Positions 1-64,000 of a stretch of 64,000 bases of DNA are shown here, one piece after another (the stretch's first letter is position 1; every line of letters begins with the position of its first letter). A program made the translations under genes and the position numbers. The notes beneath the pieces are model-generated. The model saw only the letters and a list, made by a program, of their open reading frames with translations. It made no database searches and was not told the origin of the DNA. Origin of the DNA: a virus. Lineage: Duplodnaviria > Caudoviricetes. The stretch covers positions 1 through 64,000 of IMG/VR virus record IMGVR_UViG_3300032239_001501, one strand, 5' to 3'.

Positions 1-1025
1 CCAGATGTTCCACTTGTTCCTGAAGAACCATCCGAACCAGAAGTTCCACTTGTTCCTGAAGAGCCATCCGAACCAGAAGTTCCTGATGTACCATTAGTAC
101 CTGAAGTTCCGTCAATACCACTAACACCTGAAGTACCACTAGTTCCTGATGAACCTGATGATCCAGTATTTCCTGTTATTACTACTGTAATATTTCCATT
201 TCCATTATCTACAACGGATGCACCACTAAATGTAATTCCTGAAACAGGATTTACTGTTGTTGTACCATCACTCACTGATAAGGCTGATCCTGACCCTGAA
301 GTAAATCCAGTAATATTAACTACTGAACCATCACTATTATTTAAAGTTAAAGTTGAACTACCACTATTGTATGTTCCTCCAGTTACAGTGCCTGTAAATC
401 CTGTGATTGTCACAGTTCCACCTGTATTATTAAATAAATCTAAAGTTGTTGTTGCAGAATAATAAGTTCCTCCTGTAATTTGAATATCAGTACCCCAAAA
501 TATTTTCCATCTTGAATTATCTCTTGTATAACCACTAACACCTTCAATTGTTGAACCAGTCCATGCATCAATGAATGCTACCCCCTCTGGAGTGTCATCA
601 TAGGCTTCATAAGAATTTCCAAAATCAATAATAGACCCAACCGCTTCAGCAGCATCCCATAACGCAGTATATCCCGAAATTGTGTATTGATATACTGTGT
701 CTGTTTCATGAACATACACCTGCATACCTAATCTTCTACGACCTGAAGAAATACTATCATTTTGAAGGAGTAATGTATTAGGAATAGAATAAGGAACATT
801 ATATACAAAACTAATTGGTGTTGCATTTCCAGAATAATTTACAGACCCTCCATATAATAATATGTCCGGCGGAATTACCCAATTTAAGTTGGATAAATAA
901 TATACTTCCATATAACCACCAATTCCAAGTACACTAAAATTAGTACCTGTGTCACTTTCCCTATAAACAGAATCTGCCGCCTGTAAAACAGTTGATGATA
1001 CGGGATTTTTATACTGAAAACTCAT
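1..1025 (-). CDS. Collagen-like (Gly-X-Y) repeat protein, probable tail fibre or virion appendage; 3' end runs off the window
   Basis: Absent from the ORF track. ATG at 1025 (MSFQYKNPVSSTVLQAADSV...) is in frame with GNTGSSGSSGTSGTSGVSGIDGTSGTNGTSGTSGSDGSSGTSG at the window edge. I read both ends and did not translate every codon between them. Confidence 0.75.
   Translation of the reverse strand, partial: MSFQYKNPVSSTVLQAADSVYRESDTGTNFSVLGIGGYMEVYYLSNLNWVIPPDILLYGGSVNYSGNATPISFVYNVPYSIPNTLLLQNDSISSGRRRLGMQVYVHETDTVYQYTISGYTALWDAAEAVGSIIDFGNSYEAYDDTPEGVAFIDAWTGSTIEGVSGYTRDNSRWKIFWGTDIQITGGTYYSATTTLDLFNNTGGTVTITGFTGTVTGGTYNSGSSTLTLNNSDGSVVNITGFTSGSGSALSVSDGTTTVNPVSGITFSGASVVDNGNGNITVVITGNTGSSGSSGTSGTSGVSGIDGTSGTNGTSGTSGSDGSSGTSGTSGSDGSSGTSGTS
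7..78. repeat. 36-bp tandem duplication inside the collagen-like coding repeat
   Basis: gttccacttgttcctgaagaaccatccgaaccagaa (7-42) and gttccacttgttcctgaagagccatccgaaccagaa (43-78) differ at one base. Confidence 0.85.
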
Positions 1026-1055
1026 AATTTTTTATTTTTAAAATATTTTTATTTT

Positions 1056-3185
1056 TTACGCAATTAGTGTTCCTCCTTGGAAATACCAGTTATTTCCACC
1101 ATTTGTTATGTTTGACCCATTGTTTGGTTTAGTGGTATAAACCCTATAAACTCCCGCAGGTATATTTGTTGATCCTGTATAGTTAACAACAAAATTATAA
1201 TAAACCGAATTAACTACAGTATCAGTTGCTGGCGGATTAGCATTTCCGTTTTTAATTGTTGAATACTTTTGTCCGTTTGTAGATCCTGTCGCAACCATCC
1301 AAGTATACCACCCAATTTCTCCAGGTGGAACTATTGTATTTGGAACTTGAATTGTTTGGAATTTATATGCAACAATAGTATTACCCCAAATATCAGAACC
1401 TCCTGATGTTGTTGATATTGGTGCCGTTATAATTGCAGGTTCCGAAGTTCCCCATCCACTATAAGCAATATACGCGTTCATTTGAGCAGTAAATGTTACT
1501 TGTGACGCAGTATTTGGAGATGTTAAATTAAATCCTCTAAATGCACTTCCTTGAGCTGCCATATAGTTATTCAATGCTGTTCTAATTGTAACATCATTTC
1601 TATCAATGAATAAGTAAGCAAGTAATGATGGTTGACTTGGTGAAGGTGTTTGGGTTGGAGTTGCTGTAGTAGTTGGAGTTGCGGTTAAAGTAGTAGTTGT
1701 AGTTGGTGTTTGGGTTGGTGTTTCAGTATTAGTCGGCGTTTGTGTTATTGTTTCAGTTGGAGTTTGTGTTGGCGTATCACTTGCAGTATTAGTTGGTGTA
1801 TTTGTTGGTGTTACCGTTGGAGTTTGAGTCGGAGTGTCACTTGCAGTATTAGTTGGAGTGTTAGTTGGTGTTACCGTTGGAGTTTGAGTTGGCGTATCAC
1901 TTGCAGTATTAGTTGGAGTTTGAGTCGGAGTATCACTTGCAGTATTTGTTGGAGTTGCAGTATTTGTTGGCGTTTCTGTATTTGTTGGAGTATTAGTAGG
2001 AGTTTGTGTTATTGTTTCAGTTGGAGTTTGTGTATTAGTTGGAGTATTAGTAGGAGTTTCTGTTGGTGTATTTGTTGGTGTATCACTTGGAGTATTAGTT
2101 GGCGTTGCGGTTAATGTTGTTGTAGTCGTTGGTGTTTGTGTATTAGTTGGCGTATTAGTTGGAGTATTGGTAGGAGTCGCAGTTTGAGTTTCAGTTGCAG
2201 TCGGAGTTCCTCCAGCCGTTGCTGTTGTTGTTGCAGTTGGAGTCTGAGTTTCAGTATTTGTCGGAGTTTGTGTATTAGTTGGTGTATTTGTTGGAGTTAC
2301 ACTAGGTGTATTTGTTGGCGTCTCACTAGGTGTATTTGTAGGAGTTTCTGTTTGAGTTGGAGTATTTGTTGGCGTCTCACTAGGTGTATTTGTTGGAGTT
2401 TCACTAGGTGTATTTGTTGGTGTATCACTAGGTGTATTAGTTGGAGTTGCAGTTAATGTTGTTGTAGTTGTTGGTGTCTGTGTTTGAGTTTCTGTTGGTG
2501 TATTAGTTGGAGTATCACTTGGAGTGTTTGTTGGTGTTGATGTAGGAGTTTCAGTTTGGGACGCAGTAATAGATGGCGTAGGTGTTTGTGTCTCTGTCGC
2601 AGTTGGTGTTAATCCCACAGTTACACTTGGAGTTGGAGTATTTGTTGGAGTTGGAGTAGTTGTTGGAGTTTCAGTTTGTGTTGGAGTATTTGTTGGTGTC
2701 TCACTAGGTGTATTAGTTGGTGTATTGGTTGTAGTATTTGTTGGCGTTTGTGTTTGAGTTATAGTATTTGTTGGCGTATTAGTTGGTGTTTGTGTTGTAG
2801 TATTAGTTGGAGTATTTGTCGGAGTATCACTAGGTGTATTAGTAGGAGTTTGTGTTTGAGTTGGTGTGTTAGTAGGCGTTTCTGTATTTGTTGGCGTATT
2901 AGTTGGTGTTGCAATTGCAGATGTTGCTGACGGTGTTGGAGTCGGAGTTGGAGTAGTACATTCAAATGTAACCACAACACCATTTAACATTTCCGTTCTT
3001 GTTTGTGCTGAATAAATTGGAGTTGATCCTGTTGTATCAACATATACATTAAACGGGCCAATGGCGTTAGAATTTGAAGCTAATCTTACTATATAGGAAG
3101 AGCATCCTGATACAGATAGTTGTTGAGCAATTTCATTATTACAACCAGGAGCAGTATTTGTTACAATTATTGAATAAGTTGACAT
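1056..3185 (-). CDS. Thr/Pro-rich (TPTNTPT) mucin-like protein with small N- and C-terminal domains; probable virion surface or fibre protein
   Basis: About 440 aa of TPT(N/Q/E/V) repeats between a Cys-containing N-domain and a ~190-aa globular C-domain; lies in the tail/fibre gene cluster. Confidence 0.7.
1640..2960. repeat. Degenerate 12/24/60-bp coding tandem repeats (Thr-Pro array)
   Basis: Repeated units such as gtattagttggt and gtatttgttgga; near-duplicate [20 protein letters not shown] blocks. Confidence 0.85.
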
Positions 3186-3200
3186 CCGCAGATTTTATTT

Positions 3201-3208
3201 AATAAATA
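3201..3208 (-). promoter_or_regulatory. TATTTATN motif (putative phage late promoter)
   Basis: Sense TATTTATT 15 nt upstream of ATG 3185; the motif recurs before many structural genes. Confidence 0.5.
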
Positions 3209-3276
3209 CCGCAGATATAATATTTGATGCTAATTATTTGATTAAAATACCATGAATATATTTTTTATACATCAAT

Positions 3277-3654
3277 TTAAGAAATTGAGCAATTACAAGA
3301 AGGGTCTTCTACATTTAAACTGAATGAGCAGCTTGCGTCTTGAATAGTTATATCAACAACACAAGAAACAAGATTAACCGTAATTTCAAATGAACAACCA
3401 AAAGTACAATCAAGAATTTTAAATACTTGGCATCCATTTGCATCTGTTAATAATAACATAATTTGAGGAGCAGTACTAAAAATTGAAGGTATTGTTGTAT
3501 TACCGGAATTATAAGTTTCTGTTGGCGGTACAGGTCCTGATGTAATTGTTGCAATATTAGTCAAATTATTACCGTAAACATCAGCAATACTAACTATAAT
3601 AGGGTATGTACCCCCTGATATCATATCAATTCTTATCTGGGTCATTTTAAACAC
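3277..3654 (-). CDS. Small Cys-containing hypothetical structural protein with a partial SprB-like repeat (ISGGTYP...LTDANGC); true start may be 3645
   Basis: ORF track; motif resembles the neighbouring SprB-like repeats; ATGA overlap with the upstream stop. Confidence 0.6.
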   Translation of the reverse strand: MFKMTQIRIDMISGGTYPIIVSIADVYGNNLTNIATITSGPVPPTETYNSGNTTIPSIFSTAPQIMLLLTDANGCQVFKILDCTFGCSFEITVNLVSCVVDITIQDASCSFSLNVEDPSCNCSIS

Positions 3655-5801
3655 ATTATATCATAGACAATATTCAATTTAATAATTATTTCTTGTCCGT
3701 TTAGTGAAAAATTGCTAGTACTTGTTTGTATTGTTATCTGGTTATTAAGTGAATCAATAATAACTCCACTAACACCATTAATTCCTAATAATATACTTTT
3801 AACTGTATCATACCATAAATTATCACTTGGTCCAACATTCAATGTTGTTGCGGTAAAGAATGGTACGCTTATTGAAGTTCCTAATGGATTAACAAGAACT
3901 TGGGCAGTATAAACAGCGGTAATTAAATCACAATTTGTATTACCTGATGTGAGGTCAGCAAAACCTTCATTCATCATTTGAAGTAATCCATATTTAGTTG
4001 GTGATTGTATTTGAAATAATTCCGATCCCATTGTGTAACTCTCATAAGAAACATATGATGTTGCACAATTTATTGAAGTTGTTCTTTTCAATGTACATCC
4101 TGTTGAATCTGTTATAACAACACTATATGTTCCTGCAGTTAATGCTGAAACTTGTATTTGTTGTGGATTACCTGAAACATTATCGGACCATTGATATGTG
4201 AATGGCGGAGTTCCTGACGTTATGAATGCTGTTATAGTTCCACTTGTACCTCCTCCACAAGATGTACTATAAAGTGAATAATCAAGTTGTGGACTTGATT
4301 CAACATATACATTTGCCGTTTGAATACAACCTGTTGCATCATTAACTGTAATAATATGTTGCCCTGAAGCCACATTTGAAAATGTTACCGCAGTTAAGTT
4401 AGTATCTATAATATTGTTTACTCCATCTAAAGAAAAATCAAATGGCTCTGTTCCACCTGTTGTTCTGGTAACAATAATTCTTCCATTTCTTTGATTACAT
4501 GTAGTACCTGTTACATCTGTTGAAATTGTAAATAAATTTTCTGTATATATTGTTTTTTCAACTATATAATTACAGCCAGAAGAATCACTTACAGCAACTG
4601 TATATGTTCCGCTAACAAGATCTGCAAATAATTGTGTTGTTTGATTATTACTAACATTTAATGAATTACCGTCAGGGTATATTAATGTGTACGAATATGG
4701 TGTTACTCCTCCAACAACATTTACAGTTATTTGACCATTTGTGGTAGAGCAACTAGAATTTTGTGCACTAACACTTACAGATGATATACCTTGTGGTGAT
4801 ACTATACTTGTTCCAACCACTATACTACATAAACCAGCATCTGTTACTTGAATTGAATAATCTCCAGAAGATAACCCTGAAATTGTATATTGTTGAGAAT
4901 ACGATATTAAAACATCTCCTGTTGATGCAGAATAATAATATGGTGCAGTTCCTCCTGTTATGGTTAAAGTTAAACTACCATCACTAGAAAAACAAGTAGG
5001 TGGAGTCGTGGTAAACGAACCAAAACCAATTGGATTAACATTATCTACAGTTGCAGAGTTACTTAAATTACACCCATAAACATCCGTTACTTGAACAGAA
5101 TAAACTCCTGCAGTAAGACCTGTAATACTACTAGTGGTAGCACTATTACTCCAAAGATAAGTGAAAGGTCCATTACCTGTTAACCCCGTAACATATATTT
5201 TTCCGATATTATTATATCCACCACAATTTGAATTTGGTACAGAATATAACCCATAACTCATAGGTTGTGATTCTTCAATAATAAAAGTTTCACTTCTTCC
5301 AGTACATCCCCCTAAATCTTCGGCAATCATATAATAAGTTCCTGCCGTTAAACTTCCAAATATTACTGTAGCTTGATTTGTTATTGCTGATTGGCTAAAC
5401 ACATTATCTGAGTGATAAAGATAAAAATTAGTTGATGAATATTGTGATGTTGAACTTCCCGTTACAGATCCGTTATTTTGAGAACATGTAGTACTTTGTA
5501 TCCCTAAAATATTACAACAAACCCCTGATGATATGGGTATATTAATGTAAAAATCATTATTAGTTGGAACTGTACTATCATTAATTCTAACTGAATATGT
5601 ACCTGAATATAGTCCACTTCTACTTGACGGAACCGTAGTTACAACATCAACACCTAAATTTGGTTGGTACCAATCAACAGTATATGGTGAAGTACCTCCG
5701 GTAACAGATACTGTTGCCGCTCCTAATTGAGAATTAGAACAATTTCCTGTTACAGATAAACTGTAATTAAATGATACTGGTGGTAGTGGAGCTTGTGGCA
5801 T
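3642..5801 (-). CDS. SprB-like repeat beta-sandwich protein (putative adhesin or tail appendage)
   Basis: About 7 repeats of C-x(4)-G-x-I-x-V-x-GGTxPY-x-Y...L-x-x-G-x-Y-x-V-x-V-x-D-x-x-GC, the pattern of Bacteroidota SprB/PKD-type repeats. Confidence 0.7.
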   Translation of the reverse strand: MPQAPLPPVSFNYSLSVTGNCSNSQLGAATVSVTGGTSPYTVDWYQPNLGVDVVTTVPSSRSGLYSGTYSVRINDSTVPTNNDFYINIPISSGVCCNILGIQSTTCSQNNGSVTGSSTSQYSSTNFYLYHSDNVFSQSAITNQATVIFGSLTAGTYYMIAEDLGGCTGRSETFIIEESQPMSYGLYSVPNSNCGGYNNIGKIYVTGLTGNGPFTYLWSNSATTSSITGLTAGVYSVQVTDVYGCNLSNSATVDNVNPIGFGSFTTTPPTCFSSDGSLTLTITGGTAPYYYSASTGDVLISYSQQYTISGLSSGDYSIQVTDAGLCSIVVGTSIVSPQGISSVSVSAQNSSCSTTNGQITVNVVGGVTPYSYTLIYPDGNSLNVSNNQTTQLFADLVSGTYTVAVSDSSGCNYIVEKTIYTENLFTISTDVTGTTCNQRNGRIIVTRTTGGTEPFDFSLDGVNNIIDTNLTAVTFSNVASGQHIITVNDATGCIQTANVYVESSPQLDYSLYSTSCGGGTSGTITAFITSGTPPFTYQWSDNVSGNPQQIQVSALTAGTYSVVITDSTGCTLKRTTSINCATSYVSYESYTMGSELFQIQSPTKYGLLQMMNEGFADLTSGNTNCDLITAVYTAQVLVNPLGTSISVPFFTATTLNVGPSDNLWYDTVKSILLGINGVSGVIIDSLNNQITIQTSTSNFSLNGQEIIIKLNIVYDIMCLK

Positions 5802-8800
5802 TATTTATTATTACAATTTATATTTATCATTATACCTGCATTTAAACTAACTATTTCATTTAAATTTTTTGGTTCACAAACCAAACTAGTAATTCTTAAG
5901 TTATTCCCATTAAGGAAATAAGTAAACCCATAATCATATAACATTGGAAGAGATTCTATTAAAGCGTTTCTCCATTGACTATTTGTTGGTACATCAGTAC
6001 TTCCATATCCAACATAAAATAATGTATTAATTACCGTATCATTTCCAATAGTCAAATTAACATACCAATCTGATTGAATAGAATCAGCAATACATTGTGT
6101 TGACGATAAGTTATTTTGAACTAATAAATCCGTCACTCTATTATTTAGTATTGCACTAAAATTAGAAACATTTGTATCTCCGTTTAACCAGGGATATATA
6201 TAAAAATCAACATACTCGGTTGCACAGTTGTATTGGAATATATTTCCAATAATATAACAAGGATCTATAGGAACTGGAATAAATTGACAACCTCTTTGTC
6301 TTCTATAAACAAACTTTTGTTTTTGTAAAATAGAGTTTTCATATCTAATACCCCCATTCCAAATTGTTGTTGCAGGAATCATTTGTTCCACCAACTTTGT
6401 CCAATAAGGACCAATACCTTCAACATAGTCAATTAATTTTTGATATGTGTATTTGTTATTTGGTATTCCCACAGTTGCCTCAGATTCAATATATTTCCAC
6501 CAAAGTGATTGTAATGTTGGATATCCTCCCGTTTTACCATCAGTTATATATTGTCTATTTCTTGTGTTAATCATATTCTGCCAAAAAGTTTGAGAGAATT
6601 CAAAGAATGTTTTTTTCTTTGGTTGAGGATCAATATAAGTCCAATCAACTCCACCAGGAACAGGATAACCAACAGTCAACCCTGATTCAGGAATAGGATA
6701 ATTATATTTAACTGATGAATCCCATACACCATAAACCAATCCTTGTCCAGGGTTCATAAAAAGATCCACATTCTTAACATTTAATACAAGTTTTTCATTA
6801 TCAACAAAATAATAAGCATTATAACCACCTTGAGTCGCCAATCTTATTTTATTATCTTCTTGTAACCAACTTTTATTATTATCCGCAATTTTAGTTAATT
6901 TAAATCCTTCAGTCATATAAGGGAAATCTCTAAATCTATTTAGATATGTTTGCCCATAGGTGAATGGTAAAAGTTGAGTTTGTATATCATAGTTTTGTCC
7001 TGTATAAACATCCCCATTAATTTGAACATTATCAGGACTTCTATGTTGTGGCGTTGTCTCATACCAACCAGCTCCTATTTGGAAAAAGTAATTTTCTGTA
7101 TCAATTGGAGCTCTTGGGTATCCTTCAATATCCATAGGATATTCTTCTAATCGTATATTTGTATCTTCATATACTGAACTTGAAGTAAACGCAGTAAATG
7201 TTTGTCCTTTTACTTTATAGGTATCTCCAGGAATATATGTTGGTGATGTATTAACATATGTACCTCCTGATATTTGAGCATATTGAGTATAAAATTGGTC
7301 AAGATTTATTTTTTGGTCTGCCAAATAAACATATTCATTGTACTCAATTAAAGAATCTGGCGCACCAATCAATCTCATTAGAAATTCAACCGATTTTCTT
7401 GTTCCTTTTGATTTAAACAAGTAGGCAGCATTTAAAATAAGATTTCTATAAAAATTATAATTTATTTCTGTAGGAGTAAGCGCTCTTGCATAACCAGGAT
7501 ATGTTGGAGTATTTGTATTACCAAAAATAGAACCTAAAAAATCTTCATTAGTTATGGGTGAAAAATTGGAAGTCCATCCTAATGTTTGGGATAAATTAAC
7601 TAATAATTGTGAAGGAATATCATTCTCAGGATTATAGTTCACTGAGTTCATATAAGCCAACGCGTCAATAAATTGTTTTACTTGGTCAAAACTCCTACCG
7701 TAGACTTGTAAAACTTTTTCAACCTTTCTACCTAAAGTATCAAATTCTTTTAACGAATCACTTACTAAAAATCTTGAAATTAAATTTGTTTTAAATTCAT
7801 CTAAATTAACTGCAATGTCTTGAAGTTGTCCTAAATAACTATCAAAATTAAATGACCTAATATCTAAATTCCATAAACCATCTTTTGGCCATGTAACTTG
7901 TTCATTGTTAGTATAATATTGACCAGCTTCATTTTGTTGTGGCACTTGGAATACTGCAGTATATTCAGGTCTAACTAATCTATTAACTAAAAATTTTTCT
8001 ACCTCATCAAAAGTCTCGGCAAATACTTTATCAACAATATAATCATTTGGTCTAATTAAATAATTTAAATAAACTTCAGTATTTCCTGTTCCAAATGGTG
8101 CTCCTTGAACATAAAATTCCAAATACCCACTAGTAAGACTAACTGATGGAGAAAATCCAACTATTTTAAATATATTATTTTCACCTTGATCATTTGTAAA
8201 AGCAATACAATAATCAAGATAGGTATCATACAAATTTCTATATGGAGATACTGTAATTTCTCTTGCGCTTAAGTTAGTTGATGCACTATATGAATAATCA
8301 ATATCAAATGGATTATTAAATCTATCAACATTTACTTTGAAATAAGTTTCATTTTGAACAGAATCGTATGATATATTATAAGCTGTTGATGCAGTAACAA
8401 ATGACATGTTATTAAACATCACATCAATTGCTGCTGGAAAATAATTTATAATGTGAAGTACAGAAACACTAAACCTTTTAGATAGTGCCCCATACATTGA
8501 AAAATTAAGAACTTGAGAAACATCATAATTAGGATAAACTCTAAATTGAGTCGCCATAATACGTCTGCTTTCCGCCAAATCCTCAATATTCATACTATCA
8601 AGAGTCATTGGTTCAGAGAACGCACCTACATTAAATTTTCTATTAACTTTTTCAGTTACTCCAGTAGTAAATTCAAAATTTCCTTGAGTAAGACCACCTC
8701 CTTGCACAGTTTGTAATCCAACAATATTATCAGAAAAAGTTGCCGCTCCACTACCAGGTACTGGTGGATAAAAATATTTTGTATTTTTTATTGTTGTTGC

Positions 8801-8803
8801 CAT
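5801..8803 (-). CDS. Putative baseplate wedge subunit (gp7 / P2 gpI-like)
   Basis: Segment YRNLILNAAYLFKSKGTRKSVEFLMRLIG matches the K-G-T motif of wedge proteins; baseplate context. Confidence 0.55.
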   Translation of the reverse strand: MATTIKNTKYFYPPVPGSGAATFSDNIVGLQTVQGGGLTQGNFEFTTGVTEKVNRKFNVGAFSEPMTLDSMNIEDLAESRRIMATQFRVYPNYDVSQVLNFSMYGALSKRFSVSVLHIINYFPAAIDVMFNNMSFVTASTAYNISYDSVQNETYFKVNVDRFNNPFDIDYSYSASTNLSAREITVSPYRNLYDTYLDYCIAFTNDQGENNIFKIVGFSPSVSLTSGYLEFYVQGAPFGTGNTEVYLNYLIRPNDYIVDKVFAETFDEVEKFLVNRLVRPEYTAVFQVPQQNEAGQYYTNNEQVTWPKDGLWNLDIRSFNFDSYLGQLQDIAVNLDEFKTNLISRFLVSDSLKEFDTLGRKVEKVLQVYGRSFDQVKQFIDALAYMNSVNYNPENDIPSQLLVNLSQTLGWTSNFSPITNEDFLGSIFGNTNTPTYPGYARALTPTEINYNFYRNLILNAAYLFKSKGTRKSVEFLMRLIGAPDSLIEYNEYVYLADQKINLDQFYTQYAQISGGTYVNTSPTYIPGDTYKVKGQTFTAFTSSSVYEDTNIRLEEYPMDIEGYPRAPIDTENYFFQIGAGWYETTPQHRSPDNVQINGDVYTGQNYDIQTQLLPFTYGQTYLNRFRDFPYMTEGFKLTKIADNNKSWLQEDNKIRLATQGGYNAYYFVDNEKLVLNVKNVDLFMNPGQGLVYGVWDSSVKYNYPIPESGLTVGYPVPGGVDWTYIDPQPKKKTFFEFSQTFWQNMINTRNRQYITDGKTGGYPTLQSLWWKYIESEATVGIPNNKYTYQKLIDYVEGIGPYWTKLVEQMIPATTIWNGGIRYENSILQKQKFVYRRQRGCQFIPVPIDPCYIIGNIFQYNCATEYVDFYIYPWLNGDTNVSNFSAILNNRVTDLLVQNNLSSTQCIADSIQSDWYVNLTIGNDTVINTLFYVGYGSTDVPTNSQWRNALIESLPMLYDYGFTYFLNGNNLRITSLVCEPKNLNEIVSLNAGIMININCNNK

Positions 8804-9711
8804 TATGCTGTTATGTTTGTAAAGTTCTTACTAAAATCAATATTAGCTCCTCTACTTTGTCTAACCTCATATAACAATGCGTTAAATTGGTCTCTAATTT
8901 CATATAAGTTATATTGTCTGTAAATGTTATTTTGAGAATCATAGATTGTGTACACACCATCATCAATAGATTTAGTTTGATTACCATAAAGAGCAATCGC
9001 AAGTGATGATATATCGTACTCAACCATTTCAACTTCTATTGAAATAGGATTAAAATATGTATTTGAAATAATAATGCCTTGACTTGGCTGTCCAATATAT
9101 GGAGTAGCGTTTGGTTTGTTTGAAGGTGATGAAGATGGTGATAATGTTAAAAATAATAAATTAGCACTTCCATCAACATATCTATATCTAATAGATTTTT
9201 GAGTTGTATTAACTTCATTAGTAACAACTGGTTCACAAAAGAAACATGAAGTCACTACTCTAAAAAAGTTTGGTATTTTTGAACCATCAGCGTTTAAATA
9301 TTCCACTCTAAATCCAACAAGTCCTTGTGATACAAATTTATTTTGATATTGAACGGGAACATTTGTTAAATCAACAACAATACCCTTAACATTTGGTAAT
9401 GCACTTAATACTCCACAATCCGTAATTGTTGTTCTAATCTGAGCAGGTCTTACATATAGAGTATAAATTCCAAGAGCATTAAATTGTTGTGCTGGTAGAG
9501 TGAGATTATATAATCCTCCTAATACTTCAACACCGGCATTTCCACCTGTTTCAGAATTATTAAAATATGGCTTTAAAACGCTTTGGGCATCAAGTGATGT
9601 AAGCACATAATTATCTGTGACATCCCTACTGGGTGTATACACCATCTGTATCTCCACATCTTGTGGTGATACATCTGATGGTCTAATTGTACCGTAACTT
9701 CCAATACTCAT
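8803..9711 (-). CDS. Hypothetical virion structural protein
   Basis: 302-aa beta-rich ORF translationally coupled within the structural operon. Confidence 0.55.
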   Translation of the reverse strand: MSIGSYGTIRPSDVSPQDVEIQMVYTPSRDVTDNYVLTSLDAQSVLKPYFNNSETGGNAGVEVLGGLYNLTLPAQQFNALGIYTLYVRPAQIRTTITDCGVLSALPNVKGIVVDLTNVPVQYQNKFVSQGLVGFRVEYLNADGSKIPNFFRVVTSCFFCEPVVTNEVNTTQKSIRYRYVDGSANLLFLTLSPSSSPSNKPNATPYIGQPSQGIIISNTYFNPISIEVEMVEYDISSLAIALYGNQTKSIDDGVYTIYDSQNNIYRQYNLYEIRDQFNALLYEVRQSRGANIDFSKNFTNITA

Positions 9712-9712
9712 T

Positions 9713-10387
9713 TTATATTTCTTTTAATATTTTATTACTTTTTTTTAAGTTATCTTCAGCCCATAATGGTTGAAGATTTGTATAATGACATAATTTATAA
9801 ATCTCATCTTCAGATTTGGAAGAAGATAATGGAATTATATGGTCAATATGTATTTCTTTTCCCATTTTATCCCAAGACATTCCTTCAGTAAATTTTTTTT
9901 CTAAATGTTCTTTAAGAAAATTAGGAGAACATCCAATAATTTTTATTGATGAGTTATTCTTCACAATATTCATTTTTCTAATATAAAAATTAGTTCTTAC
10001 TCTTAAATAATGTACTAATTTATGTAAAGTATCATTTTTTCTTCTTTCTCTTTCAGTCTGATTTCTTTTTTCTTTATTCTCTTGTCTCCAATTTTTAGTT
10101 TTTTCTCTAATTTTTTCACAATTTTTAATATGATAATCCGATTTTCGTTTTTTTATTTTTTCAATATTATTTTCTCTGTATTTTTTTGTATTAGATAAAA
10201 CTTTTTCAATATTGTCTTTATAATATAAATTGGACTTATTTAATATATTTTTTTTATTATTAATATAATATTCTTTAAAATATTCTTTAACACATTTATT
10301 ACACCTACTTTCATATTGTTCAGTATTTTTACGATAAGTAAAATTTTCTAATGATTTCTTAACCTTACACTTACTACAAACTTTCAT
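9713..10387 (-). CDS. Free-standing HNH endonuclease with N-terminal CxxC..CxxC zinc finger (homing endonuclease-like)
   Basis: MKVCSKC...CNKC, Lys-rich linker, HIDHIIP...CHYTNLQPLWAEDNLKK. Start moved from 10393 to 10387 by analogy with the paralogue MKKCSKC at 53840. Confidence 0.8.
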   Translation of the reverse strand: MKVCSKCKVKKSLENFTYRKNTEQYESRCNKCVKEYFKEYYINNKKNILNKSNLYYKDNIEKVLSNTKKYRENNIEKIKKRKSDYHIKNCEKIREKTKNWRQENKEKRNQTERERRKNDTLHKLVHYLRVRTNFYIRKMNIVKNNSSIKIIGCSPNFLKEHLEKKFTEGMSWDKMGKEIHIDHIIPLSSSKSEDEIYKLCHYTNLQPLWAEDNLKKSNKILKEI

Positions 10388-10401
10388 ATTCATAAATACC
10401 C

Positions 10402-11481
10402 TTAATTATTTTTTCTTATATTCCAAAAACCATACCCATAGTTGAGCATGTCGCCTAAATTATCAACTTCTCCAAGCCTTTGTACTCTCTCATAAGCAGA
10501 GTTCTTGCCGCGTTCCAAAAATACATCCGTTTGTATCTGTGGTTGATCCATAACTTTAAGTAATGCTTCCAATTTAGTAATTGGAACTGCGGTTAAATTA
10601 CTATCAGTAAATCCTGAAGATTCTTGGAAAAAAATACTTGTTCCATCAGCATAATCATAAAAGTTTATTCCAGTAATTGTATATGCAGTATAAATCGCAC
10701 TAATATCTGTTATTGAACCCCATATTTGACCATTTTTAATTACCGGCACTCCAACTTGATATTTTGGATTACCATATAACGATAATTCAGTCACCCTTGA
10801 TGTTGTTAAACCAGAGACAATAAATGGAACATTAAGATAATTGTTTGATGTTTGGGCAGAAACAACATTAACAGCATCACCCGAAAATATATAATCATAA
10901 CTAACTGGAGTTCCAAACCAATTCCCTCCAGCTGGAGTAAAATATGCAGTACCTTGTTGATTATAAATTGTAACCTCAGAGTATGGTAAAGTAACGGTCT
11001 TTTTAACCTTTGTAATACCCCAAGGATTAACTTGTTCTAACATTATCTCATATGTCTTATTGGCTGAAGGATATACGTGTGATATTGAATTAGGAGTATA
11101 TGATGTTACAGGTTCTAACTGTGAATCATCTCCCCAACTAATAACATATTTTGATAAGTCCAAAAACTTTTGAAATTCACTTGAAGTATTATATACATAA
11201 ACTTTATATGGTTCATCTGTTGTAGATGAAAATATAAAATTGGATACGACATCTTTCTGAAGAACAGCTCCATCAAATTCTGTATAATATCCTGCATCAA
11301 TTGCTGTTTGAGTAAGAAGTATATTAACAGTAAGTCCTGTTAATAATGAAGTGCCATAGGTATTACCACTTAATATTTCAGACATTCCTGAATAAACACC
11401 AACGGTTTCACCTTTCCAATCTACGGTGGTTAAATCAGCACTAATATTCTCAGGAGATACTATAAAATTATAATCTGCCAT
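10402..11481 (-). CDS. Hypothetical virion structural protein with a PKD-like segment (ISWGDD...SHVY)
   Basis: ORF track; WGD motif; operon context. Confidence 0.55.
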   Translation of the reverse strand: MADYNFIVSPENISADLTTVDWKGETVGVYSGMSEILSGNTYGTSLLTGLTVNILLTQTAIDAGYYTEFDGAVLQKDVVSNFIFSSTTDEPYKVYVYNTSSEFQKFLDLSKYVISWGDDSQLEPVTSYTPNSISHVYPSANKTYEIMLEQVNPWGITKVKKTVTLPYSEVTIYNQQGTAYFTPAGGNWFGTPVSYDYIFSGDAVNVVSAQTSNNYLNVPFIVSGLTTSRVTELSLYGNPKYQVGVPVIKNGQIWGSITDISAIYTAYTITGINFYDYADGTSIFFQESSGFTDSNLTAVPITKLEALLKVMDQPQIQTDVFLERGKNSAYERVQRLGEVDNLGDMLNYGYGFWNIRKNN

Positions 11482-12272
11482 TATTTGTTAACATATTCAT
11501 ACCATTTTATGGGAAGTGGTGTTCCCTCTCTATTTCCTGTTATTGTATTAAAAACTTGATAAGTTCTCTTATCATAATCCAGCTTAACCTTATAATAAAA
11601 ATATGTTAAATTATCAAAATTATGTTCTCCGCTAAGTTTTGATTGAGGTACATTCATCATTTTCGTATAAGTTCCAGTCATTGCGTTATAGAACTTGGCG
11701 GACATATAAAATGTATCAATATCCAAAAAAGTTCTTTTCTTTAACCAATAAATAAAAAACCCTTCTTTATCTCCAACATAATCTAATACAAAATCAGGTA
11801 TTTTAATTGTTACAGGAGTTCTTTGCATTATAGCATCTTTTTTTAATCCTTGTTGTGTTGGTATTATTATAGTTATATAATTCTTTTGTTTTTTATCATC
11901 TGTTGAATCATATAAATCCAATTTAAAAAATGAATTTGAAAAATTATTATCATAATAAAATATGTTACCAGTAGTAAATCCTTCGCTTCTATAGTCTAAT
12001 CTCCAATTTAATGGGTCAGTTAGTGTTCCACCAGAATAAAAATAAAATTGATATTTGATTGCAGTTTCTTGTGATGTTCCCGTAAAAGGAGCATTTGCAA
12101 ATCTATCAATTTCAAAATCTCTTCCTACTCCAATTACTTCAGTAATGACTTCTTTCTCATATTCATCAACACTTTGGTCTAATCCCAAGTAATCCCAATC
12201 TAATTGGATTGGAATATTAATTTGTTTTGCAGTTAAATTATTCTGTCTAATAAAAAATTTACTCACATCCAT
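11481..12272 (-). CDS. Hypothetical structural protein
   Basis: ORF track; aromatic-rich; overlaps or abuts both neighbours. Confidence 0.55.
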   Translation of the reverse strand: MDVSKFFIRQNNLTAKQINIPIQLDWDYLGLDQSVDEYEKEVITEVIGVGRDFEIDRFANAPFTGTSQETAIKYQFYFYSGGTLTDPLNWRLDYRSEGFTTGNIFYYDNNFSNSFFKLDLYDSTDDKKQKNYITIIIPTQQGLKKDAIMQRTPVTIKIPDFVLDYVGDKEGFFIYWLKKRTFLDIDTFYMSAKFYNAMTGTYTKMMNVPQSKLSGEHNFDNLTYFYYKVKLDYDKRTYQVFNTITGNREGTPLPIKWYEYVNK

Positions 12273-13956
12273 CTATTAAAGGTTTAATCGGATAATCAAT
12301 TCCAAGTAATGAAGAATTGAAGTTTATTCCTTCAGGAATTAATCTAAATACAACATCTGTAAATGGATATTGGGCAGTATTAAAAAACGGATAATCTACC
12401 CCTCTCTTTAAATTATCTTTAAAACCAAAAGTATATAAATCTCTCCACCTAAATTGTTGGTCAGATTTTGAAAAATAAGAATAAGATGGAACTTGATCAA
12501 TTGAGTTAAGTTCTCCTGTTTCAACATAATCCGAAAATACTCTTAATGTCATTTTATTATGTGGTGTATAATAAAATCCAGGAGAATTTTGATTTGTTGT
12601 GTTTGTTGTTTGAAAAATATTTTGATTATATTTTATTTTTTGATAATAAGGTGAAATAACTCTTTCTAATTGTTCATAGTTATTCCATTCACAAAAATCA
12701 CCATCAATAATATCATCTTTTTTTAAATTTTGATTAAAGTAAAAAGTATATGTTTTTCCATTTTCAGTTCTTGTATATGATGACACCGGTATGTTAGTAT
12801 TTGAAAGATCATTTGTAGAATTCCAATAATTATTTGTTGTTTTTGTTAAATTAAATTCCCATCCTTGCTTTAATCCAATACCATTAAAAGGATCATTAAA
12901 ATACCCTGTATACCCTTTATTTATCACAGTTAAATATAATTCACTAATTGGTCTTTTTTGATTATCTAATAAAGTAGTAAAATCCAAATCATAGTTTACC
13001 GTAACATTATAAGCGTTACTACTTGTTAATTGTGATATTCTTGTAACTTGATTTGGGGTAATAGAACTATATTCTAATTTTCTTGTTTCATTAAAAACAT
13101 TTTTTTCAAATCCAATTTTGGTCATTACAGTATCTTCCAAATCAGTTAAAATTTTATGTTTTCTAACATAATATTTTGATTTTGTTTCTTCTAAATTATT
13201 AGGATTTATTACTCTTTTAAATGTTCCAGTAACTCCATTTTGAAATGTTTTACCAGTATATCCAATATCATAAACATTAAAAATGTATTCAGAACTATCA
13301 AATAAATCATTACCTAAAGAATATACTTGAAATAAATTTGTTTTGTTATAAGAAAATGACAATTCAACATATTCTCCAATTGTAAGTCCGTGTGGTGCAA
13401 TACATTGGAAAGCAATTATTGGACTACCATTCTGTTGACTGTTATTAATAATAAACGGTATTCCTGTAGACGCTGTCCAAGTTAAATTTGAATTATTTAA
13501 ATTAAAATATAATTTTTTATCATAATCATTTTCATAACCATAACTTAAATAATAAGTCCAATTATAGGTATAAGCACTTTTAGCTTTATAATCAATATGT
13601 TGGTCTTGTATGTCAGGTCTTAAAAAATCAAATTCATAATATTGTGGAAACCCTTTCCAAGTACCACTAACAAATGATGTTTCAGCTCCCACATAAAATA
13701 AATTATATTGAAATGGCGTATAGGTTGTTGTTCCTGTATATGGATTACTGTATATGTAAGTAATTTTAAATGTAGGCCGAAATATTAAACATGCTTGTCT
13801 TTCATCATCATACACTTGAGCCAAATTAATAGTACTATTTCTATCATATTCAATAATAGATTGACTAGTTTCTTCCAAAGAAATAGGAATCTCTTGGTCA
13901 ACTGATGGAGCTGATTGATATTCTAACTTACTCGGTATAATTTTATAGTTATTCAA
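12259..13956 (-). CDS. Hypothetical structural protein
   Basis: 565-aa ORF coupled to both neighbours in the tail operon. Confidence 0.55.
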   Translation of the reverse strand: MNNYKIIPSKLEYQSAPSVDQEIPISLEETSQSIIEYDRNSTINLAQVYDDERQACLIFRPTFKITYIYSNPYTGTTTYTPFQYNLFYVGAETSFVSGTWKGFPQYYEFDFLRPDIQDQHIDYKAKSAYTYNWTYYLSYGYENDYDKKLYFNLNNSNLTWTASTGIPFIINNSQQNGSPIIAFQCIAPHGLTIGEYVELSFSYNKTNLFQVYSLGNDLFDSSEYIFNVYDIGYTGKTFQNGVTGTFKRVINPNNLEETKSKYYVRKHKILTDLEDTVMTKIGFEKNVFNETRKLEYSSITPNQVTRISQLTSSNAYNVTVNYDLDFTTLLDNQKRPISELYLTVINKGYTGYFNDPFNGIGLKQGWEFNLTKTTNNYWNSTNDLSNTNIPVSSYTRTENGKTYTFYFNQNLKKDDIIDGDFCEWNNYEQLERVISPYYQKIKYNQNIFQTTNTTNQNSPGFYYTPHNKMTLRVFSDYVETGELNSIDQVPSYSYFSKSDQQFRWRDLYTFGFKDNLKRGVDYPFFNTAQYPFTDVVFRLIPEGINFNSSLLGIDYPIKPLIDGCE

Positions 13957-16900
13957 GGATAGAATATTTTGTTTTAAATTTATCTAATGCACTATCACCT
14001 TTAATTAACCCAAAATAAAAATGAAATGGTGCACTAACTAAAAAATTGGAAGGATAATTTCCTCCTGCCGGTCCTCCATATGAATAATTACCATTACCAT
14101 CAATATTAAAAATGTATGCTCTTTCATAGATATCACTAATTTGAGTATTAGACCCTATAAAATACTTATTGTTTGGTTGTATTGTTCTTCTATCTAACGA
14201 TTGGTAATTGTACCCAAAAATACCACTTATAGATGAATTACTACTATAGTTAGTTTTCCAATTATTTAGTTCTCCTCCAAAAATACTAGGTACCGTTCCT
14301 TGTTTTAATTCCCATTGATAAAATGGAACATATTGTGATTTAATTCCATATGGGTATGTGATTGCATTTGCATTATTTGAAGGTCTAAAATCAATAACTC
14401 CTGGTGTTAAAAAATCTTTATTTTGTAAATCTTCCGTTGTTGATGAAAAAAAGATTCCCATAGTTGGAGATTTACTTCCCAAAATAACAACAGGGTCTGT
14501 TGAATTTCCATAAACGTTATAGTATTCAGGCGAAAATGGAATTACTCCATATTCTGAATTAATTGACATACTTTGGGCTAAATCGCCATCAACTCTTTTT
14601 TCTGGTCTTGAAAATAATTTGTTTAACCCATTATTTCCAAGGCTAATAATTTCAGATAAAAAATTAGCATTTGAAATTCTAGATATCACAAATAAATTGA
14701 CTAAATCTGAAGTATCAGAATAACTAGTTGTATTCAAACTTTTCATAATATATGCTCTAGATGATGGGTCAAATATAATTTCTTGATAAAAAGAATCTTT
14801 TATACCTAAATTAACAATAGTAGTAGGAAATAATAAATTTCTTTTATTTGTTGGTGAAATTAATAAATTTGTTGGTCTACCAACAAAAGATTGTGTTGTT
14901 GTTCCACTATAATATGGTGAGCTTCTATAATAGAAATTATTAGTTTTTTCATCAAAATAAACTAATTGTTTTGCGAATTCAGGAGGTAATGGTTTATTTT
15001 TATTATCATATTTTGTGTTTACTTGAATTGGGAAAGAATATAATGTTCCATTTACCCAATTATTAGTAAATGATTGCGATAAAACACCTCTACATAAACC
15101 ATAAAAAAATCTAAACCTATATCCCCATTCTTCAAATGTCTTTATATCTTTAACTAAATCAATTAATGGTTTATTCATCATTATATAACATCCATATTCA
15201 ACCGCATCACTCGCTTCACATCCGGCACTAACTCCAAAATTAACTGAATTACCACTATAACAACTAAGACCAACCATATTTTCACAAGTACTCATGGTTG
15301 TTAAAACATTTTCAGATGCAAGTTGTCCTTCAATATCAGGAGTTACTTGACTTGTCCCTGTTGAAAATGATGCTCCATTTGCTGTTATACCTCCCCCTTG
15401 AATAGTATAAACAGAAAACCCAAGATTTTGTTGTAATAGACTTACACTACCAACTAAACTACCACGATCATCAATATAATCTGATGATGGTAATCTATCA
15501 GTTCTCATAACGTTTTTATTTGATATTGTTATATCAAGAGCGCTAGTTCCTGTTAATGTTGGATATAATATTGGGCTATAATAAAACATAGAACCAGGAC
15601 CACTAGGATAAGTTGGTAATTTCACCATTATAGCGCCTCCTGATAAATCTTCTGCTGCGTCATATTTATTATCCGCGATTTGAGGAGAATAAAATAAATT
15701 GTTAGTTTTAGTTACAACGCCAGTGACAGAACCAATAGGATATGAATTGACATAAGTACTTGATTTATATGTTGTATCATTAGCGGTAATTTGTGATACA
15801 TTTGAATCTAATGCTCCATAATAACCTATGTTAGATGTTTTATAAGGTATAAATACATTTCCACTTGTAGTTAATCCAGGAATAGATGGGCTGTATACAT
15901 ATGATGGATAAAATATATTACTTTGATTATTATGTTGTTGAACTGAAGTAGTTGAATTTAGAGGTAATTTTTGAATTGGTATATTCATTCTTGTACTTGC
16001 AGTAAAAGTAACATCATCTTCGTTTGCAAACCCCAATATTTTACCAATACCATATTTATTTACCAATAATGGAGAATATGGGTCAACTCCCCTTTGTAAT
16101 ATTAATACTTTTTGGTCACTAAAATTACTAAAATCAGATGTTGGGTGTATTTCAGTAGATATTGATTGATAAAATATTCCAGCAAGTTGTACATAAGCGC
16201 TAATAATGTTATCAGCATTTAATGTACTCCAAAATCCAACTCCTGTTCCTAAATTAGGTAAAGAATATTGTGGTTGCCCATTAACTATTGTTTTTGTGAT
16301 AGTAATTGCAGTTAAAACTTGATAATATTCAATGTCTGATGGATAAACATATCTTTGACAAGTATTTCCGTAAGAATTTATTATATATTCTGCAGTTCCA
16401 CCCAAATTATTCAAAGAAATACAATTACTATTCGTAATAGCTGTTATTCCTAAAGTTAATCCTGTTAAAACATTAACATTTCCAGTACAATCCGAGTAAA
16501 TTAAACTACCCTCTTTTGTAACATTAATTGTTATACTGTCAACACAACTTGTTGTTGCTGAAGGTATTGTATATTGAACAGAGGTGTCTGTTGTTTGTGT
16601 TAAAGCATAATTAACTGTTGCTTGGAATTGATTAGTAGTTTGAATACCATTAATACCATTAATTACCGCTCCCCCAACAGCTGTTTGACCTGTCCAAAGA
16701 TAATTACTATCTGTTGTAAGTGCTGGACTAACAAAACTAAGTAAGTCACCTGGTTGTAAATCTTGTGTTGATAATACTGTTAATGTATTATCATAGTGAA
16801 AAGATGTATTATTATTAGATGCAAAACTAACTTTAATTTTATTAACCCCTTGAAAATATTTATTTCTTGTATTATATACGTTAATTCTTTCTCCTGGTGA

Positions 16901-19033
16901 TAAAGTAGAAGAAGAAGTTATTACTTTTGTCCCATCAGGATATGTTTGAAGTGAAGATTTAAGTGTTTTAAAAATATTAGGATTTTTTGTAGAATCTGAA
17001 CGACCAGCAATAGCTTGGCTTTGTACTAATGCAGATAATTGAATATTAGTGTCATAATTTTCATCAGATTTTGGTATATTTGTTGTTTTTTCATTTGAAG
17101 TAATTAAACTTTCAAAATAAAAAACAGAATTTGACAATTGACTTAATACTCCAGATGATGGCGCTGACTCAGTAGCAAGTTCCCCCCCAGGTGATGTTGT
17201 TTCCCCATTACAATCACAAGCTTGACAATCAGGATATGTTATCATAGGTAATTTAAATCTACCAAATTTATAAGAAGTAATTGCCTTAAAATTTAAAAGA
17301 AGTATAAGATCTAAAGCCGCCCAAAGTGCACCTTTAACTGCAAAAGGCAAAATTAATCCAAGAGACGGCCATGCAAGACCAGCAGATATAAATTCTTGAA
17401 CCGAAACATAACCAAAATAAAGAATTAATAAGATTAACAATGGAACAGCAAAATTATTCCAAAGAAATGCAATAAAATGATATACAGTTAATAATGGGAT
17501 TCCAATAATTTGAATTACTTGAAGTATTATTGAAAAAACAAAATACAATAAATCAAAATTTCTAAACCCATCATTCACAGGAAATTTATTAACACTACTT
17601 GAACAATCATTGCTATCAATTTCTTTAATCCCTACAAATCTTCCTTTAGCCCCATTTTTAAATTCATCAATCAATCCAGCAACTGTATATACTCTATTAA
17701 ACTCAAATGGATAAAAAGTATCTTCACAATTTATTGCTGCTTGTAAATTAGTATATCCTGACCAATCAAGTCCAAAATAATATGAACCTGCCAATTTTTT
17801 TCCTTCAGATGAAGTTGTTGATAAATAATTTGGGTCAGTAGCATTACTACTTGTCCAACCATATTCTTTAATATTTGGAACTAAATAATTAGGTCTTCTT
17901 GTTTGTTCTGAAATACTAGGTGGTTGAGTCCATTTAATTTTAAATCTATATTTTCCTTTTGTTGGTATACCAATTGTTGGGTCATTAGAAATTACTTTTT
18001 CACCAAATTGATTAGTTACAACATAATCTAAATTCATAGGTAACTCCACTAACCATGTTCCACTTCCATCAATTACATTTCCTGATTGTTCAAGTTGATA
18101 TTGTTCTAGTATTGGATTACCGTCTGAGTCTAATGTAATTGTTTGTCTTATCGCTAATATTTGTCCAGGACCTGCTTGTAAATTACAAAGATTACCCATG
18201 TCATCTCTTGGTTTTCCACTTTTTCTAACTCTATATGAATCAGGTGTTGAAAACATAGACCCCATAAAAACAGCAGTTGGTTGTATATTAATATTGGCAC
18301 TATTTCTTAAATCAAAATCTACTCTATTGACAGCAATTTGACATAAATCAGGATCTCCCCACAATGGAGATATTTCAGTATTAACAGATAAATTAATAAT
18401 TTGTGGTAATGAATTAAGATCAGTTGAAGTTCTAAATTGATTTCCAGCAACTTGGCCTTCAGTTGCTATACCCATTCTAATTAAATCTTGAGGAGTTAAA
18501 GAAAATTCACCGATATCCGATAAATCAACATCCATAACTAAAGTTTGTTCCCCTAATGGAACTCCCATAATCATGTAATCACCACTCTCATTTGTTTTGG
18601 CAGTAAACTTATAATATTTGTCGTATATTTCTACAACAGTACTTGCAGTTAATGCATCATTTCTTGAAGGTAAGGTTCCTGTTGCTGCGTGTTTTGAATA
18701 GGATTTTTCATAAGGTAATAAATTATACCTATATCCATCACTATTTTTATCACTTGGTGATTTATAAGGGTATATACTTTGAATAAGCGGATTTGATTCA
18801 TCAATACTATCAATAGGAATGAATATTGAAACTCTTGCATTTGGTAATCCAAATCCATTGTTTGCAGTTATTCTACCAACCACAACGCCATAATCCGCAC
18901 AACTTCTAGTATAGATATCTGATTGTTGAATCTTTAATGAAAGAATTTCAAGAAATTCAAACTCTTGGTCTAATTGAACATTAATTGTTTTGTTAATCCC
19001 GAGCTCTGTTTGTATCCTATATGATTGACCCAT
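13949..19033 (-). CDS. Large virion-associated protein with an N-terminal beta-sandwich and an internal hydrophobic (transmembrane-like) region
   Basis: N-terminal GVVVGRITANNGFGLPNARVSIF...TNESGDYMIMGVP resembles a carboxypeptidase-regulatory-like fold; hydrophobic stretch at about aa 493-582. Confidence 0.55.
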   Translation of the reverse strand: MGQSYRIQTELGINKTINVQLDQEFEFLEILSLKIQQSDIYTRSCADYGVVVGRITANNGFGLPNARVSIFIPIDSIDESNPLIQSIYPYKSPSDKNSDGYRYNLLPYEKSYSKHAATGTLPSRNDALTASTVVEIYDKYYKFTAKTNESGDYMIMGVPLGEQTLVMDVDLSDIGEFSLTPQDLIRMGIATEGQVAGNQFRTSTDLNSLPQIINLSVNTEISPLWGDPDLCQIAVNRVDFDLRNSANINIQPTAVFMGSMFSTPDSYRVRKSGKPRDDMGNLCNLQAGPGQILAIRQTITLDSDGNPILEQYQLEQSGNVIDGSGTWLVELPMNLDYVVTNQFGEKVISNDPTIGIPTKGKYRFKIKWTQPPSISEQTRRPNYLVPNIKEYGWTSSNATDPNYLSTTSSEGKKLAGSYYFGLDWSGYTNLQAAINCEDTFYPFEFNRVYTVAGLIDEFKNGAKGRFVGIKEIDSNDCSSSVNKFPVNDGFRNFDLLYFVFSIILQVIQIIGIPLLTVYHFIAFLWNNFAVPLLILLILYFGYVSVQEFISAGLAWPSLGLILPFAVKGALWAALDLILLLNFKAITSYKFGRFKLPMITYPDCQACDCNGETTSPGGELATESAPSSGVLSQLSNSVFYFESLITSNEKTTNIPKSDENYDTNIQLSALVQSQAIAGRSDSTKNPNIFKTLKSSLQTYPDGTKVITSSSTLSPGERINVYNTRNKYFQGVNKIKVSFASNNNTSFHYDNTLTVLSTQDLQPGDLLSFVSPALTTDSNYLWTGQTAVGGAVINGINGIQTTNQFQATVNYALTQTTDTSVQYTIPSATTSCVDSITINVTKEGSLIYSDCTGNVNVLTGLTLGITAITNSNCISLNNLGGTAEYIINSYGNTCQRYVYPSDIEYYQVLTAITITKTIVNGQPQYSLPNLGTGVGFWSTLNADNIISAYVQLAGIFYQSISTEIHPTSDFSNFSDQKVLILQRGVDPYSPLLVNKYGIGKILGFANEDDVTFTASTRMNIPIQKLPLNSTTSVQQHNNQSNIFYPSYVYSPSIPGLTTSGNVFIPYKTSNIGYYGALDSNVSQITANDTTYKSSTYVNSYPIGSVTGVVTKTNNLFYSPQIADNKYDAAEDLSGGAIMVKLPTYPSGPGSMFYYSPILYPTLTGTSALDITISNKNVMRTDRLPSSDYIDDRGSLVGSVSLLQQNLGFSVYTIQGGGITANGASFSTGTSQVTPDIEGQLASENVLTTMSTCENMVGLSCYSGNSVNFGVSAGCEASDAVEYGCYIMMNKPLIDLVKDIKTFEEWGYRFRFFYGLCRGVLSQSFTNNWVNGTLYSFPIQVNTKYDNKNKPLPPEFAKQLVYFDEKTNNFYYRSSPYYSGTTTQSFVGRPTNLLISPTNKRNLLFPTTIVNLGIKDSFYQEIIFDPSSRAYIMKSLNTTSYSDTSDLVNLFVISRISNANFLSEIISLGNNGLNKLFSRPEKRVDGDLAQSMSINSEYGVIPFSPEYYNVYGNSTDPVVILGSKSPTMGIFFSSTTEDLQNKDFLTPGVIDFRPSNNANAITYPYGIKSQYVPFYQWELKQGTVPSIFGGELNNWKTNYSSNSSISGIFGYNYQSLDRRTIQPNNKYFIGSNTQISDIYERAYIFNIDGNGNYSYGGPAGGNYPSNFLVSAPFHFYFGLIKGDSALDKFKTKYSILE

Positions 19034-19047
19034 CTAATGGTTTTAAC

Positions 19048-19055
19048 TATAAATA
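19048..19055 (-). promoter_or_regulatory. TATTTATA motif (putative late promoter)
   Basis: 14 nt upstream of ATG 19033. Confidence 0.55.
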
Positions 19056-19122
19056 GTTTATGTGAACTTTTATAAAAAAATACACCACTTTAAATTATAG
19101 TTTAAAGATGTTAAAAATAAAC

Positions 19123-20961
19123 TTATGAGAATGTAACTGATTGGAAGTTTTTAACAGATACTCTAATATCTTTATTTGGGTACCTAATTTGATATACTTG
19201 TGATGGTTGTGCAAATATTGTATCATCTACAGGTCCAATTAATTTTGTTTCAGGGTTAGAATAAACCATTGAAGTTTCAGCTGAAGAATATTGTCCACCT
19301 ACTTCATTATAAATGTCCAATCCAGCAACAGTTAATACACCATTAAGATTTTGAATTATACTTCTAATTTCAGACAGATACACATTTTGTCCAAGTTGTC
19401 TTATTTGTGGATTAAAATATGTTGAAATTGCATCAATTACTGATGAAATAATTTGACCTGAATTTTGAGCCGCATCTAAAACAATTGAAACATCTGTACT
19501 TACATCAATAACTTCTGCTGTAAAAATTGAAATGTAATCATTCATCATTCTATAATTTGATAAATAATTGGCGATATTTTGTTTTAAAGTATTTGACACA
19601 ACGTTAGTTAATTTACCTGAAGTATCATATGATAATATCTGAATCATTATTTTATTATTATTTTCAGTTATTGATACTTTAGCAGGTGCACCAAACTGAG
19701 CAGGCATATTTCTAATAATTGATTCATAATCTTGTACGGTAACTGCTCTTTTTTGTGCAGAGAAGTTAAATGATACATAATTCCTAATTTCCTCTATTGT
19801 TGGAAGTCCTGATCCTCCAATTGCTGCAGTTACGTTGTTACATCTTAAAGAACTAACTACAGATGAGTTTGTTGCTTCAGAAGGTCCATTAACAAAAAAT
19901 GATACAGTTCCAATTTGATTAATTACATTAGTTCCCAAATTAGTTTGTAATCCACCACCTACTCTATATTGAACAAACAATGTTGAATTAGCCTTCAATG
20001 CTGAACCTAAAGAAAAGTTATTTGAATATTTTTGTAATTCCAATGTTGTACCATAAGTTGTAAATTGGTCTAAAGCATCTTGTGCAGTATTTGTTCCTCC
20101 ACCAAACGTCAATTTTTTAAATCCTTCTCCTGTATATTCACTAATAAATCTATCTTGAGTTTGAATATACCTACCAACTTTAATTCCTGGCTTATCCGAA
20201 GCCTTTGTTGGGTCTTCAATAAAAACTCTATCCTCAGCTAAAGCATCTACTTCATACCATCTATTAGTTAATCCCATGAATTCAGCAGTTGTTGGCACAT
20301 TTGTATATTGTGTTCCGTCTTTTAATAAAACACTTGTAATACCTAAAACATTTTTTTCAGGTAAAAATAGTTCAAAGAATGGTTTTACATCATTAGGTGT
20401 AATAACTCTTTTAAAAACTTTTGTAATACCATTAACAACAATTTCCCTTTTAGTAATTGTATAGTTCAACAAAATTCCATTAGAATTAAAATTTGGTATT
20501 TTTAATCTATTAGGAAATCCTTGAGCATTATACGGTGAAAAAAAGTCAACATCATAAATATTTTCAAACACTAGCCCAGCTCCAACAACTTGAGACCCTC
20601 TTAATAGTGTTCCAAGATATCTTTCATCTTCTTTATCACCATAAGCCGGAACAGTAATTGAAAAATCAACTAATGAAACTGACGGTCTTTGTCCAGGTAA
20701 TTTTAATCCATAAGTTCTCGCTATGTTATAAACTGAAGATTTTTGTTGAGCATATTGAAGTACTGTTTCTTGAATACTTCTATCAATATGATAATGTAAG
20801 TTATCTGCAACTGCAGCATTTAAATCCAAAAATACTGAAAATACAGAAGCATCATTAAAATCTTGTATTAATTCAGGATAATAAGTTCTAACGTAATTTT
20901 GTAATTCCGTTCTTATTGCTTGGAAATCTCTGGTTGTATATGGTATTTGACGGCTAGCCAT
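19123..20961 (-). CDS. Baseplate wedge subunit (T4 gp6 / baseplate J-like)
   Basis: N-terminal YTTRDFQAIRTEL, AQQKSSVYNIARTYG, YRVGGG, and AQKRAVTVQDY motif; next to the gp25-like gene. Confidence 0.85.
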   Translation of the reverse strand: MASRQIPYTTRDFQAIRTELQNYVRTYYPELIQDFNDASVFSVFLDLNAAVADNLHYHIDRSIQETVLQYAQQKSSVYNIARTYGLKLPGQRPSVSLVDFSITVPAYGDKEDERYLGTLLRGSQVVGAGLVFENIYDVDFFSPYNAQGFPNRLKIPNFNSNGILLNYTITKREIVVNGITKVFKRVITPNDVKPFFELFLPEKNVLGITSVLLKDGTQYTNVPTTAEFMGLTNRWYEVDALAEDRVFIEDPTKASDKPGIKVGRYIQTQDRFISEYTGEGFKKLTFGGGTNTAQDALDQFTTYGTTLELQKYSNNFSLGSALKANSTLFVQYRVGGGLQTNLGTNVINQIGTVSFFVNGPSEATNSSVVSSLRCNNVTAAIGGSGLPTIEEIRNYVSFNFSAQKRAVTVQDYESIIRNMPAQFGAPAKVSITENNNKIMIQILSYDTSGKLTNVVSNTLKQNIANYLSNYRMMNDYISIFTAEVIDVSTDVSIVLDAAQNSGQIISSVIDAISTYFNPQIRQLGQNVYLSEIRSIIQNLNGVLTVAGLDIYNEVGGQYSSAETSMVYSNPETKLIGPVDDTIFAQPSQVYQIRYPNKDIRVSVKNFQSVTFS

Positions 20962-20966
20962 TTATA

Positions 20967-21437
20967 TTAAATATTGATAATTAGAAAATCACTTTGGGCA
21001 AACGTTTGTCCATTTGTGGCATAATCTATTTTTATTTTTGCAGTATATTCAGAAGTTCCTTTACCAGGAAACCTATATATAGAAATATCTGAAGATCCTG
21101 CAATATTAGTTTGTGTTCCCGCATCAACTTCATCTTGAATATCTGCTGGTGTTATAGTTATTTGATTAATTAATAAATTAGGCATAAAGTTTTGAACCGC
21201 ATCTCTAATATCAGATTGAATAGCATCAAAAGTTAATCCATCAAAAGGTTCAAAAAGAAATTCATATAACCTTGTTCCAAATGTTGGTAAATAATATCTA
21301 GATCCTTTTCTAGTTAGTAAAAGATGTAATAAATCTGATTTAATTTCATCTTTTTGAAATTGCGTAAGTTCTAAATAATCTCCACGAACAGAATCATTAA
21401 AAGGAAACGATAATCCATATGTTGTTCCATTTGCCAT
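20967..21437 (-). CDS. Baseplate wedge / sheath initiator (T4 gp25 / gpW-like)
   Basis: IKSDLLHLLLTRKGSRYYLPTFGTRLYEFLFEP is the gp25 signature. Confidence 0.88.
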   Translation of the reverse strand: MANGTTYGLSFPFNDSVRGDYLELTQFQKDEIKSDLLHLLLTRKGSRYYLPTFGTRLYEFLFEPFDGLTFDAIQSDIRDAVQNFMPNLLINQITITPADIQDEVDAGTQTNIAGSSDISIYRFPGKGTSEYTAKIKIDYATNGQTFAQSDFLIINI

Positions 21438-21465
21438 ATATTATAATAGTTATCTATTTTATTCT

Positions 21466-21473
21466 AATAAATA
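21466..21473 (-). promoter_or_regulatory. TATTTATT motif (putative late promoter) for the gp25/gp6 unit
   Basis: 28 nt upstream of ATG 21437, directly after the nrdA terminator. Confidence 0.5.
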
Positions 21474-21480
21474 GATGAAT

Positions 21481-21508
21481 AAAAAAAATCCAACAACTTG
21501 TTGGATTT
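21481..21508 (-). terminator. Intrinsic terminator after nrdA
   Basis: aaatccaaca-act-tgttggattt hairpin with a U-tract on the minus strand. Confidence 0.75.
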
Positions 21509-21514
21509 AATTTT

Positions 21515-23941
21515 TTAAGATGAGCAACCGAAACATTCAAACGGACTGTCTTCTGGTTTAACTGGTGCAGTTACATCATTATATTCTACTTTTGGTATTT
21601 CTACTTTTAATTTAGGTTTTTCCATTTTAGACATATCTAAAGCTAAGTGTTTAGCTCCTGTAGATATTGCCTTTGTTCTAACATAATAACATAAAGTTTT
21701 CAATCCTTTTTTCCACGAATGGAAATGTGATGATGAAATCTTAGATAATGTTGGGTTAGACATATAGATATTCATTGATTGCGATTGGTCAATAAATGGT
21801 GCTCTATCAGCTGCCATATCAATCAACTCTCTTTGAGAGATTTCCCAAATTGTTTTATACTTACTAATCAAATGTTCAGTTCTTTTAACTTTCTTAAGAT
21901 AATTTTTATCTTCAGGATCTAAATAAAGATTAAAATTAATATTTTGAATTGACCCCTCATTAATAATAATTTCATTTTTAATTTCTTCAGACCAAATACC
22001 TAACTTTTCAAAATCACTAATTAGATATTTGTTAACAATCATAATTTCACCACCAACAACTCTTCTATTAAATAAAGCCGAGTGTGCAGGTTCTGTCATT
22101 TCAAATGAACCTGTTATCTTTGCTGAAGACGCTACTGGCATTTGTGCCGTGAACAAGCTATTACATATACCAAATTCTTTAACGTCCTCTTTTAATTGAG
22201 ACCAATCTAAAAATAAATCAGATTCATTTAATTCCCACATATCAAATTGAAATATTCCTTTTGACATTGGTGACCCTTTGAATAAGTCATATGGTTTTCT
22301 AATACCTTTCTTACATAAATCATTACTTTCTGTAACTGCCGCAAAATAAATTGCTTCAAAAATATTTTTATTTAATGATTTAGCTTCTTCAGATGTAAAA
22401 ATATAATCCATCAAATAAAATACGTCGGCCAATCCTTGAGTTCCAATCGCAATTGCTCTTTGTTCACGTCCTCCCTTTTCACCTTTTTCAGTTGAGTAGT
22501 TATTAATATCAACAACATTATTCAATGCTCTTACAACTTTTCTTGTTTCTTGAATTAATAGTTCGTAATCAAATTTACCATCTTTTACGAAATTCTTTAA
22601 TACTATTGAAGATAAGGTACAAATTGCTGTTGTTTTTTCATCGGTATATTGATAAATCTCATTACACAAATTTGATTGTTTAATTACACCAATATTTTGA
22701 TGATTTGTTTTTTTATTAGCACTATCTTTTGAACATAAATAAGGAACACCACTTTCAACTTGAGACTCAATTATTTTATTCCAAATGTCTTGAGCTTTAA
22801 CTTTTTTACCAATACCGATTTTAATTGCAAGTTCATAGTTCTTTTCATATTCTTCACCATAACATTCTTGTAATGCTTTAATACCTGCTTTTTTAATATC
22901 GTTAGGACAGAATAAATACCAATCTCCATTATCAATTACCGCTCTCATAAAATTATCAGGTATCCAAAGTGCTGTAAATAAATCTCTCGCTCTTAATTCT
23001 TCAGCTCCTGTATTTTTTTTAATTTCCAATAAATCCATAATGTCTTTATGCCAAGGTTCCATATAAATTGCCGCACTACCTGGTCTTCTACCTTGTTGAT
23101 TAAAGAACCTTAATGACTCATTAACAATCTTAAGATATTTTAATAAACCACCTGCATATCCTCCTGATGATTTAATACGACTTTCTTTACTTCTGATATT
23201 AGACATACATAATCCAATACCCGCAGCATCTGATGAATACCTTGAAATATCATTCATAGTTGCTAATAAACCTTCACGAGAATCTGAATTATTGTAATGT
23301 AATACACAAGATGCCAACTGAGGAACTTTTGTTCCAGAATTAATCATTATTGGAGTTGCTGGTGATATCAATTGATTTGACAATGAATTATAATATTCAA
23401 TCGCCTCTTCAAGTGTATTGGTTACCCAAATAGCAACTCTCATATACATATGTTGTGGTCTTTCAATTACTCTACCTTCAGGTGTTTTTAACAAATACAT
23501 TTCTTGTAAAGATCTCCAAGCAAAGTAATCAAAATTATAATCATTTTCATGATTGATATGACTATCAATAACTGAAGGATTATACCTTTCAAGTTTTTCC
23601 ATAAAATCATCATTCACAATACCATCAACGTGTAAGGTATGCATAGTATTTGAGAAACTTGGATCAGTTTCTTTGTGATATGAAGATATTGCGACTGATG
23701 ACGCCAATCTTGAATAATCGTGATGACTACCTGTGTAAGCCGCAGCAATCTCATAAACTAATTTATCTAATTCTTTTGTTGTAATAATTCCCTCAGTTGG
23801 TACTGAAGTTATTACTTTTATAAAAATTTCATCAGAATTAACATTTAAACCTTTAGCGGCTCTTTTAATTCTATTGTAAATTTTTTGGGGATTGAAAGAC
23901 GCGTCTTCTCCACCCCTTTTTTTAATTTTAAGTGACATCAT
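21515..23941 (-). CDS. nrdA: Ribonucleotide reductase class Ia alpha subunit with ATP cone
   Basis: N-terminal IKKRGG ATP cone, SPATP, QLASC, SNLCNEI, MPVASS, DQSQS, KTLCYY, C-terminal CxxC. Confidence 0.97.
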   Translation of the reverse strand: MMSLKIKKRGGEDASFNPQKIYNRIKRAAKGLNVNSDEIFIKVITSVPTEGIITTKELDKLVYEIAAAYTGSHHDYSRLASSVAISSYHKETDPSFSNTMHTLHVDGIVNDDFMEKLERYNPSVIDSHINHENDYNFDYFAWRSLQEMYLLKTPEGRVIERPQHMYMRVAIWVTNTLEEAIEYYNSLSNQLISPATPIMINSGTKVPQLASCVLHYNNSDSREGLLATMNDISRYSSDAAGIGLCMSNIRSKESRIKSSGGYAGGLLKYLKIVNESLRFFNQQGRRPGSAAIYMEPWHKDIMDLLEIKKNTGAEELRARDLFTALWIPDNFMRAVIDNGDWYLFCPNDIKKAGIKALQECYGEEYEKNYELAIKIGIGKKVKAQDIWNKIIESQVESGVPYLCSKDSANKKTNHQNIGVIKQSNLCNEIYQYTDEKTTAICTLSSIVLKNFVKDGKFDYELLIQETRKVVRALNNVVDINNYSTEKGEKGGREQRAIAIGTQGLADVFYLMDYIFTSEEAKSLNKNIFEAIYFAAVTESNDLCKKGIRKPYDLFKGSPMSKGIFQFDMWELNESDLFLDWSQLKEDVKEFGICNSLFTAQMPVASSAKITGSFEMTEPAHSALFNRRVVGGEIMIVNKYLISDFEKLGIWSEEIKNEIIINEGSIQNINFNLYLDPEDKNYLKKVKRTEHLISKYKTIWEISQRELIDMAADRAPFIDQSQSMNIYMSNPTLSKISSSHFHSWKKGLKTLCYYVRTKAISTGAKHLALDMSKMEKPKLKVEIPKVEYNDVTAPVKPEDSPFECFGCSS

Positions 23942-23961
23942 AATGTAATAATAAGGTTTTT

Positions 23962-24909
23962 TTAGAAATCTTCAACAAATGTTAACGTTTCGTTGAGTTT
24001 TGCTTTTTGATATTCAACTGTTCTTGATTCAAAAAAGTTACCTTTTGTTTCAACAGCAATTTGTTCCATGAATTTGAATGGTTGTTCAACATTAAATTCT
24101 TTACTACAACCTAGTTTAATTAAAAGTCCATCAGTAACAAATTCAAGATATTGTTTCATTAAATTTGAATTCATACCAATTAGAGATACTGGTAATGATT
24201 CTGTGATAAACTCCTTTTCAATTTCCAACGCAGATAATAGAATTTCTTTAATTCTTTTTTCAGTTGGTTTATCTTGAATGTGGTTGTTCAATAAATGAAT
24301 TGCGAAATCGCAGTGTAGATTTTCATCTTTAAAAATAAGTGAGTTGGCGTTACATAATCCTTGCATGATACCTCTTGATTTCAACCAAAATATTGAACAG
24401 AATGAACCAGAAAAGAAAATTCCTTCAACTGCTGCAAAAGCAATTAATCTTTCCGAAAAAGTTGAATTCTTAATCCAATCTAATGCCCAAGTTGCTTTCT
24501 TTTTAACTGCAGGTAATCTATCAATTGCATGGAAACATTCATCTTTATCTTGAGGATTTGAGACATAAGTATCAATCAATAATGAATACATCAAACTATG
24601 GATATTCTCCATCATTAATTGAAACCCGTAGAAAAATTTTGCTTCAGGATATTGTACTTCTTTAAGGAAATTTTCAGCTAAGTTTTCATTTACAATACCA
24701 TCCGAAGCAGCAAAAAATGCCAATATATTTTTAACGAAATACTGTTCGTTTTCAGAAAGATTTGCCCAATCTCTAATATCTCCTGTTAAATCAACTTCTT
24801 CCGCTGTCCAAAATGCCGCTTGATGCATCTTATAATATTCCCATATATCATTATGTTGAATTGGGAATATCACAAATCTATCAGGGTTCTCTACTAAAAT
24901 CTTTTCCAT
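23962..24909 (-). CDS. nrdB: Ribonucleotide reductase class Ia beta subunit
   Basis: [47 protein letters not shown]. Confidence 0.97.
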
Positions 24910-24928
24910 AGTTTATTTTTTAATTTTA

Positions 24929-26314
24929 TTATAATTTTTGTTTTAATTGTTCTTCTTTTTCTTTTCTTTTTTCCATAAGTTCTTTAACTCTATCTCTTTT
25001 TCTTTCTTCTTGTTGTTCTTCAAATCCTAAAAATGTTACTGAAGTTTCAGTATCTATTTCAAGAAGTTCATTATTAAATTTACAGTTTTCAAATACAACA
25101 CCATCTTTACCTATTCTTGATTTAGTGATTGCAATTGTTGCTAAATTCATTTCTTTTTGTTGTAATGATTTTGCCACCGTTATAATAACGTGACCAACTT
25201 GAGCCTTTTTAATTGACCCACCCATTTGGTCTGTAGTAACAACATCTGATGAAATTGAACTTCTATTACCTTGTGTTGCTGTCCAACCAACAAGACTTAA
25301 TTCATGACACATAGACTCAAATCCTCTCATTACAGAACCTTCAGCTTTCCATTCATCTTTACTTGAACTTTCAGGTAATACACAATCAATGTAGTCCAAA
25401 AGGATTAAATCAATTCTGGTACCATCAGCAATCATTTTCCTAACTTGATTCTTAATCTGATTCATAGTCATACTATCAGATGATAATTTCTTTAGAATCA
25501 ATTCATTCTTCATAGTCTCATGAACTTCATTGATTTTAGACATAACCTCTTCTTTATGAAGAACAAGATTATCAGGTGCAATACCTGTCCAAAGGGTAAA
25601 ATGTTTTCTTTGTACAATCTTTGGATTGTCTTCAAAAAATATCTGAAGAACATTATATCCAAGATTAAACGCAGTATTCGCAATCTTTGTTAAGATGGTT
25701 GTCTTACCAACCCCCGTTGGAGCTAATATAACCCCTATCTCACCCTTTGCTAATCCACCCTTAAGTAGTTTATCAATTCCTGATATACCTATCGGTATTG
25801 GGTGTCTAAAGTCCTCATCAAGGACTGTATCAAGGTTAGCAAAGATATCTGTAATTCCTGTGTCTCTTTCTCCCACTTGTAAAGCTTCTCTAACAAGACC
25901 CTCAACCTTATCATAAGATTCAAAATCACCTTCATTAATAATCTTTTGAGCCTTGTCCATCGCCTTTTGAAGTTCTTGTTGTTTACAAAACTTCAATGCC
26001 TTTTCCTGAACAAAAAGAGTTCCCTCTAACGGAGCATTCTTAATTTGTTTGATTGTATCAACAACAATTTTAGCAACAAGTTCTTGTGAAATTTCCGACT
26101 TAACAATTTGGTCTAAAGTTTCAAAGTTAGGAGTAGATTCATATTTCTTATAATACTCCTTAGTCATCTGTAAGATGATTTTAAAGTATTTGTTATCAAA
26201 ATAAGAACTCTCAATAACATCCATAATTGATGAAGAAAACTCTCTATCAACCACTATCTGATTCAATAATTGTAACTGAAAAGTGTTCCCTAAATATTCA
26301 AAATTCTTATTCAT
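24929..26314 (-). CDS. Replicative DNA helicase (DnaB / T4 gp41-like)
   Basis: Walker A APTGVGKT, Walker B ILLDYID, TATQGNR, KSR motif. Confidence 0.92.
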   Translation of the reverse strand: MNKNFEYLGNTFQLQLLNQIVVDREFSSSIMDVIESSYFDNKYFKIILQMTKEYYKKYESTPNFETLDQIVKSEISQELVAKIVVDTIKQIKNAPLEGTLFVQEKALKFCKQQELQKAMDKAQKIINEGDFESYDKVEGLVREALQVGERDTGITDIFANLDTVLDEDFRHPIPIGISGIDKLLKGGLAKGEIGVILAPTGVGKTTILTKIANTAFNLGYNVLQIFFEDNPKIVQRKHFTLWTGIAPDNLVLHKEEVMSKINEVHETMKNELILKKLSSDSMTMNQIKNQVRKMIADGTRIDLILLDYIDCVLPESSSKDEWKAEGSVMRGFESMCHELSLVGWTATQGNRSSISSDVVTTDQMGGSIKKAQVGHVIITVAKSLQQKEMNLATIAITKSRIGKDGVVFENCKFNNELLEIDTETSVTFLGFEEQQEERKRDRVKELMEKRKEKEEQLKQKL

Positions 26315-26349
26315 AATTGTTTTAAATTCACCCCCTATTAATTAAATAC

Positions 26350-26802
26350 TTACTTACTCAAGTCAAATTCCAAATATTTGTAAGTTAATTTGTTTTCTGA
26401 AAAAATGTCAGTCAACTCCCTCAATACATCTTTTAAAAATGGTCTTACGTCAACAGTATAACGAACTTTTGGTGGAAATAATTTTCCGTCAAAAAATCTA
26501 TGACAAATTGTCTGCTCCCCAACTTTAACAAAAATGTTAAAAATTTCTGGCTCATCAGTGAAAGATGTTTCCATAATTTTTTGGTCATGACTAATTGCTT
26601 CTTGGTTATCCATCATGTAGATAACCGTCTTCATTTTTAGGTAATATTGTAACTCTTCCTTTAGTGATTTAATATACTCATAAAGGTCTACAGAGTTTTT
26701 TGCCTTTGGGTTAAAACCCCTAACATTAAAAAATCTTTGGACTACAATATTGTCGTTTAACGTCAATAAGAACTCCATCTTTGTGCTGTCTTGTTCTTTC
26801 AT
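26350..26802 (-). CDS. Hypothetical protein in the replication cluster
   Basis: 150-aa ORF between the exonuclease and helicase genes. Confidence 0.65.
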   Translation of the reverse strand: MKEQDSTKMEFLLTLNDNIVVQRFFNVRGFNPKAKNSVDLYEYIKSLKEELQYYLKMKTVIYMMDNQEAISHDQKIMETSFTDEPEIFNIFVKVGEQTICHRFFDGKLFPPKVRYTVDVRPFLKDVLRELTDIFSENKLTYKYLEFDLSK

Positions 26803-26805
26803 AAT

Positions 26806-27807
26806 TTAATTTTTGTTTGTATTTCTTTTTTCTTTTCTAATTAACTTCATAAATGGTTTGAGAAAATTTACCCAAGCCTCATCATTCTTGGGAAGATACT
26901 TAAAGAGACCATCATCCATCATCATTCTCATTAAGTTTTTGTAACCCCTATCAGTAGGGTCAATCCTATCATTATAAACTTCTTCTACAAATTGTTTGGA
27001 TTCTTCTGTTAGTAATGGGGTTGATAAATCAACTATCTTTTTGTTTGTGATATAAAACTCTTCTCCAAATATACCACTTTTTGTCTTACCAGTCAAAATA
27101 TTTGTTAAACTTTTAATAGGTTTGTTTTGCGTGATGTTTCGTGCATTATCTAATATTTCATTAATAGTGCATGATTTAGACAGCATTTCAGGGAATAATT
27201 TCACTAAAGTTTTTTCACCCAATCCCTGAATCCCATCAATATTATCTGACTTATCTCCAACAAAAATTTTACATACCGCAACATTATAATGCGGTATCTC
27301 AACCTTGTTTAAAGTAATCATATCACCATTCTTATAATATTGTTTAGATACTGGTGAATAAATTGTTACTCGTTCTGATATTAGTTGGGTGAGATCTTTA
27401 TCACCTGAGAAGATAATAATCTGTTCGTCTTTTGCAATCTGACAATAATAAGCAATTAAGTCATCAGCCTCATTGTTATCAATCTCAACTTGTCTAACAA
27501 ATACTTCTTCCAAATATTCTTTAATCCTACCTCTTTGAGTAAGATATGATTCATAAATTTCATCAGTACCTGTTTGAGTTCTATTTGCCTTGTATTGGGG
27601 GTATAATAATTTTCTTGCGGATGAGTTAGATTCTCCATCCCACATAACAATCACTTTATCGTGATTATGTTCTTCTAAAAATTTACGAAGCATATTGATG
27701 AAGTGATATACTCCACCAATATGATTGCCATCGTAAAAAAGTTCCTTTGCTCCGTGAAACCCTATTTTAAAAAGATTGTTACCGTCTACTAAAAGTGTTT
27801 TGGTCAC
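26806..27807 (-). CDS. 5'-3' exonuclease / flap endonuclease (T4 RNase H or PolI N-domain-like); GTG start
   Basis: LLVDGNN, YKANR, EADDLIA, SGDKDL, GDKSDNIDGIQGLGEKT. Confidence 0.93.
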   Translation of the reverse strand: MTKTLLVDGNNLFKIGFHGAKELFYDGNHIGGVYHFINMLRKFLEEHNHDKVIVMWDGESNSSARKLLYPQYKANRTQTGTDEIYESYLTQRGRIKEYLEEVFVRQVEIDNNEADDLIAYYCQIAKDEQIIIFSGDKDLTQLISERVTIYSPVSKQYYKNGDMITLNKVEIPHYNVAVCKIFVGDKSDNIDGIQGLGEKTLVKLFPEMLSKSCTINEILDNARNITQNKPIKSLTNILTGKTKSGIFGEEFYITNKKIVDLSTPLLTEESKQFVEEVYNDRIDPTDRGYKNLMRMMMDDGLFKYLPKNDEAWVNFLKPFMKLIRKEKRNTNKN

Positions 27808-27839
27808 TTTATTTATTTAATCCGTGAGTAAAATTGTTT

Positions 27840-28823
27840 CTATTCTGTAATGTCATCACCTGATTCTTCTAATACAATTTCACCTGTACCAGAAAGAATT
27901 CCATTCCAATATTGGGAATACTCTTTCTTATAAGTTTCTAATGCTTCTTTAGTATCATCAATATACCCTTGAGGAACCGCAATTAATTTACCGTCATTAT
28001 ATCCCAAACCATTTACATGGTTCTTCAAAATTGAAATCTTAGTTCTGATTGCATATCTCACAGTTCTTCCTCCTTTGGTTGCGGTAATGTGATTAATCCC
28101 TGCACTTGCTTGGTTACCAAAAAGAAACACCAATGAAGACGCTAACCATAAAGCTTCACCACCTTTTGCTTTAATTGTTGGTTGTCCAAATGGATTGTCA
28201 GGAAGAGCAACCCATGGCTGATTAACAACCACTAAAGTATTATAATAGGCATAATCTTCTTTCTTTGATTTAGAAATTCTTGAGTGAACCCCCATACCAA
28301 TTTTATCGGCAAGTGTTGCTGCGTTATGTTGCTTTCCACCCTTACCATCAAAAGTCATCTTACAAGGAATTGAACCAACTGAATCCCAAAGGAATAAAAT
28401 AGATTGTGGTATGTCTCCTTTCTCTTGAGCATCTAAGACTTCATTAATAAAGTCAGTAACTTGTTCAATATAATCAAATCCATCATTAAAGATAAAATCA
28501 CCATCCCATTCACCATCTGAGTTCTTTTTAGCATCCAATCCTAATTCAACAGCATGTTCCCAACTCCATTTCTTTTCAGTAATGATAAAAACAGGTAAAT
28601 GACCTTTCTTTTGAGCATCAGCTGCAGCCAAAATCATAGCGGTTGTTTTAGAACTATTACTATGTCCCAAGAACATATTAATACCTCCCATAACAGGACC
28701 TGGTAATCCACTTGCACTTAAGAACGACTCACCACAATTATAGTAGCTTGTTTCTTTATATTTTGTTTTTGTTGAGAATTTATCTTTAAATCCACCAACA
28801 CTATCTTTTTTCTTAATTGCCAT
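27840..28823 (-). CDS. recA: RecA/UvsX-like recombinase
   Basis: P-loop variant GHSNSSKTT, Walker B LWDSVG, VVNQ, KGGEA; near the SSB gene. Confidence 0.82.
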   Translation of the reverse strand: MAIKKKDSVGGFKDKFSTKTKYKETSYYNCGESFLSASGLPGPVMGGINMFLGHSNSSKTTAMILAAADAQKKGHLPVFIITEKKWSWEHAVELGLDAKKNSDGEWDGDFIFNDGFDYIEQVTDFINEVLDAQEKGDIPQSILFLWDSVGSIPCKMTFDGKGGKQHNAATLADKIGMGVHSRISKSKKEDYAYYNTLVVVNQPWVALPDNPFGQPTIKAKGGEALWLASSLVFLFGNQASAGINHITATKGGRTVRYAIRTKISILKNHVNGLGYNDGKLIAVPQGYIDDTKEALETYKKEYSQYWNGILSGTGEIVLEESGDDITE

Positions 28824-29103
28824 TTTCTATTTTTTTAATCATTGGTAATTTGTTAATTTTTGGTACTTTATAGAAGATAGAGTCTTCCTCATATAAGGAA
28901 CCCAATTCTTCTTCGTGAAAGGTTACTAATTTATGATTAATTTCTCCCCCTTCACCTTCTCTCAACATACCAAATAAAACTGTATCACCAATTTGTTTTG
29001 CTCTGCCAGAAAAATATCCTTTATCTTTTAATTGACTCAATATCTCATAAGATAATGTTTTATTATCTCTTGATTGTAATTCAATTTCTTCTTTAAATGT
29101 CAT
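28813..29103 (-). CDS. Hypothetical protein (start likely ATG 29103, MTFKEEIELQ)
   Basis: The track start at 29142 overlaps a terminator-like hairpin, so the internal ATG is more plausible. Confidence 0.55.
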   Translation of the reverse strand: MTFKEEIELQSRDNKTLSYEILSQLKDKGYFSGRAKQIGDTVLFGMLREGEGGEINHKLVTFHEEELGSLYEEDSIFYKVPKINKLPMIKKIENGN

Positions 29104-29112
29104 AATAGTATG

Positions 29113-29140
29113 ATAAAAGGGTGGAGAATTAACTCCACCC
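29113..29140 (-). terminator. Intrinsic terminator after the SSB gene
   Basis: gggtggag-aattaa-ctccaccc hairpin followed by UUUUAU on the minus strand. Confidence 0.65.
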
Positions 29141-29148
29141 AATATAAT

Positions 29149-30006
29149 TTAGAATGGTAAATCCGTATCAATTTCTGCCTCTTCTTGTGGGTCAGCAACT
29201 TTTGCCGATGATTTCTTACTTCCACCAAAAGTTTCCGAAGAAACTGTTGAATCTCCATAAGCATATCCACCTTTTTCAGTATCCCATTTTGGAGTTTCTC
29301 CACGAGCAATTGCTTCAAGATATTCAACAGGTTTTTTAGAATATACATCTAACCAAGTTAATTCGTCATTAACCCAAGCCTTTAATTGTGCATCTTCTTC
29401 ATGAAGTAAACTTGGATCATCATGCATAATAGTTGATACCGCAGTGTACTCTTTACCATTTGGAGCTTTTGATTTGTTTAACTCAATGATAAGGTCACGT
29501 CCTTTTTCAGGGTCAGTAATATCACCTTTGTTTCTCCAAATTGGAATGATTTTATCCAAGATACCATCATTCTTATAGTTATGTTTAAATCTCCAAAACT
29601 TTGGGCCATCTTCTTCGTGGTCTCTATCAATAACCTTAACAATATAAAACTTACGAGACTTATATTGTTTTGCCAATTCTTTATCAGAATCTTTACCCGT
29701 AGACATCAACTCTTCATAAACCTCATTTAAAGGTGAACGCTCGTTGTCATTTTTTGCTGGATCATAAAACTTTTGCCATTGTCCACCTACTTGGATTTCG
29801 TGGTACCATGCTTCTTTAAATGGTGAAGAACCATCTGTTGTTGGAAGAATTCTTACTCTTCTTTGTCCTGACTTCTCTTTATCACTAAGGATTAAAGCGA
29901 AATACTTTTTCATTCTTTCGTCTTGCGACATTTTGAACTGTGGGCCTGCCCCTTGTTGTTTTGTTTTTTCATACTGTGCCAATACGGCGTCTAATACATT
30001 ACTCAT
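29149..30006 (-). CDS. Single-stranded DNA-binding protein (T4 gp32-like)
   Basis: RVRILP, FYIVKVIDRD, DITDPEKGRDL, acidic C-terminal tail ending DTDLPF. Confidence 0.85.
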   Translation of the reverse strand: MSNVLDAVLAQYEKTKQQGAGPQFKMSQDERMKKYFALILSDKEKSGQRRVRILPTTDGSSPFKEAWYHEIQVGGQWQKFYDPAKNDNERSPLNEVYEELMSTGKDSDKELAKQYKSRKFYIVKVIDRDHEEDGPKFWRFKHNYKNDGILDKIIPIWRNKGDITDPEKGRDLIIELNKSKAPNGKEYTAVSTIMHDDPSLLHEEDAQLKAWVNDELTWLDVYSKKPVEYLEAIARGETPKWDTEKGGYAYGDSTVSSETFGGSKKSSAKVADPQEEAEIDTDLPF

Positions 30007-30026
30007 ATTTATATGTTTTATTGTTC

Positions 30027-30060
30027 TATAAATATAAGTGAATATATTCCTTATGTCAAA
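30027..30060 (-). promoter_or_regulatory. Composite promoter: TTGACA-N17-TATATT overlapping TATTTATA
   Basis: Sense tTTGACA taaggaatatattcact TATATTTATAg, 20 nt upstream of the SSB ATG. Confidence 0.7.
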
Positions 30061-30061
30061 T

Positions 30062-30087
30062 AAAAAAGGTCATCTTCCGATGACCTT
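30062..30087 (-). terminator. Intrinsic terminator with a GGAA tetraloop
   Basis: Minus-strand aaggtcatc-GGAA-gatgacctt followed by a U-tract; separates the late hub unit from the SSB promoter. Confidence 0.8.
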
Positions 30088-30104
30088 CACTATTTTTATT
30101 TTTT

Positions 30105-30773
30105 TTACATTAAATCGTCTTCAGTTGGTTGGAAAGATTTTTTAATATCATTTTGATTAATATCTGAAACTTCATCCGAAGTTAAAACATAATCATGTTT
30201 TCCTGTTTTTTCCATCTCTTCTTGTTTGTCTGTAAAAAAATCTGATAACTTTTGATTAAAAGGATATGAATCATAAGTTCTTAATTCCAATTTTTCTTGT
30301 GGAGTTTTTTCTCTATATTTTTCAATCTTAGCCTCAAGTGTATTAAGTTTAGACATAATTTGGTCCATTTCACCTAATCTTGATTCCAATTTATTTAATT
30401 GACCAAATAAGTTTTCAAAATATTCATCTTGTTTTGTTTGAATGCTTTTTTGAGAATCAACTAGCTCAGTAATATCTAATTCTCCTGATTCATTACTATC
30501 ATCTTTTTTTTCTTCAGAATCACCATCGTCATCAATCTTCTCAACATCAGGGTCATTCGCAACATCAATAGGTTGAGGTGTTGCAGGTACCTCTGGTGCC
30601 GCAGGAGGAGCTGCTGCTCCTGCATCAGGCGCTGGTGGTGGTGCAATTGCACCTAAACCAGCTGCTGGATCTGGTGGAGGTGGAGCATCTTGTTCCATAA
30701 TATATTTGTTGATATTTCTATATCTCTGTATTTCGTTAATAATTTTTTTATCCATGCTCATATTTTTATCCAT
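30105..30773 (-). CDS. Pro/Ala-rich acidic coiled-coil protein, possibly a capsid-internal or scaffold-like protein
   Basis: N-terminal KKIINEIQRY..IMEQ, PPPPDPAA tract, coiled coil. Confidence 0.55.
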   Translation of the reverse strand: MDKNMSMDKKIINEIQRYRNINKYIMEQDAPPPPDPAAGLGAIAPPPAPDAGAAAPPAAPEVPATPQPIDVANDPDVEKIDDDGDSEEKKDDSNESGELDITELVDSQKSIQTKQDEYFENLFGQLNKLESRLGEMDQIMSKLNTLEAKIEKYREKTPQEKLELRTYDSYPFNQKLSDFFTDKQEEMEKTGKHDYVLTSDEVSDINQNDIKKSFQPTEDDLM

Positions 30774-30990
30774 TTAAAAGTTGTTTTATTCCTTTTGATG
30801 TTTCAACTCTAACTCTTCTGTTAGCCGTTGTTTGATGTCCCGCTCTTTCAATTAGTCCATCTCTTTCTCTTACTGTATAACAATCACCAGTATCCAAGTC
30901 ACAAACTTGTTTACTTCCGTCACCGTTATCTTCCTCAGAATATCTTACCGATTTTCCAAGATAATTATTTAATGCTAATTTTATGTCCAT
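30766..30990 (-). CDS. Small hypothetical protein (CDLDTGDC motif)
   Basis: 74-aa ORF with TATTTATA 12 nt upstream (31003-31010). Confidence 0.6.
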   Translation of the reverse strand: MDIKLALNNYLGKSVRYSEEDNGDGSKQVCDLDTGDCYTVRERDGLIERAGHQTTANRRVRVETSKGIKQLLNG

Positions 30991-31028
30991 AAAAGTCTTT
31001 TATATAAATATATGAATACATTGTTAAA

Positions 31029-34000
31029 TTAACTTTTTAACATTGTGAACTTATATGTTGTCCAAAGTGGTTGTTTATTTTTATCCGCAGGTATTGTTGT
31101 TAAATCTACTAATCCAAGTATTTTATTTGTTTTTTTCCATTCTTCATCTGTAATATCATTACTTTCAACTATAAGTTTAGTAATTTGAGTTGAAGTTATA
31201 TAAACTGAATTATTTAAAACAAATCCGTTTTCTGATATAAAATTAATTTCTTTGATAACTTCTTCTTTAACTGTATTATTTCCTGAGGTTATAAAACTAA
31301 TAAGTTGAACTTTAATATTCACATTTTGGTTTATTACCCAAATACCTAAAGTAGGGTCAGTATTAACTTTAACCGATAAACTTTCAAACCCTTTTATTGG
31401 ATTTGTTGTAATAGTATCAATTAAAACTTTAGGCCCAGTTAACCCATCTTGTCTTGTTGCACTTTGTGCATCAGAAAGTTCCTTATCTGTTTGTTGACTT
31501 ACATTTTTTGTATTTAATTGAGCAGCAGGAGCATTTGTATTTGTTATTGCAGGATTATAAGTAAATTTACCATTACTTGTTATTGACGCATCTATTCCAT
31601 TACTATCCCGATATATTATCATTATAAAATTATCTTGTATTCCTTGTAATGGACTTTGTGGCACTGTAACTGTAAGTTGTGTTCCATCACTAGATTTAAT
31701 AATACCTTTAACCACTTCCACATCATTAATTTTAATCGCAGTTGTTGATTCAAGATATTTTCCTTTGATAGTTAAAATAGTATTAGTTCCTCCAAATGTA
31801 GGTGTAAATGAACTAATTATTGGTGGTAAACAAATAACTTCTCCTTTTACCACATATGTATATGATACAATGTTTGAATCATTATGACCACCTGTAGTAC
31901 AATTTTGAATTAATTTAAAATACCAAGTTTTTGTCGCATCTTTAGTATCAATTTGTCTACCTGTATTACATCCACCAGTATCATAATTCCAATTAATTTT
32001 ATCTCTAGAATACGCCAAAACTAATGAAAGACAATTTGTTGGTGTTGCGTAATTGTAAGTAAATAAAGAACCTGAAACTAAAGTAACTCCGTTAAGTACT
32101 GGTACAGTACATGTTGAATCTATAGTTTTTGTAGGAACAGCCGAAACACCATTATAAGTCCCATCCAAATTAGGCAATCCTAAACCAGTTGCAGACGCAT
32201 ACGCCTCATCAAAAGTGACAAGTAATTTTTTAAATTGAAGATTTTTATTACTTTCATAATATTCAGGAGTCACATTATTTATTGGCCAATAACATACATA
32301 ATATTTTGGTATTCCAATTTGTTGTATTCTTTGAACATTTGGAGATAATCTTGATACCATAAAATCAATAAACTTATCAATACTTTCAAAGTTCGCAATA
32401 GGTAATGTATTGGGATTGCTTTTAGCCGGTGATTCACCTGCCTGTACTTCCAAACATGAGTATTTTTTAGTAAAATAAATATTACTATTACCATAATCTA
32501 TATCTAAAGTTACCGCAGCAAAGTTATTATTCCATCCAGCAATTAAAGGTTTACTACCTGTTCCTTGAAAACTTCTAACATAGCATATAGTATAAATAAT
32601 TGTTTGAAGTACTGTATTAGATGTTTTACCTGTGATAGCATCTCTAAGTTCTTTGGTACTTTTTGATGTTAAAACTGTTGGTGTTGATTCCCATTTTTGT
32701 TCATCATAAATAGGAAGAAGTTTCGCCTTACAAGCATTTTGAGCATTGTAAGAATTTTCAGCTTTTTGTAATATTTTAGCAGCTTTTGATGTGTCTGTAG
32801 TTGCACCAGGTGCTGGAGTCTCATCTTTTTTATTAAGAACTGCCTGTTCAATTTTAGTTAATAAATTTTTATTAATACTTTGTAAGAAATTATCAATTGC
32901 AGGTAAATCAAAAATACCTTGTCTTACACCTGTAATTGTTGTCTCAAAATTACCAGGAGTAATATTATGTGAAATTTCCGTAATCATATAAGGACCATTA
33001 AACATTGGTACATGTTGTAAATTAAAATACATTGTTGGTTGTAACAAAGCATTTCCAAGACATTGTACTGTACAAGTATAACTTCTATTTTTGTATAAAT
33101 TATAAAGACTCACATTTTGAGTCGCAACATTTCTACCACTTGCTTGGTTAATCATGTTTAACTGAGTTTCTATTGTTTCTGAAGTTGCCTTTCCAGCTTC
33201 TTGAGATACACTGAACGAATAAAACACATTTTGATTTCTAACACCAATATCAACATTAAACCCAACACATCTATTTGATAACGCATAATCTTTTTTATTT
33301 GCAATATTTTCAATTAACGGATTTTCAGATGCCTTTCTCATTTCAAAACTATCATCTCTAAATCTAGAATTTCCTTTAGGTAATTTTAAATACTCAGAAG
33401 GTTTTCCAGCATAAAAACAAATCATTTTTGGACCAGAATTTCTATAATCAACATTTAAAAATGTACCCCACATACTGTTGGCGAATTCAAGCGAACCTTC
33501 TGATTTTTGTGGTGTATTAATACCTGACACATCTTGAACATTATAAAAATTAACATAAGCAGGAAGTGGCATAACATTAAAGTTATTCTTGATTAGAATT
33601 CCACTTATTAAAGTGAATACACTCATTCTTTCATTATACGCATTTTTATTAAGAATATTTTGTAAATCAAAAATATCTATTATTATAGTATTTCCAATAT
33701 TTCTAGACGCTCTATCTAAGAAGAGCATATCTTCAAATAATGTTTTGTTTTTATAATCTCCTCCAGCTATCCATTTGTCATTAAGTCCTTTAAACACTTC
33801 ATAATTTTCTACTTTAGATTGTTGTCCATCTATTACAGATTGTATTGTTCTTTCAGGTAATTGTGATTGATTTGGAAGTGAAGCTCTTAACGCCTCCATA
33901 GTTTTATTTAGAATAATATTTTGTAAATTTGTACCATCTGAAATAAAACTATTTATTTGTGTTTTAAAATTTGCTGGAGTTATTGATGGATTCAATAATT

Positions 34001-37000
34001 TTCTTGTAGCATAAACTTTAATTAATTCTGCATACAACGTTATATTTTGTGTTGAAAACTCTACATTATTATCAACAAAGAAATCTGTTATATATGAACC
34101 CTGATTAGTATACTCTAAATTAACTATTGTTGAAAATCCAACTTCTGTTTGTAATGCAGCCCATTGTAATGGGTAATTTGCCTTACTTTGGGATAAAGTT
34201 GTTTGTCCATTTAATGTTGGCAAACTTCCAATAACATATGGATTATACTTAATAGGGTCAGTCGCTGTTCCAACAAATGAACCAAATATTCTTCTATTAT
34301 AATTTCCAGGATTACCATTTCTTAAAATAACATCATACTCCATAAAGTTTTTTATATTGGAAGAAAAAACTTGTAATTGATTATTAATTGTATCTAAAAA
34401 ATATTGGTTAGTATCTGTACCTGTCATTGTTGGAACTGTCATTGCAACTCTCATAAAAGATTGGAAGTTCTTAAAATTTGCATTAATATCAAAAGGACTT
34501 TCTCCTAATCCAACAATATCTTTTGCGGCAATTAATGTGTTAATTGGTTTACAAAAATTTAAAAATTCCGTTTCAAACTGATTCAATATAGATTTATTAA
34601 AAACTGAAAATATTTCTTCAATTTTAGAATACGTGTCTCCTGATAAAAAACTAAGTGGTGATTGATTTGAAGATAATGGATCAATATAATTTAAATAAGA
34701 ATCTGGTTTTGGTTTTACCTTTGTATATGTATCAAAATATCCATAGTTAGGTGCCGACCATAATAATCTAACACTACCATTATACATTGATTGATTATAT
34801 GTTAAATCAACTATTGTACCCCCTGTCGCATTAATACATTGTGAGTTTGTTTGATTAATAATATTACCAAATGATGGTATTACATAATATTCTCCCCCTT
34901 TAGTATTATTTGAAGGAACACATACCGATTGATTGTTATTTGAAGTGTCCATTAAATGTGGAATTACCACACTATATGGTTGAACTTTTAAATTTTTTGT
35001 TTTTTGTGTTGCAGTAATTTGTCCATCAGATAATGAAACTATCTTCATTCCATTAACCATACTAGCTTGAATTTCTTCATTACTATATGTTTGATAAAGG
35101 TCATAACCATTATAAAACACATTAAAATCATTAATTACTTTTGGATAAAATCCATTTTGTATTTTAATTGTGTCAGTAGTTTCATTTTGTAAAACAATTT
35201 GTTGATTTACCGTTACACCATTTATTTTAGTACTATAATTATACTCATGATTAACACTACTTGTTATTGGATCATAATTTGTGACATAGTCAAAATCTTT
35301 CCAACACGTATCTAATATATCAACATTAGTCTCAATATATTTTTTATATCTATACCAAATAGACCCCATTTTAAGAACCCAAGCATATGGCACTTTATGA
35401 ACAGCACCAAACTTTTTAAATACCGAAGCAATATAATCCAAATCATTTGTGACACCATTTGAATATGTTTTATATCTTTCTCTTAAAGTATCTAACGGTA
35501 ACGAGTTAATAAACAAATATGCCGCTTGAATATATGGATATGGATCTGAAGTTCTTGAATTATAAACACCATTTTGAATTGCATTAATGAAATACGGTGT
35601 ATTCAACATTGATGTTGTTGTTTGTGCAGGAAATGGTGTAACTGGTGATGGAAAATAACAATACCCTTCTGTTGGTACAAACTTTTGTGGTTCCCTTGCA
35701 GTGTAAAATATATTTAAATCACCATTAACAACTGTAGTTGACGGATTAGTAACATTTAAATACGAAAAGTTTGTAACAGGTCTATTTGTAGTATAATCCG
35801 TAATTGTATCAAAATTGGCAATAACATTATTCTGAGAATAAATTTTATACGTATTATTTGTGTTATATACAAGTTCATTAGGATTTTGTAATGCCTTGTC
35901 CATATTTTTTAAACACCATTGAGGATTCGTAAATGGATAAGTATCCAATAACATTGGAGTATTATAATCTGTTTTTATTATAGATTGTAAGGCTTTTGCG
36001 TCTTGTGCCGATGCTGGAATTTTACCTGTTTCATTTAAATTTAAAATAGAGAAAGGAGAATCTGTTAAAGCCTTGATATACGGTGTAACATAAAAGTCTC
36101 TAATAAAATCTTGATATGATCTTCCAGTACCTTGATTTGAAATTGTCTCAAGTGTACTAACATAGTTATTAGCATTCAATGCCAAGTTTTTCAATTTAAC
36201 AGTTAAAAATGGAGAACTACCTCCCAAACTTTTTACAAGATTGTCTGTCTCAACTTTCATTGAATAATCTGAAAATCCTCCAACACCATTACTATTACCA
36301 AGTAATCTAACATATCCAGAATAAAAAGATGTTAAATATTGTCTTTCCCAAATCTCATAAAAAAATTTTATCTCTTCTTTATTAACATATGCAATACCAA
36401 CATTTGGATATTCAATTGCGTTAACATTTGTTATCAATGTTTTTGTTTCCGTATCTAACGATGGTTGACTTGTTGGATTTTGAAACTTTTGTGTTAATCC
36501 TTTCATATACTCTTCAACAAACTCAACTTCAGGCCATTTATCATATAAATAACCTTTTGTTAAATTAACAACTGATGGGTCAGCAATATATTTTAATTGA
36601 AATCTTCCTTTTTTATCTTCTGGAGTTTCAACAAAAAATTGCGGCCAAGGATAAACAGGGATTTGTGATGTTGACAATCCTTGATTAGATTGTTGAGCAC
36701 TAATAGAAATTGAAACATTATCTATTGTGTCTGATCCAGGTGCTGATGATGGGTTATCTAATATTGCATTTTTTCTAACAGGGTCGTATTTAACATTCCA
36801 AGAATTTGTATGCACATCATCAAGAAGTCTTATAAACGCTTCTGCTGACGCCATTATTACTGCAACAATATTTCTTACTGTAGGTTTAAATCCTAAACCA
36901 GTCGCCTTATCTTCAATTTTTCTAGCCAAATCTGCCGATATGATACCTTCAACTTCAGCAAGTTTTGCCGTTGCTTGAGTTTCCATATTAGCAATATTTT

Positions 37001-38558
37001 TATCAAATTTTTTATCTCCTTCAAATATTATAAATCTTGGTGATGTTACTTTTTTGGGTAATCCAGTTTTATCAGTTTCAATAATTGGTACTAATTGTTT
37101 TTCAATACTTTTTTTTAATAACTCCTCTTGTTCTGGTGTTGGTAATACTGTACCTGTTTGATATCTAACTGTCTCTGGCCAATTTATATCAGAATAATTC
37201 ACATCTATATAAAAACCATCAATCTTTATTGGGTTTTCAATTGGTGATGTTTTATTTTTACCTAAAGTTTGATTTTCCGCCAAAGCTAAATTATATCTTG
37301 CAACTAAATCAGATAATTTAGATTGAGCTTCTTGTTTTGCGGCGTCATCTAAATTCTCTTTAAATGAATATACCATTTGACCACCAATTAATATAATAGG
37401 CTTGTTATTACAATAGGTATTAAACCAAGAAGAATCAGACCCTCTAACATTTGCAAAATAGTCAGTGAGTTTTTGTTTGTAAGTTCTAATATTTGTTAAT
37501 GGTTCAACATTAGATTTTTTATATGAATTAACAATTGCTTGTTCAAAGTTTTCAAGTTTGTTCATTAATTGTTGTACTGTTAATTCTGGAAAATCAGGAT
37601 CAACTAAACCTTTAGCTTTATATTCACTATAAATTTCTACCACTTTCTGATATCCTCGTTCACTTACAATTTCAGTTGTAACATTATTTGTACTGTTTGT
37701 ACCTATACCTGATTTATTTATTGATGTTGCATCTTTTGATTGATTAGCATTTTGTGCTTCTGTAGGTGATTGTGTTACCTGAAATCTTTGGGAATACATA
37801 TGAGGAGCAGCTAGAAGATGCCCAAAAGAAATTTCATTTAATATATTAAATTTATACCCTTTAAATTCCAAATCAATTATGTAATTACCACTAAAACTAT
37901 TAAATGATGCATTAAATTTTTCCAAATTTAATTGATATCTAATTGCCTGTCCGTAATAACCTTTTAGCGTTAAATAAAATGGACAATATGGTAAATTAAA
38001 AAACGCTGAATATGGTGAATCATTACCTAATTGAAATAACGCTCTCCCTTGAACATCTTCCAATCTAATAGAGACACTTGGAATAAACGATGTACTAGTT
38101 CTTATGGCAATACTTGTAATTCCAAGTAATCCAGTATCAATAATATTTGTTTGGTCAGCAACACTATTTATAATATATGGTTGTTCTCCATTTCCAGGAT
38201 TAACTGAGACTTGTTTTGGTTGATTAATTGCTTCATATTTAGTAGAATTTTCTCCAGTCAATTCATCATAATAACCTGTACCTAAATAACTATTTTTTGT
38301 TGGTTTTAAAAAATTAATTTTAGCAACAGATATAGTTCTAATTCTATCCTCAGGACTTCCCCCAACAGATAATTTTGTTCTTGGTATAACTTCAGCTTCA
38401 AGATTCGCATACATCACCAAATTTTCATGGTCAATAATTCTTTCTCTTATCTTACCAAATGAATCTATTGTCTTATTTGGATCAACCACAATAAGATTGT
38501 TATAATCAAAATCAACCAATATATCTCCGCTGTTATCTGCTTGTAAGTTACCTGCCAT
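31029..38558 (-). CDS. Giant baseplate hub protein (gp27/gpD-like fold) with C-terminal accessory domains including an IPT/TIG-like domain
   Basis: N-terminal LGITSIAI...SVSIRLEDVQG...FYLTLKGYYG; YTCTVQCLGNALLQPTMYFNL..VPMFNGPYMITEISHNI..GNFETTITGVR hub barrel; PIISSFTPTFGG..ILTIKG IPT-like segment. Start likely MAGNLQ at 38558 (track start 38579). Confidence 0.65.
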   Translation of the reverse strand: MAGNLQADNSGDILVDFDYNNLIVVDPNKTIDSFGKIRERIIDHENLVMYANLEAEVIPRTKLSVGGSPEDRIRTISVAKINFLKPTKNSYLGTGYYDELTGENSTKYEAINQPKQVSVNPGNGEQPYIINSVADQTNIIDTGLLGITSIAIRTSTSFIPSVSIRLEDVQGRALFQLGNDSPYSAFFNLPYCPFYLTLKGYYGQAIRYQLNLEKFNASFNSFSGNYIIDLEFKGYKFNILNEISFGHLLAAPHMYSQRFQVTQSPTEAQNANQSKDATSINKSGIGTNSTNNVTTEIVSERGYQKVVEIYSEYKAKGLVDPDFPELTVQQLMNKLENFEQAIVNSYKKSNVEPLTNIRTYKQKLTDYFANVRGSDSSWFNTYCNNKPIILIGGQMVYSFKENLDDAAKQEAQSKLSDLVARYNLALAENQTLGKNKTSPIENPIKIDGFYIDVNYSDINWPETVRYQTGTVLPTPEQEELLKKSIEKQLVPIIETDKTGLPKKVTSPRFIIFEGDKKFDKNIANMETQATAKLAEVEGIISADLARKIEDKATGLGFKPTVRNIVAVIMASAEAFIRLLDDVHTNSWNVKYDPVRKNAILDNPSSAPGSDTIDNVSISISAQQSNQGLSTSQIPVYPWPQFFVETPEDKKGRFQLKYIADPSVVNLTKGYLYDKWPEVEFVEEYMKGLTQKFQNPTSQPSLDTETKTLITNVNAIEYPNVGIAYVNKEEIKFFYEIWERQYLTSFYSGYVRLLGNSNGVGGFSDYSMKVETDNLVKSLGGSSPFLTVKLKNLALNANNYVSTLETISNQGTGRSYQDFIRDFYVTPYIKALTDSPFSILNLNETGKIPASAQDAKALQSIIKTDYNTPMLLDTYPFTNPQWCLKNMDKALQNPNELVYNTNNTYKIYSQNNVIANFDTITDYTTNRPVTNFSYLNVTNPSTTVVNGDLNIFYTAREPQKFVPTEGYCYFPSPVTPFPAQTTTSMLNTPYFINAIQNGVYNSRTSDPYPYIQAAYLFINSLPLDTLRERYKTYSNGVTNDLDYIASVFKKFGAVHKVPYAWVLKMGSIWYRYKKYIETNVDILDTCWKDFDYVTNYDPITSSVNHEYNYSTKINGVTVNQQIVLQNETTDTIKIQNGFYPKVINDFNVFYNGYDLYQTYSNEEIQASMVNGMKIVSLSDGQITATQKTKNLKVQPYSVVIPHLMDTSNNNQSVCVPSNNTKGGEYYVIPSFGNIINQTNSQCINATGGTIVDLTYNQSMYNGSVRLLWSAPNYGYFDTYTKVKPKPDSYLNYIDPLSSNQSPLSFLSGDTYSKIEEIFSVFNKSILNQFETEFLNFCKPINTLIAAKDIVGLGESPFDINANFKNFQSFMRVAMTVPTMTGTDTNQYFLDTINNQLQVFSSNIKNFMEYDVILRNGNPGNYNRRIFGSFVGTATDPIKYNPYVIGSLPTLNGQTTLSQSKANYPLQWAALQTEVGFSTIVNLEYTNQGSYITDFFVDNNVEFSTQNITLYAELIKVYATRKLLNPSITPANFKTQINSFISDGTNLQNIILNKTMEALRASLPNQSQLPERTIQSVIDGQQSKVENYEVFKGLNDKWIAGGDYKNKTLFEDMLFLDRASRNIGNTIIIDIFDLQNILNKNAYNERMSVFTLISGILIKNNFNVMPLPAYVNFYNVQDVSGINTPQKSEGSLEFANSMWGTFLNVDYRNSGPKMICFYAGKPSEYLKLPKGNSRFRDDSFEMRKASENPLIENIANKKDYALSNRCVGFNVDIGVRNQNVFYSFSVSQEAGKATSETIETQLNMINQASGRNVATQNVSLYNLYKNRSYTCTVQCLGNALLQPTMYFNLQHVPMFNGPYMITEISHNITPGNFETTITGVRQGIFDLPAIDNFLQSINKNLLTKIEQAVLNKKDETPAPGATTDTSKAAKILQKAENSYNAQNACKAKLLPIYDEQKWESTPTVLTSKSTKELRDAITGKTSNTVLQTIIYTICYVRSFQGTGSKPLIAGWNNNFAAVTLDIDYGNSNIYFTKKYSCLEVQAGESPAKSNPNTLPIANFESIDKFIDFMVSRLSPNVQRIQQIGIPKYYVCYWPINNVTPEYYESNKNLQFKKLLVTFDEAYASATGLGLPNLDGTYNGVSAVPTKTIDSTCTVPVLNGVTLVSGSLFTYNYATPTNCLSLVLAYSRDKINWNYDTGGCNTGRQIDTKDATKTWYFKLIQNCTTGGHNDSNIVSYTYVVKGEVICLPPIISSFTPTFGGTNTILTIKGKYLESTTAIKINDVEVVKGIIKSSDGTQLTVTVPQSPLQGIQDNFIMIIYRDSNGIDASITSNGKFTYNPAITNTNAPAAQLNTKNVSQQTDKELSDAQSATRQDGLTGPKVLIDTITTNPIKGFESLSVKVNTDPTLGIWVINQNVNIKVQLISFITSGNNTVKEEVIKEINFISENGFVLNNSVYITSTQITKLIVESNDITDEEWKKTNKILGLVDLTTIPADKNKQPLWTTYKFTMLKS

Positions 38559-38871
38559 AATAATAAAAATGATTTTCAAGTGCGGCTTTATAATCTTGTA
38601 ATGAAGATATTAACGGGAAAGGTATTATCAAAATAGCACCATCATAAATATTATTTTCCAATCCACCAAATTGTGGATTTGCTTGTAATATTAACCAGTT
38701 AAAATAAGGTGAATTATAAAATTCTTGAGAAACTTTATCTAACCTACTCTTAGCCACTTTATATATGTAAGTTTGGTCAGTAGGTTTTTGGCTTATATAA
38801 ACAAAAGGCACCACAGTTTGTTCACCATTAATAATGAATTCATCATAACGATTATAATATGGATACGCCAT
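38548..38871 (-). CDS. LysM-like baseplate wedge protein (T4 gp53 / P2 gpX-like)
   Basis: YIYKVAKSRLDKVSQEFYNSPYFNWLILQANP...GAILIIP. Confidence 0.75.
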   Translation of the reverse strand: MAYPYYNRYDEFIINGEQTVVPFVYISQKPTDQTYIYKVAKSRLDKVSQEFYNSPYFNWLILQANPQFGGLENNIYDGAILIIPFPLISSLQDYKAALENHFYYYGR

Positions 38872-41800
38872 TAATTAAGTTTTAATTTTGAAACATATAC
38901 TGACGGTTTACCGTCATTATTATTCCAACTATTTTTATCTGTATTTGCCAATACTCTACCTAATCCAGTTATCATTGTTGTTTGACTTGCTGTCGGTGAT
39001 GTTGATTTTTCAAAAGTAAACAACCTATCTTTGACTCCAAATGGAGTATAATTAATATAGTCTTTTAATTGACCTTTTTCAAGGCTATCAAAAAATGCTG
39101 TCGTTATTGTATTTTCTTTACTAAAAAGAGGTTTTGCAATTCCTATCCAATAAGCATCAAATTGAGCACTAATATCAGAACTTCCACTACCAATAATATC
39201 CGTATTCTTAATTATATCACCAATTATAGCATTCTTAAAAGTTTGATATCTTTTATCATCTAATATTTCAGCAGATAAAATCATATACATTCTTTTAAAT
39301 GAAAGTACTTGAAAAGTATCATCCTTACTAAATGGTTCAAATACTTTAGACTTTAAATCTTTATCATATGTTGTCCCTTCACTACTTACACCATATAAAG
39401 CATTCCCTGTGTATTGCGAAGATTCATATGTAAATTTGCTTTTCTTTACTATTAAATCATAAAACGAACTAACACTATAACCAATTTTTCTAATATCATT
39501 TTGTATTTCAATAAAAGTGTCCGCAGCTTCAGAAGTTGAATAGACATTTGTAGTTCCACTAATATCGTATATTGTAATATTACCATTTTTTTCTTGTAAC
39601 CCGTCAGTACCTGTATCTGGTCCAGATTTGTATAAAGGTATTACATTAGCCCTTGTCAAATATTGAATATATTTTTGTTGTTGTGTAACAAGATCTTGAT
39701 TTAATTGAGTTATTGCACTTTGATAAGAACTTTTTGTATTTGTTACAAAATTCTTCATATTCATTTTTAGTTGTCTAATAACTTTAGGACTAAACCTTTT
39801 TTCAGTTCCTGACATAAAATTAATAAATCTATCCTGAGTTGCACTATCATCACTTTCTATATCTGCAATATAATCATTAGTAATATTATCAACTATTTTT
39901 TGAATGTTATCAGGTTTTCCTACAATTAAAATTTCTTTTCCTGGTGTTGTATCCACCAAGAAAGTTCCCGACACATAATTTCTACTTGAAGTCCAATTTT
40001 GCAACATAGCATTATTATATTGTTTAACACATTCTTTACTTTTATTAACAAAAGTTTGGAAATACGTTTGTGTTTCTGCAACAAAATTATTCATAAACTT
40101 TTTATAACTAATTGTTCCCGTTGTACCTGAAGTTGATAAAATATCTCCAATAGTTGCCTCGTTTGTTTGTGGATTATTATCTTGTGTTTGATTAAGTGTT
40201 GGGCCTGGCGGTTGGGGTCCTGCATTAATCCAAGCCTTATCAATTACTTTATAACTTAAATCTGTAACATCCGCTCTATCATCATACATTTCAGTATTAG
40301 CATAATAATTAAATGTTAATGCATTTTGTAATTTATCTACAGATTCTTTTAACCCACTACCTCCAACAAAATTAAATGATAATGTCACATTTGCAATCAT
40401 TGGTTGAATACCAATACCTTCAGGATTAATATCCAAATCTTCATATGTTAGTTGTAATCCTATTGGAATAATTTTTGTATTATAAAAATCACCAACTCTT
40501 AAAACTAATACTGGAGGTGCTCCAAACGCAGTGTTAGTTGCATTATTATACTGAAGTTCATTTTTTTGTCCAACAGTTTTAATTGTTGGAATTGTATCAC
40601 CAGGTCTCATACATTGTTGAAGAAATGTTAATCTAGTATTTAACCCTTCTGGCGTCATTGAATGAAATCCTGGTTGAAAAAACTTCAATTTTTCTTTAAG
40701 ATTATCATATACCATTGGAGAATCTTCTTTGATAGCTTCAAAGTAATTACATTCAGAAAGTAATGATCTTAATACTCTTTTAGTAATATTATCTCTTTCA
40801 ACCCATTTCTCTTCAATTTGTTGAACTGTTGTTGTTACTGGTGTAACTGTTCCTACGATTACATTTGAAAGTTGTGGTTGTGGTTGTTGTTGTACAGGTT
40901 GAGCATTTTGTTGTACAGGTGTTTGAGTTAATGTTGATTTTATATTAGAAATATATGCTCTTCTACAGGCCATTGCTGTTGTAGAATAAATTTTATTTGT
41001 TTGTGATAAAGTATCTCCTCCTTTAGCATTTGCATCATTATCAGTACAACTTATTGTTGTACCTTTTATAAATTTTTTAGTTTGGTCATCATATTGTAAA
41101 ACACTCGCTTCTTCACCAAAAGCAGTACCTGATGTAACTATTAATTTATTATTATAATATTGTGCAGTATCCGGATTAGTTTTAAAATATTGAATAGCAG
41201 AGTAAATTCTTCTTGTCGCTAATTGTTTATTATATGAACTACTCGCAGGTGCAGAACAACTCGCTTCAATTATTATTGTTATATTTCCTTCACCACTTTT
41301 ATTTTGTTCAATTTGATTTTTAATTAATGTACATAAATTTTTAATTTCAGTATAATTAGGTGTAACTACACTATTAAAAAATGATTGGGTTACTGACGCA
41401 GTGGTTTGTTTAGTATAAGACCCACTTAAAACATTACTACTATACGTATCATATTCAGAATTATAATTTGCAACTAATTCTTGTGTTTTTGGTATATCAT
41501 TATCAAAATAAAATCCAAAATTATCAAAATTTTCAAACGGATTTGTTGAATTATTTGGTGCAACTGGTTGAGTTTGTGGATCTGACTTTACTCCTGTTTG
41601 TATTGTTTTAACTGCATAAGTCAATTGTTCCTTAGTCATCTCTTTTGATGAAATCATTTGTTGAAGTTCATACAAATCATTAGGATTAATTGTCACATAT
41701 TTTTTAGCTAATTCATATAAATCATATGTTCTACATCCAGCAAAAAATGAATCAATAATACTATCAATTCTTGGTCTGTTTGTTTCGTTTTTTAAAACTT

Positions 41801-43898
41801 TATCAACAAGAACATTTAATACTGAAGGATGATCAACAACTATTTTCCAAGTAAGACTACCACTTCTACTTGTATTATTGTAAGTGTAAATTGGCTCAGG
41901 TCTTCCAATAAAATCAGTATTTTTCCAGTTAGCGGTAACTGATTCTGTAAATGTTAATCCATATGGAGGAAACCACATTACTCTACCACCATTAGGTCCT
42001 CTTTCACAAATAGCCAAATCTGAAACAGAATATCCTGGTGTATTAGATGTTCTCCAAGCAAGATTTTCTAACGAAAACATATATTTTTTAGCATATGATA
42101 GACTATTTGTTCCGATAAGATTTGTTGAATCTTGTCCACCTTCTTGTTTGTTTGGATAGATATTTAAGTTCCATGTTTTATCCATGACAGAATATGAAAA
42201 CTTTCTACCTTCAGTTGTCATACCATTTCTTTTCTGAAGATCATTGTATTGTAAATAAGGAACGTCTTTAGTAAACACACGACAGTATTCAGTACCAACT
42301 TCTTGTCCAATTGACCCAACATACTTCAATACTCTAGAACCCTTTGTAATCTCTCTATAACCATCATTAAAGACCTTACTAACTTGGTCTATAGCATTAC
42401 CAACATGTTGTAATCTTCTTGCTCCTGCAGGTTGGCTATTGATTAATCTTTGAGTATCATCAAGTATTGAACCTTCAGTATATGTTTGATTTGTTGATTC
42501 AGTCTTATCATATGATGATGGTCTAAAGTCCGAATCTTGTCTAATAATTTCTCCTCTAATTCCAACATATTTTCCCGCATTACCTTTATACTTTGGTGAT
42601 ACCCATGTAAAACCGCCTTCAATACCACCACCATTACCATATGTTGGTCCATTAGCTCCAAGTTTACTTTCTTTATCTGGACCCTCATATAGTGCCGCAA
42701 GTTCACTAGGACCGTAAACAGGTGATTGAACTTCTTGTCCAAATTGGTTTACTGGTATATCACCTCCAGGTGAAAATACTCTTGATGGATCTGATGTTCT
42801 TGACCCTACATAAAAATTACTATTATTGGTTGTAGATCCAACTAAAGCCCCACCAACTCTATCAAATAAAGTTCTTTGATAATCTGGCTTATATTTGTTG
42901 TAGTCAATATTTCCAAATAATCTGGATTTTTGACCACCACCTGTATTGTTTAGGAATAATTGTGAACCTGTTTTATCTCCACCTAACAATCTGCTAAATC
43001 CTTTACCAACAGATGTTTTAAGAAACGCAGCACTTAATTGTTGTATTGTTGTTGGTTGTCCTGAATTGATACTTGCATCAAAATAAGAACCTGGTATTGT
43101 TGATGTTGGTATTGTACTACCAGCAAGTCTTAAAGCAAAATCTGTTGCTGCAATTATTGGATTTGATGGAGCGGTGATAGTATAGTTAGGTTCAATTAAT
43201 GGAACTCTTCCTGTCACTAAATTCAAAACATCGGTTCCACTTCTTACATTAAAGACATTAGCTCTTCCAACTGTTTGTTGATAAATTCCTGTTGCAATTC
43301 TTTCTTCAAACCCCTTTCTTAATCTTGAAGCACCTAAACGAGCAAGATATGAGTCAGAACTTAATGTTCCATTACTACCTTGTGGATCAGGACTTAATAA
43401 AATTGAAACCGGTCCATAAGATGATGGATTAAAATTTGGATATGGTTGGTTATTATAATACCTTAAACTACCATTAGCATCAATAGTTTCTAATGATTGT
43501 ACAAATTCTGCACCATCATACAGTTGTTCACTACCGTTACCAAAAGCATTAACTTTTCTCCAATTTTTTGATTCTGGTTCTGCTTCACTTAAAATATTTG
43601 CATCTTGAAACCCATATTCCCCATTATTTGATACTGAGTTAGTATTACCTATTGGATCTGGAACTTGTTTGTACCCACCTTCATTACCCCATCTATTAAG
43701 TGGATATAATTTATTTGCAAATGATGGTTCATCTATTAATTGGTCAGGACTATCAATTACTGAAGTATCTGACTGTATATATTCGTAGTTATTTGGTGGC
43801 GTAGGTCTATTAGGAGCCTTAGCATAAGGTGTTAAGTTTCTCGTAATGAGTTTCTTTCTAAAAACTTCTGAATTAACTAAATCTAATGGACTCCCCAT
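38871..43898 (-). CDS. Large baseplate / tube-initiator-like protein with an inserted OmpA-C-like domain
   Basis: Tube-like segments FPPYGLTFTESVTANW..DFIGRPEPIYTY..SRSGSLTWKI and APPVLVLRVGD...MIANVTLSFNFVGG flank YNKQLATRRIYSA...AFGEE. Sits between the tape measure and the LysM-like gene. Confidence 0.6.
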   Translation of the reverse strand: MGSPLDLVNSEVFRKKLITRNLTPYAKAPNRPTPPNNYEYIQSDTSVIDSPDQLIDEPSFANKLYPLNRWGNEGGYKQVPDPIGNTNSVSNNGEYGFQDANILSEAEPESKNWRKVNAFGNGSEQLYDGAEFVQSLETIDANGSLRYYNNQPYPNFNPSSYGPVSILLSPDPQGSNGTLSSDSYLARLGASRLRKGFEERIATGIYQQTVGRANVFNVRSGTDVLNLVTGRVPLIEPNYTITAPSNPIIAATDFALRLAGSTIPTSTIPGSYFDASINSGQPTTIQQLSAAFLKTSVGKGFSRLLGGDKTGSQLFLNNTGGGQKSRLFGNIDYNKYKPDYQRTLFDRVGGALVGSTTNNSNFYVGSRTSDPSRVFSPGGDIPVNQFGQEVQSPVYGPSELAALYEGPDKESKLGANGPTYGNGGGIEGGFTWVSPKYKGNAGKYVGIRGEIIRQDSDFRPSSYDKTESTNQTYTEGSILDDTQRLINSQPAGARRLQHVGNAIDQVSKVFNDGYREITKGSRVLKYVGSIGQEVGTEYCRVFTKDVPYLQYNDLQKRNGMTTEGRKFSYSVMDKTWNLNIYPNKQEGGQDSTNLIGTNSLSYAKKYMFSLENLAWRTSNTPGYSVSDLAICERGPNGGRVMWFPPYGLTFTESVTANWKNTDFIGRPEPIYTYNNTSRSGSLTWKIVVDHPSVLNVLVDKVLKNETNRPRIDSIIDSFFAGCRTYDLYELAKKYVTINPNDLYELQQMISSKEMTKEQLTYAVKTIQTGVKSDPQTQPVAPNNSTNPFENFDNFGFYFDNDIPKTQELVANYNSEYDTYSSNVLSGSYTKQTTASVTQSFFNSVVTPNYTEIKNLCTLIKNQIEQNKSGEGNITIIIEASCSAPASSSYNKQLATRRIYSAIQYFKTNPDTAQYYNNKLIVTSGTAFGEEASVLQYDDQTKKFIKGTTISCTDNDANAKGGDTLSQTNKIYSTTAMACRRAYISNIKSTLTQTPVQQNAQPVQQQPQPQLSNVIVGTVTPVTTTVQQIEEKWVERDNITKRVLRSLLSECNYFEAIKEDSPMVYDNLKEKLKFFQPGFHSMTPEGLNTRLTFLQQCMRPGDTIPTIKTVGQKNELQYNNATNTAFGAPPVLVLRVGDFYNTKIIPIGLQLTYEDLDINPEGIGIQPMIANVTLSFNFVGGSGLKESVDKLQNALTFNYYANTEMYDDRADVTDLSYKVIDKAWINAGPQPPGPTLNQTQDNNPQTNEATIGDILSTSGTTGTISYKKFMNNFVAETQTYFQTFVNKSKECVKQYNNAMLQNWTSSRNYVSGTFLVDTTPGKEILIVGKPDNIQKIVDNITNDYIADIESDDSATQDRFINFMSGTEKRFSPKVIRQLKMNMKNFVTNTKSSYQSAITQLNQDLVTQQQKYIQYLTRANVIPLYKSGPDTGTDGLQEKNGNITIYDISGTTNVYSTSEAADTFIEIQNDIRKIGYSVSSFYDLIVKKSKFTYESSQYTGNALYGVSSEGTTYDKDLKSKVFEPFSKDDTFQVLSFKRMYMILSAEILDDKRYQTFKNAIIGDIIKNTDIIGSGSSDISAQFDAYWIGIAKPLFSKENTITTAFFDSLEKGQLKDYINYTPFGVKDRLFTFEKSTSPTASQTTMITGLGRVLANTDKNSWNNNDGKPSVYVSKLKLN

Positions 43899-43911
43899 TT
43901 AATGTTTTTAT

Positions 43912-43919
43912 TATAAATA
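43912..43919 (-). promoter_or_regulatory. TATTTATA motif (putative late promoter)
   Basis: cTATTTATAataaaaacatt, 13 nt upstream of ATG 43898; nearly the same context as 45812. Confidence 0.6.
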
Positions 43920-43947
43920 GGTTAATTGGTATTTTTCTGATGATGAA

Positions 43948-45798
43948 TTATTTTGTCTTTTCTAATTCTTTGTTTTTTTGTTGGACATATGAGTATATCA
44001 TTTTTTTAAAATTTTCACTCTTAAGCAATTGTTCAAGATATTGAGTGCTAACTCCAGATGGTGCGTCTATTTTAACTGTAAATGTAACATCATCTTTAGA
44101 TGTTCTATTTGTTTCATTTACAGCAGATGTTAATGTTTGATTTGGATTTGATGCTTTATCTAATGATTCTGTTCCGTATAAACTAAGATTAGTTGATTTC
44201 GCATTTGCTGCGTTTGCAGTTGCGGCAGTAACACCTGATTTAGGTTTTTCTGATTTACCCTCTACAATATTTTTTAATTCATCCATTGCCGCCATAGACA
44301 TTTTACCAATTTCACCACTTTTATATCCTAAATTTTTGTCTTTTAAACTATTATAAATTTGTTTAGTTACCTGTTCTAAAGTTGCCGTAACATCTTTTCC
44401 TTGATCTTTAAACTTAGTACCCAATTCTGCAAAAACTTCTCCATATGATTTTTTACCTTCATATAGTTCTGATGCGGCATCTCTAATCGCGTCCGAAGCT
44501 TTTTCAAAAAATTGTTTATTGAAAATTTCAGATTTACCTAACTTATCAGATGCAATTCCAGTTGGAATTGTAATTGTTTTCCTTAAAGACTCCATATTAT
44601 CTTTAACAAAAGAAGTTGAAACTGCACCTCTAACAACCGCTTCTTTAATTGCTGCAACATCATTCGCCACAAGATCACTAGTTTTTAGTGATGCCCTTGC
44701 AATGTCTTCCATTGATTTTGGAGATTCTTTTTGTTCTTTAATTAACTTATCAAACTCCTCTTGTGTTACTTCACTTAATTTTTTTGTTGCATCCATTCCT
44801 GATGCATCTCTTATTTTAACAACATATTCTCCAGAAGCATCCATTTCAGACAAATTAGATAAAAATTGTTTGTCTGATTCATCTTTAAATTTAAGACTTG
44901 GACTAATTTGTGATAATCTTTTATCTGTTTCGGCAGCAGCTAATCCCATTTTGGTCAATGTACCTGCAGCTAAACCAGATTCTTTTTCCATCTCTTTCAA
45001 AGTAAGAATACCTTGAGGATTAATTTTAAATGTTTTTGATTTATCATCAAAATATGTAAATTGTTTTGCCACATTAGCCAAACTATCTTGTAAAGCTCCT
45101 GGATCATTAATTGACGCATTCATTAAAGCAAATGGGTCTGCAAGAGCCCCTGCAGATACTCCAAGTCTTTGAAAAGCCGACGCCATGTTAATTGCCGCCT
45201 CAGGATTCATCATTTTTTCTGCAAAACCAAGAGCAAAACTCATATCCACTCTAAGCATAGAAGCTCTTGCAGCCATTTTAGTCATTCCTTGAACTCCACC
45301 TTCAAAATTAAATTGATTAAGTTGTGATGCATTCTCAGTTACTTGTTTCATCACTGCTTTGGTATTCAATCCCAAGTCGCTTACAGTTGAAACTGATTTC
45401 TCTAATTCACCACCAATAACTCCAAATTGAATACCAACATCCGTAAATTTAGTAACAATATCTGAAACATCACCCCCTAAAACTTGAGTTGTAGCATATA
45501 ATTTGGCAACACTATCTGCAGAAGCTAATGTTTGTTTTTTTGTTGCATCAGCAATCGCAACCATTGCATCAGTAGTATCTTTAAAATCAGCCCCAAGTCT
45601 TCTCATTCTTGGTGCCGCTTCACTAACCGCAGTCATCATTTCACCAACCCTTGCTCGTGAAGAAGCAAATGCTCCTGTCATTTCATTGGCAGCTTTAGTC
45701 ATTTCTTGAGCTGATTTAATAAACTCCTTAGCACTAAAATTAGCAGCTTCCGCCATTTTTTCACTAAATCCTTCTGTTGTTGATTTGTCGTCAGCCAT
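43948..45798 (-). CDS. Tail tape measure protein
   Basis: 616-aa Ala/Lys/Met-rich helical protein directly downstream of the tube and chaperone genes. Confidence 0.75.
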   Translation of the reverse strand: MADDKSTTEGFSEKMAEAANFSAKEFIKSAQEMTKAANEMTGAFASSRARVGEMMTAVSEAAPRMRRLGADFKDTTDAMVAIADATKKQTLASADSVAKLYATTQVLGGDVSDIVTKFTDVGIQFGVIGGELEKSVSTVSDLGLNTKAVMKQVTENASQLNQFNFEGGVQGMTKMAARASMLRVDMSFALGFAEKMMNPEAAINMASAFQRLGVSAGALADPFALMNASINDPGALQDSLANVAKQFTYFDDKSKTFKINPQGILTLKEMEKESGLAAGTLTKMGLAAAETDKRLSQISPSLKFKDESDKQFLSNLSEMDASGEYVVKIRDASGMDATKKLSEVTQEEFDKLIKEQKESPKSMEDIARASLKTSDLVANDVAAIKEAVVRGAVSTSFVKDNMESLRKTITIPTGIASDKLGKSEIFNKQFFEKASDAIRDAASELYEGKKSYGEVFAELGTKFKDQGKDVTATLEQVTKQIYNSLKDKNLGYKSGEIGKMSMAAMDELKNIVEGKSEKPKSGVTAATANAANAKSTNLSLYGTESLDKASNPNQTLTSAVNETNRTSKDDVTFTVKIDAPSGVSTQYLEQLLKSENFKKMIYSYVQQKNKELEKTK

Positions 45799-45811
45799 TG
45801 AAATGTTTTAT

Positions 45812-45819
45812 TATAAATA
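45812..45819 (-). promoter_or_regulatory. TATTTATA motif (putative late promoter)
   Basis: cTATTTATAataaaacatt, 13 nt upstream of ATG 45798. Confidence 0.6.
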
Positions 45820-45820
45820 G

Positions 45821-45851
45821 AAGAAGGACTAATTTTTTTTTAGTCCTTCTT
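45821..45851 (-). terminator. 12-bp hairpin at the end of the chaperone extension frame
   Basis: aagaaggactaa / ttagtccttctt inverted repeat overlapping the TAA at 45840-45842; weak U-tract. Confidence 0.55.
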
Positions 45852-45992
45852 GTTATTTTCAACCCATTTGTCTAATAGATATTTTCTTACAAATATGGGC
45901 ATTCGTTCAAAATCTTGCCATGTAATCTTGAGTAGTGTATTCAAATAAAAAAACTCATCAAGTTGTCCTTTTCTATAATCAGAAGAAAGGAC
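45840..45992 (-). CDS. +1-frame extension of the tail assembly chaperone (50 aa), probably reached by programmed frameshift
   Basis: Open frame VLSSDYRKGQLDEFFYLNTLLKITWQDFERMPIFVRKYLLDKWVENNKKD* fills the gap before the tape measure gene and has no ATG near its 5' end. Confidence 0.7.
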   Translation of the reverse strand, partial: VLSSDYRKGQLDEFFYLNTLLKITWQDFERMPIFVRKYLLDKWVENNKKD

Positions 45993-46722
45993 GAAAAAAC
46001 TCCACCCCAAAACCGACGTTAACTGTCAGTCTATCTCCTGATGGGGTTGTTACTATTCGGTTCATGTCTAATCTTGGTTCATTTTCATCCATAAAATTTC
46101 TGATGAATTTTGAATCCATAATTGGCATTTGTTCAATAAATTTAGATATTTCTCCTCTTCCAGTATTTCCATCAACTTCAACAATTTGTTTTTCAAGTCT
46201 CCAAGTTACTTTAGGTACTGTTCTTCCTTGTGGATATAATTCACTCATTTTAGATATATTCATAACCTCACCATAAGTCATAGGTCTTAACTTAACAACA
46301 CTATTTGATTTTGGAAGAGTTACCAAGAATGTACCATCTTCTAACGGTTCTTGACCTTTAACAACATTAAGTTCATCTAAAACAACTGTTGTTTGAAATG
46401 GTTTTTTTGTTGCTGGATCAGTAACGTTAATTGTTAATTCGGGTCCAAAAGAAGTATTTCTTAAGAAGATTAGAATTGCTTCAACATCTCCTTCCAATAA
46501 ATCTTCAACTTTAATATCGGGTTCATATAACTTACCTTTAATTAAATTAGTAGTTACATCGTCTCCTCCTGCCATTAAAATATTTTCATCAGATGCGGTC
46601 AAATAACCAATCTTAACTGATTTCTTTTTGTTTTTGTAAAAAATTCCTTGTGATGGCAATGGAACCACATCATGAGGAAGTGTGAAATTCTGTTGTGCGT
46701 AATTTTGTGTTTGATTGTCCAT
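45979..46722 (-). CDS. Tail / baseplate-hub assembly chaperone (T4 gp26-like)
   Basis: VPLPSQG, YLTASDENIL, DVEAILIFLRNTSFG, ends GVEFFRPFF; lies between the tube and tape measure genes. Confidence 0.75.
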   Translation of the reverse strand: MDNQTQNYAQQNFTLPHDVVPLPSQGIFYKNKKKSVKIGYLTASDENILMAGGDDVTTNLIKGKLYEPDIKVEDLLEGDVEAILIFLRNTSFGPELTINVTDPATKKPFQTTVVLDELNVVKGQEPLEDGTFLVTLPKSNSVVKLRPMTYGEVMNISKMSELYPQGRTVPKVTWRLEKQIVEVDGNTGRGEISKFIEQMPIMDSKFIRNFMDENEPRLDMNRIVTTPSGDRLTVNVGFGVEFFRPFF

Positions 46723-46724
46723 AT

Positions 46725-46761
46725 AAAAAAAATAACCGTAAAGTTTATGCCTTTACGGTTA
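46725..46761 (-). terminator. Intrinsic terminator after the tail tube gene
   Basis: taaccgtaaag-7nt-ctttacggtta hairpin followed by a U-tract ending just before ATG 46722. Confidence 0.8.
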
Positions 46762-46807
46762 AATATAATTTAAATTTGTTTTTTATAAATATTAAAATAT
46801 TAAAATA

Positions 46808-47296
46808 TTAATAAACAAGTACACATCTATCCATTCTTAATGAAGCTGAAATATCAGCAAGAGCATCAGTTGAATATCCAAGAGTACCAAAATCCACACT
46901 TGTTAAGAAGGTTCCATAAAGAATCCACTTTTCAACAACTACTCCTGTTGGGTCCAACATCTCCAAATCAATGTCTTTCTTATAACCTGCAGCATATCCC
47001 ATACGACCTGTTACAGACTCAGCATGTAAACGAACCCACTCCATAAGAGCTTGAGATGCTGAAGGTCCAATCGGGTCTCTAAATTTAACCGAAATTTCAT
47101 CCCAATTAAATCTACCAGCAACAAATGTTGATGTATTTAAAAATTGTATTTCTGTTGAAGCAATTTTGATAGACGGTCTTTTTGCGCTTTCCACAAACCA
47201 TTCATTTATTCCTAAACTTGAAGGAAACCTCAAGATGAATCGGTTTTGACGTTTCGGTTCGTAAGGAATCGGCATTTTCATTAGTAAATCAGCCAT
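46808..47296 (-). CDS. Tail tube protein (T4 gp19-like)
   Basis: EPKRQNRF, AGRFNWDEISVKFRD, GYKKDIDLEMLDPTGVVVEKWILYGTF, LRMDRC. Confidence 0.9.
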   Translation of the reverse strand: MADLLMKMPIPYEPKRQNRFILRFPSSLGINEWFVESAKRPSIKIASTEIQFLNTSTFVAGRFNWDEISVKFRDPIGPSASQALMEWVRLHAESVTGRMGYAAGYKKDIDLEMLDPTGVVVEKWILYGTFLTSVDFGTLGYSTDALADISASLRMDRCVLVY

Positions 47297-47331
47297 GTTA
47301 TTTAAATTTTGTTTTTTTTTATTTTATATAT

Positions 47332-47339
47332 TATAAATA
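47332..47339 (-). promoter_or_regulatory. TATTTATA motif (putative late promoter) for the tail tube gene
   Basis: 35 nt upstream of ATG 47296. Confidence 0.55.
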
Positions 47340-47402
47340 TAGTCTTCTTAAAAATATTTCTATTTACTTTATTTTAAAAAAGAATATTCATTATTTATAT
47401 TC

Positions 47403-48230
47403 TCATTTATATTCTTTCTTAGATCCTCCAGCAGTAGAATAAGTTTTAACTATATTATCTGGTTTATCTTTAAAATGCTTACTTATCTTTTCTACATTCT
47501 TTATATCATCATCTGAAAATCCTATTTTAGGTTTATCTGGTATAAAATTATTACTTATATCTTTTTTCAGAAATGCTTTTTTATTAAGAAATGCTGCAAG
47601 ACCTTTAACATAATCCACAAATTCGTCCATTGCCATAACTTTTAATTCTTCAGGACTAGCAGCACCATTTGTAGTTCCAAAAGAAACTGGATGGTATTTG
47701 TTAAGTTCTAAATATGACCTAATTAAATCATCATCAGACATATCTTGTTCATCCGCAAATGTTCTATACTTCCTAAGATTTTTAACTAATTGGGCTTTAT
47801 CTATACCACCAAAACCATTTATTATATAATTATAAATTGCTTGTTTTAATGTATTTGGATTGTGACCTCTTGCAGTGATTATTGAAAAAATTGAACCGTT
47901 ATTTATTGCCTCTTTAAAATCATCAAATGCTGGTCCTTTTTTAGCCGTCATGGCATCTATTAAAAAATCTTTATCACCTTCAGTTCTAAAGTTTCTAAAT
48001 GGATTATCTGCATACCCAACAATTTTTTCACCTTTATAATCTATAGGTTTTTTACCTAAATCATGTCTATATTTGGCAAAATCATCAGTACTCATTCCAA
48101 TTTCATCACCATCTTCAGTTTTTACCATAATTTTGGTAGGCATATTAACAATATTATCATCCCAATCAAAGGCGTAATATTTCATATCTGGTGTATGTTC
48201 TGACTTAAATCCTTCTACTATTCTTTTCAT
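47403..48230 (-). CDS. HAD-superfamily phosphatase
   Basis: Motif I YAFDWDDNI, motif II IITARG, conserved Lys, motif IV GFSDDD. Confidence 0.75.
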   Translation of the reverse strand: MKRIVEGFKSEHTPDMKYYAFDWDDNIVNMPTKIMVKTEDGDEIGMSTDDFAKYRHDLGKKPIDYKGEKIVGYADNPFRNFRTEGDKDFLIDAMTAKKGPAFDDFKEAINNGSIFSIITARGHNPNTLKQAIYNYIINGFGGIDKAQLVKNLRKYRTFADEQDMSDDDLIRSYLELNKYHPVSFGTTNGAASPEELKVMAMDEFVDYVKGLAAFLNKKAFLKKDISNNFIPDKPKIGFSDDDIKNVEKISKHFKDKPDNIVKTYSTAGGSKKEYK

Positions 48231-48241
48231 ATTGGCTAATA

Positions 48242-48266
48242 AAGGGGGAAGTTAATCTTCCCCCTT
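48242..48266 (-). terminator. Hairpin / terminator after the sheath gene
   Basis: aagggggaag-ttaat-cttccccctt, a 10-bp stem. Confidence 0.7.
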
Positions 48267-48273
48267 ACATGTT

Positions 48274-51200
48274 TTAAATATTTTCAAACGAAGCTCCTGT
48301 TGGAGTGATAAAGAATTCAATATCTATGAATTCTAAAGCCTTCGTTGGTTTAAGGTATATTTTACCCACTAATCTATTCGCATCTAAATCTTCAGGGGTT
48401 GAAGAAACTGTTACACGGAAATCGTATAAACCTCTATCTCTTCTAATTGAATCTAAGATTGGGTTAACACTATCTAAGAATTGTTGTCTAACGATTTGAT
48501 CGTTTTGTTCAAACAATAATCTTACAGCCACTGCAGATATTAATTTACGAGCTTGTAATAATAATCTTCTTACATTTAATCTATTTAATGCGGTATCAGC
48601 AACTTGTAATGTTTTATTACCCCAAATTACTGTTCCAACATCAGAGAAAGTAGCAATAGGATTAATTCTACCTTGATACAATGTATCTCTATTTTCTTGT
48701 GTTAGTTTTTGTCTAGCTTTAATTGAATTAACAAGACCTCTTGTGTAACCCGCTGATGCGAACCAAGGAAATGCTATGTTATCTGTCAAAGCCAAGTTTC
48801 TACAAACTTCACCTGTTGCAGGTAAATAAATTTGTGTATTATTAACTGTATCTCTTGTTAAGATCCAAGGATAGTAAGTTGCTGTGTAGTTTGAATCAAT
48901 TCCTGTGTTGTTTAAGTTATCAACTGCTTCTTGAGAATAGATAATATCATATTGACTTGAAGCATCTGGTGTAAACATATTATAGTCAGGAGTTGTTACA
49001 ATATAAACTGAGTCAGCTCTTGAATATTGAATCATATCAATAGCTTCTTCACATAAGTTAGAGTTATTAACATAATCTATACTTGCAGTTGCAAATATAT
49101 TAATATTTGTTGATTCAGGATTTGCAAAACTAAGAATACCAAGTAAGTAAGCGTAGTAGTCAGTATTTCCAAAGTCCTGAGTGTTATTTTGTACTACGAT
49201 TCTTTTGAATAAACCTTCACCCGTTGCGTTTGGATATCTTGAAGAAGGATATGCTCCCGCTAAATAACCACTTGAACCTAATTGGAAATTATCTGTATTT
49301 GTTCTGTGTTCTCTGTATATATCCCATCCGTCAAATCCACCAGCAAAACATACTGTGTATTTTCTTGAGTAAATAAAGTAATAAGGATTTTCTTGAGATT
49401 CAGGGTCAAATCTAAAATCAGCAGTACCACACTCAAAAGCAGTTTGACCACTTGTTTGGTAAGTATTTGCAATTGTTACAACTGTTGCTCCAGAATCCAT
49501 GTGAAAACCTTTACTTTGAACATTCCAAGGTACTGCTTCTTGTGTTGGATTTGAAATCCAACTAGCTGGTGTTTGTTTTCCTTTATAAGTTAAGAATGAT
49601 TCATCAACACCGTATTGAGTTGAAAATCCTAAATAAGCTCTTCTAACAATATCTCCAGCAGATTCAGTTGTATTTGCAGAACCACCAAATGGAGGATCGG
49701 TAATTGTTTCACCAGGGTAAAAATATTTTGTTTTATATTGAATATATGGTGAAGGATAATCAGAAAGATTGTAATATTCTCTTTGAATATAACCACGGAA
49801 TCCACAAGGAATTGCATCTATAGGTGCTCCATCAGCCATTTCAACCATAATATATTTTGAAATCAAAGCGTATTCACCATTTGAAGTACCAATTTTAACA
49901 CCAATGAAGTTGTTAGAACCTGGATCCATATTACAATTAGTGAATTTTTCAATTACAACAGGAGCAGCATCTGTATCATAAAAATTTCTAATCAATACAT
50001 CAAATGACATATTATTAAATGAAAGATTTGCAATTGAAACTTTAACTTCCATATTTGCAGAATCTCCATCAGAAATTGATATAAATTTAAATAAATTATA
50101 AACTTTATTACCTCTTAATTCTGAAACAAAAAATGGTGTTTCAGGTGATTGGTATCTTTCCAAATTATATGCTATTGATGTATTATCTTCACTTCTAGCA
50201 TCTGGAAGGTCAATCAAAGAACAATTTAATCCTTTAATATATCCTTTTTGATATGCAATATTTAAAGATGATTGATAAGATTCTTCAACAAATACAGGTA
50301 CTGTATATCTTGATTTACCAAAGTTATCAACACCAAATACTTTTGTAATGTATTTTGAAGAAGAAGCCAATAATGAAGTCTCAAATTGGAATGTTGTATT
50401 ATCTTTAGTTGCACCTGATAATAAGAATGTTCCATAAGGATTTGTACTTACTCCAGAATACGAACCATCACAAACCATAGTTAATCCTGTTGTTTCATAT
50501 TTAGGTCCGTGATTTTCAGAATCGGCATTGTTAGTGTATTCTGAAATACCTCTTGAACGTAATGTAGCAACAACCATGTTGTTATATTCACTATAAGCAG
50601 TTCCTGAGAAAGTATATATAGTTCCTGATATTACACCTGTGTATGAATCACCAGAACCTGATACTACTGAACTAACAACATAATCAAAAGAATAACCTGA
50701 ATAATTATCCGCAGAGTAGTTATCAAAGTTTGCATAATACCAAGGATCATTTGAACCTGAACTTAAATCATTATATTCTATATCTCCATCTCCTGGTACT
50801 CCATAAACATTTTCAATATTTGAATATACACTTACCAACGAATACCAATCATCTGCAGGTATTGAACCATAAATTACACATGTATTACCAGAAGCGTTTA
50901 AAGTATCTGTGATATTACTAATGTAATAATTAAAATCACGTTCTAAAGTTGAGACACTTCCATCACTTAATCTATATTGACTAGTATAACTATCCTGCAT
51001 TGTTAAAGGTAAAGTTGATGTATCTAATGTTACAGTATTTGCAGAATTACTACCTGTAAAAGCAGCAGTAAATACAGTTCCAGCAGAAGCTGCCGTAAAC
51101 CCAATAGTTAAAGGGTCAACGTTAGCAGTTACGGTGATTGTCCAAGAAGGACCTGCATCGTATCCCGATAAACCCAATACTCTTGTTACAAAAAGTTGGT

Positions 51201-51474
51201 TTGATTGTTGCAAATATGATTTAGCGATATAAGCAGCCTCATATTTTGGAATTTGTGTGTTCACAAATTTAACGGGTTCCGTTCCACCAAAATAGGCTTG
51301 GAACTCATCGTAGTTAGTTATGAAAATTGGTTCAAAAGCTGGGCCCTTAATTGTTTCCCCAACTATGCCTAACGTCGTTACACCTACACTTTGAGCGACG
51401 AATGATAAGTCCGTTTCTGATGTGTATACTCCAGGTGATACGTATACTTTTTTGTTTGCTTGTGCTGTTGCCAT
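48274..51474 (-). CDS. Contractile tail sheath protein (T4 gp18-like) with insertion domains
   Basis: VSPGVYTSETD, GETIKGPAFEP, WFASAGYTRG, LYQGRINPI, WGNKTL, RLNVRRLL, LFEQND, IYLKPTKALEFI. Confidence 0.96.
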   Translation of the reverse strand: MATAQANKKVYVSPGVYTSETDLSFVAQSVGVTTLGIVGETIKGPAFEPIFITNYDEFQAYFGGTEPVKFVNTQIPKYEAAYIAKSYLQQSNQLFVTRVLGLSGYDAGPSWTITVTANVDPLTIGFTAASAGTVFTAAFTGSNSANTVTLDTSTLPLTMQDSYTSQYRLSDGSVSTLERDFNYYISNITDTLNASGNTCVIYGSIPADDWYSLVSVYSNIENVYGVPGDGDIEYNDLSSGSNDPWYYANFDNYSADNYSGYSFDYVVSSVVSGSGDSYTGVISGTIYTFSGTAYSEYNNMVVATLRSRGISEYTNNADSENHGPKYETTGLTMVCDGSYSGVSTNPYGTFLLSGATKDNTTFQFETSLLASSSKYITKVFGVDNFGKSRYTVPVFVEESYQSSLNIAYQKGYIKGLNCSLIDLPDARSEDNTSIAYNLERYQSPETPFFVSELRGNKVYNLFKFISISDGDSANMEVKVSIANLSFNNMSFDVLIRNFYDTDAAPVVIEKFTNCNMDPGSNNFIGVKIGTSNGEYALISKYIMVEMADGAPIDAIPCGFRGYIQREYYNLSDYPSPYIQYKTKYFYPGETITDPPFGGSANTTESAGDIVRRAYLGFSTQYGVDESFLTYKGKQTPASWISNPTQEAVPWNVQSKGFHMDSGATVVTIANTYQTSGQTAFECGTADFRFDPESQENPYYFIYSRKYTVCFAGGFDGWDIYREHRTNTDNFQLGSSGYLAGAYPSSRYPNATGEGLFKRIVVQNNTQDFGNTDYYAYLLGILSFANPESTNINIFATASIDYVNNSNLCEEAIDMIQYSRADSVYIVTTPDYNMFTPDASSQYDIIYSQEAVDNLNNTGIDSNYTATYYPWILTRDTVNNTQIYLPATGEVCRNLALTDNIAFPWFASAGYTRGLVNSIKARQKLTQENRDTLYQGRINPIATFSDVGTVIWGNKTLQVADTALNRLNVRRLLLQARKLISAVAVRLLFEQNDQIVRQQFLDSVNPILDSIRRDRGLYDFRVTVSSTPEDLDANRLVGKIYLKPTKALEFIDIEFFITPTGASFENI

Positions 51475-51507
51475 TATTAATTAGTTCTATTACAGATTTA
51501 TTTTAAT

Positions 51508-51515
51508 GATAAATA
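51508..51515 (-). promoter_or_regulatory. TATTTATC motif (putative late promoter) for the sheath gene
   Basis: 33 nt upstream of ATG 51474. Confidence 0.5.
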
Positions 51516-51594
51516 TTACGTATAAGGTGAAAAAACTTTACTTTTAGATATGTATTTGTAAACGGTATGAATTTATTCTACCTTTTTTCTCACC

Positions 51595-51756
51595 ATGAAA
51601 ACAAAGAAAGAAATAAAGAACATAAAGATATCACCTGAATCACACAATATATTGAAAATATACTGTGATAAGAGGGGAATTAAAATCTATAAATTTCTTG
51701 AAAATTTAATTATAGAAAAGTGTAAAGAGAAGAAAGATATCTATGGTGAGGATTAA
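51595..51756 (+). CDS. Small ribbon-helix-helix (Arc/CopG-like) DNA-binding protein, 53 aa, below the ORF-track cut-off
   Basis: MKTKKEIKNIKISPESHNILKIYCDKRGIKIYKFLENLIIEKCKEKKDIYGED*: alternating strand KNIKI, helix, Gly turn, helix. Its TAA overlaps the convergent stop at 51753. Confidence 0.7.
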   Translation: MKTKKEIKNIKISPESHNILKIYCDKRGIKIYKFLENLIIEKCKEKKDIYGED

Positions 51757-52793
51757 ACTAGTTTGTTTTCAAACTGAATAACTGACTGTAAAGTGTCATC
51801 TATTTTTGTAACTTCTATCCTTAAAACATCATTAGTTGTAATTTGTATGATGTTAACATCGCTTCCATAATAATTGTTATTTATATACACATCATAAGTC
51901 TGAACATTATCACTTCCTACTAAACTCATGTTTGCGGTAAAATCAATTACATCAACTAATATGGTAACGCCTGAAACAAAAAGAAAATTAAAATCAAATT
52001 CATCAGGATTTTTTGGAAATTTATTTCTTTTTCTGTTTGGGGTTCTTGTATCAACTTCAAATAGTTGGGTTATTCTTTGAATTGCTGGTTTAACTTGAAA
52101 TTCTTCTTCGTCAATCAGATATCCTAACATTGTAAAATCATAAGATTGGAGATAAAATTTTCTGGATTCAGTTGTCATTTGAGATTCATCTGAAATATTA
52201 TTCATAACAATTGGAACATATTGTCCTTTAATGAATGTATAAGCTTGTCTTGATGAAAACTTTTGCATTACAATCTTATTAAGTTCATTCAATTCTCTCA
52301 TTCTATTACAAACAATCTTAACACTATAATTGATATCAACTGGAACTGGTTGTGGTATTGTGTAGATATCCATACCTTGTTCATTACCGTTCCAAGTTGG
52401 AACTGAGGCATAATAAAATTGTTTTCTATTTGGAATTGTATATTGAAGTGATGGGTTTGTACCATACTTAACTTCAGGGCTTCTAACAACAGTAATAAAT
52501 GGCGGTTCAGGATTATTATCCATATCAACAAATTGTGCCGTTTCAACATATTGTGACCAGTTTTGTGTTGTGATTAAAATATCCAACATCGGAACAATTT
52601 TTCCTGCGGTAACAACTTGTAAATCTCCTTTAACAAAATCAAGCATTCCTCTATCCAAATCAGCATGCAAAACTGACTTAGGAAGATAAGTCCCATCTTT
52701 GTTGATGTATTCCAATAATTGCTCTCTACGAGCATATAATGTTTTTTTTGGAACTAACGGTAATGTTTTTTTTATTTGTTTTGGAAATCCCAT
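51753..52793 (-). CDS. Tail terminator / sheath stabiliser (T4 gp15-like)
   Basis: PQPVPVDINYSVKIVCNRMRELNELNKIV and YDFTMLGYL; just upstream of the sheath gene. Confidence 0.6.
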   Translation of the reverse strand: MGFPKQIKKTLPLVPKKTLYARREQLLEYINKDGTYLPKSVLHADLDRGMLDFVKGDLQVVTAGKIVPMLDILITTQNWSQYVETAQFVDMDNNPEPPFITVVRSPEVKYGTNPSLQYTIPNRKQFYYASVPTWNGNEQGMDIYTIPQPVPVDINYSVKIVCNRMRELNELNKIVMQKFSSRQAYTFIKGQYVPIVMNNISDESQMTTESRKFYLQSYDFTMLGYLIDEEEFQVKPAIQRITQLFEVDTRTPNRKRNKFPKNPDEFDFNFLFVSGVTILVDVIDFTANMSLVGSDNVQTYDVYINNNYYGSDVNIIQITTNDVLRIEVTKIDDTLQSVIQFENKLV

Positions 52794-52794
52794 A

Positions 52795-53208
52795 TTACTT
52801 TTTTGTTACAACTATTTTATTTTTTGAATTAATCATATCCACTTCTTTTGCGTTATAAACTGGTTCTTCGCCATCTTTATACACAAAAGTATCAAACTTG
52901 TATGGGTCATATGTCACAATTTTTCCAAACTTTGTGACAGGTAAATCATCACAAGGATATTCACAATAATCCAATAATTTTCCAATTACAAAGGCATGAA
53001 CATTTTTTCTTTTTTCATCACGAACTTTTGATTTACCACCTTGTCTAACTCTAAATTCAACATCTTCAAGTTTAACATAATCGGCATGCATTATAACTTT
53101 ACTATCATATGTGACTGAAAAGGTATGTTTGTGTAAATTATAATACACCATAACTTTCTTACCAAGAAATAATGAATCAAATTGTGATTCTGTTATAATA
53201 ACTTTCAT
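52795..53208 (-). CDS. Hypothetical phage protein (VYYNLH...KNVHAFV) with an MKVIITESQ leader
   Basis: 137-aa ORF coupled to both neighbours. Confidence 0.65.
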   Translation of the reverse strand: MKVIITESQFDSLFLGKKVMVYYNLHKHTFSVTYDSKVIMHADYVKLEDVEFRVRQGGKSKVRDEKRKNVHAFVIGKLLDYCEYPCDDLPVTKFGKIVTYDPYKFDTFVYKDGEEPVYNAKEVDMINSKNKIVVTKK

Positions 53209-53840
53209 TATAAGATTTTATTACTTTTTTTTAAATTATCTTCAGCCCAAAGAGGTTGTAAGTTTGTGTAATGACAAAGTTCATAAATTTGTTCTTCTGT
53301 TTTTGCGGATGATAGTGGTATTATGTGGTCAATATGCCATTTGCCATAATTTTCCCAAGACATATTATGATTAAATTGTTTTTCTAAATATTCTTTAAGT
53401 TGTGAATAAGAACATCCAATAATATCTAATGAATGGTTTTTTTTATTTTTTAAAAATTTATTAATTCTAATTCTTATATTTCTACTCAACTTAAATAAAC
53501 TATCGGTTTTTAATCTTTGAGTACTATAATTGTTTTTATATTCTTTTCTCTTATCTTTATTTTTTTCCTCCCACTTTTTATTTCTTTTTCTATATGAATT
53601 ACGAAAGTTGTCTTCATGTTTTATTGACCATTTTTTAGTCCTTTCTTTTTGAATTTCAGGTGATAAAGAATATTGAATTCTACATTTTTCATTAATAACT
53701 TCTCTATTCTTTTCACGATAAAGTTTTGATACGAATTTTTGACATTCTCTACATTCACTTCTTTTACCATCAGAATAACGTTTACTGAGATTGAACTCAC
53801 ATAATTCTTTATTAATATTACATTTACTACACTTTTTCAT
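53208..53840 (-). CDS. Free-standing HNH endonuclease with zinc finger (paralogue of 9713-10387)
   Basis: CSKC..CREC, WHIDHIIPLSS, CHYTNLQPLWAEDNLKKSNKIL. Confidence 0.8.
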   Translation of the reverse strand: MKKCSKCNINKELCEFNLSKRYSDGKRSECRECQKFVSKLYREKNREVINEKCRIQYSLSPEIQKERTKKWSIKHEDNFRNSYRKRNKKWEEKNKDKRKEYKNNYSTQRLKTDSLFKLSRNIRIRINKFLKNKKNHSLDIIGCSYSQLKEYLEKQFNHNMSWENYGKWHIDHIIPLSSAKTEEQIYELCHYTNLQPLWAEDNLKKSNKIL

Positions 53841-53841
53841 A

Positions 53842-54354
53842 TTATAATCCTCTAAATTCGTTTTCCGAAACCCATGTTGCCATGATAGTCCTATAGTATG
53901 GTTTTACGCCTCCATACGAGTGGCGGTTATCCGAAACAACAATACCATCATCAATTACGGTATAGTATCTAACTCTATCTTCAGTTTCATAATACCCAAT
54001 ATAATCACCCATAAAAATATTCACATTAATATCATCCAAAGTTTTTTGATAAATGGAAAATTTCATATTACCTGGTTCATCTTGTTTAACTTTTGAATTA
54101 CCCAATAATTTGTTTGTTGGAGCCATTATTTGAACAAGACCTTTTAACTCAACGGGAGCCAAAAATTGAATACCATCTTCAAGAACTTCACCATAGACAT
54201 CATCTGTTTTTGTTTTATACCTATCAATACGATAAAGTATAACTGTGAAATTCATATCGCCGAGAAGCCATTCTTCTCCCATACCAATATCAAGTGCGAG
54301 ATCTTCCCCACCAAAGAATTTTCCTAAACGAGTTATAGGTACTAAATTTTCCAT
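53842..54354 (-). CDS. Head-tail connector / head-closure protein (T4 gp14-like)
   Basis: VILYRID...DDVYGE...PVELKG...GDYIGY pattern; upstream of the gp15-like gene. Confidence 0.6.
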   Translation of the reverse strand: MENLVPITRLGKFFGGEDLALDIGMGEEWLLGDMNFTVILYRIDRYKTKTDDVYGEVLEDGIQFLAPVELKGLVQIMAPTNKLLGNSKVKQDEPGNMKFSIYQKTLDDINVNIFMGDYIGYYETEDRVRYYTVIDDGIVVSDNRHSYGGVKPYYRTIMATWVSENEFRGL

Positions 54355-54355
54355 A

Positions 54356-54386
54356 TTGATAAATACTCAAAAGATAACTATATTTA
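54356..54386. promoter_or_regulatory. Overlapping divergent promoters
   Basis: Plus strand TTGATA-N17-TATATTTA serves the SNF2 gene; minus strand TATTTATC (54358-54365) lies 3 nt before ATG 54354. Confidence 0.6.
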
Positions 54387-54406
54387 ATACAAAGATTTTT
54401 TAATAG

Positions 54407-56158
54407 ATGGAAATAAGTTTAGAATCAAGAGCAATGTCCTTATTGGAAACATATGAGGGTGCGAATAACTATTTGCTTGAGATAAAAAGAAAATCCCAAA
54501 TTAATAAAAAATTCTACCCAACAAGAAGTCAATCTGAATATATTATTGCCAATCACGACAAGACACCAAAGGTCGCCAAAAAATGGGTTATACTTGACGC
54601 TTACTTCGCACAAAAACTTGCCGATGATAAATTATTAACTGTAATTCCTGAAAAGATATGGGTTGAAAAGTTATTGGCGGATAAAGAAAAGGCTTATCAC
54701 ATTTGGGGCAAAATAACTGAATCACAAGAACTCCATGATTTTTGGTTGCCAAAAGCCGCAATTATAAAAGATAATACCGTTAAAAATGTTGTAATTAATT
54801 ATGAAAAATATTCTCACCGTCCACCATTATCTCACCAAAAAGAAGCTATCCAAAAATTGGTTGAAAATAAAAAGTTCATTTTGGCTGATGATATGGGACT
54901 TGGCAAAACTACTTCCACTATTATTGCCGCTATAGAATCCAATTCAAAAAAAATATTAATCATTTGTCCAGCAACACTTAAAATTAACTGGAAAAGAGAA
55001 ATTGAAAATTACTCTGATAAATCTGTCTACATTGCCGAAGGTAAAAATTTTAGTTCAGATGCCGACTATGTTATAATAAACTACGATATAATAAAAAATT
55101 TCCATGACCCTAAGAAAAAAACTGACTCGCAAATTATTAACTCCAATTTTGATTTGGTTATCGTTGACGAAGCACACTATATCAAAAATGGTTCAGCCCA
55201 AAGAACAAAACTAATCAATGACCTTGTAAAAAAAGTTGATAGACTTTGGTTATTGTCAGGAACTCCAATGACCTCAAGACCAATGGATTATTTTAATCTA
55301 CTAAGTTTGGTTGATTCCCCTGTTGCCAAAAATTGGATGGCTTATGCTATCAGATATTGTAGTGGGTATCAATTTAATACTGGTGGTAGAAAAATATGGA
55401 ATGTAACAGGATCTAGTAATCTTGAAGAATTAAGAGATAGAACATCATCAACAATATTAAGAAGATTGAAAGAAGATGTTCTTGACCTACCTGATAAAAT
55501 TATAACTCCAGTATATCTAAGATTAAGATCAAAAAATTACGAGGAAGTAATGGGAGAGTATTATGATTGGTACGATAAAAATCCTGATGATTCTAAATCA
55601 TTAACAGTTCAATTTACCAAACTAACAAAAGTTAGACAAATAATTGCGGATGAGAAAATAAGTCAAACAATTGAACTTGCAGAAAATATTATAGAACAAA
55701 ATAAAAAAGTTATTATTTTTTGTAATTTTACTGACTCACTTAATAAAATTGCAGAACACTTTGGAAAAATAGCAGTTAAGCTTGATGGATCTATGTCTAA
55801 ACCAAATAGACAACATAGCGTAGATGAGTTCCAAGATAATGAAAAGGTAAAAGTTTTTGTTTCAAATTTGAAAGCGGGTGGGGTAGGTATTACTTTAACC
55901 GCCGCTGAGGCAGTCATTTTTAATGATATATCGTTTGTTCCTTCAGATATGGCACAAGGAGAAGATAGAGCGTATAGGTATGGGCAAAAATCAAACGTTT
56001 TGGTATATTACCCTATTTTTGAAAATACCGTTGAAGCGGTAATATATGATATGGTTAACGCAAAAAAACAAATAATTTCCACCGTTATGGGCGATAATCA
56101 AGATAATGGTGATGTTGCTGAAGAAATCTTAAAGAGAATTAATGAAATGCGTCGTTAA
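54407..56158 (+). CDS. SNF2-family (SF2) helicase/ATPase, HARP/SMARCAL1-like
   Basis: LADDMGLGKT, IVDEAH, LSGTP, AGGVGITL, QGEDRAYRYGQ. Confidence 0.92.
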   Translation: MEISLESRAMSLLETYEGANNYLLEIKRKSQINKKFYPTRSQSEYIIANHDKTPKVAKKWVILDAYFAQKLADDKLLTVIPEKIWVEKLLADKEKAYHIWGKITESQELHDFWLPKAAIIKDNTVKNVVINYEKYSHRPPLSHQKEAIQKLVENKKFILADDMGLGKTTSTIIAAIESNSKKILIICPATLKINWKREIENYSDKSVYIAEGKNFSSDADYVIINYDIIKNFHDPKKKTDSQIINSNFDLVIVDEAHYIKNGSAQRTKLINDLVKKVDRLWLLSGTPMTSRPMDYFNLLSLVDSPVAKNWMAYAIRYCSGYQFNTGGRKIWNVTGSSNLEELRDRTSSTILRRLKEDVLDLPDKIITPVYLRLRSKNYEEVMGEYYDWYDKNPDDSKSLTVQFTKLTKVRQIIADEKISQTIELAENIIEQNKKVIIFCNFTDSLNKIAEHFGKIAVKLDGSMSKPNRQHSVDEFQDNEKVKVFVSNLKAGGVGITLTAAEAVIFNDISFVPSDMAQGEDRAYRYGQKSNVLVYYPIFENTVEAVIYDMVNAKKQIISTVMGDNQDNGDVAEEILKRINEMRR

Positions 56159-56171
56159 ACAAAAACTGGAT

Positions 56172-56179
56172 TATTTATA
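56172..56179 (+). promoter_or_regulatory. TATTTATA motif before a plus-strand gene
   Basis: 21 nt upstream of ATG 56201; the motif flips with gene direction. Confidence 0.55.
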
Positions 56180-56200
56180 TGAAATGGATAATCCAAAAAT

Positions 56201-57739
56201 ATGAAAAAAATAAAAGAAAAAATAACACTCATTGAAACACAAATACTTGAGACCCACATTACACAAGAAAAAGAGTTGTTATTGACAGAAATGAAAAAGA
56301 TAGGTATAGAAAAATTACCTTATTCTTACTCCGCCCTCAAAACGTTTATTGATCCAGAGACAATGAACTTTCACTACAACAAACATTATAAGGGATATGT
56401 GGATAAATTAAACGACGCTCTATCAAAGAAAAAATACGGAGATTTAGAGTTAGAACAAATTATCAAAAATATAAGTCGTTACGATAAAACAATCAGAAAC
56501 AATGCTGGTGGTGCTTTTAACCACGCATTGTTTTGGAATATGTTAACCCCAACACCAAAAAAATTAGGTGGGGAACTCTACAAAAAACTTACAAAACAAT
56601 ACGGGACATTTACTGCATTCAAAAAAGAATTTGATAAGGTTGCCAAAGATAGATTTGGATCTGGATGGGTTTGGTTGGTATTAACCGCCAAAAATACATT
56701 CAAGATTATGTCTACACCTAATCAGGATAATCCATTAATGAATGTTATTGAAGGTGGAGGATTTCCATTGTTGGGATTAGATTTATGGGAACATGCTTAT
56801 TATTTGAAGTATAGAAATAAAAGAGATGAATACATCACAAACTTTTGGAAAGTTGTGAATTGGGATTTTGTTTCCAAAATGTATGAAATGAAAACTGAAA
56901 CAAAATTAATGGAATCGGTTATGTTAGAAAAATTATTGACTGAGTCTGTTGACGCAAAATTCTGTGAACCTAAAGAAGTTTTATTTTATAAAGAATTAAT
57001 AAATAATTCTCGTATTAAAAAAATATATCAAGATGGTGTTACCGACGCATTAAAGCAAGTATTTCATCAATTTTGGGTAGATGGAACAAGTAGTGAAATG
57101 TCAGGATTTTATGGTGTTGAATCAAAAGAAGGTAGGTCAATATTAAATAATCTTAATACAAACTTTAATACATTTTGTTTGCTTGTTAAGGCAGTTAATA
57201 AAGAAATTGTAAAAATTGGAAAAGAAGAAAAAATGTTTGATTTTTCTAAAAAAGAAAAAAGAACTGTGTCTGAAATTACAAGATTTGTTAAAGCATTAGA
57301 CCATTTTAAAAAAGATATTTTCACCAAACACAATGAAGATTTTCTTAACATAATAAGAGTTTTAAAGAAACTATGGGATAGAGGTCAAAAATCTGAAGAT
57401 AATGTATTAAAGAAAGTTGAAGATTATTTTGAAGGAAATGCCAAGTTAATTAAAGTTGGTGGACATGGACAAAAAAATGATGCTATTAAAGGTATTGATT
57501 TGAAAATAGAAATGGATGGAAAAATCCATACCGCTCAAGTAAAACCATATTCAAATACATCACTTGATGGAGATAAAGTTAAATTATATGATACTGGAAA
57601 TGTTAAACCATATAATGTGGATTGGTTAATTTTTATTCAAACTAAAACAAAGAAAATTTTAATATTTAAAAATAATCCAATAAGTAATGAGAATGTTTAT
57701 GTATTTAAGATAACTTCTCTATTATACGAAATAGAATAG
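56201..57739 (+). CDS. sodA: Fe/Mn (probably Mn) superoxide dismutase fused to a ~265-aa C-terminal region containing a PD-(D/E)XK-like domain
   Basis: LPYSYSAL, HYNKHY, NNAGGAFNHALFW, FGSGWVWL, TPNQD, DLWEHAYY; C-terminal RGQKSE...GIDL...AQVK. Confidence 0.85.
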   Translation: MKKIKEKITLIETQILETHITQEKELLLTEMKKIGIEKLPYSYSALKTFIDPETMNFHYNKHYKGYVDKLNDALSKKKYGDLELEQIIKNISRYDKTIRNNAGGAFNHALFWNMLTPTPKKLGGELYKKLTKQYGTFTAFKKEFDKVAKDRFGSGWVWLVLTAKNTFKIMSTPNQDNPLMNVIEGGGFPLLGLDLWEHAYYLKYRNKRDEYITNFWKVVNWDFVSKMYEMKTETKLMESVMLEKLLTESVDAKFCEPKEVLFYKELINNSRIKKIYQDGVTDALKQVFHQFWVDGTSSEMSGFYGVESKEGRSILNNLNTNFNTFCLLVKAVNKEIVKIGKEEKMFDFSKKEKRTVSEITRFVKALDHFKKDIFTKHNEDFLNIIRVLKKLWDRGQKSEDNVLKKVEDYFEGNAKLIKVGGHGQKNDAIKGIDLKIEMDGKIHTAQVKPYSNTSLDGDKVKLYDTGNVKPYNVDWLIFIQTKTKKILIFKNNPISNENVYVFKITSLLYEIE

Positions 57740-57745
57740 TCAATA

Positions 57746-57753
57746 TATTTATA
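57746..57753 (+). promoter_or_regulatory. TATTTATA motif before the plus-strand neck gene
   Basis: 18 nt upstream of ATG 57772. Confidence 0.55.
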
Positions 57754-57771
57754 GTTAATATAGTTATAATT

Positions 57772-58896
57772 ATGGCAGTTATACCAGAACCAGAAAGGTC
57801 AAAAATTTATACGAGAATCAAACATCTCTTAGGTGCCCCACTTAGAAGCGTGGAGGTTGAAGATGAAATGATGGATTCTTTAATGGAACTATCTATTCAA
57901 GATTACGAAGAATATATTCTACAATGGTTAATTGATAGTCAATGGGTTAACCTTGTTAATTTGAATATGAGCGAGAAATCTGTTGCTAAAGCATTGGTTA
58001 CAAGAACAATGGATTTTGAACAACAATTTGCATACTCATACTCTAAAATTGTAGGTCTTCAAACTATGGGGCCTTGGGTACTTAAAAAAGATTATTTTAC
58101 TTTAAGTGCTAACACACAAAACTACGAAATTCCTGCAGGAAGAGAGGTTAATGAATTGTTATGGTTTAGTGACCAAGCTTGGACGGCATTTGGTTTGGGT
58201 GGTGTTTCTGGATTTGGTGCTGGTGTAGGACTTGGTGCTGACCAACCAGGATTTGCTCAAATGGGTAATCAAGGTTCTTATTACATGATGTCAGGATTTG
58301 ATTACTTAATTAGAATGCAAGAAGCCAATATTCTTAATAGAATATTAGGAGGATCATTAACTTATAGAATTACAGGGTTACCTGATGGTAAAAAAAATAT
58401 TTTCTTATATAATACTCCTGGTGGTAAATTTAATTGGAGTAGTTATAGTAACTACGTAGGAAAAGCTGTTTGGTATTGGTATTACGATGTAGGTCCAGAT
58501 GATAGAGCTGCTTGTTTAAAGGCAAATAAAGATATTATTTTATTACCAACTGATGTTCCTATTGAAGAATTAACATGGGAAGATTTGAATGTCCCTGGTA
58601 AACAATGGGTAAGAAGATGGTTTACTGCTTATGTTAAAGAAACTTTAGCAAGAGTAAGAGGAAAATATAGTGGAAATTTAAAAACTCCTGATTCAGAAAT
58701 AACAATGGATTACCAAAGTTTATTAACGGAAGCTAAAGATGAAAAATCTAAATTAATGGAAGAACTTACAGGGGCTGAAGGTTGGTTAACAAGATTAAGA
58801 CCTGAAAAAGTAATGGAAAGAGAATCTCTTATTGCCGAAAATTTAAATAAACAAATGAAGTTTAGAGCAATGCCTCGTCAAATATATGTAATTTAA
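57772..58896 (+). CDS. Neck / head-tail adaptor protein (T4 gp13-like)
   Basis: IKHLLGAPLRSVEV at the N-terminus; WVRRWFTAYVKETLARVRGKY...LLTEAKDE at the C-terminus. Confidence 0.75.
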   Translation: MAVIPEPERSKIYTRIKHLLGAPLRSVEVEDEMMDSLMELSIQDYEEYILQWLIDSQWVNLVNLNMSEKSVAKALVTRTMDFEQQFAYSYSKIVGLQTMGPWVLKKDYFTLSANTQNYEIPAGREVNELLWFSDQAWTAFGLGGVSGFGAGVGLGADQPGFAQMGNQGSYYMMSGFDYLIRMQEANILNRILGGSLTYRITGLPDGKKNIFLYNTPGGKFNWSSYSNYVGKAVWYWYYDVGPDDRAACLKANKDIILLPTDVPIEELTWEDLNVPGKQWVRRWFTAYVKETLARVRGKYSGNLKTPDSEITMDYQSLLTEAKDEKSKLMEELTGAEGWLTRLRPEKVMERESLIAENLNKQMKFRAMPRQIYVI

Positions 58897-58900
58897 TTTT

Positions 58901-59236
58901 ATGGCAATAGTAAAAACAATACCCTCAAGAAGAATTATTAACGGAATGGCAATTGATACCTCAGAAATTTCAATGGTATCTGAATTAGATTATCGTACAA
59001 ACGGAGAAGAATGTATAATAGTTAGAGGTATTGCATTCTCTGTTATTATTCTTGATTCAAGAACCACTGACCATGTAGTAATTAAATCAATGACTCATTT
59101 AACAATTAAACCAGATGTTGGTAAGATTGATGAAGATTATGATGAATTAGTTATGGATAGATTCGCTTGTGTTGAATTTAGATTTGTTGGTGGTAATTGG
59201 TACATATTAAGTTCAGACGGACTTAAAGGATCCTAA
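58901..59236 (+). CDS. Small beta-rich hypothetical structural protein
   Basis: Ends ACVEFRFVGGNWYIL; 3' end overlaps the DNA polymerase 3' end by 24 nt. Confidence 0.6.
   Translation: MAIVKTIPSRRIINGMAIDTSEISMVSELDYRTNGEECIIVRGIAFSVIILDSRTTDHVVIKSMTHLTIKPDVGKIDEDYDELVMDRFACVEFRFVGGNWYILSSDGLKGS

Positions 59237-64000: not shown

Follow-up and report, generated by a model that had tools for sequence, protein, structure and literature searches.

The putative tail or hub assembly chaperone gene of an uncultured freshwater giant phage very probably gives rise to two proteins, a short one and a C-terminally extended one, through a +1 ribosomal slip at UUU_UUU_CGU, as judged from the gene and its relatives. 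The window, i.e., the whole stretch of 64,000 nucleotides that was analysed, has a G+C content of 30.6%, and its chaperone gene is a 247-codon open reading frame (ORF) on the minus strand that ends in GAG (46002-46000), TTT TTT (45999-45994), CGT (45993-45991), CCT TTC TTC and TGA (45981-45979). Overlapping this end, the +1 frame is open and continues for 50 codons beyond the slip site (Table 1). Thus, as the first-pass annotation had expected, the locus would encode products of 247 and 293 aa.

Table 1. Coordinates of the chaperone gene, its slip site and extension, and the neighbouring tail genes in the window.
Feature	Position	Strand	Remarks
Tail sheath protein, 1066 aa	48274..51474	-	phrog_23 at 2.9e-54; PF17482
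Tail tube protein, 162 aa, directly upstream of chaperone	46808..47296	-	phrog_4542 at 1.5e-22
Frame-0 ORF, putative short chaperone form, 247 aa	45979..46722	-	PF12322 (T4 gp26/gp51 family), phrog_150
Overlap, both frames open	45979..46025	-	From +1-frame TGA 46028-46026 to frame-0 TGA 45981-45979
Candidate shift site UUU_UUU_CGU	45991..45999	-	T6 at 45999-45994; rare Arg codon CGT at 45993-45991
+1-frame extension, 50 codons + TAA (45842-45840)	45840..45992	-	Opens at GTC, 45992; three helices predicted
Conserved hairpin, 12-bp core stem over extension stop codon	45815..45858	-	dG -15.9 kcal/mol, z -5.6
Tape-measure-like protein, 616 aa, presumed chaperone client	43948..45798	-	Position; ESM Atlas neighbours

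The 247-aa protein matches PF12322 (T4_baseplate) over residues 31-214 with 33.9 bits (E 3.3e-8), above the curated gathering cut-off of 24.5 bits, and phrog_150 with an E of 2e-13; PF12322 is likewise matched by 43 of 45 aligned homologues (best E 1.8e-16). By sequence, its product is a hub chaperone of the T4 gp26/gp51 family and not a homologue of lambda gpG. Its AF2 model (pLDDT 90.3) has 62 matches in BFVD at E<=1e-3, many of them labelled as baseplate hub proteins or hub assembly chaperones. A Foldseek search of the model against the PDB gave no match at E<=1e-3, nor did a profile search of PDB sequences return any. The top three non-helical PDB matches are all phage chaperone-like proteins, each of them weak and below the level that excludes chance: 3fgx_B (Z 6.9, rmsd 5.3, 86 aligned), 3klu_A or YqbN (Z 5.8, rmsd 3.5, 83 aligned) and 2ob9_B, the HK97 tail assembly chaperone (Z 5.1, rmsd 4.6, 98 aligned, Foldseek prob 0.8).

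The genes are ordered sheath, tube, chaperone and tape-measure-like gene, and the tube gene directly precedes the chaperone in 116 related loci (64-98% identity). The 616-aa protein encoded downstream has no Pfam, PHROG or NCBIfam match and no BLAST match, tblastn in phages included. It is presumed to be tape-measure-like from its position and from its feature neighbours in the ESM Atlas, where 19 of 30 carry PF10145 (PhageMin_Tail) and 9 of 30 PF20155 (TMP_3), with scores of ~0.90-0.91. The same gene order is found in the cultured relatives SP-15, LIS04 and Flavobacterium phage immuto, in which the slot of the 616-aa gene is annotated as tape measure protein. The chaperone slot ahead of a tape-measure-like gene, proposed from the outset, holds, and the overlapping ORF pair lies between the tube and the tape-measure-like gene, as in chaperone frameshifts of the G/GT type.

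Within the overlap, the end of the chaperone ORF and the 50 open codons of the +1 frame were confirmed to the coordinate, and the -1 frame is shut after 17 codons, the number that had been estimated. The TGA that closes the +1 frame upstream (46028-46026) is present as described, although it lies 12 codons before the GTC (45992) rather than about 10. Room for a shift is narrow, as had been claimed: in two relatives (L002 and L021) a +1-frame TAG 4 codons before the GTC narrows the overlap to the last 8 codons, GAA TTT TTT CGT CCT TTC TTC TGA. At 30.6% G+C, an alternative frame open for ~62 codons has a chance probability of roughly 0.006 (estimated from base composition), and in-frame TTTTTTC occurs only twice in the window's 20,019 codons, the +1 frame of the other site being shut after 6 codons. 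Together with its recurrence in 165 of 166 related loci, these figures place the arrangement beyond chance.

This recurrence was established in a set of 166 dereplicated related loci from three subfamilies (~35-94% identity). Every locus except L202 has an extension of 39-88 codons in the +1 frame, whereas the -1 frame is mostly short (1-37 codons), and an in-frame UUU_Y (TTT followed by C or T) falls within the overlap in 165 of the 166. TTT TTT CGY is invariant in the 80 close loci; across the whole set, TTT TTT CGN accounts for 109 loci and TTT TTT TGG for 32. The alignment of orthologues that the first-pass annotation had called for thus places the second ORF consistently in the +1 frame. 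At the site, variability switches from the third codon position of frame 0 to that of the +1 frame. Positions 0-17 after the first T are invariant except for the CGY, consistent with coding in both frames, and both frames are under selection within the overlap. In part of the FLNIA subfamily (GTT TTC CTC) the nearest candidate UUU_C lies ~10 codons upstream, and the distant XacN1 carries U_UUU_UUU with a -1 extension.

In the mechanism proposed for this contractile-tailed jumbo phage, most ribosomes would terminate at TGA 45981-45979 and release the 247-aa short form. A minority would stall while tRNA-Phe occupies UUU in the P site and the A site, at the rare codon CGU, is empty (2.4 CGT per 1000 codons, against 0.1 for CGC and 25 for AGA). 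The tRNA-Phe would then slip one base forward, exchanging its wobble pair on UUU for a cognate pair on UUC or, if it sits on the first Phe codon, re-pairing with a second UUU. Decoding would resume with GUC in the +1 frame, giving a long form of 293 aa (...GVEFF-VLSSDYRK...) with a 50-residue tail of three helices. The assignment of the shift to UUU_UUU_CGU and its UUU_CGU motif in the first-pass annotation agrees with these data. UUU_Y sites prone to +1 shifting are found in influenza A PA-X (UCC_UUU_CGU), in amalgaviruses and in Yersinia YopN-TyeA (PMC5009743). As in the PA-X type, TTT CGT at 45996-45991 would place UUU followed by C in the P site, tRNA-Phe would re-pair on UUC, and the A-site CGU is rare. 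Unlike in PA-X, the E-site codon is UUU and not the UCC that contributes to efficiency, and the system described here is bacterial, resides in a phage structural-assembly gene and is known from sequence.

No conserved 3' RNA structure that might stimulate the shift was found by RNAalifold over 16 relatives or by single-sequence folding (site region z +0.5); a GUCCUU/AAGGAC stem near the site is small and is not kept in relatives. Upstream of the site, GGGG/GGAG is invariant in the closest subfamily, but it is absent from the FFWP and FLNIA subfamilies and from SP-15, and was therefore rejected as a general stimulator; genes in the window lack Shine-Dalgarno sequences. The site is also unlike the prfB type of shift, where the A site holds a stop codon and an internal Shine-Dalgarno sequence lies 3 nt upstream; here the A-site codon is the sense codon CGU, and the upstream GGAG/GGGG is replaced in other subfamilies.

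The first-pass annotation had left room for a -2 slip next to the +1 slip of tRNA-Phe. In a -2 shift on U6, tRNA-Phe would move back two bases onto UUU, and UUC and GUC would be read next, adding an extra Phe (EFFFV...). The U6 run permits perfect re-pairing for this, and a T6 or T7 run is present in ~85% of the dereplicated loci. Nevertheless, ~25 loci that have only NNN TTT CTN (among them AGC, ACC or AAA TTT CTN loci, which include immuto) and L203, with TTC TTT CGC, all keep the extension in the +1 frame; in these, -2 re-pairing would be mismatched, while a +1 slip gives UUC. Variants such as TTC TTT CGC and AGC TTT CTT permit only +1, which is why a +1 shift is favoured over -2. Nor was a 3' structure found like those by which -2 or -1 shifts are usually driven. 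Of the two slips first proposed, the +1 slip thus stands and the -2 slip is disfavoured by relatives without the U run, which leaves it an unlikely explanation.

Similarly improbable is transcriptional slippage, in which RNA polymerase would drop one U from (or add two to) the U6 run, so that a minority mRNA would carry an in-frame fusion. A homopolymer is indeed present at the site, and the protein made would not differ from that of a +1 shift: whether the slip takes place on the first UUU or on the second, or whether the mRNA has lost one base, the outcome is one and the same sequence, so that the mechanism is not provable from the product alone. Useful transcriptional slippage, however, usually needs runs of 7-9 or more, and six U fall short of that; moreover, the arrangement persists in relatives whose site has T3-T4. 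In four RNA libraries, each from a different study, the contigs run across the site with no indel, although contigs hide minority transcripts. We infer that the long form is expressed and that it arises by a ribosomal +1 shift.

The extension itself behaves as a protein-coding sequence. Read in the +1 frame, it has a pN/pS of 0.20, whereas its two other frames give 2.17 and 0.62; frame 0 upstream of the site gives 0.31. The +1 frame is thus under purifying selection. The translations share the motif ..DEF.YL....(S/T)(Y/W).DF..MP.F.RKYL.., and the three predicted helices span residues 247-264, 268-273 and 276-290 of the AF2 model. A hairpin had been noticed at the end of the extension; it spans the stop codon, is kept in 14-16 of 16 relatives and is followed by TATTTAT upstream of the next gene. 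A complex prediction for the tube protein and the extension scored 0.00, which carries no weight either way.

Tails homologous to the extension also occur in single ORFs. In five distant homologues (P0203, P0216, P0225, P0270 and P0273) the extension is present in frame, and an HMM built only from +1 translations matches the tails of these natural long forms with E values of 5e-8 to 5e-13. Two of them, P0203 and P0273, are each preceded by a shorter PF12322 paralogue that ends in ..LFWPNAKI or ..LFYPDAEE, like the frame-0 short forms. Correspondingly, in loci L247 and L249 the short and long forms are tandem paralogous genes and there is no frameshift. Such side-by-side paralogues in lineages that lack the frameshift, together with the selection on both frames of the overlap, lend indirect support to the idea that both products are made and needed.

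These natural long forms bear on the possibility that the +1 ORF is an independent small gene whose translation begins at TTG 46010 or at an internal codon and gives a free peptide of ~50-56 aa without any fusion. A TTG is in frame at 46010-46008, some ATG, GTG or TTG is found in the +1 frame of the overlap in 133 of 164 loci, and GenBank annotators called small ORFs at this position (SP15_046 and immuto35A_232). Yet this TTG, which the first-pass annotation had asked to be checked for conservation, is not conserved: it is lost to TCG in six close relatives (L045, L047, L048, L050, L067 and L071) and is cut off by a subsequent stop in L002 and L021. In the remaining 31 loci the overlap offers no start codon at all, the conserved peptide begins at the shift site, ahead of any downstream start, and the homologous tails of the five long forms are covalently joined to the PF12322 core. 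Additionally, the +1 offset is kept in every related contig examined, and in a collection of 5.8 billion proteins there is no in-frame fusion among relatives near enough to have 5-residue words in common with the extension. As judged from these alignments, the extension ORF has no conserved start of its own, and a separate gene is very improbable. Homopolymers are error-prone, and the gene might in reality be one 293-codon ORF, split at the homopolymer by a mistake in sequencing or assembly or by a recent frameshift mutation. This is effectively refuted: ~240 IMG/VR contigs, down to ~35% protein identity, have the identical frame arrangement, which excludes the 1-nt error in T6 that was to be checked, and the indel-free contigs of the four RNA libraries agree. 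Moreover, the frame-0 tail RPFF and its stop are themselves conserved and dual-coded, and in the group of L066 a TGA->GGA change leaves the +1-frame protein unaltered and displaces the frame-0 stop by just two codons.

The pairing of short and long forms extends to phage T4, whose gp26 and gp51 are hub assembly chaperones (Leiman et al., 2010; PMC3004832). Both gp26 (208 aa) and gp51 (249 aa) match PF12322, with E values of 9e-64 and 4e-52, compared with 3e-8 for the 247-aa protein, and on the phrog_150 profile gp26 stops at 235, like the short form, whereas gp51 reaches 280, like the long forms. When a gp51-family alignment is used, hhalign (E 0.004) matches the family's tail to the extension profile in the expected register; hhalign against the single T4 gp51 sequence is uninformative. 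The extension HMM gave no match on the whole T4 and XacN1 genomes and no significant one to T4 gp51 alone or to the XacN1 -1 peptide alone, and phrog_634, the C-terminal half of gp51, had no match on the window's own genome. Since the extension HMM and phrog_634 do not detect each other's families, homology between the extension and the gp51 tail is moderately supported. The likeness to gp51-type chaperones noted in the first-pass annotation is thus borne out in part, gp51 being a PF12322 paralogue with a C-terminal tail. One GenBank record already calls a gp51 homologue 'tape measure protein assembly chaperone'. Because gp26, which is untailed, and gp51, which is tailed, both belong to PF12322, T4 genes 26 and 51 are probably the two-gene form of the short and long pair. 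In contrast to the window, genes 26 and 51 are divergently transcribed, lie away from the tube gene and have neither overlap nor slip site, gene 26 ending in GAG TTC TTT GAG TTA CTA TAA.

The arrangement in the window is a variation on the known tail-chaperone frameshift of lambda gpG/gpGT (Levin, Hendrix & Casjens, 1993; Xu, Hendrix & Duda, 2004; also P2 E/E+E'). In both, an abundant short form and a form with an added C-terminal stretch would share an N-terminal body, and the arrangement is conserved despite sequence divergence. In both, too, a conserved shift-prone sequence (here in 165 of 166 loci) is combined with a second ORF that lacks a conserved start of its own (none in 31 of 164 loci). 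By analogy with lambda, the core common to the two forms would keep hold of the tape measure or the hub, and a further component of the phage tail would be brought in by the extension. The two systems differ in that the shift is +1 here and -1 in lambda, and in that the site is UUU_UUU_CGY rather than G_GGA_AAG or another X_XXY_YYZ heptamer, only the distant XacN1 having a -1 extension. Furthermore, the window family is PF12322, which has no sequence similarity to gpG and whose fold match to the HK97 chaperone is weak (Z 5.1), and its extension comprises only 40-90 aa. Adjacent paralogous genes for short and long forms, as in L247 and L249, are also known from the system of PMC2147016 (2007), which involves another protein family; the window itself would use the frameshift form.

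On balance, we favour the view that PF12322 is the equivalent of the G/GT pair in T4-type and jumbo contractile-tailed phages, usually expressed by a UUU_Y +1 frameshift and otherwise resolved in at least three ways, namely the -1 shift of XacN1, tandem paralogues, and T4 genes 26 and 51. A full-text search of openly accessible literature found no description of frameshifting in gp26-family genes. Bacteria and their viruses seldom use programmed +1 frameshifts, and comparative data in depth exist for few of these. The arrangement described here is conserved in several hundred uncultured phage contigs as well as in cultured Bacillus, Listeria and Flavobacterium phages; if the proposal is true, the PF12322 family would be one of the most extensive natural collections of programmed +1 frameshifting in bacterial systems. 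The finding offers natural data on the UUU_Y site across the whole family, with variants among them that tell +1 and -2 apart. It would also correct gene calls, in that one protein per phage is missing from annotations: the GenBank records of the cultured phages do not annotate the long form and list its pieces as hypothetical proteins. T4 has been said to be without the short/long chaperone logic (2016 review, PMC5009743). The finding ties its hub chaperones gp26 and gp51 to this general logic of long-tailed phages; if true, T4 would no longer be an exception to the tail-chaperone frameshift rule, and gp51, hitherto a hub assembly catalyst of unknown function, would be given a role.

The 247-codon ORF in the chaperone slot ends GAG TTT TTT CGT CCT TTC TTC TGA, and the +1 frame is open for 50 codons from GTC at 45992 to TAA at 45842-45840 (-), bounded upstream by TGA at 46028-46026 (-); the -1 frame stops after 17 codons, all as the first-pass annotation had described. 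Because the G+C content of the window is only 30.6%, unused frames meet stops often. Its 20,019 codons contain just two in-frame TTTTTTC sites, and at the other one (40682) the +1 frame is shut after 6 codons. The 247-aa protein falls in Pfam PF12322 'T4_baseplate' (33.9 bits; cut-off 24.5) and also matches phrog_150 'baseplate hub'. HMM and BLAST searches with the 616-aa protein returned no match; its ESM Atlas feature neighbours belong mostly to the tape-measure families PF10145 (19/30) and PF20155 (9/30), with scores near 0.9, and its slot is annotated tape measure protein in three cultured phages of like gene order. The source virus record (165.5 kb, completeness estimate 55%) is therefore that of a jumbo phage, and DNA related to the window comes chiefly from lake-water metagenomes. 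Over L001-L246, identity is much higher for the tube protein (64-98%) than for the chaperone next to it (about 35-94%).

Genes around the putative frameshift site, in listed order
Feature	Position	Strand	Basis
Sheath, 1066 aa	first in listed order	minus	phrog_23, 3e-54
275-aa protein of no assigned identity	between sheath and tube	minus	
Tube, 162 aa	46808-47296	minus	phrog_4542, 1.5e-22
Chaperone-slot gene, 247 aa	46722-45979	minus	PF12322, phrog_150
Extension	45992-45840, after 247-aa gene	minus	+1-frame ORF
616-aa protein	after extension	minus	feature neighbours are tape-measure families
1675-aa protein	after 616-aa gene	minus	gene order

All 80 close loci in IMG/VR (protein identity 69-94%) read GAN TTT TTT CGY CCT TTC TT(C/T) and then a stop, and every complete one carries a +1 ORF of 48-50 codons with a conserved peptide. 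Two more scans, which took as queries alignments of two remoter subfamilies, FFWP and FLNIA, added 160 loci; dereplication left 166 distinct loci. A +1 extension of 39-88 codons beyond the frame-0 stop is present in 165/166 (the exception is L202), the -1 frame being mostly short (1-37 codons), and 165/166 have, within the overlap, an in-frame TTT with C or T as the next base. The site is TTT TTT CGN in 109 loci, TTT TTT TGG in 32 and NNN TTT CTN in most others. In the part of the FLNIA group with GTT TTC CTC, the nearest UUU_C is ~10 codons 5' of the frame-0 stop, and the position of a shift would be less well placed there than elsewhere. The FFWP and FLNIA subfamilies (P0138-P0269; L087-L196) also have 130-200 additional N-terminal residues ahead of the PF12322 core.

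Per-position entropy follows frame-0 third positions 5' of the T run and +1-frame third positions 3' of it, and the 18 bases between the two zones are invariant except for CGY, as expected under dual coding. The pN/pS ratio is 0.31 in frame 0 of the upstream part, and in the extension it is 0.20 in the +1 frame vs 2.17 and 0.62 in the remaining two frames. Independent initiation fares poorly: the in-frame TTG at 46010 is TCG in six close relatives, and 31/164 loci lack any ATG, GTG or TTG in the overlap, so the extension has no conserved start of its own. In L002 and L021 a TAG lies two codons after the TTG and 4 codons ahead of GTC, which confines the shift window to the 8 codons GAA TTT TTT CGT CCT TTC TTC TGA, a narrow window, as had been claimed. 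Members of the L066 group have GGA in place of the frame-0 TGA, which moves the frame-0 stop two codons downstream and is a synonymous change (TCT to TCG) in the +1 reading. Comparative evidence supports the proposed frameshift well.

A search of 1.84 billion representative proteins with the 293-aa conceptual +1 product (P0123) found 1377 relatives. Most alignments stop at query residue 243-245, these relatives ending 4-7 residues past a conserved FF (FFRPFF, FFWPDL, FFYP.., F(I/V)FLNIA). Five proteins of 304-344 aa (P0203, P0216, P0225, P0270, P0273) carry the extension in frame, aligned through residues 285-291; an HMM built from +1-frame translations alone (A7) matches their tails at E 5e-8 to 5e-13 and gives no match to the short form. 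The P0203 and P0273 genes each lie directly 3' of another, shorter PF12322 gene with a short-form ending (..LFWPNAKI or ..LFYPDAEE), and these lineages therefore use tandem paralogues for the short and long proteins. Such a solution has been described in phage 0305phi8-36, although in another chaperone family (PMC2147016). Of the indirect evidence that both forms would be wanted, the tandem paralogues are the strongest.

As to mechanism, UUC is a better pairing partner for the tRNA-Phe anticodon (GAA) than UUU is. UUU_Ynn has been reported to be particularly liable to +1 shifts in bacteria (PMC5009743). This phage seldom uses the A-site codon (CGT 2.4 and CGC 0.1 vs AGA 25 per 1000 codons); the window holds no tRNA genes, and no stimulatory RNA structure was found 3' of the site. 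Transcriptional slippage may operate on the U6 form, but is unlikely at the T3-T4 site variants, and RNA-library contigs of four studies bridge the site without an indel, though contigs hide minor species. Between the +1 and -2 slips initially offered, +1 is favoured and -2 loses ground, because L203 (TTC TTT CGC) and the NNN TTT CTN loci keep UUU_C with no U run for -2 re-pairing. Metatranscriptome contigs (lake and freshwater, four studies) match 45600-46800 at 85-99% identity; relatives of the phage thus appear to be present in RNA libraries, via transcription or DNA carry-over. Five nucleotides before the T run lies GGGG, the rare Gly codon GGG plus the next G (46003-46011 (-)), whose synonymous position is invariant within the closest subfamily; it is present in the Flavobacterium phage immuto and absent from other subfamilies, and could be a lineage-specific stimulator or could pair, as part of a short stem, with CCU 3' of the site.

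Spanning the extension stop codon is a hairpin (45815-45858 (-)) with a perfect 12-bp core stem (dG -15.9 kcal/mol, z -5.6), conserved among relatives and followed by TATTTAT, just 5' of the tape-measure-like gene; it may be a terminator, an attenuator or a promoter-in-hairpin switch. An AlphaFold2 model (45-sequence alignment; pLDDT 90.3, pTM 0.79) folds the extension into three helices (247-264, 268-273, 276-290). Of 62 BFVD matches at E<=1e-3, many carry an annotation as baseplate hub protein or hub assembly chaperone, and they come from numerous myophage groups. Foldseek found no significant match in the PDB, the sole row of notable probability (0.8) being 2ob9, the tail assembly chaperone of HK97. 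VIA-align scores (3fgx, Z 6.9, residues 8-101; YqbN 3klu, Z 5.8, residues 128-216; 2ob9, Z 5.1), too low for certainty, give a hint of a tandem pair of chaperone-like domains.

Three cultured phages show the same arrangement. SP-15 (Bacillus; GAA TTT TTT CAC), LIS04 (Listeria; GAG TTT TTT AGT) and immuto (AGC TTT CTT TGG) have +1 extensions of 75-85 codons reaching the tape measure gene, in the stretch after the 'baseplate hub' gene (L084 4536-4859, L081 4641-4949 and L082 4665-4970, respectively). The extension ORF is the sole match of the A7 profile in each whole genome (E about 1e-4); no frameshift is annotated in their GenBank records, where SP15_046 and immuto35A_232 are pieces of the extension. 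In Xanthomonas phage XacN1 (AP018399.1), the gp26-like ORF317 has GCT TTT TTT ATT, a U_UUU_UUU heptamer, and the -1 frame is open for about 80 codons and reaches the next gene (about 4755-4998 of L083), ORF316 being a fragment of it. Homology of this -1 extension to A7 is not significant; XacN1 is a candidate for having this short/long pair in an unannotated -1 form.

PF12322 matches T4 gp26 (E 9e-64) and gp51 (E 4e-52), which sequence comparison firmly supports as paralogues. Of the 282 positions of phrog_150, gp26 covers 14-235 and the window's short form 10-232; gp51 covers 13-280, P0123 10-251 and P0203 9-270. With a 12-member gp51 alignment (A9), hhalign places the gp51 tail (218-249) on the extension at E 0.0041, with the common pattern ..K..Y....(I/V)(M/L).M.P.ER...L..E. 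The likeness to gp51 noted initially is borne out in part: it holds for the family, and homology of the tails is only moderately supported. T4 gene 26 ends GAG TTC TTT GAG TTA CTA TAA, without a slip site, and T4 is probably a two-gene version of the short/long pair. In T4 (L085 3803-5229), gene 26 also has an annotated internal start, 26', and its stop overlaps the gene 25 start by one base (TAATG). The gp51 homologue of Acinetobacter phage Berthold is already named 'tape measure protein assembly chaperone' in GenBank. The G-T frameshift has been reviewed as conserved among long-tailed phages 'except T4' (PMC5009743). Relative to the known tail-chaperone frameshift, what is new in the one proposed here is the protein family, the +1 direction and the UUU_Y site; it is widely distributed, and its link to T4 gp26/gp51 is plausible.
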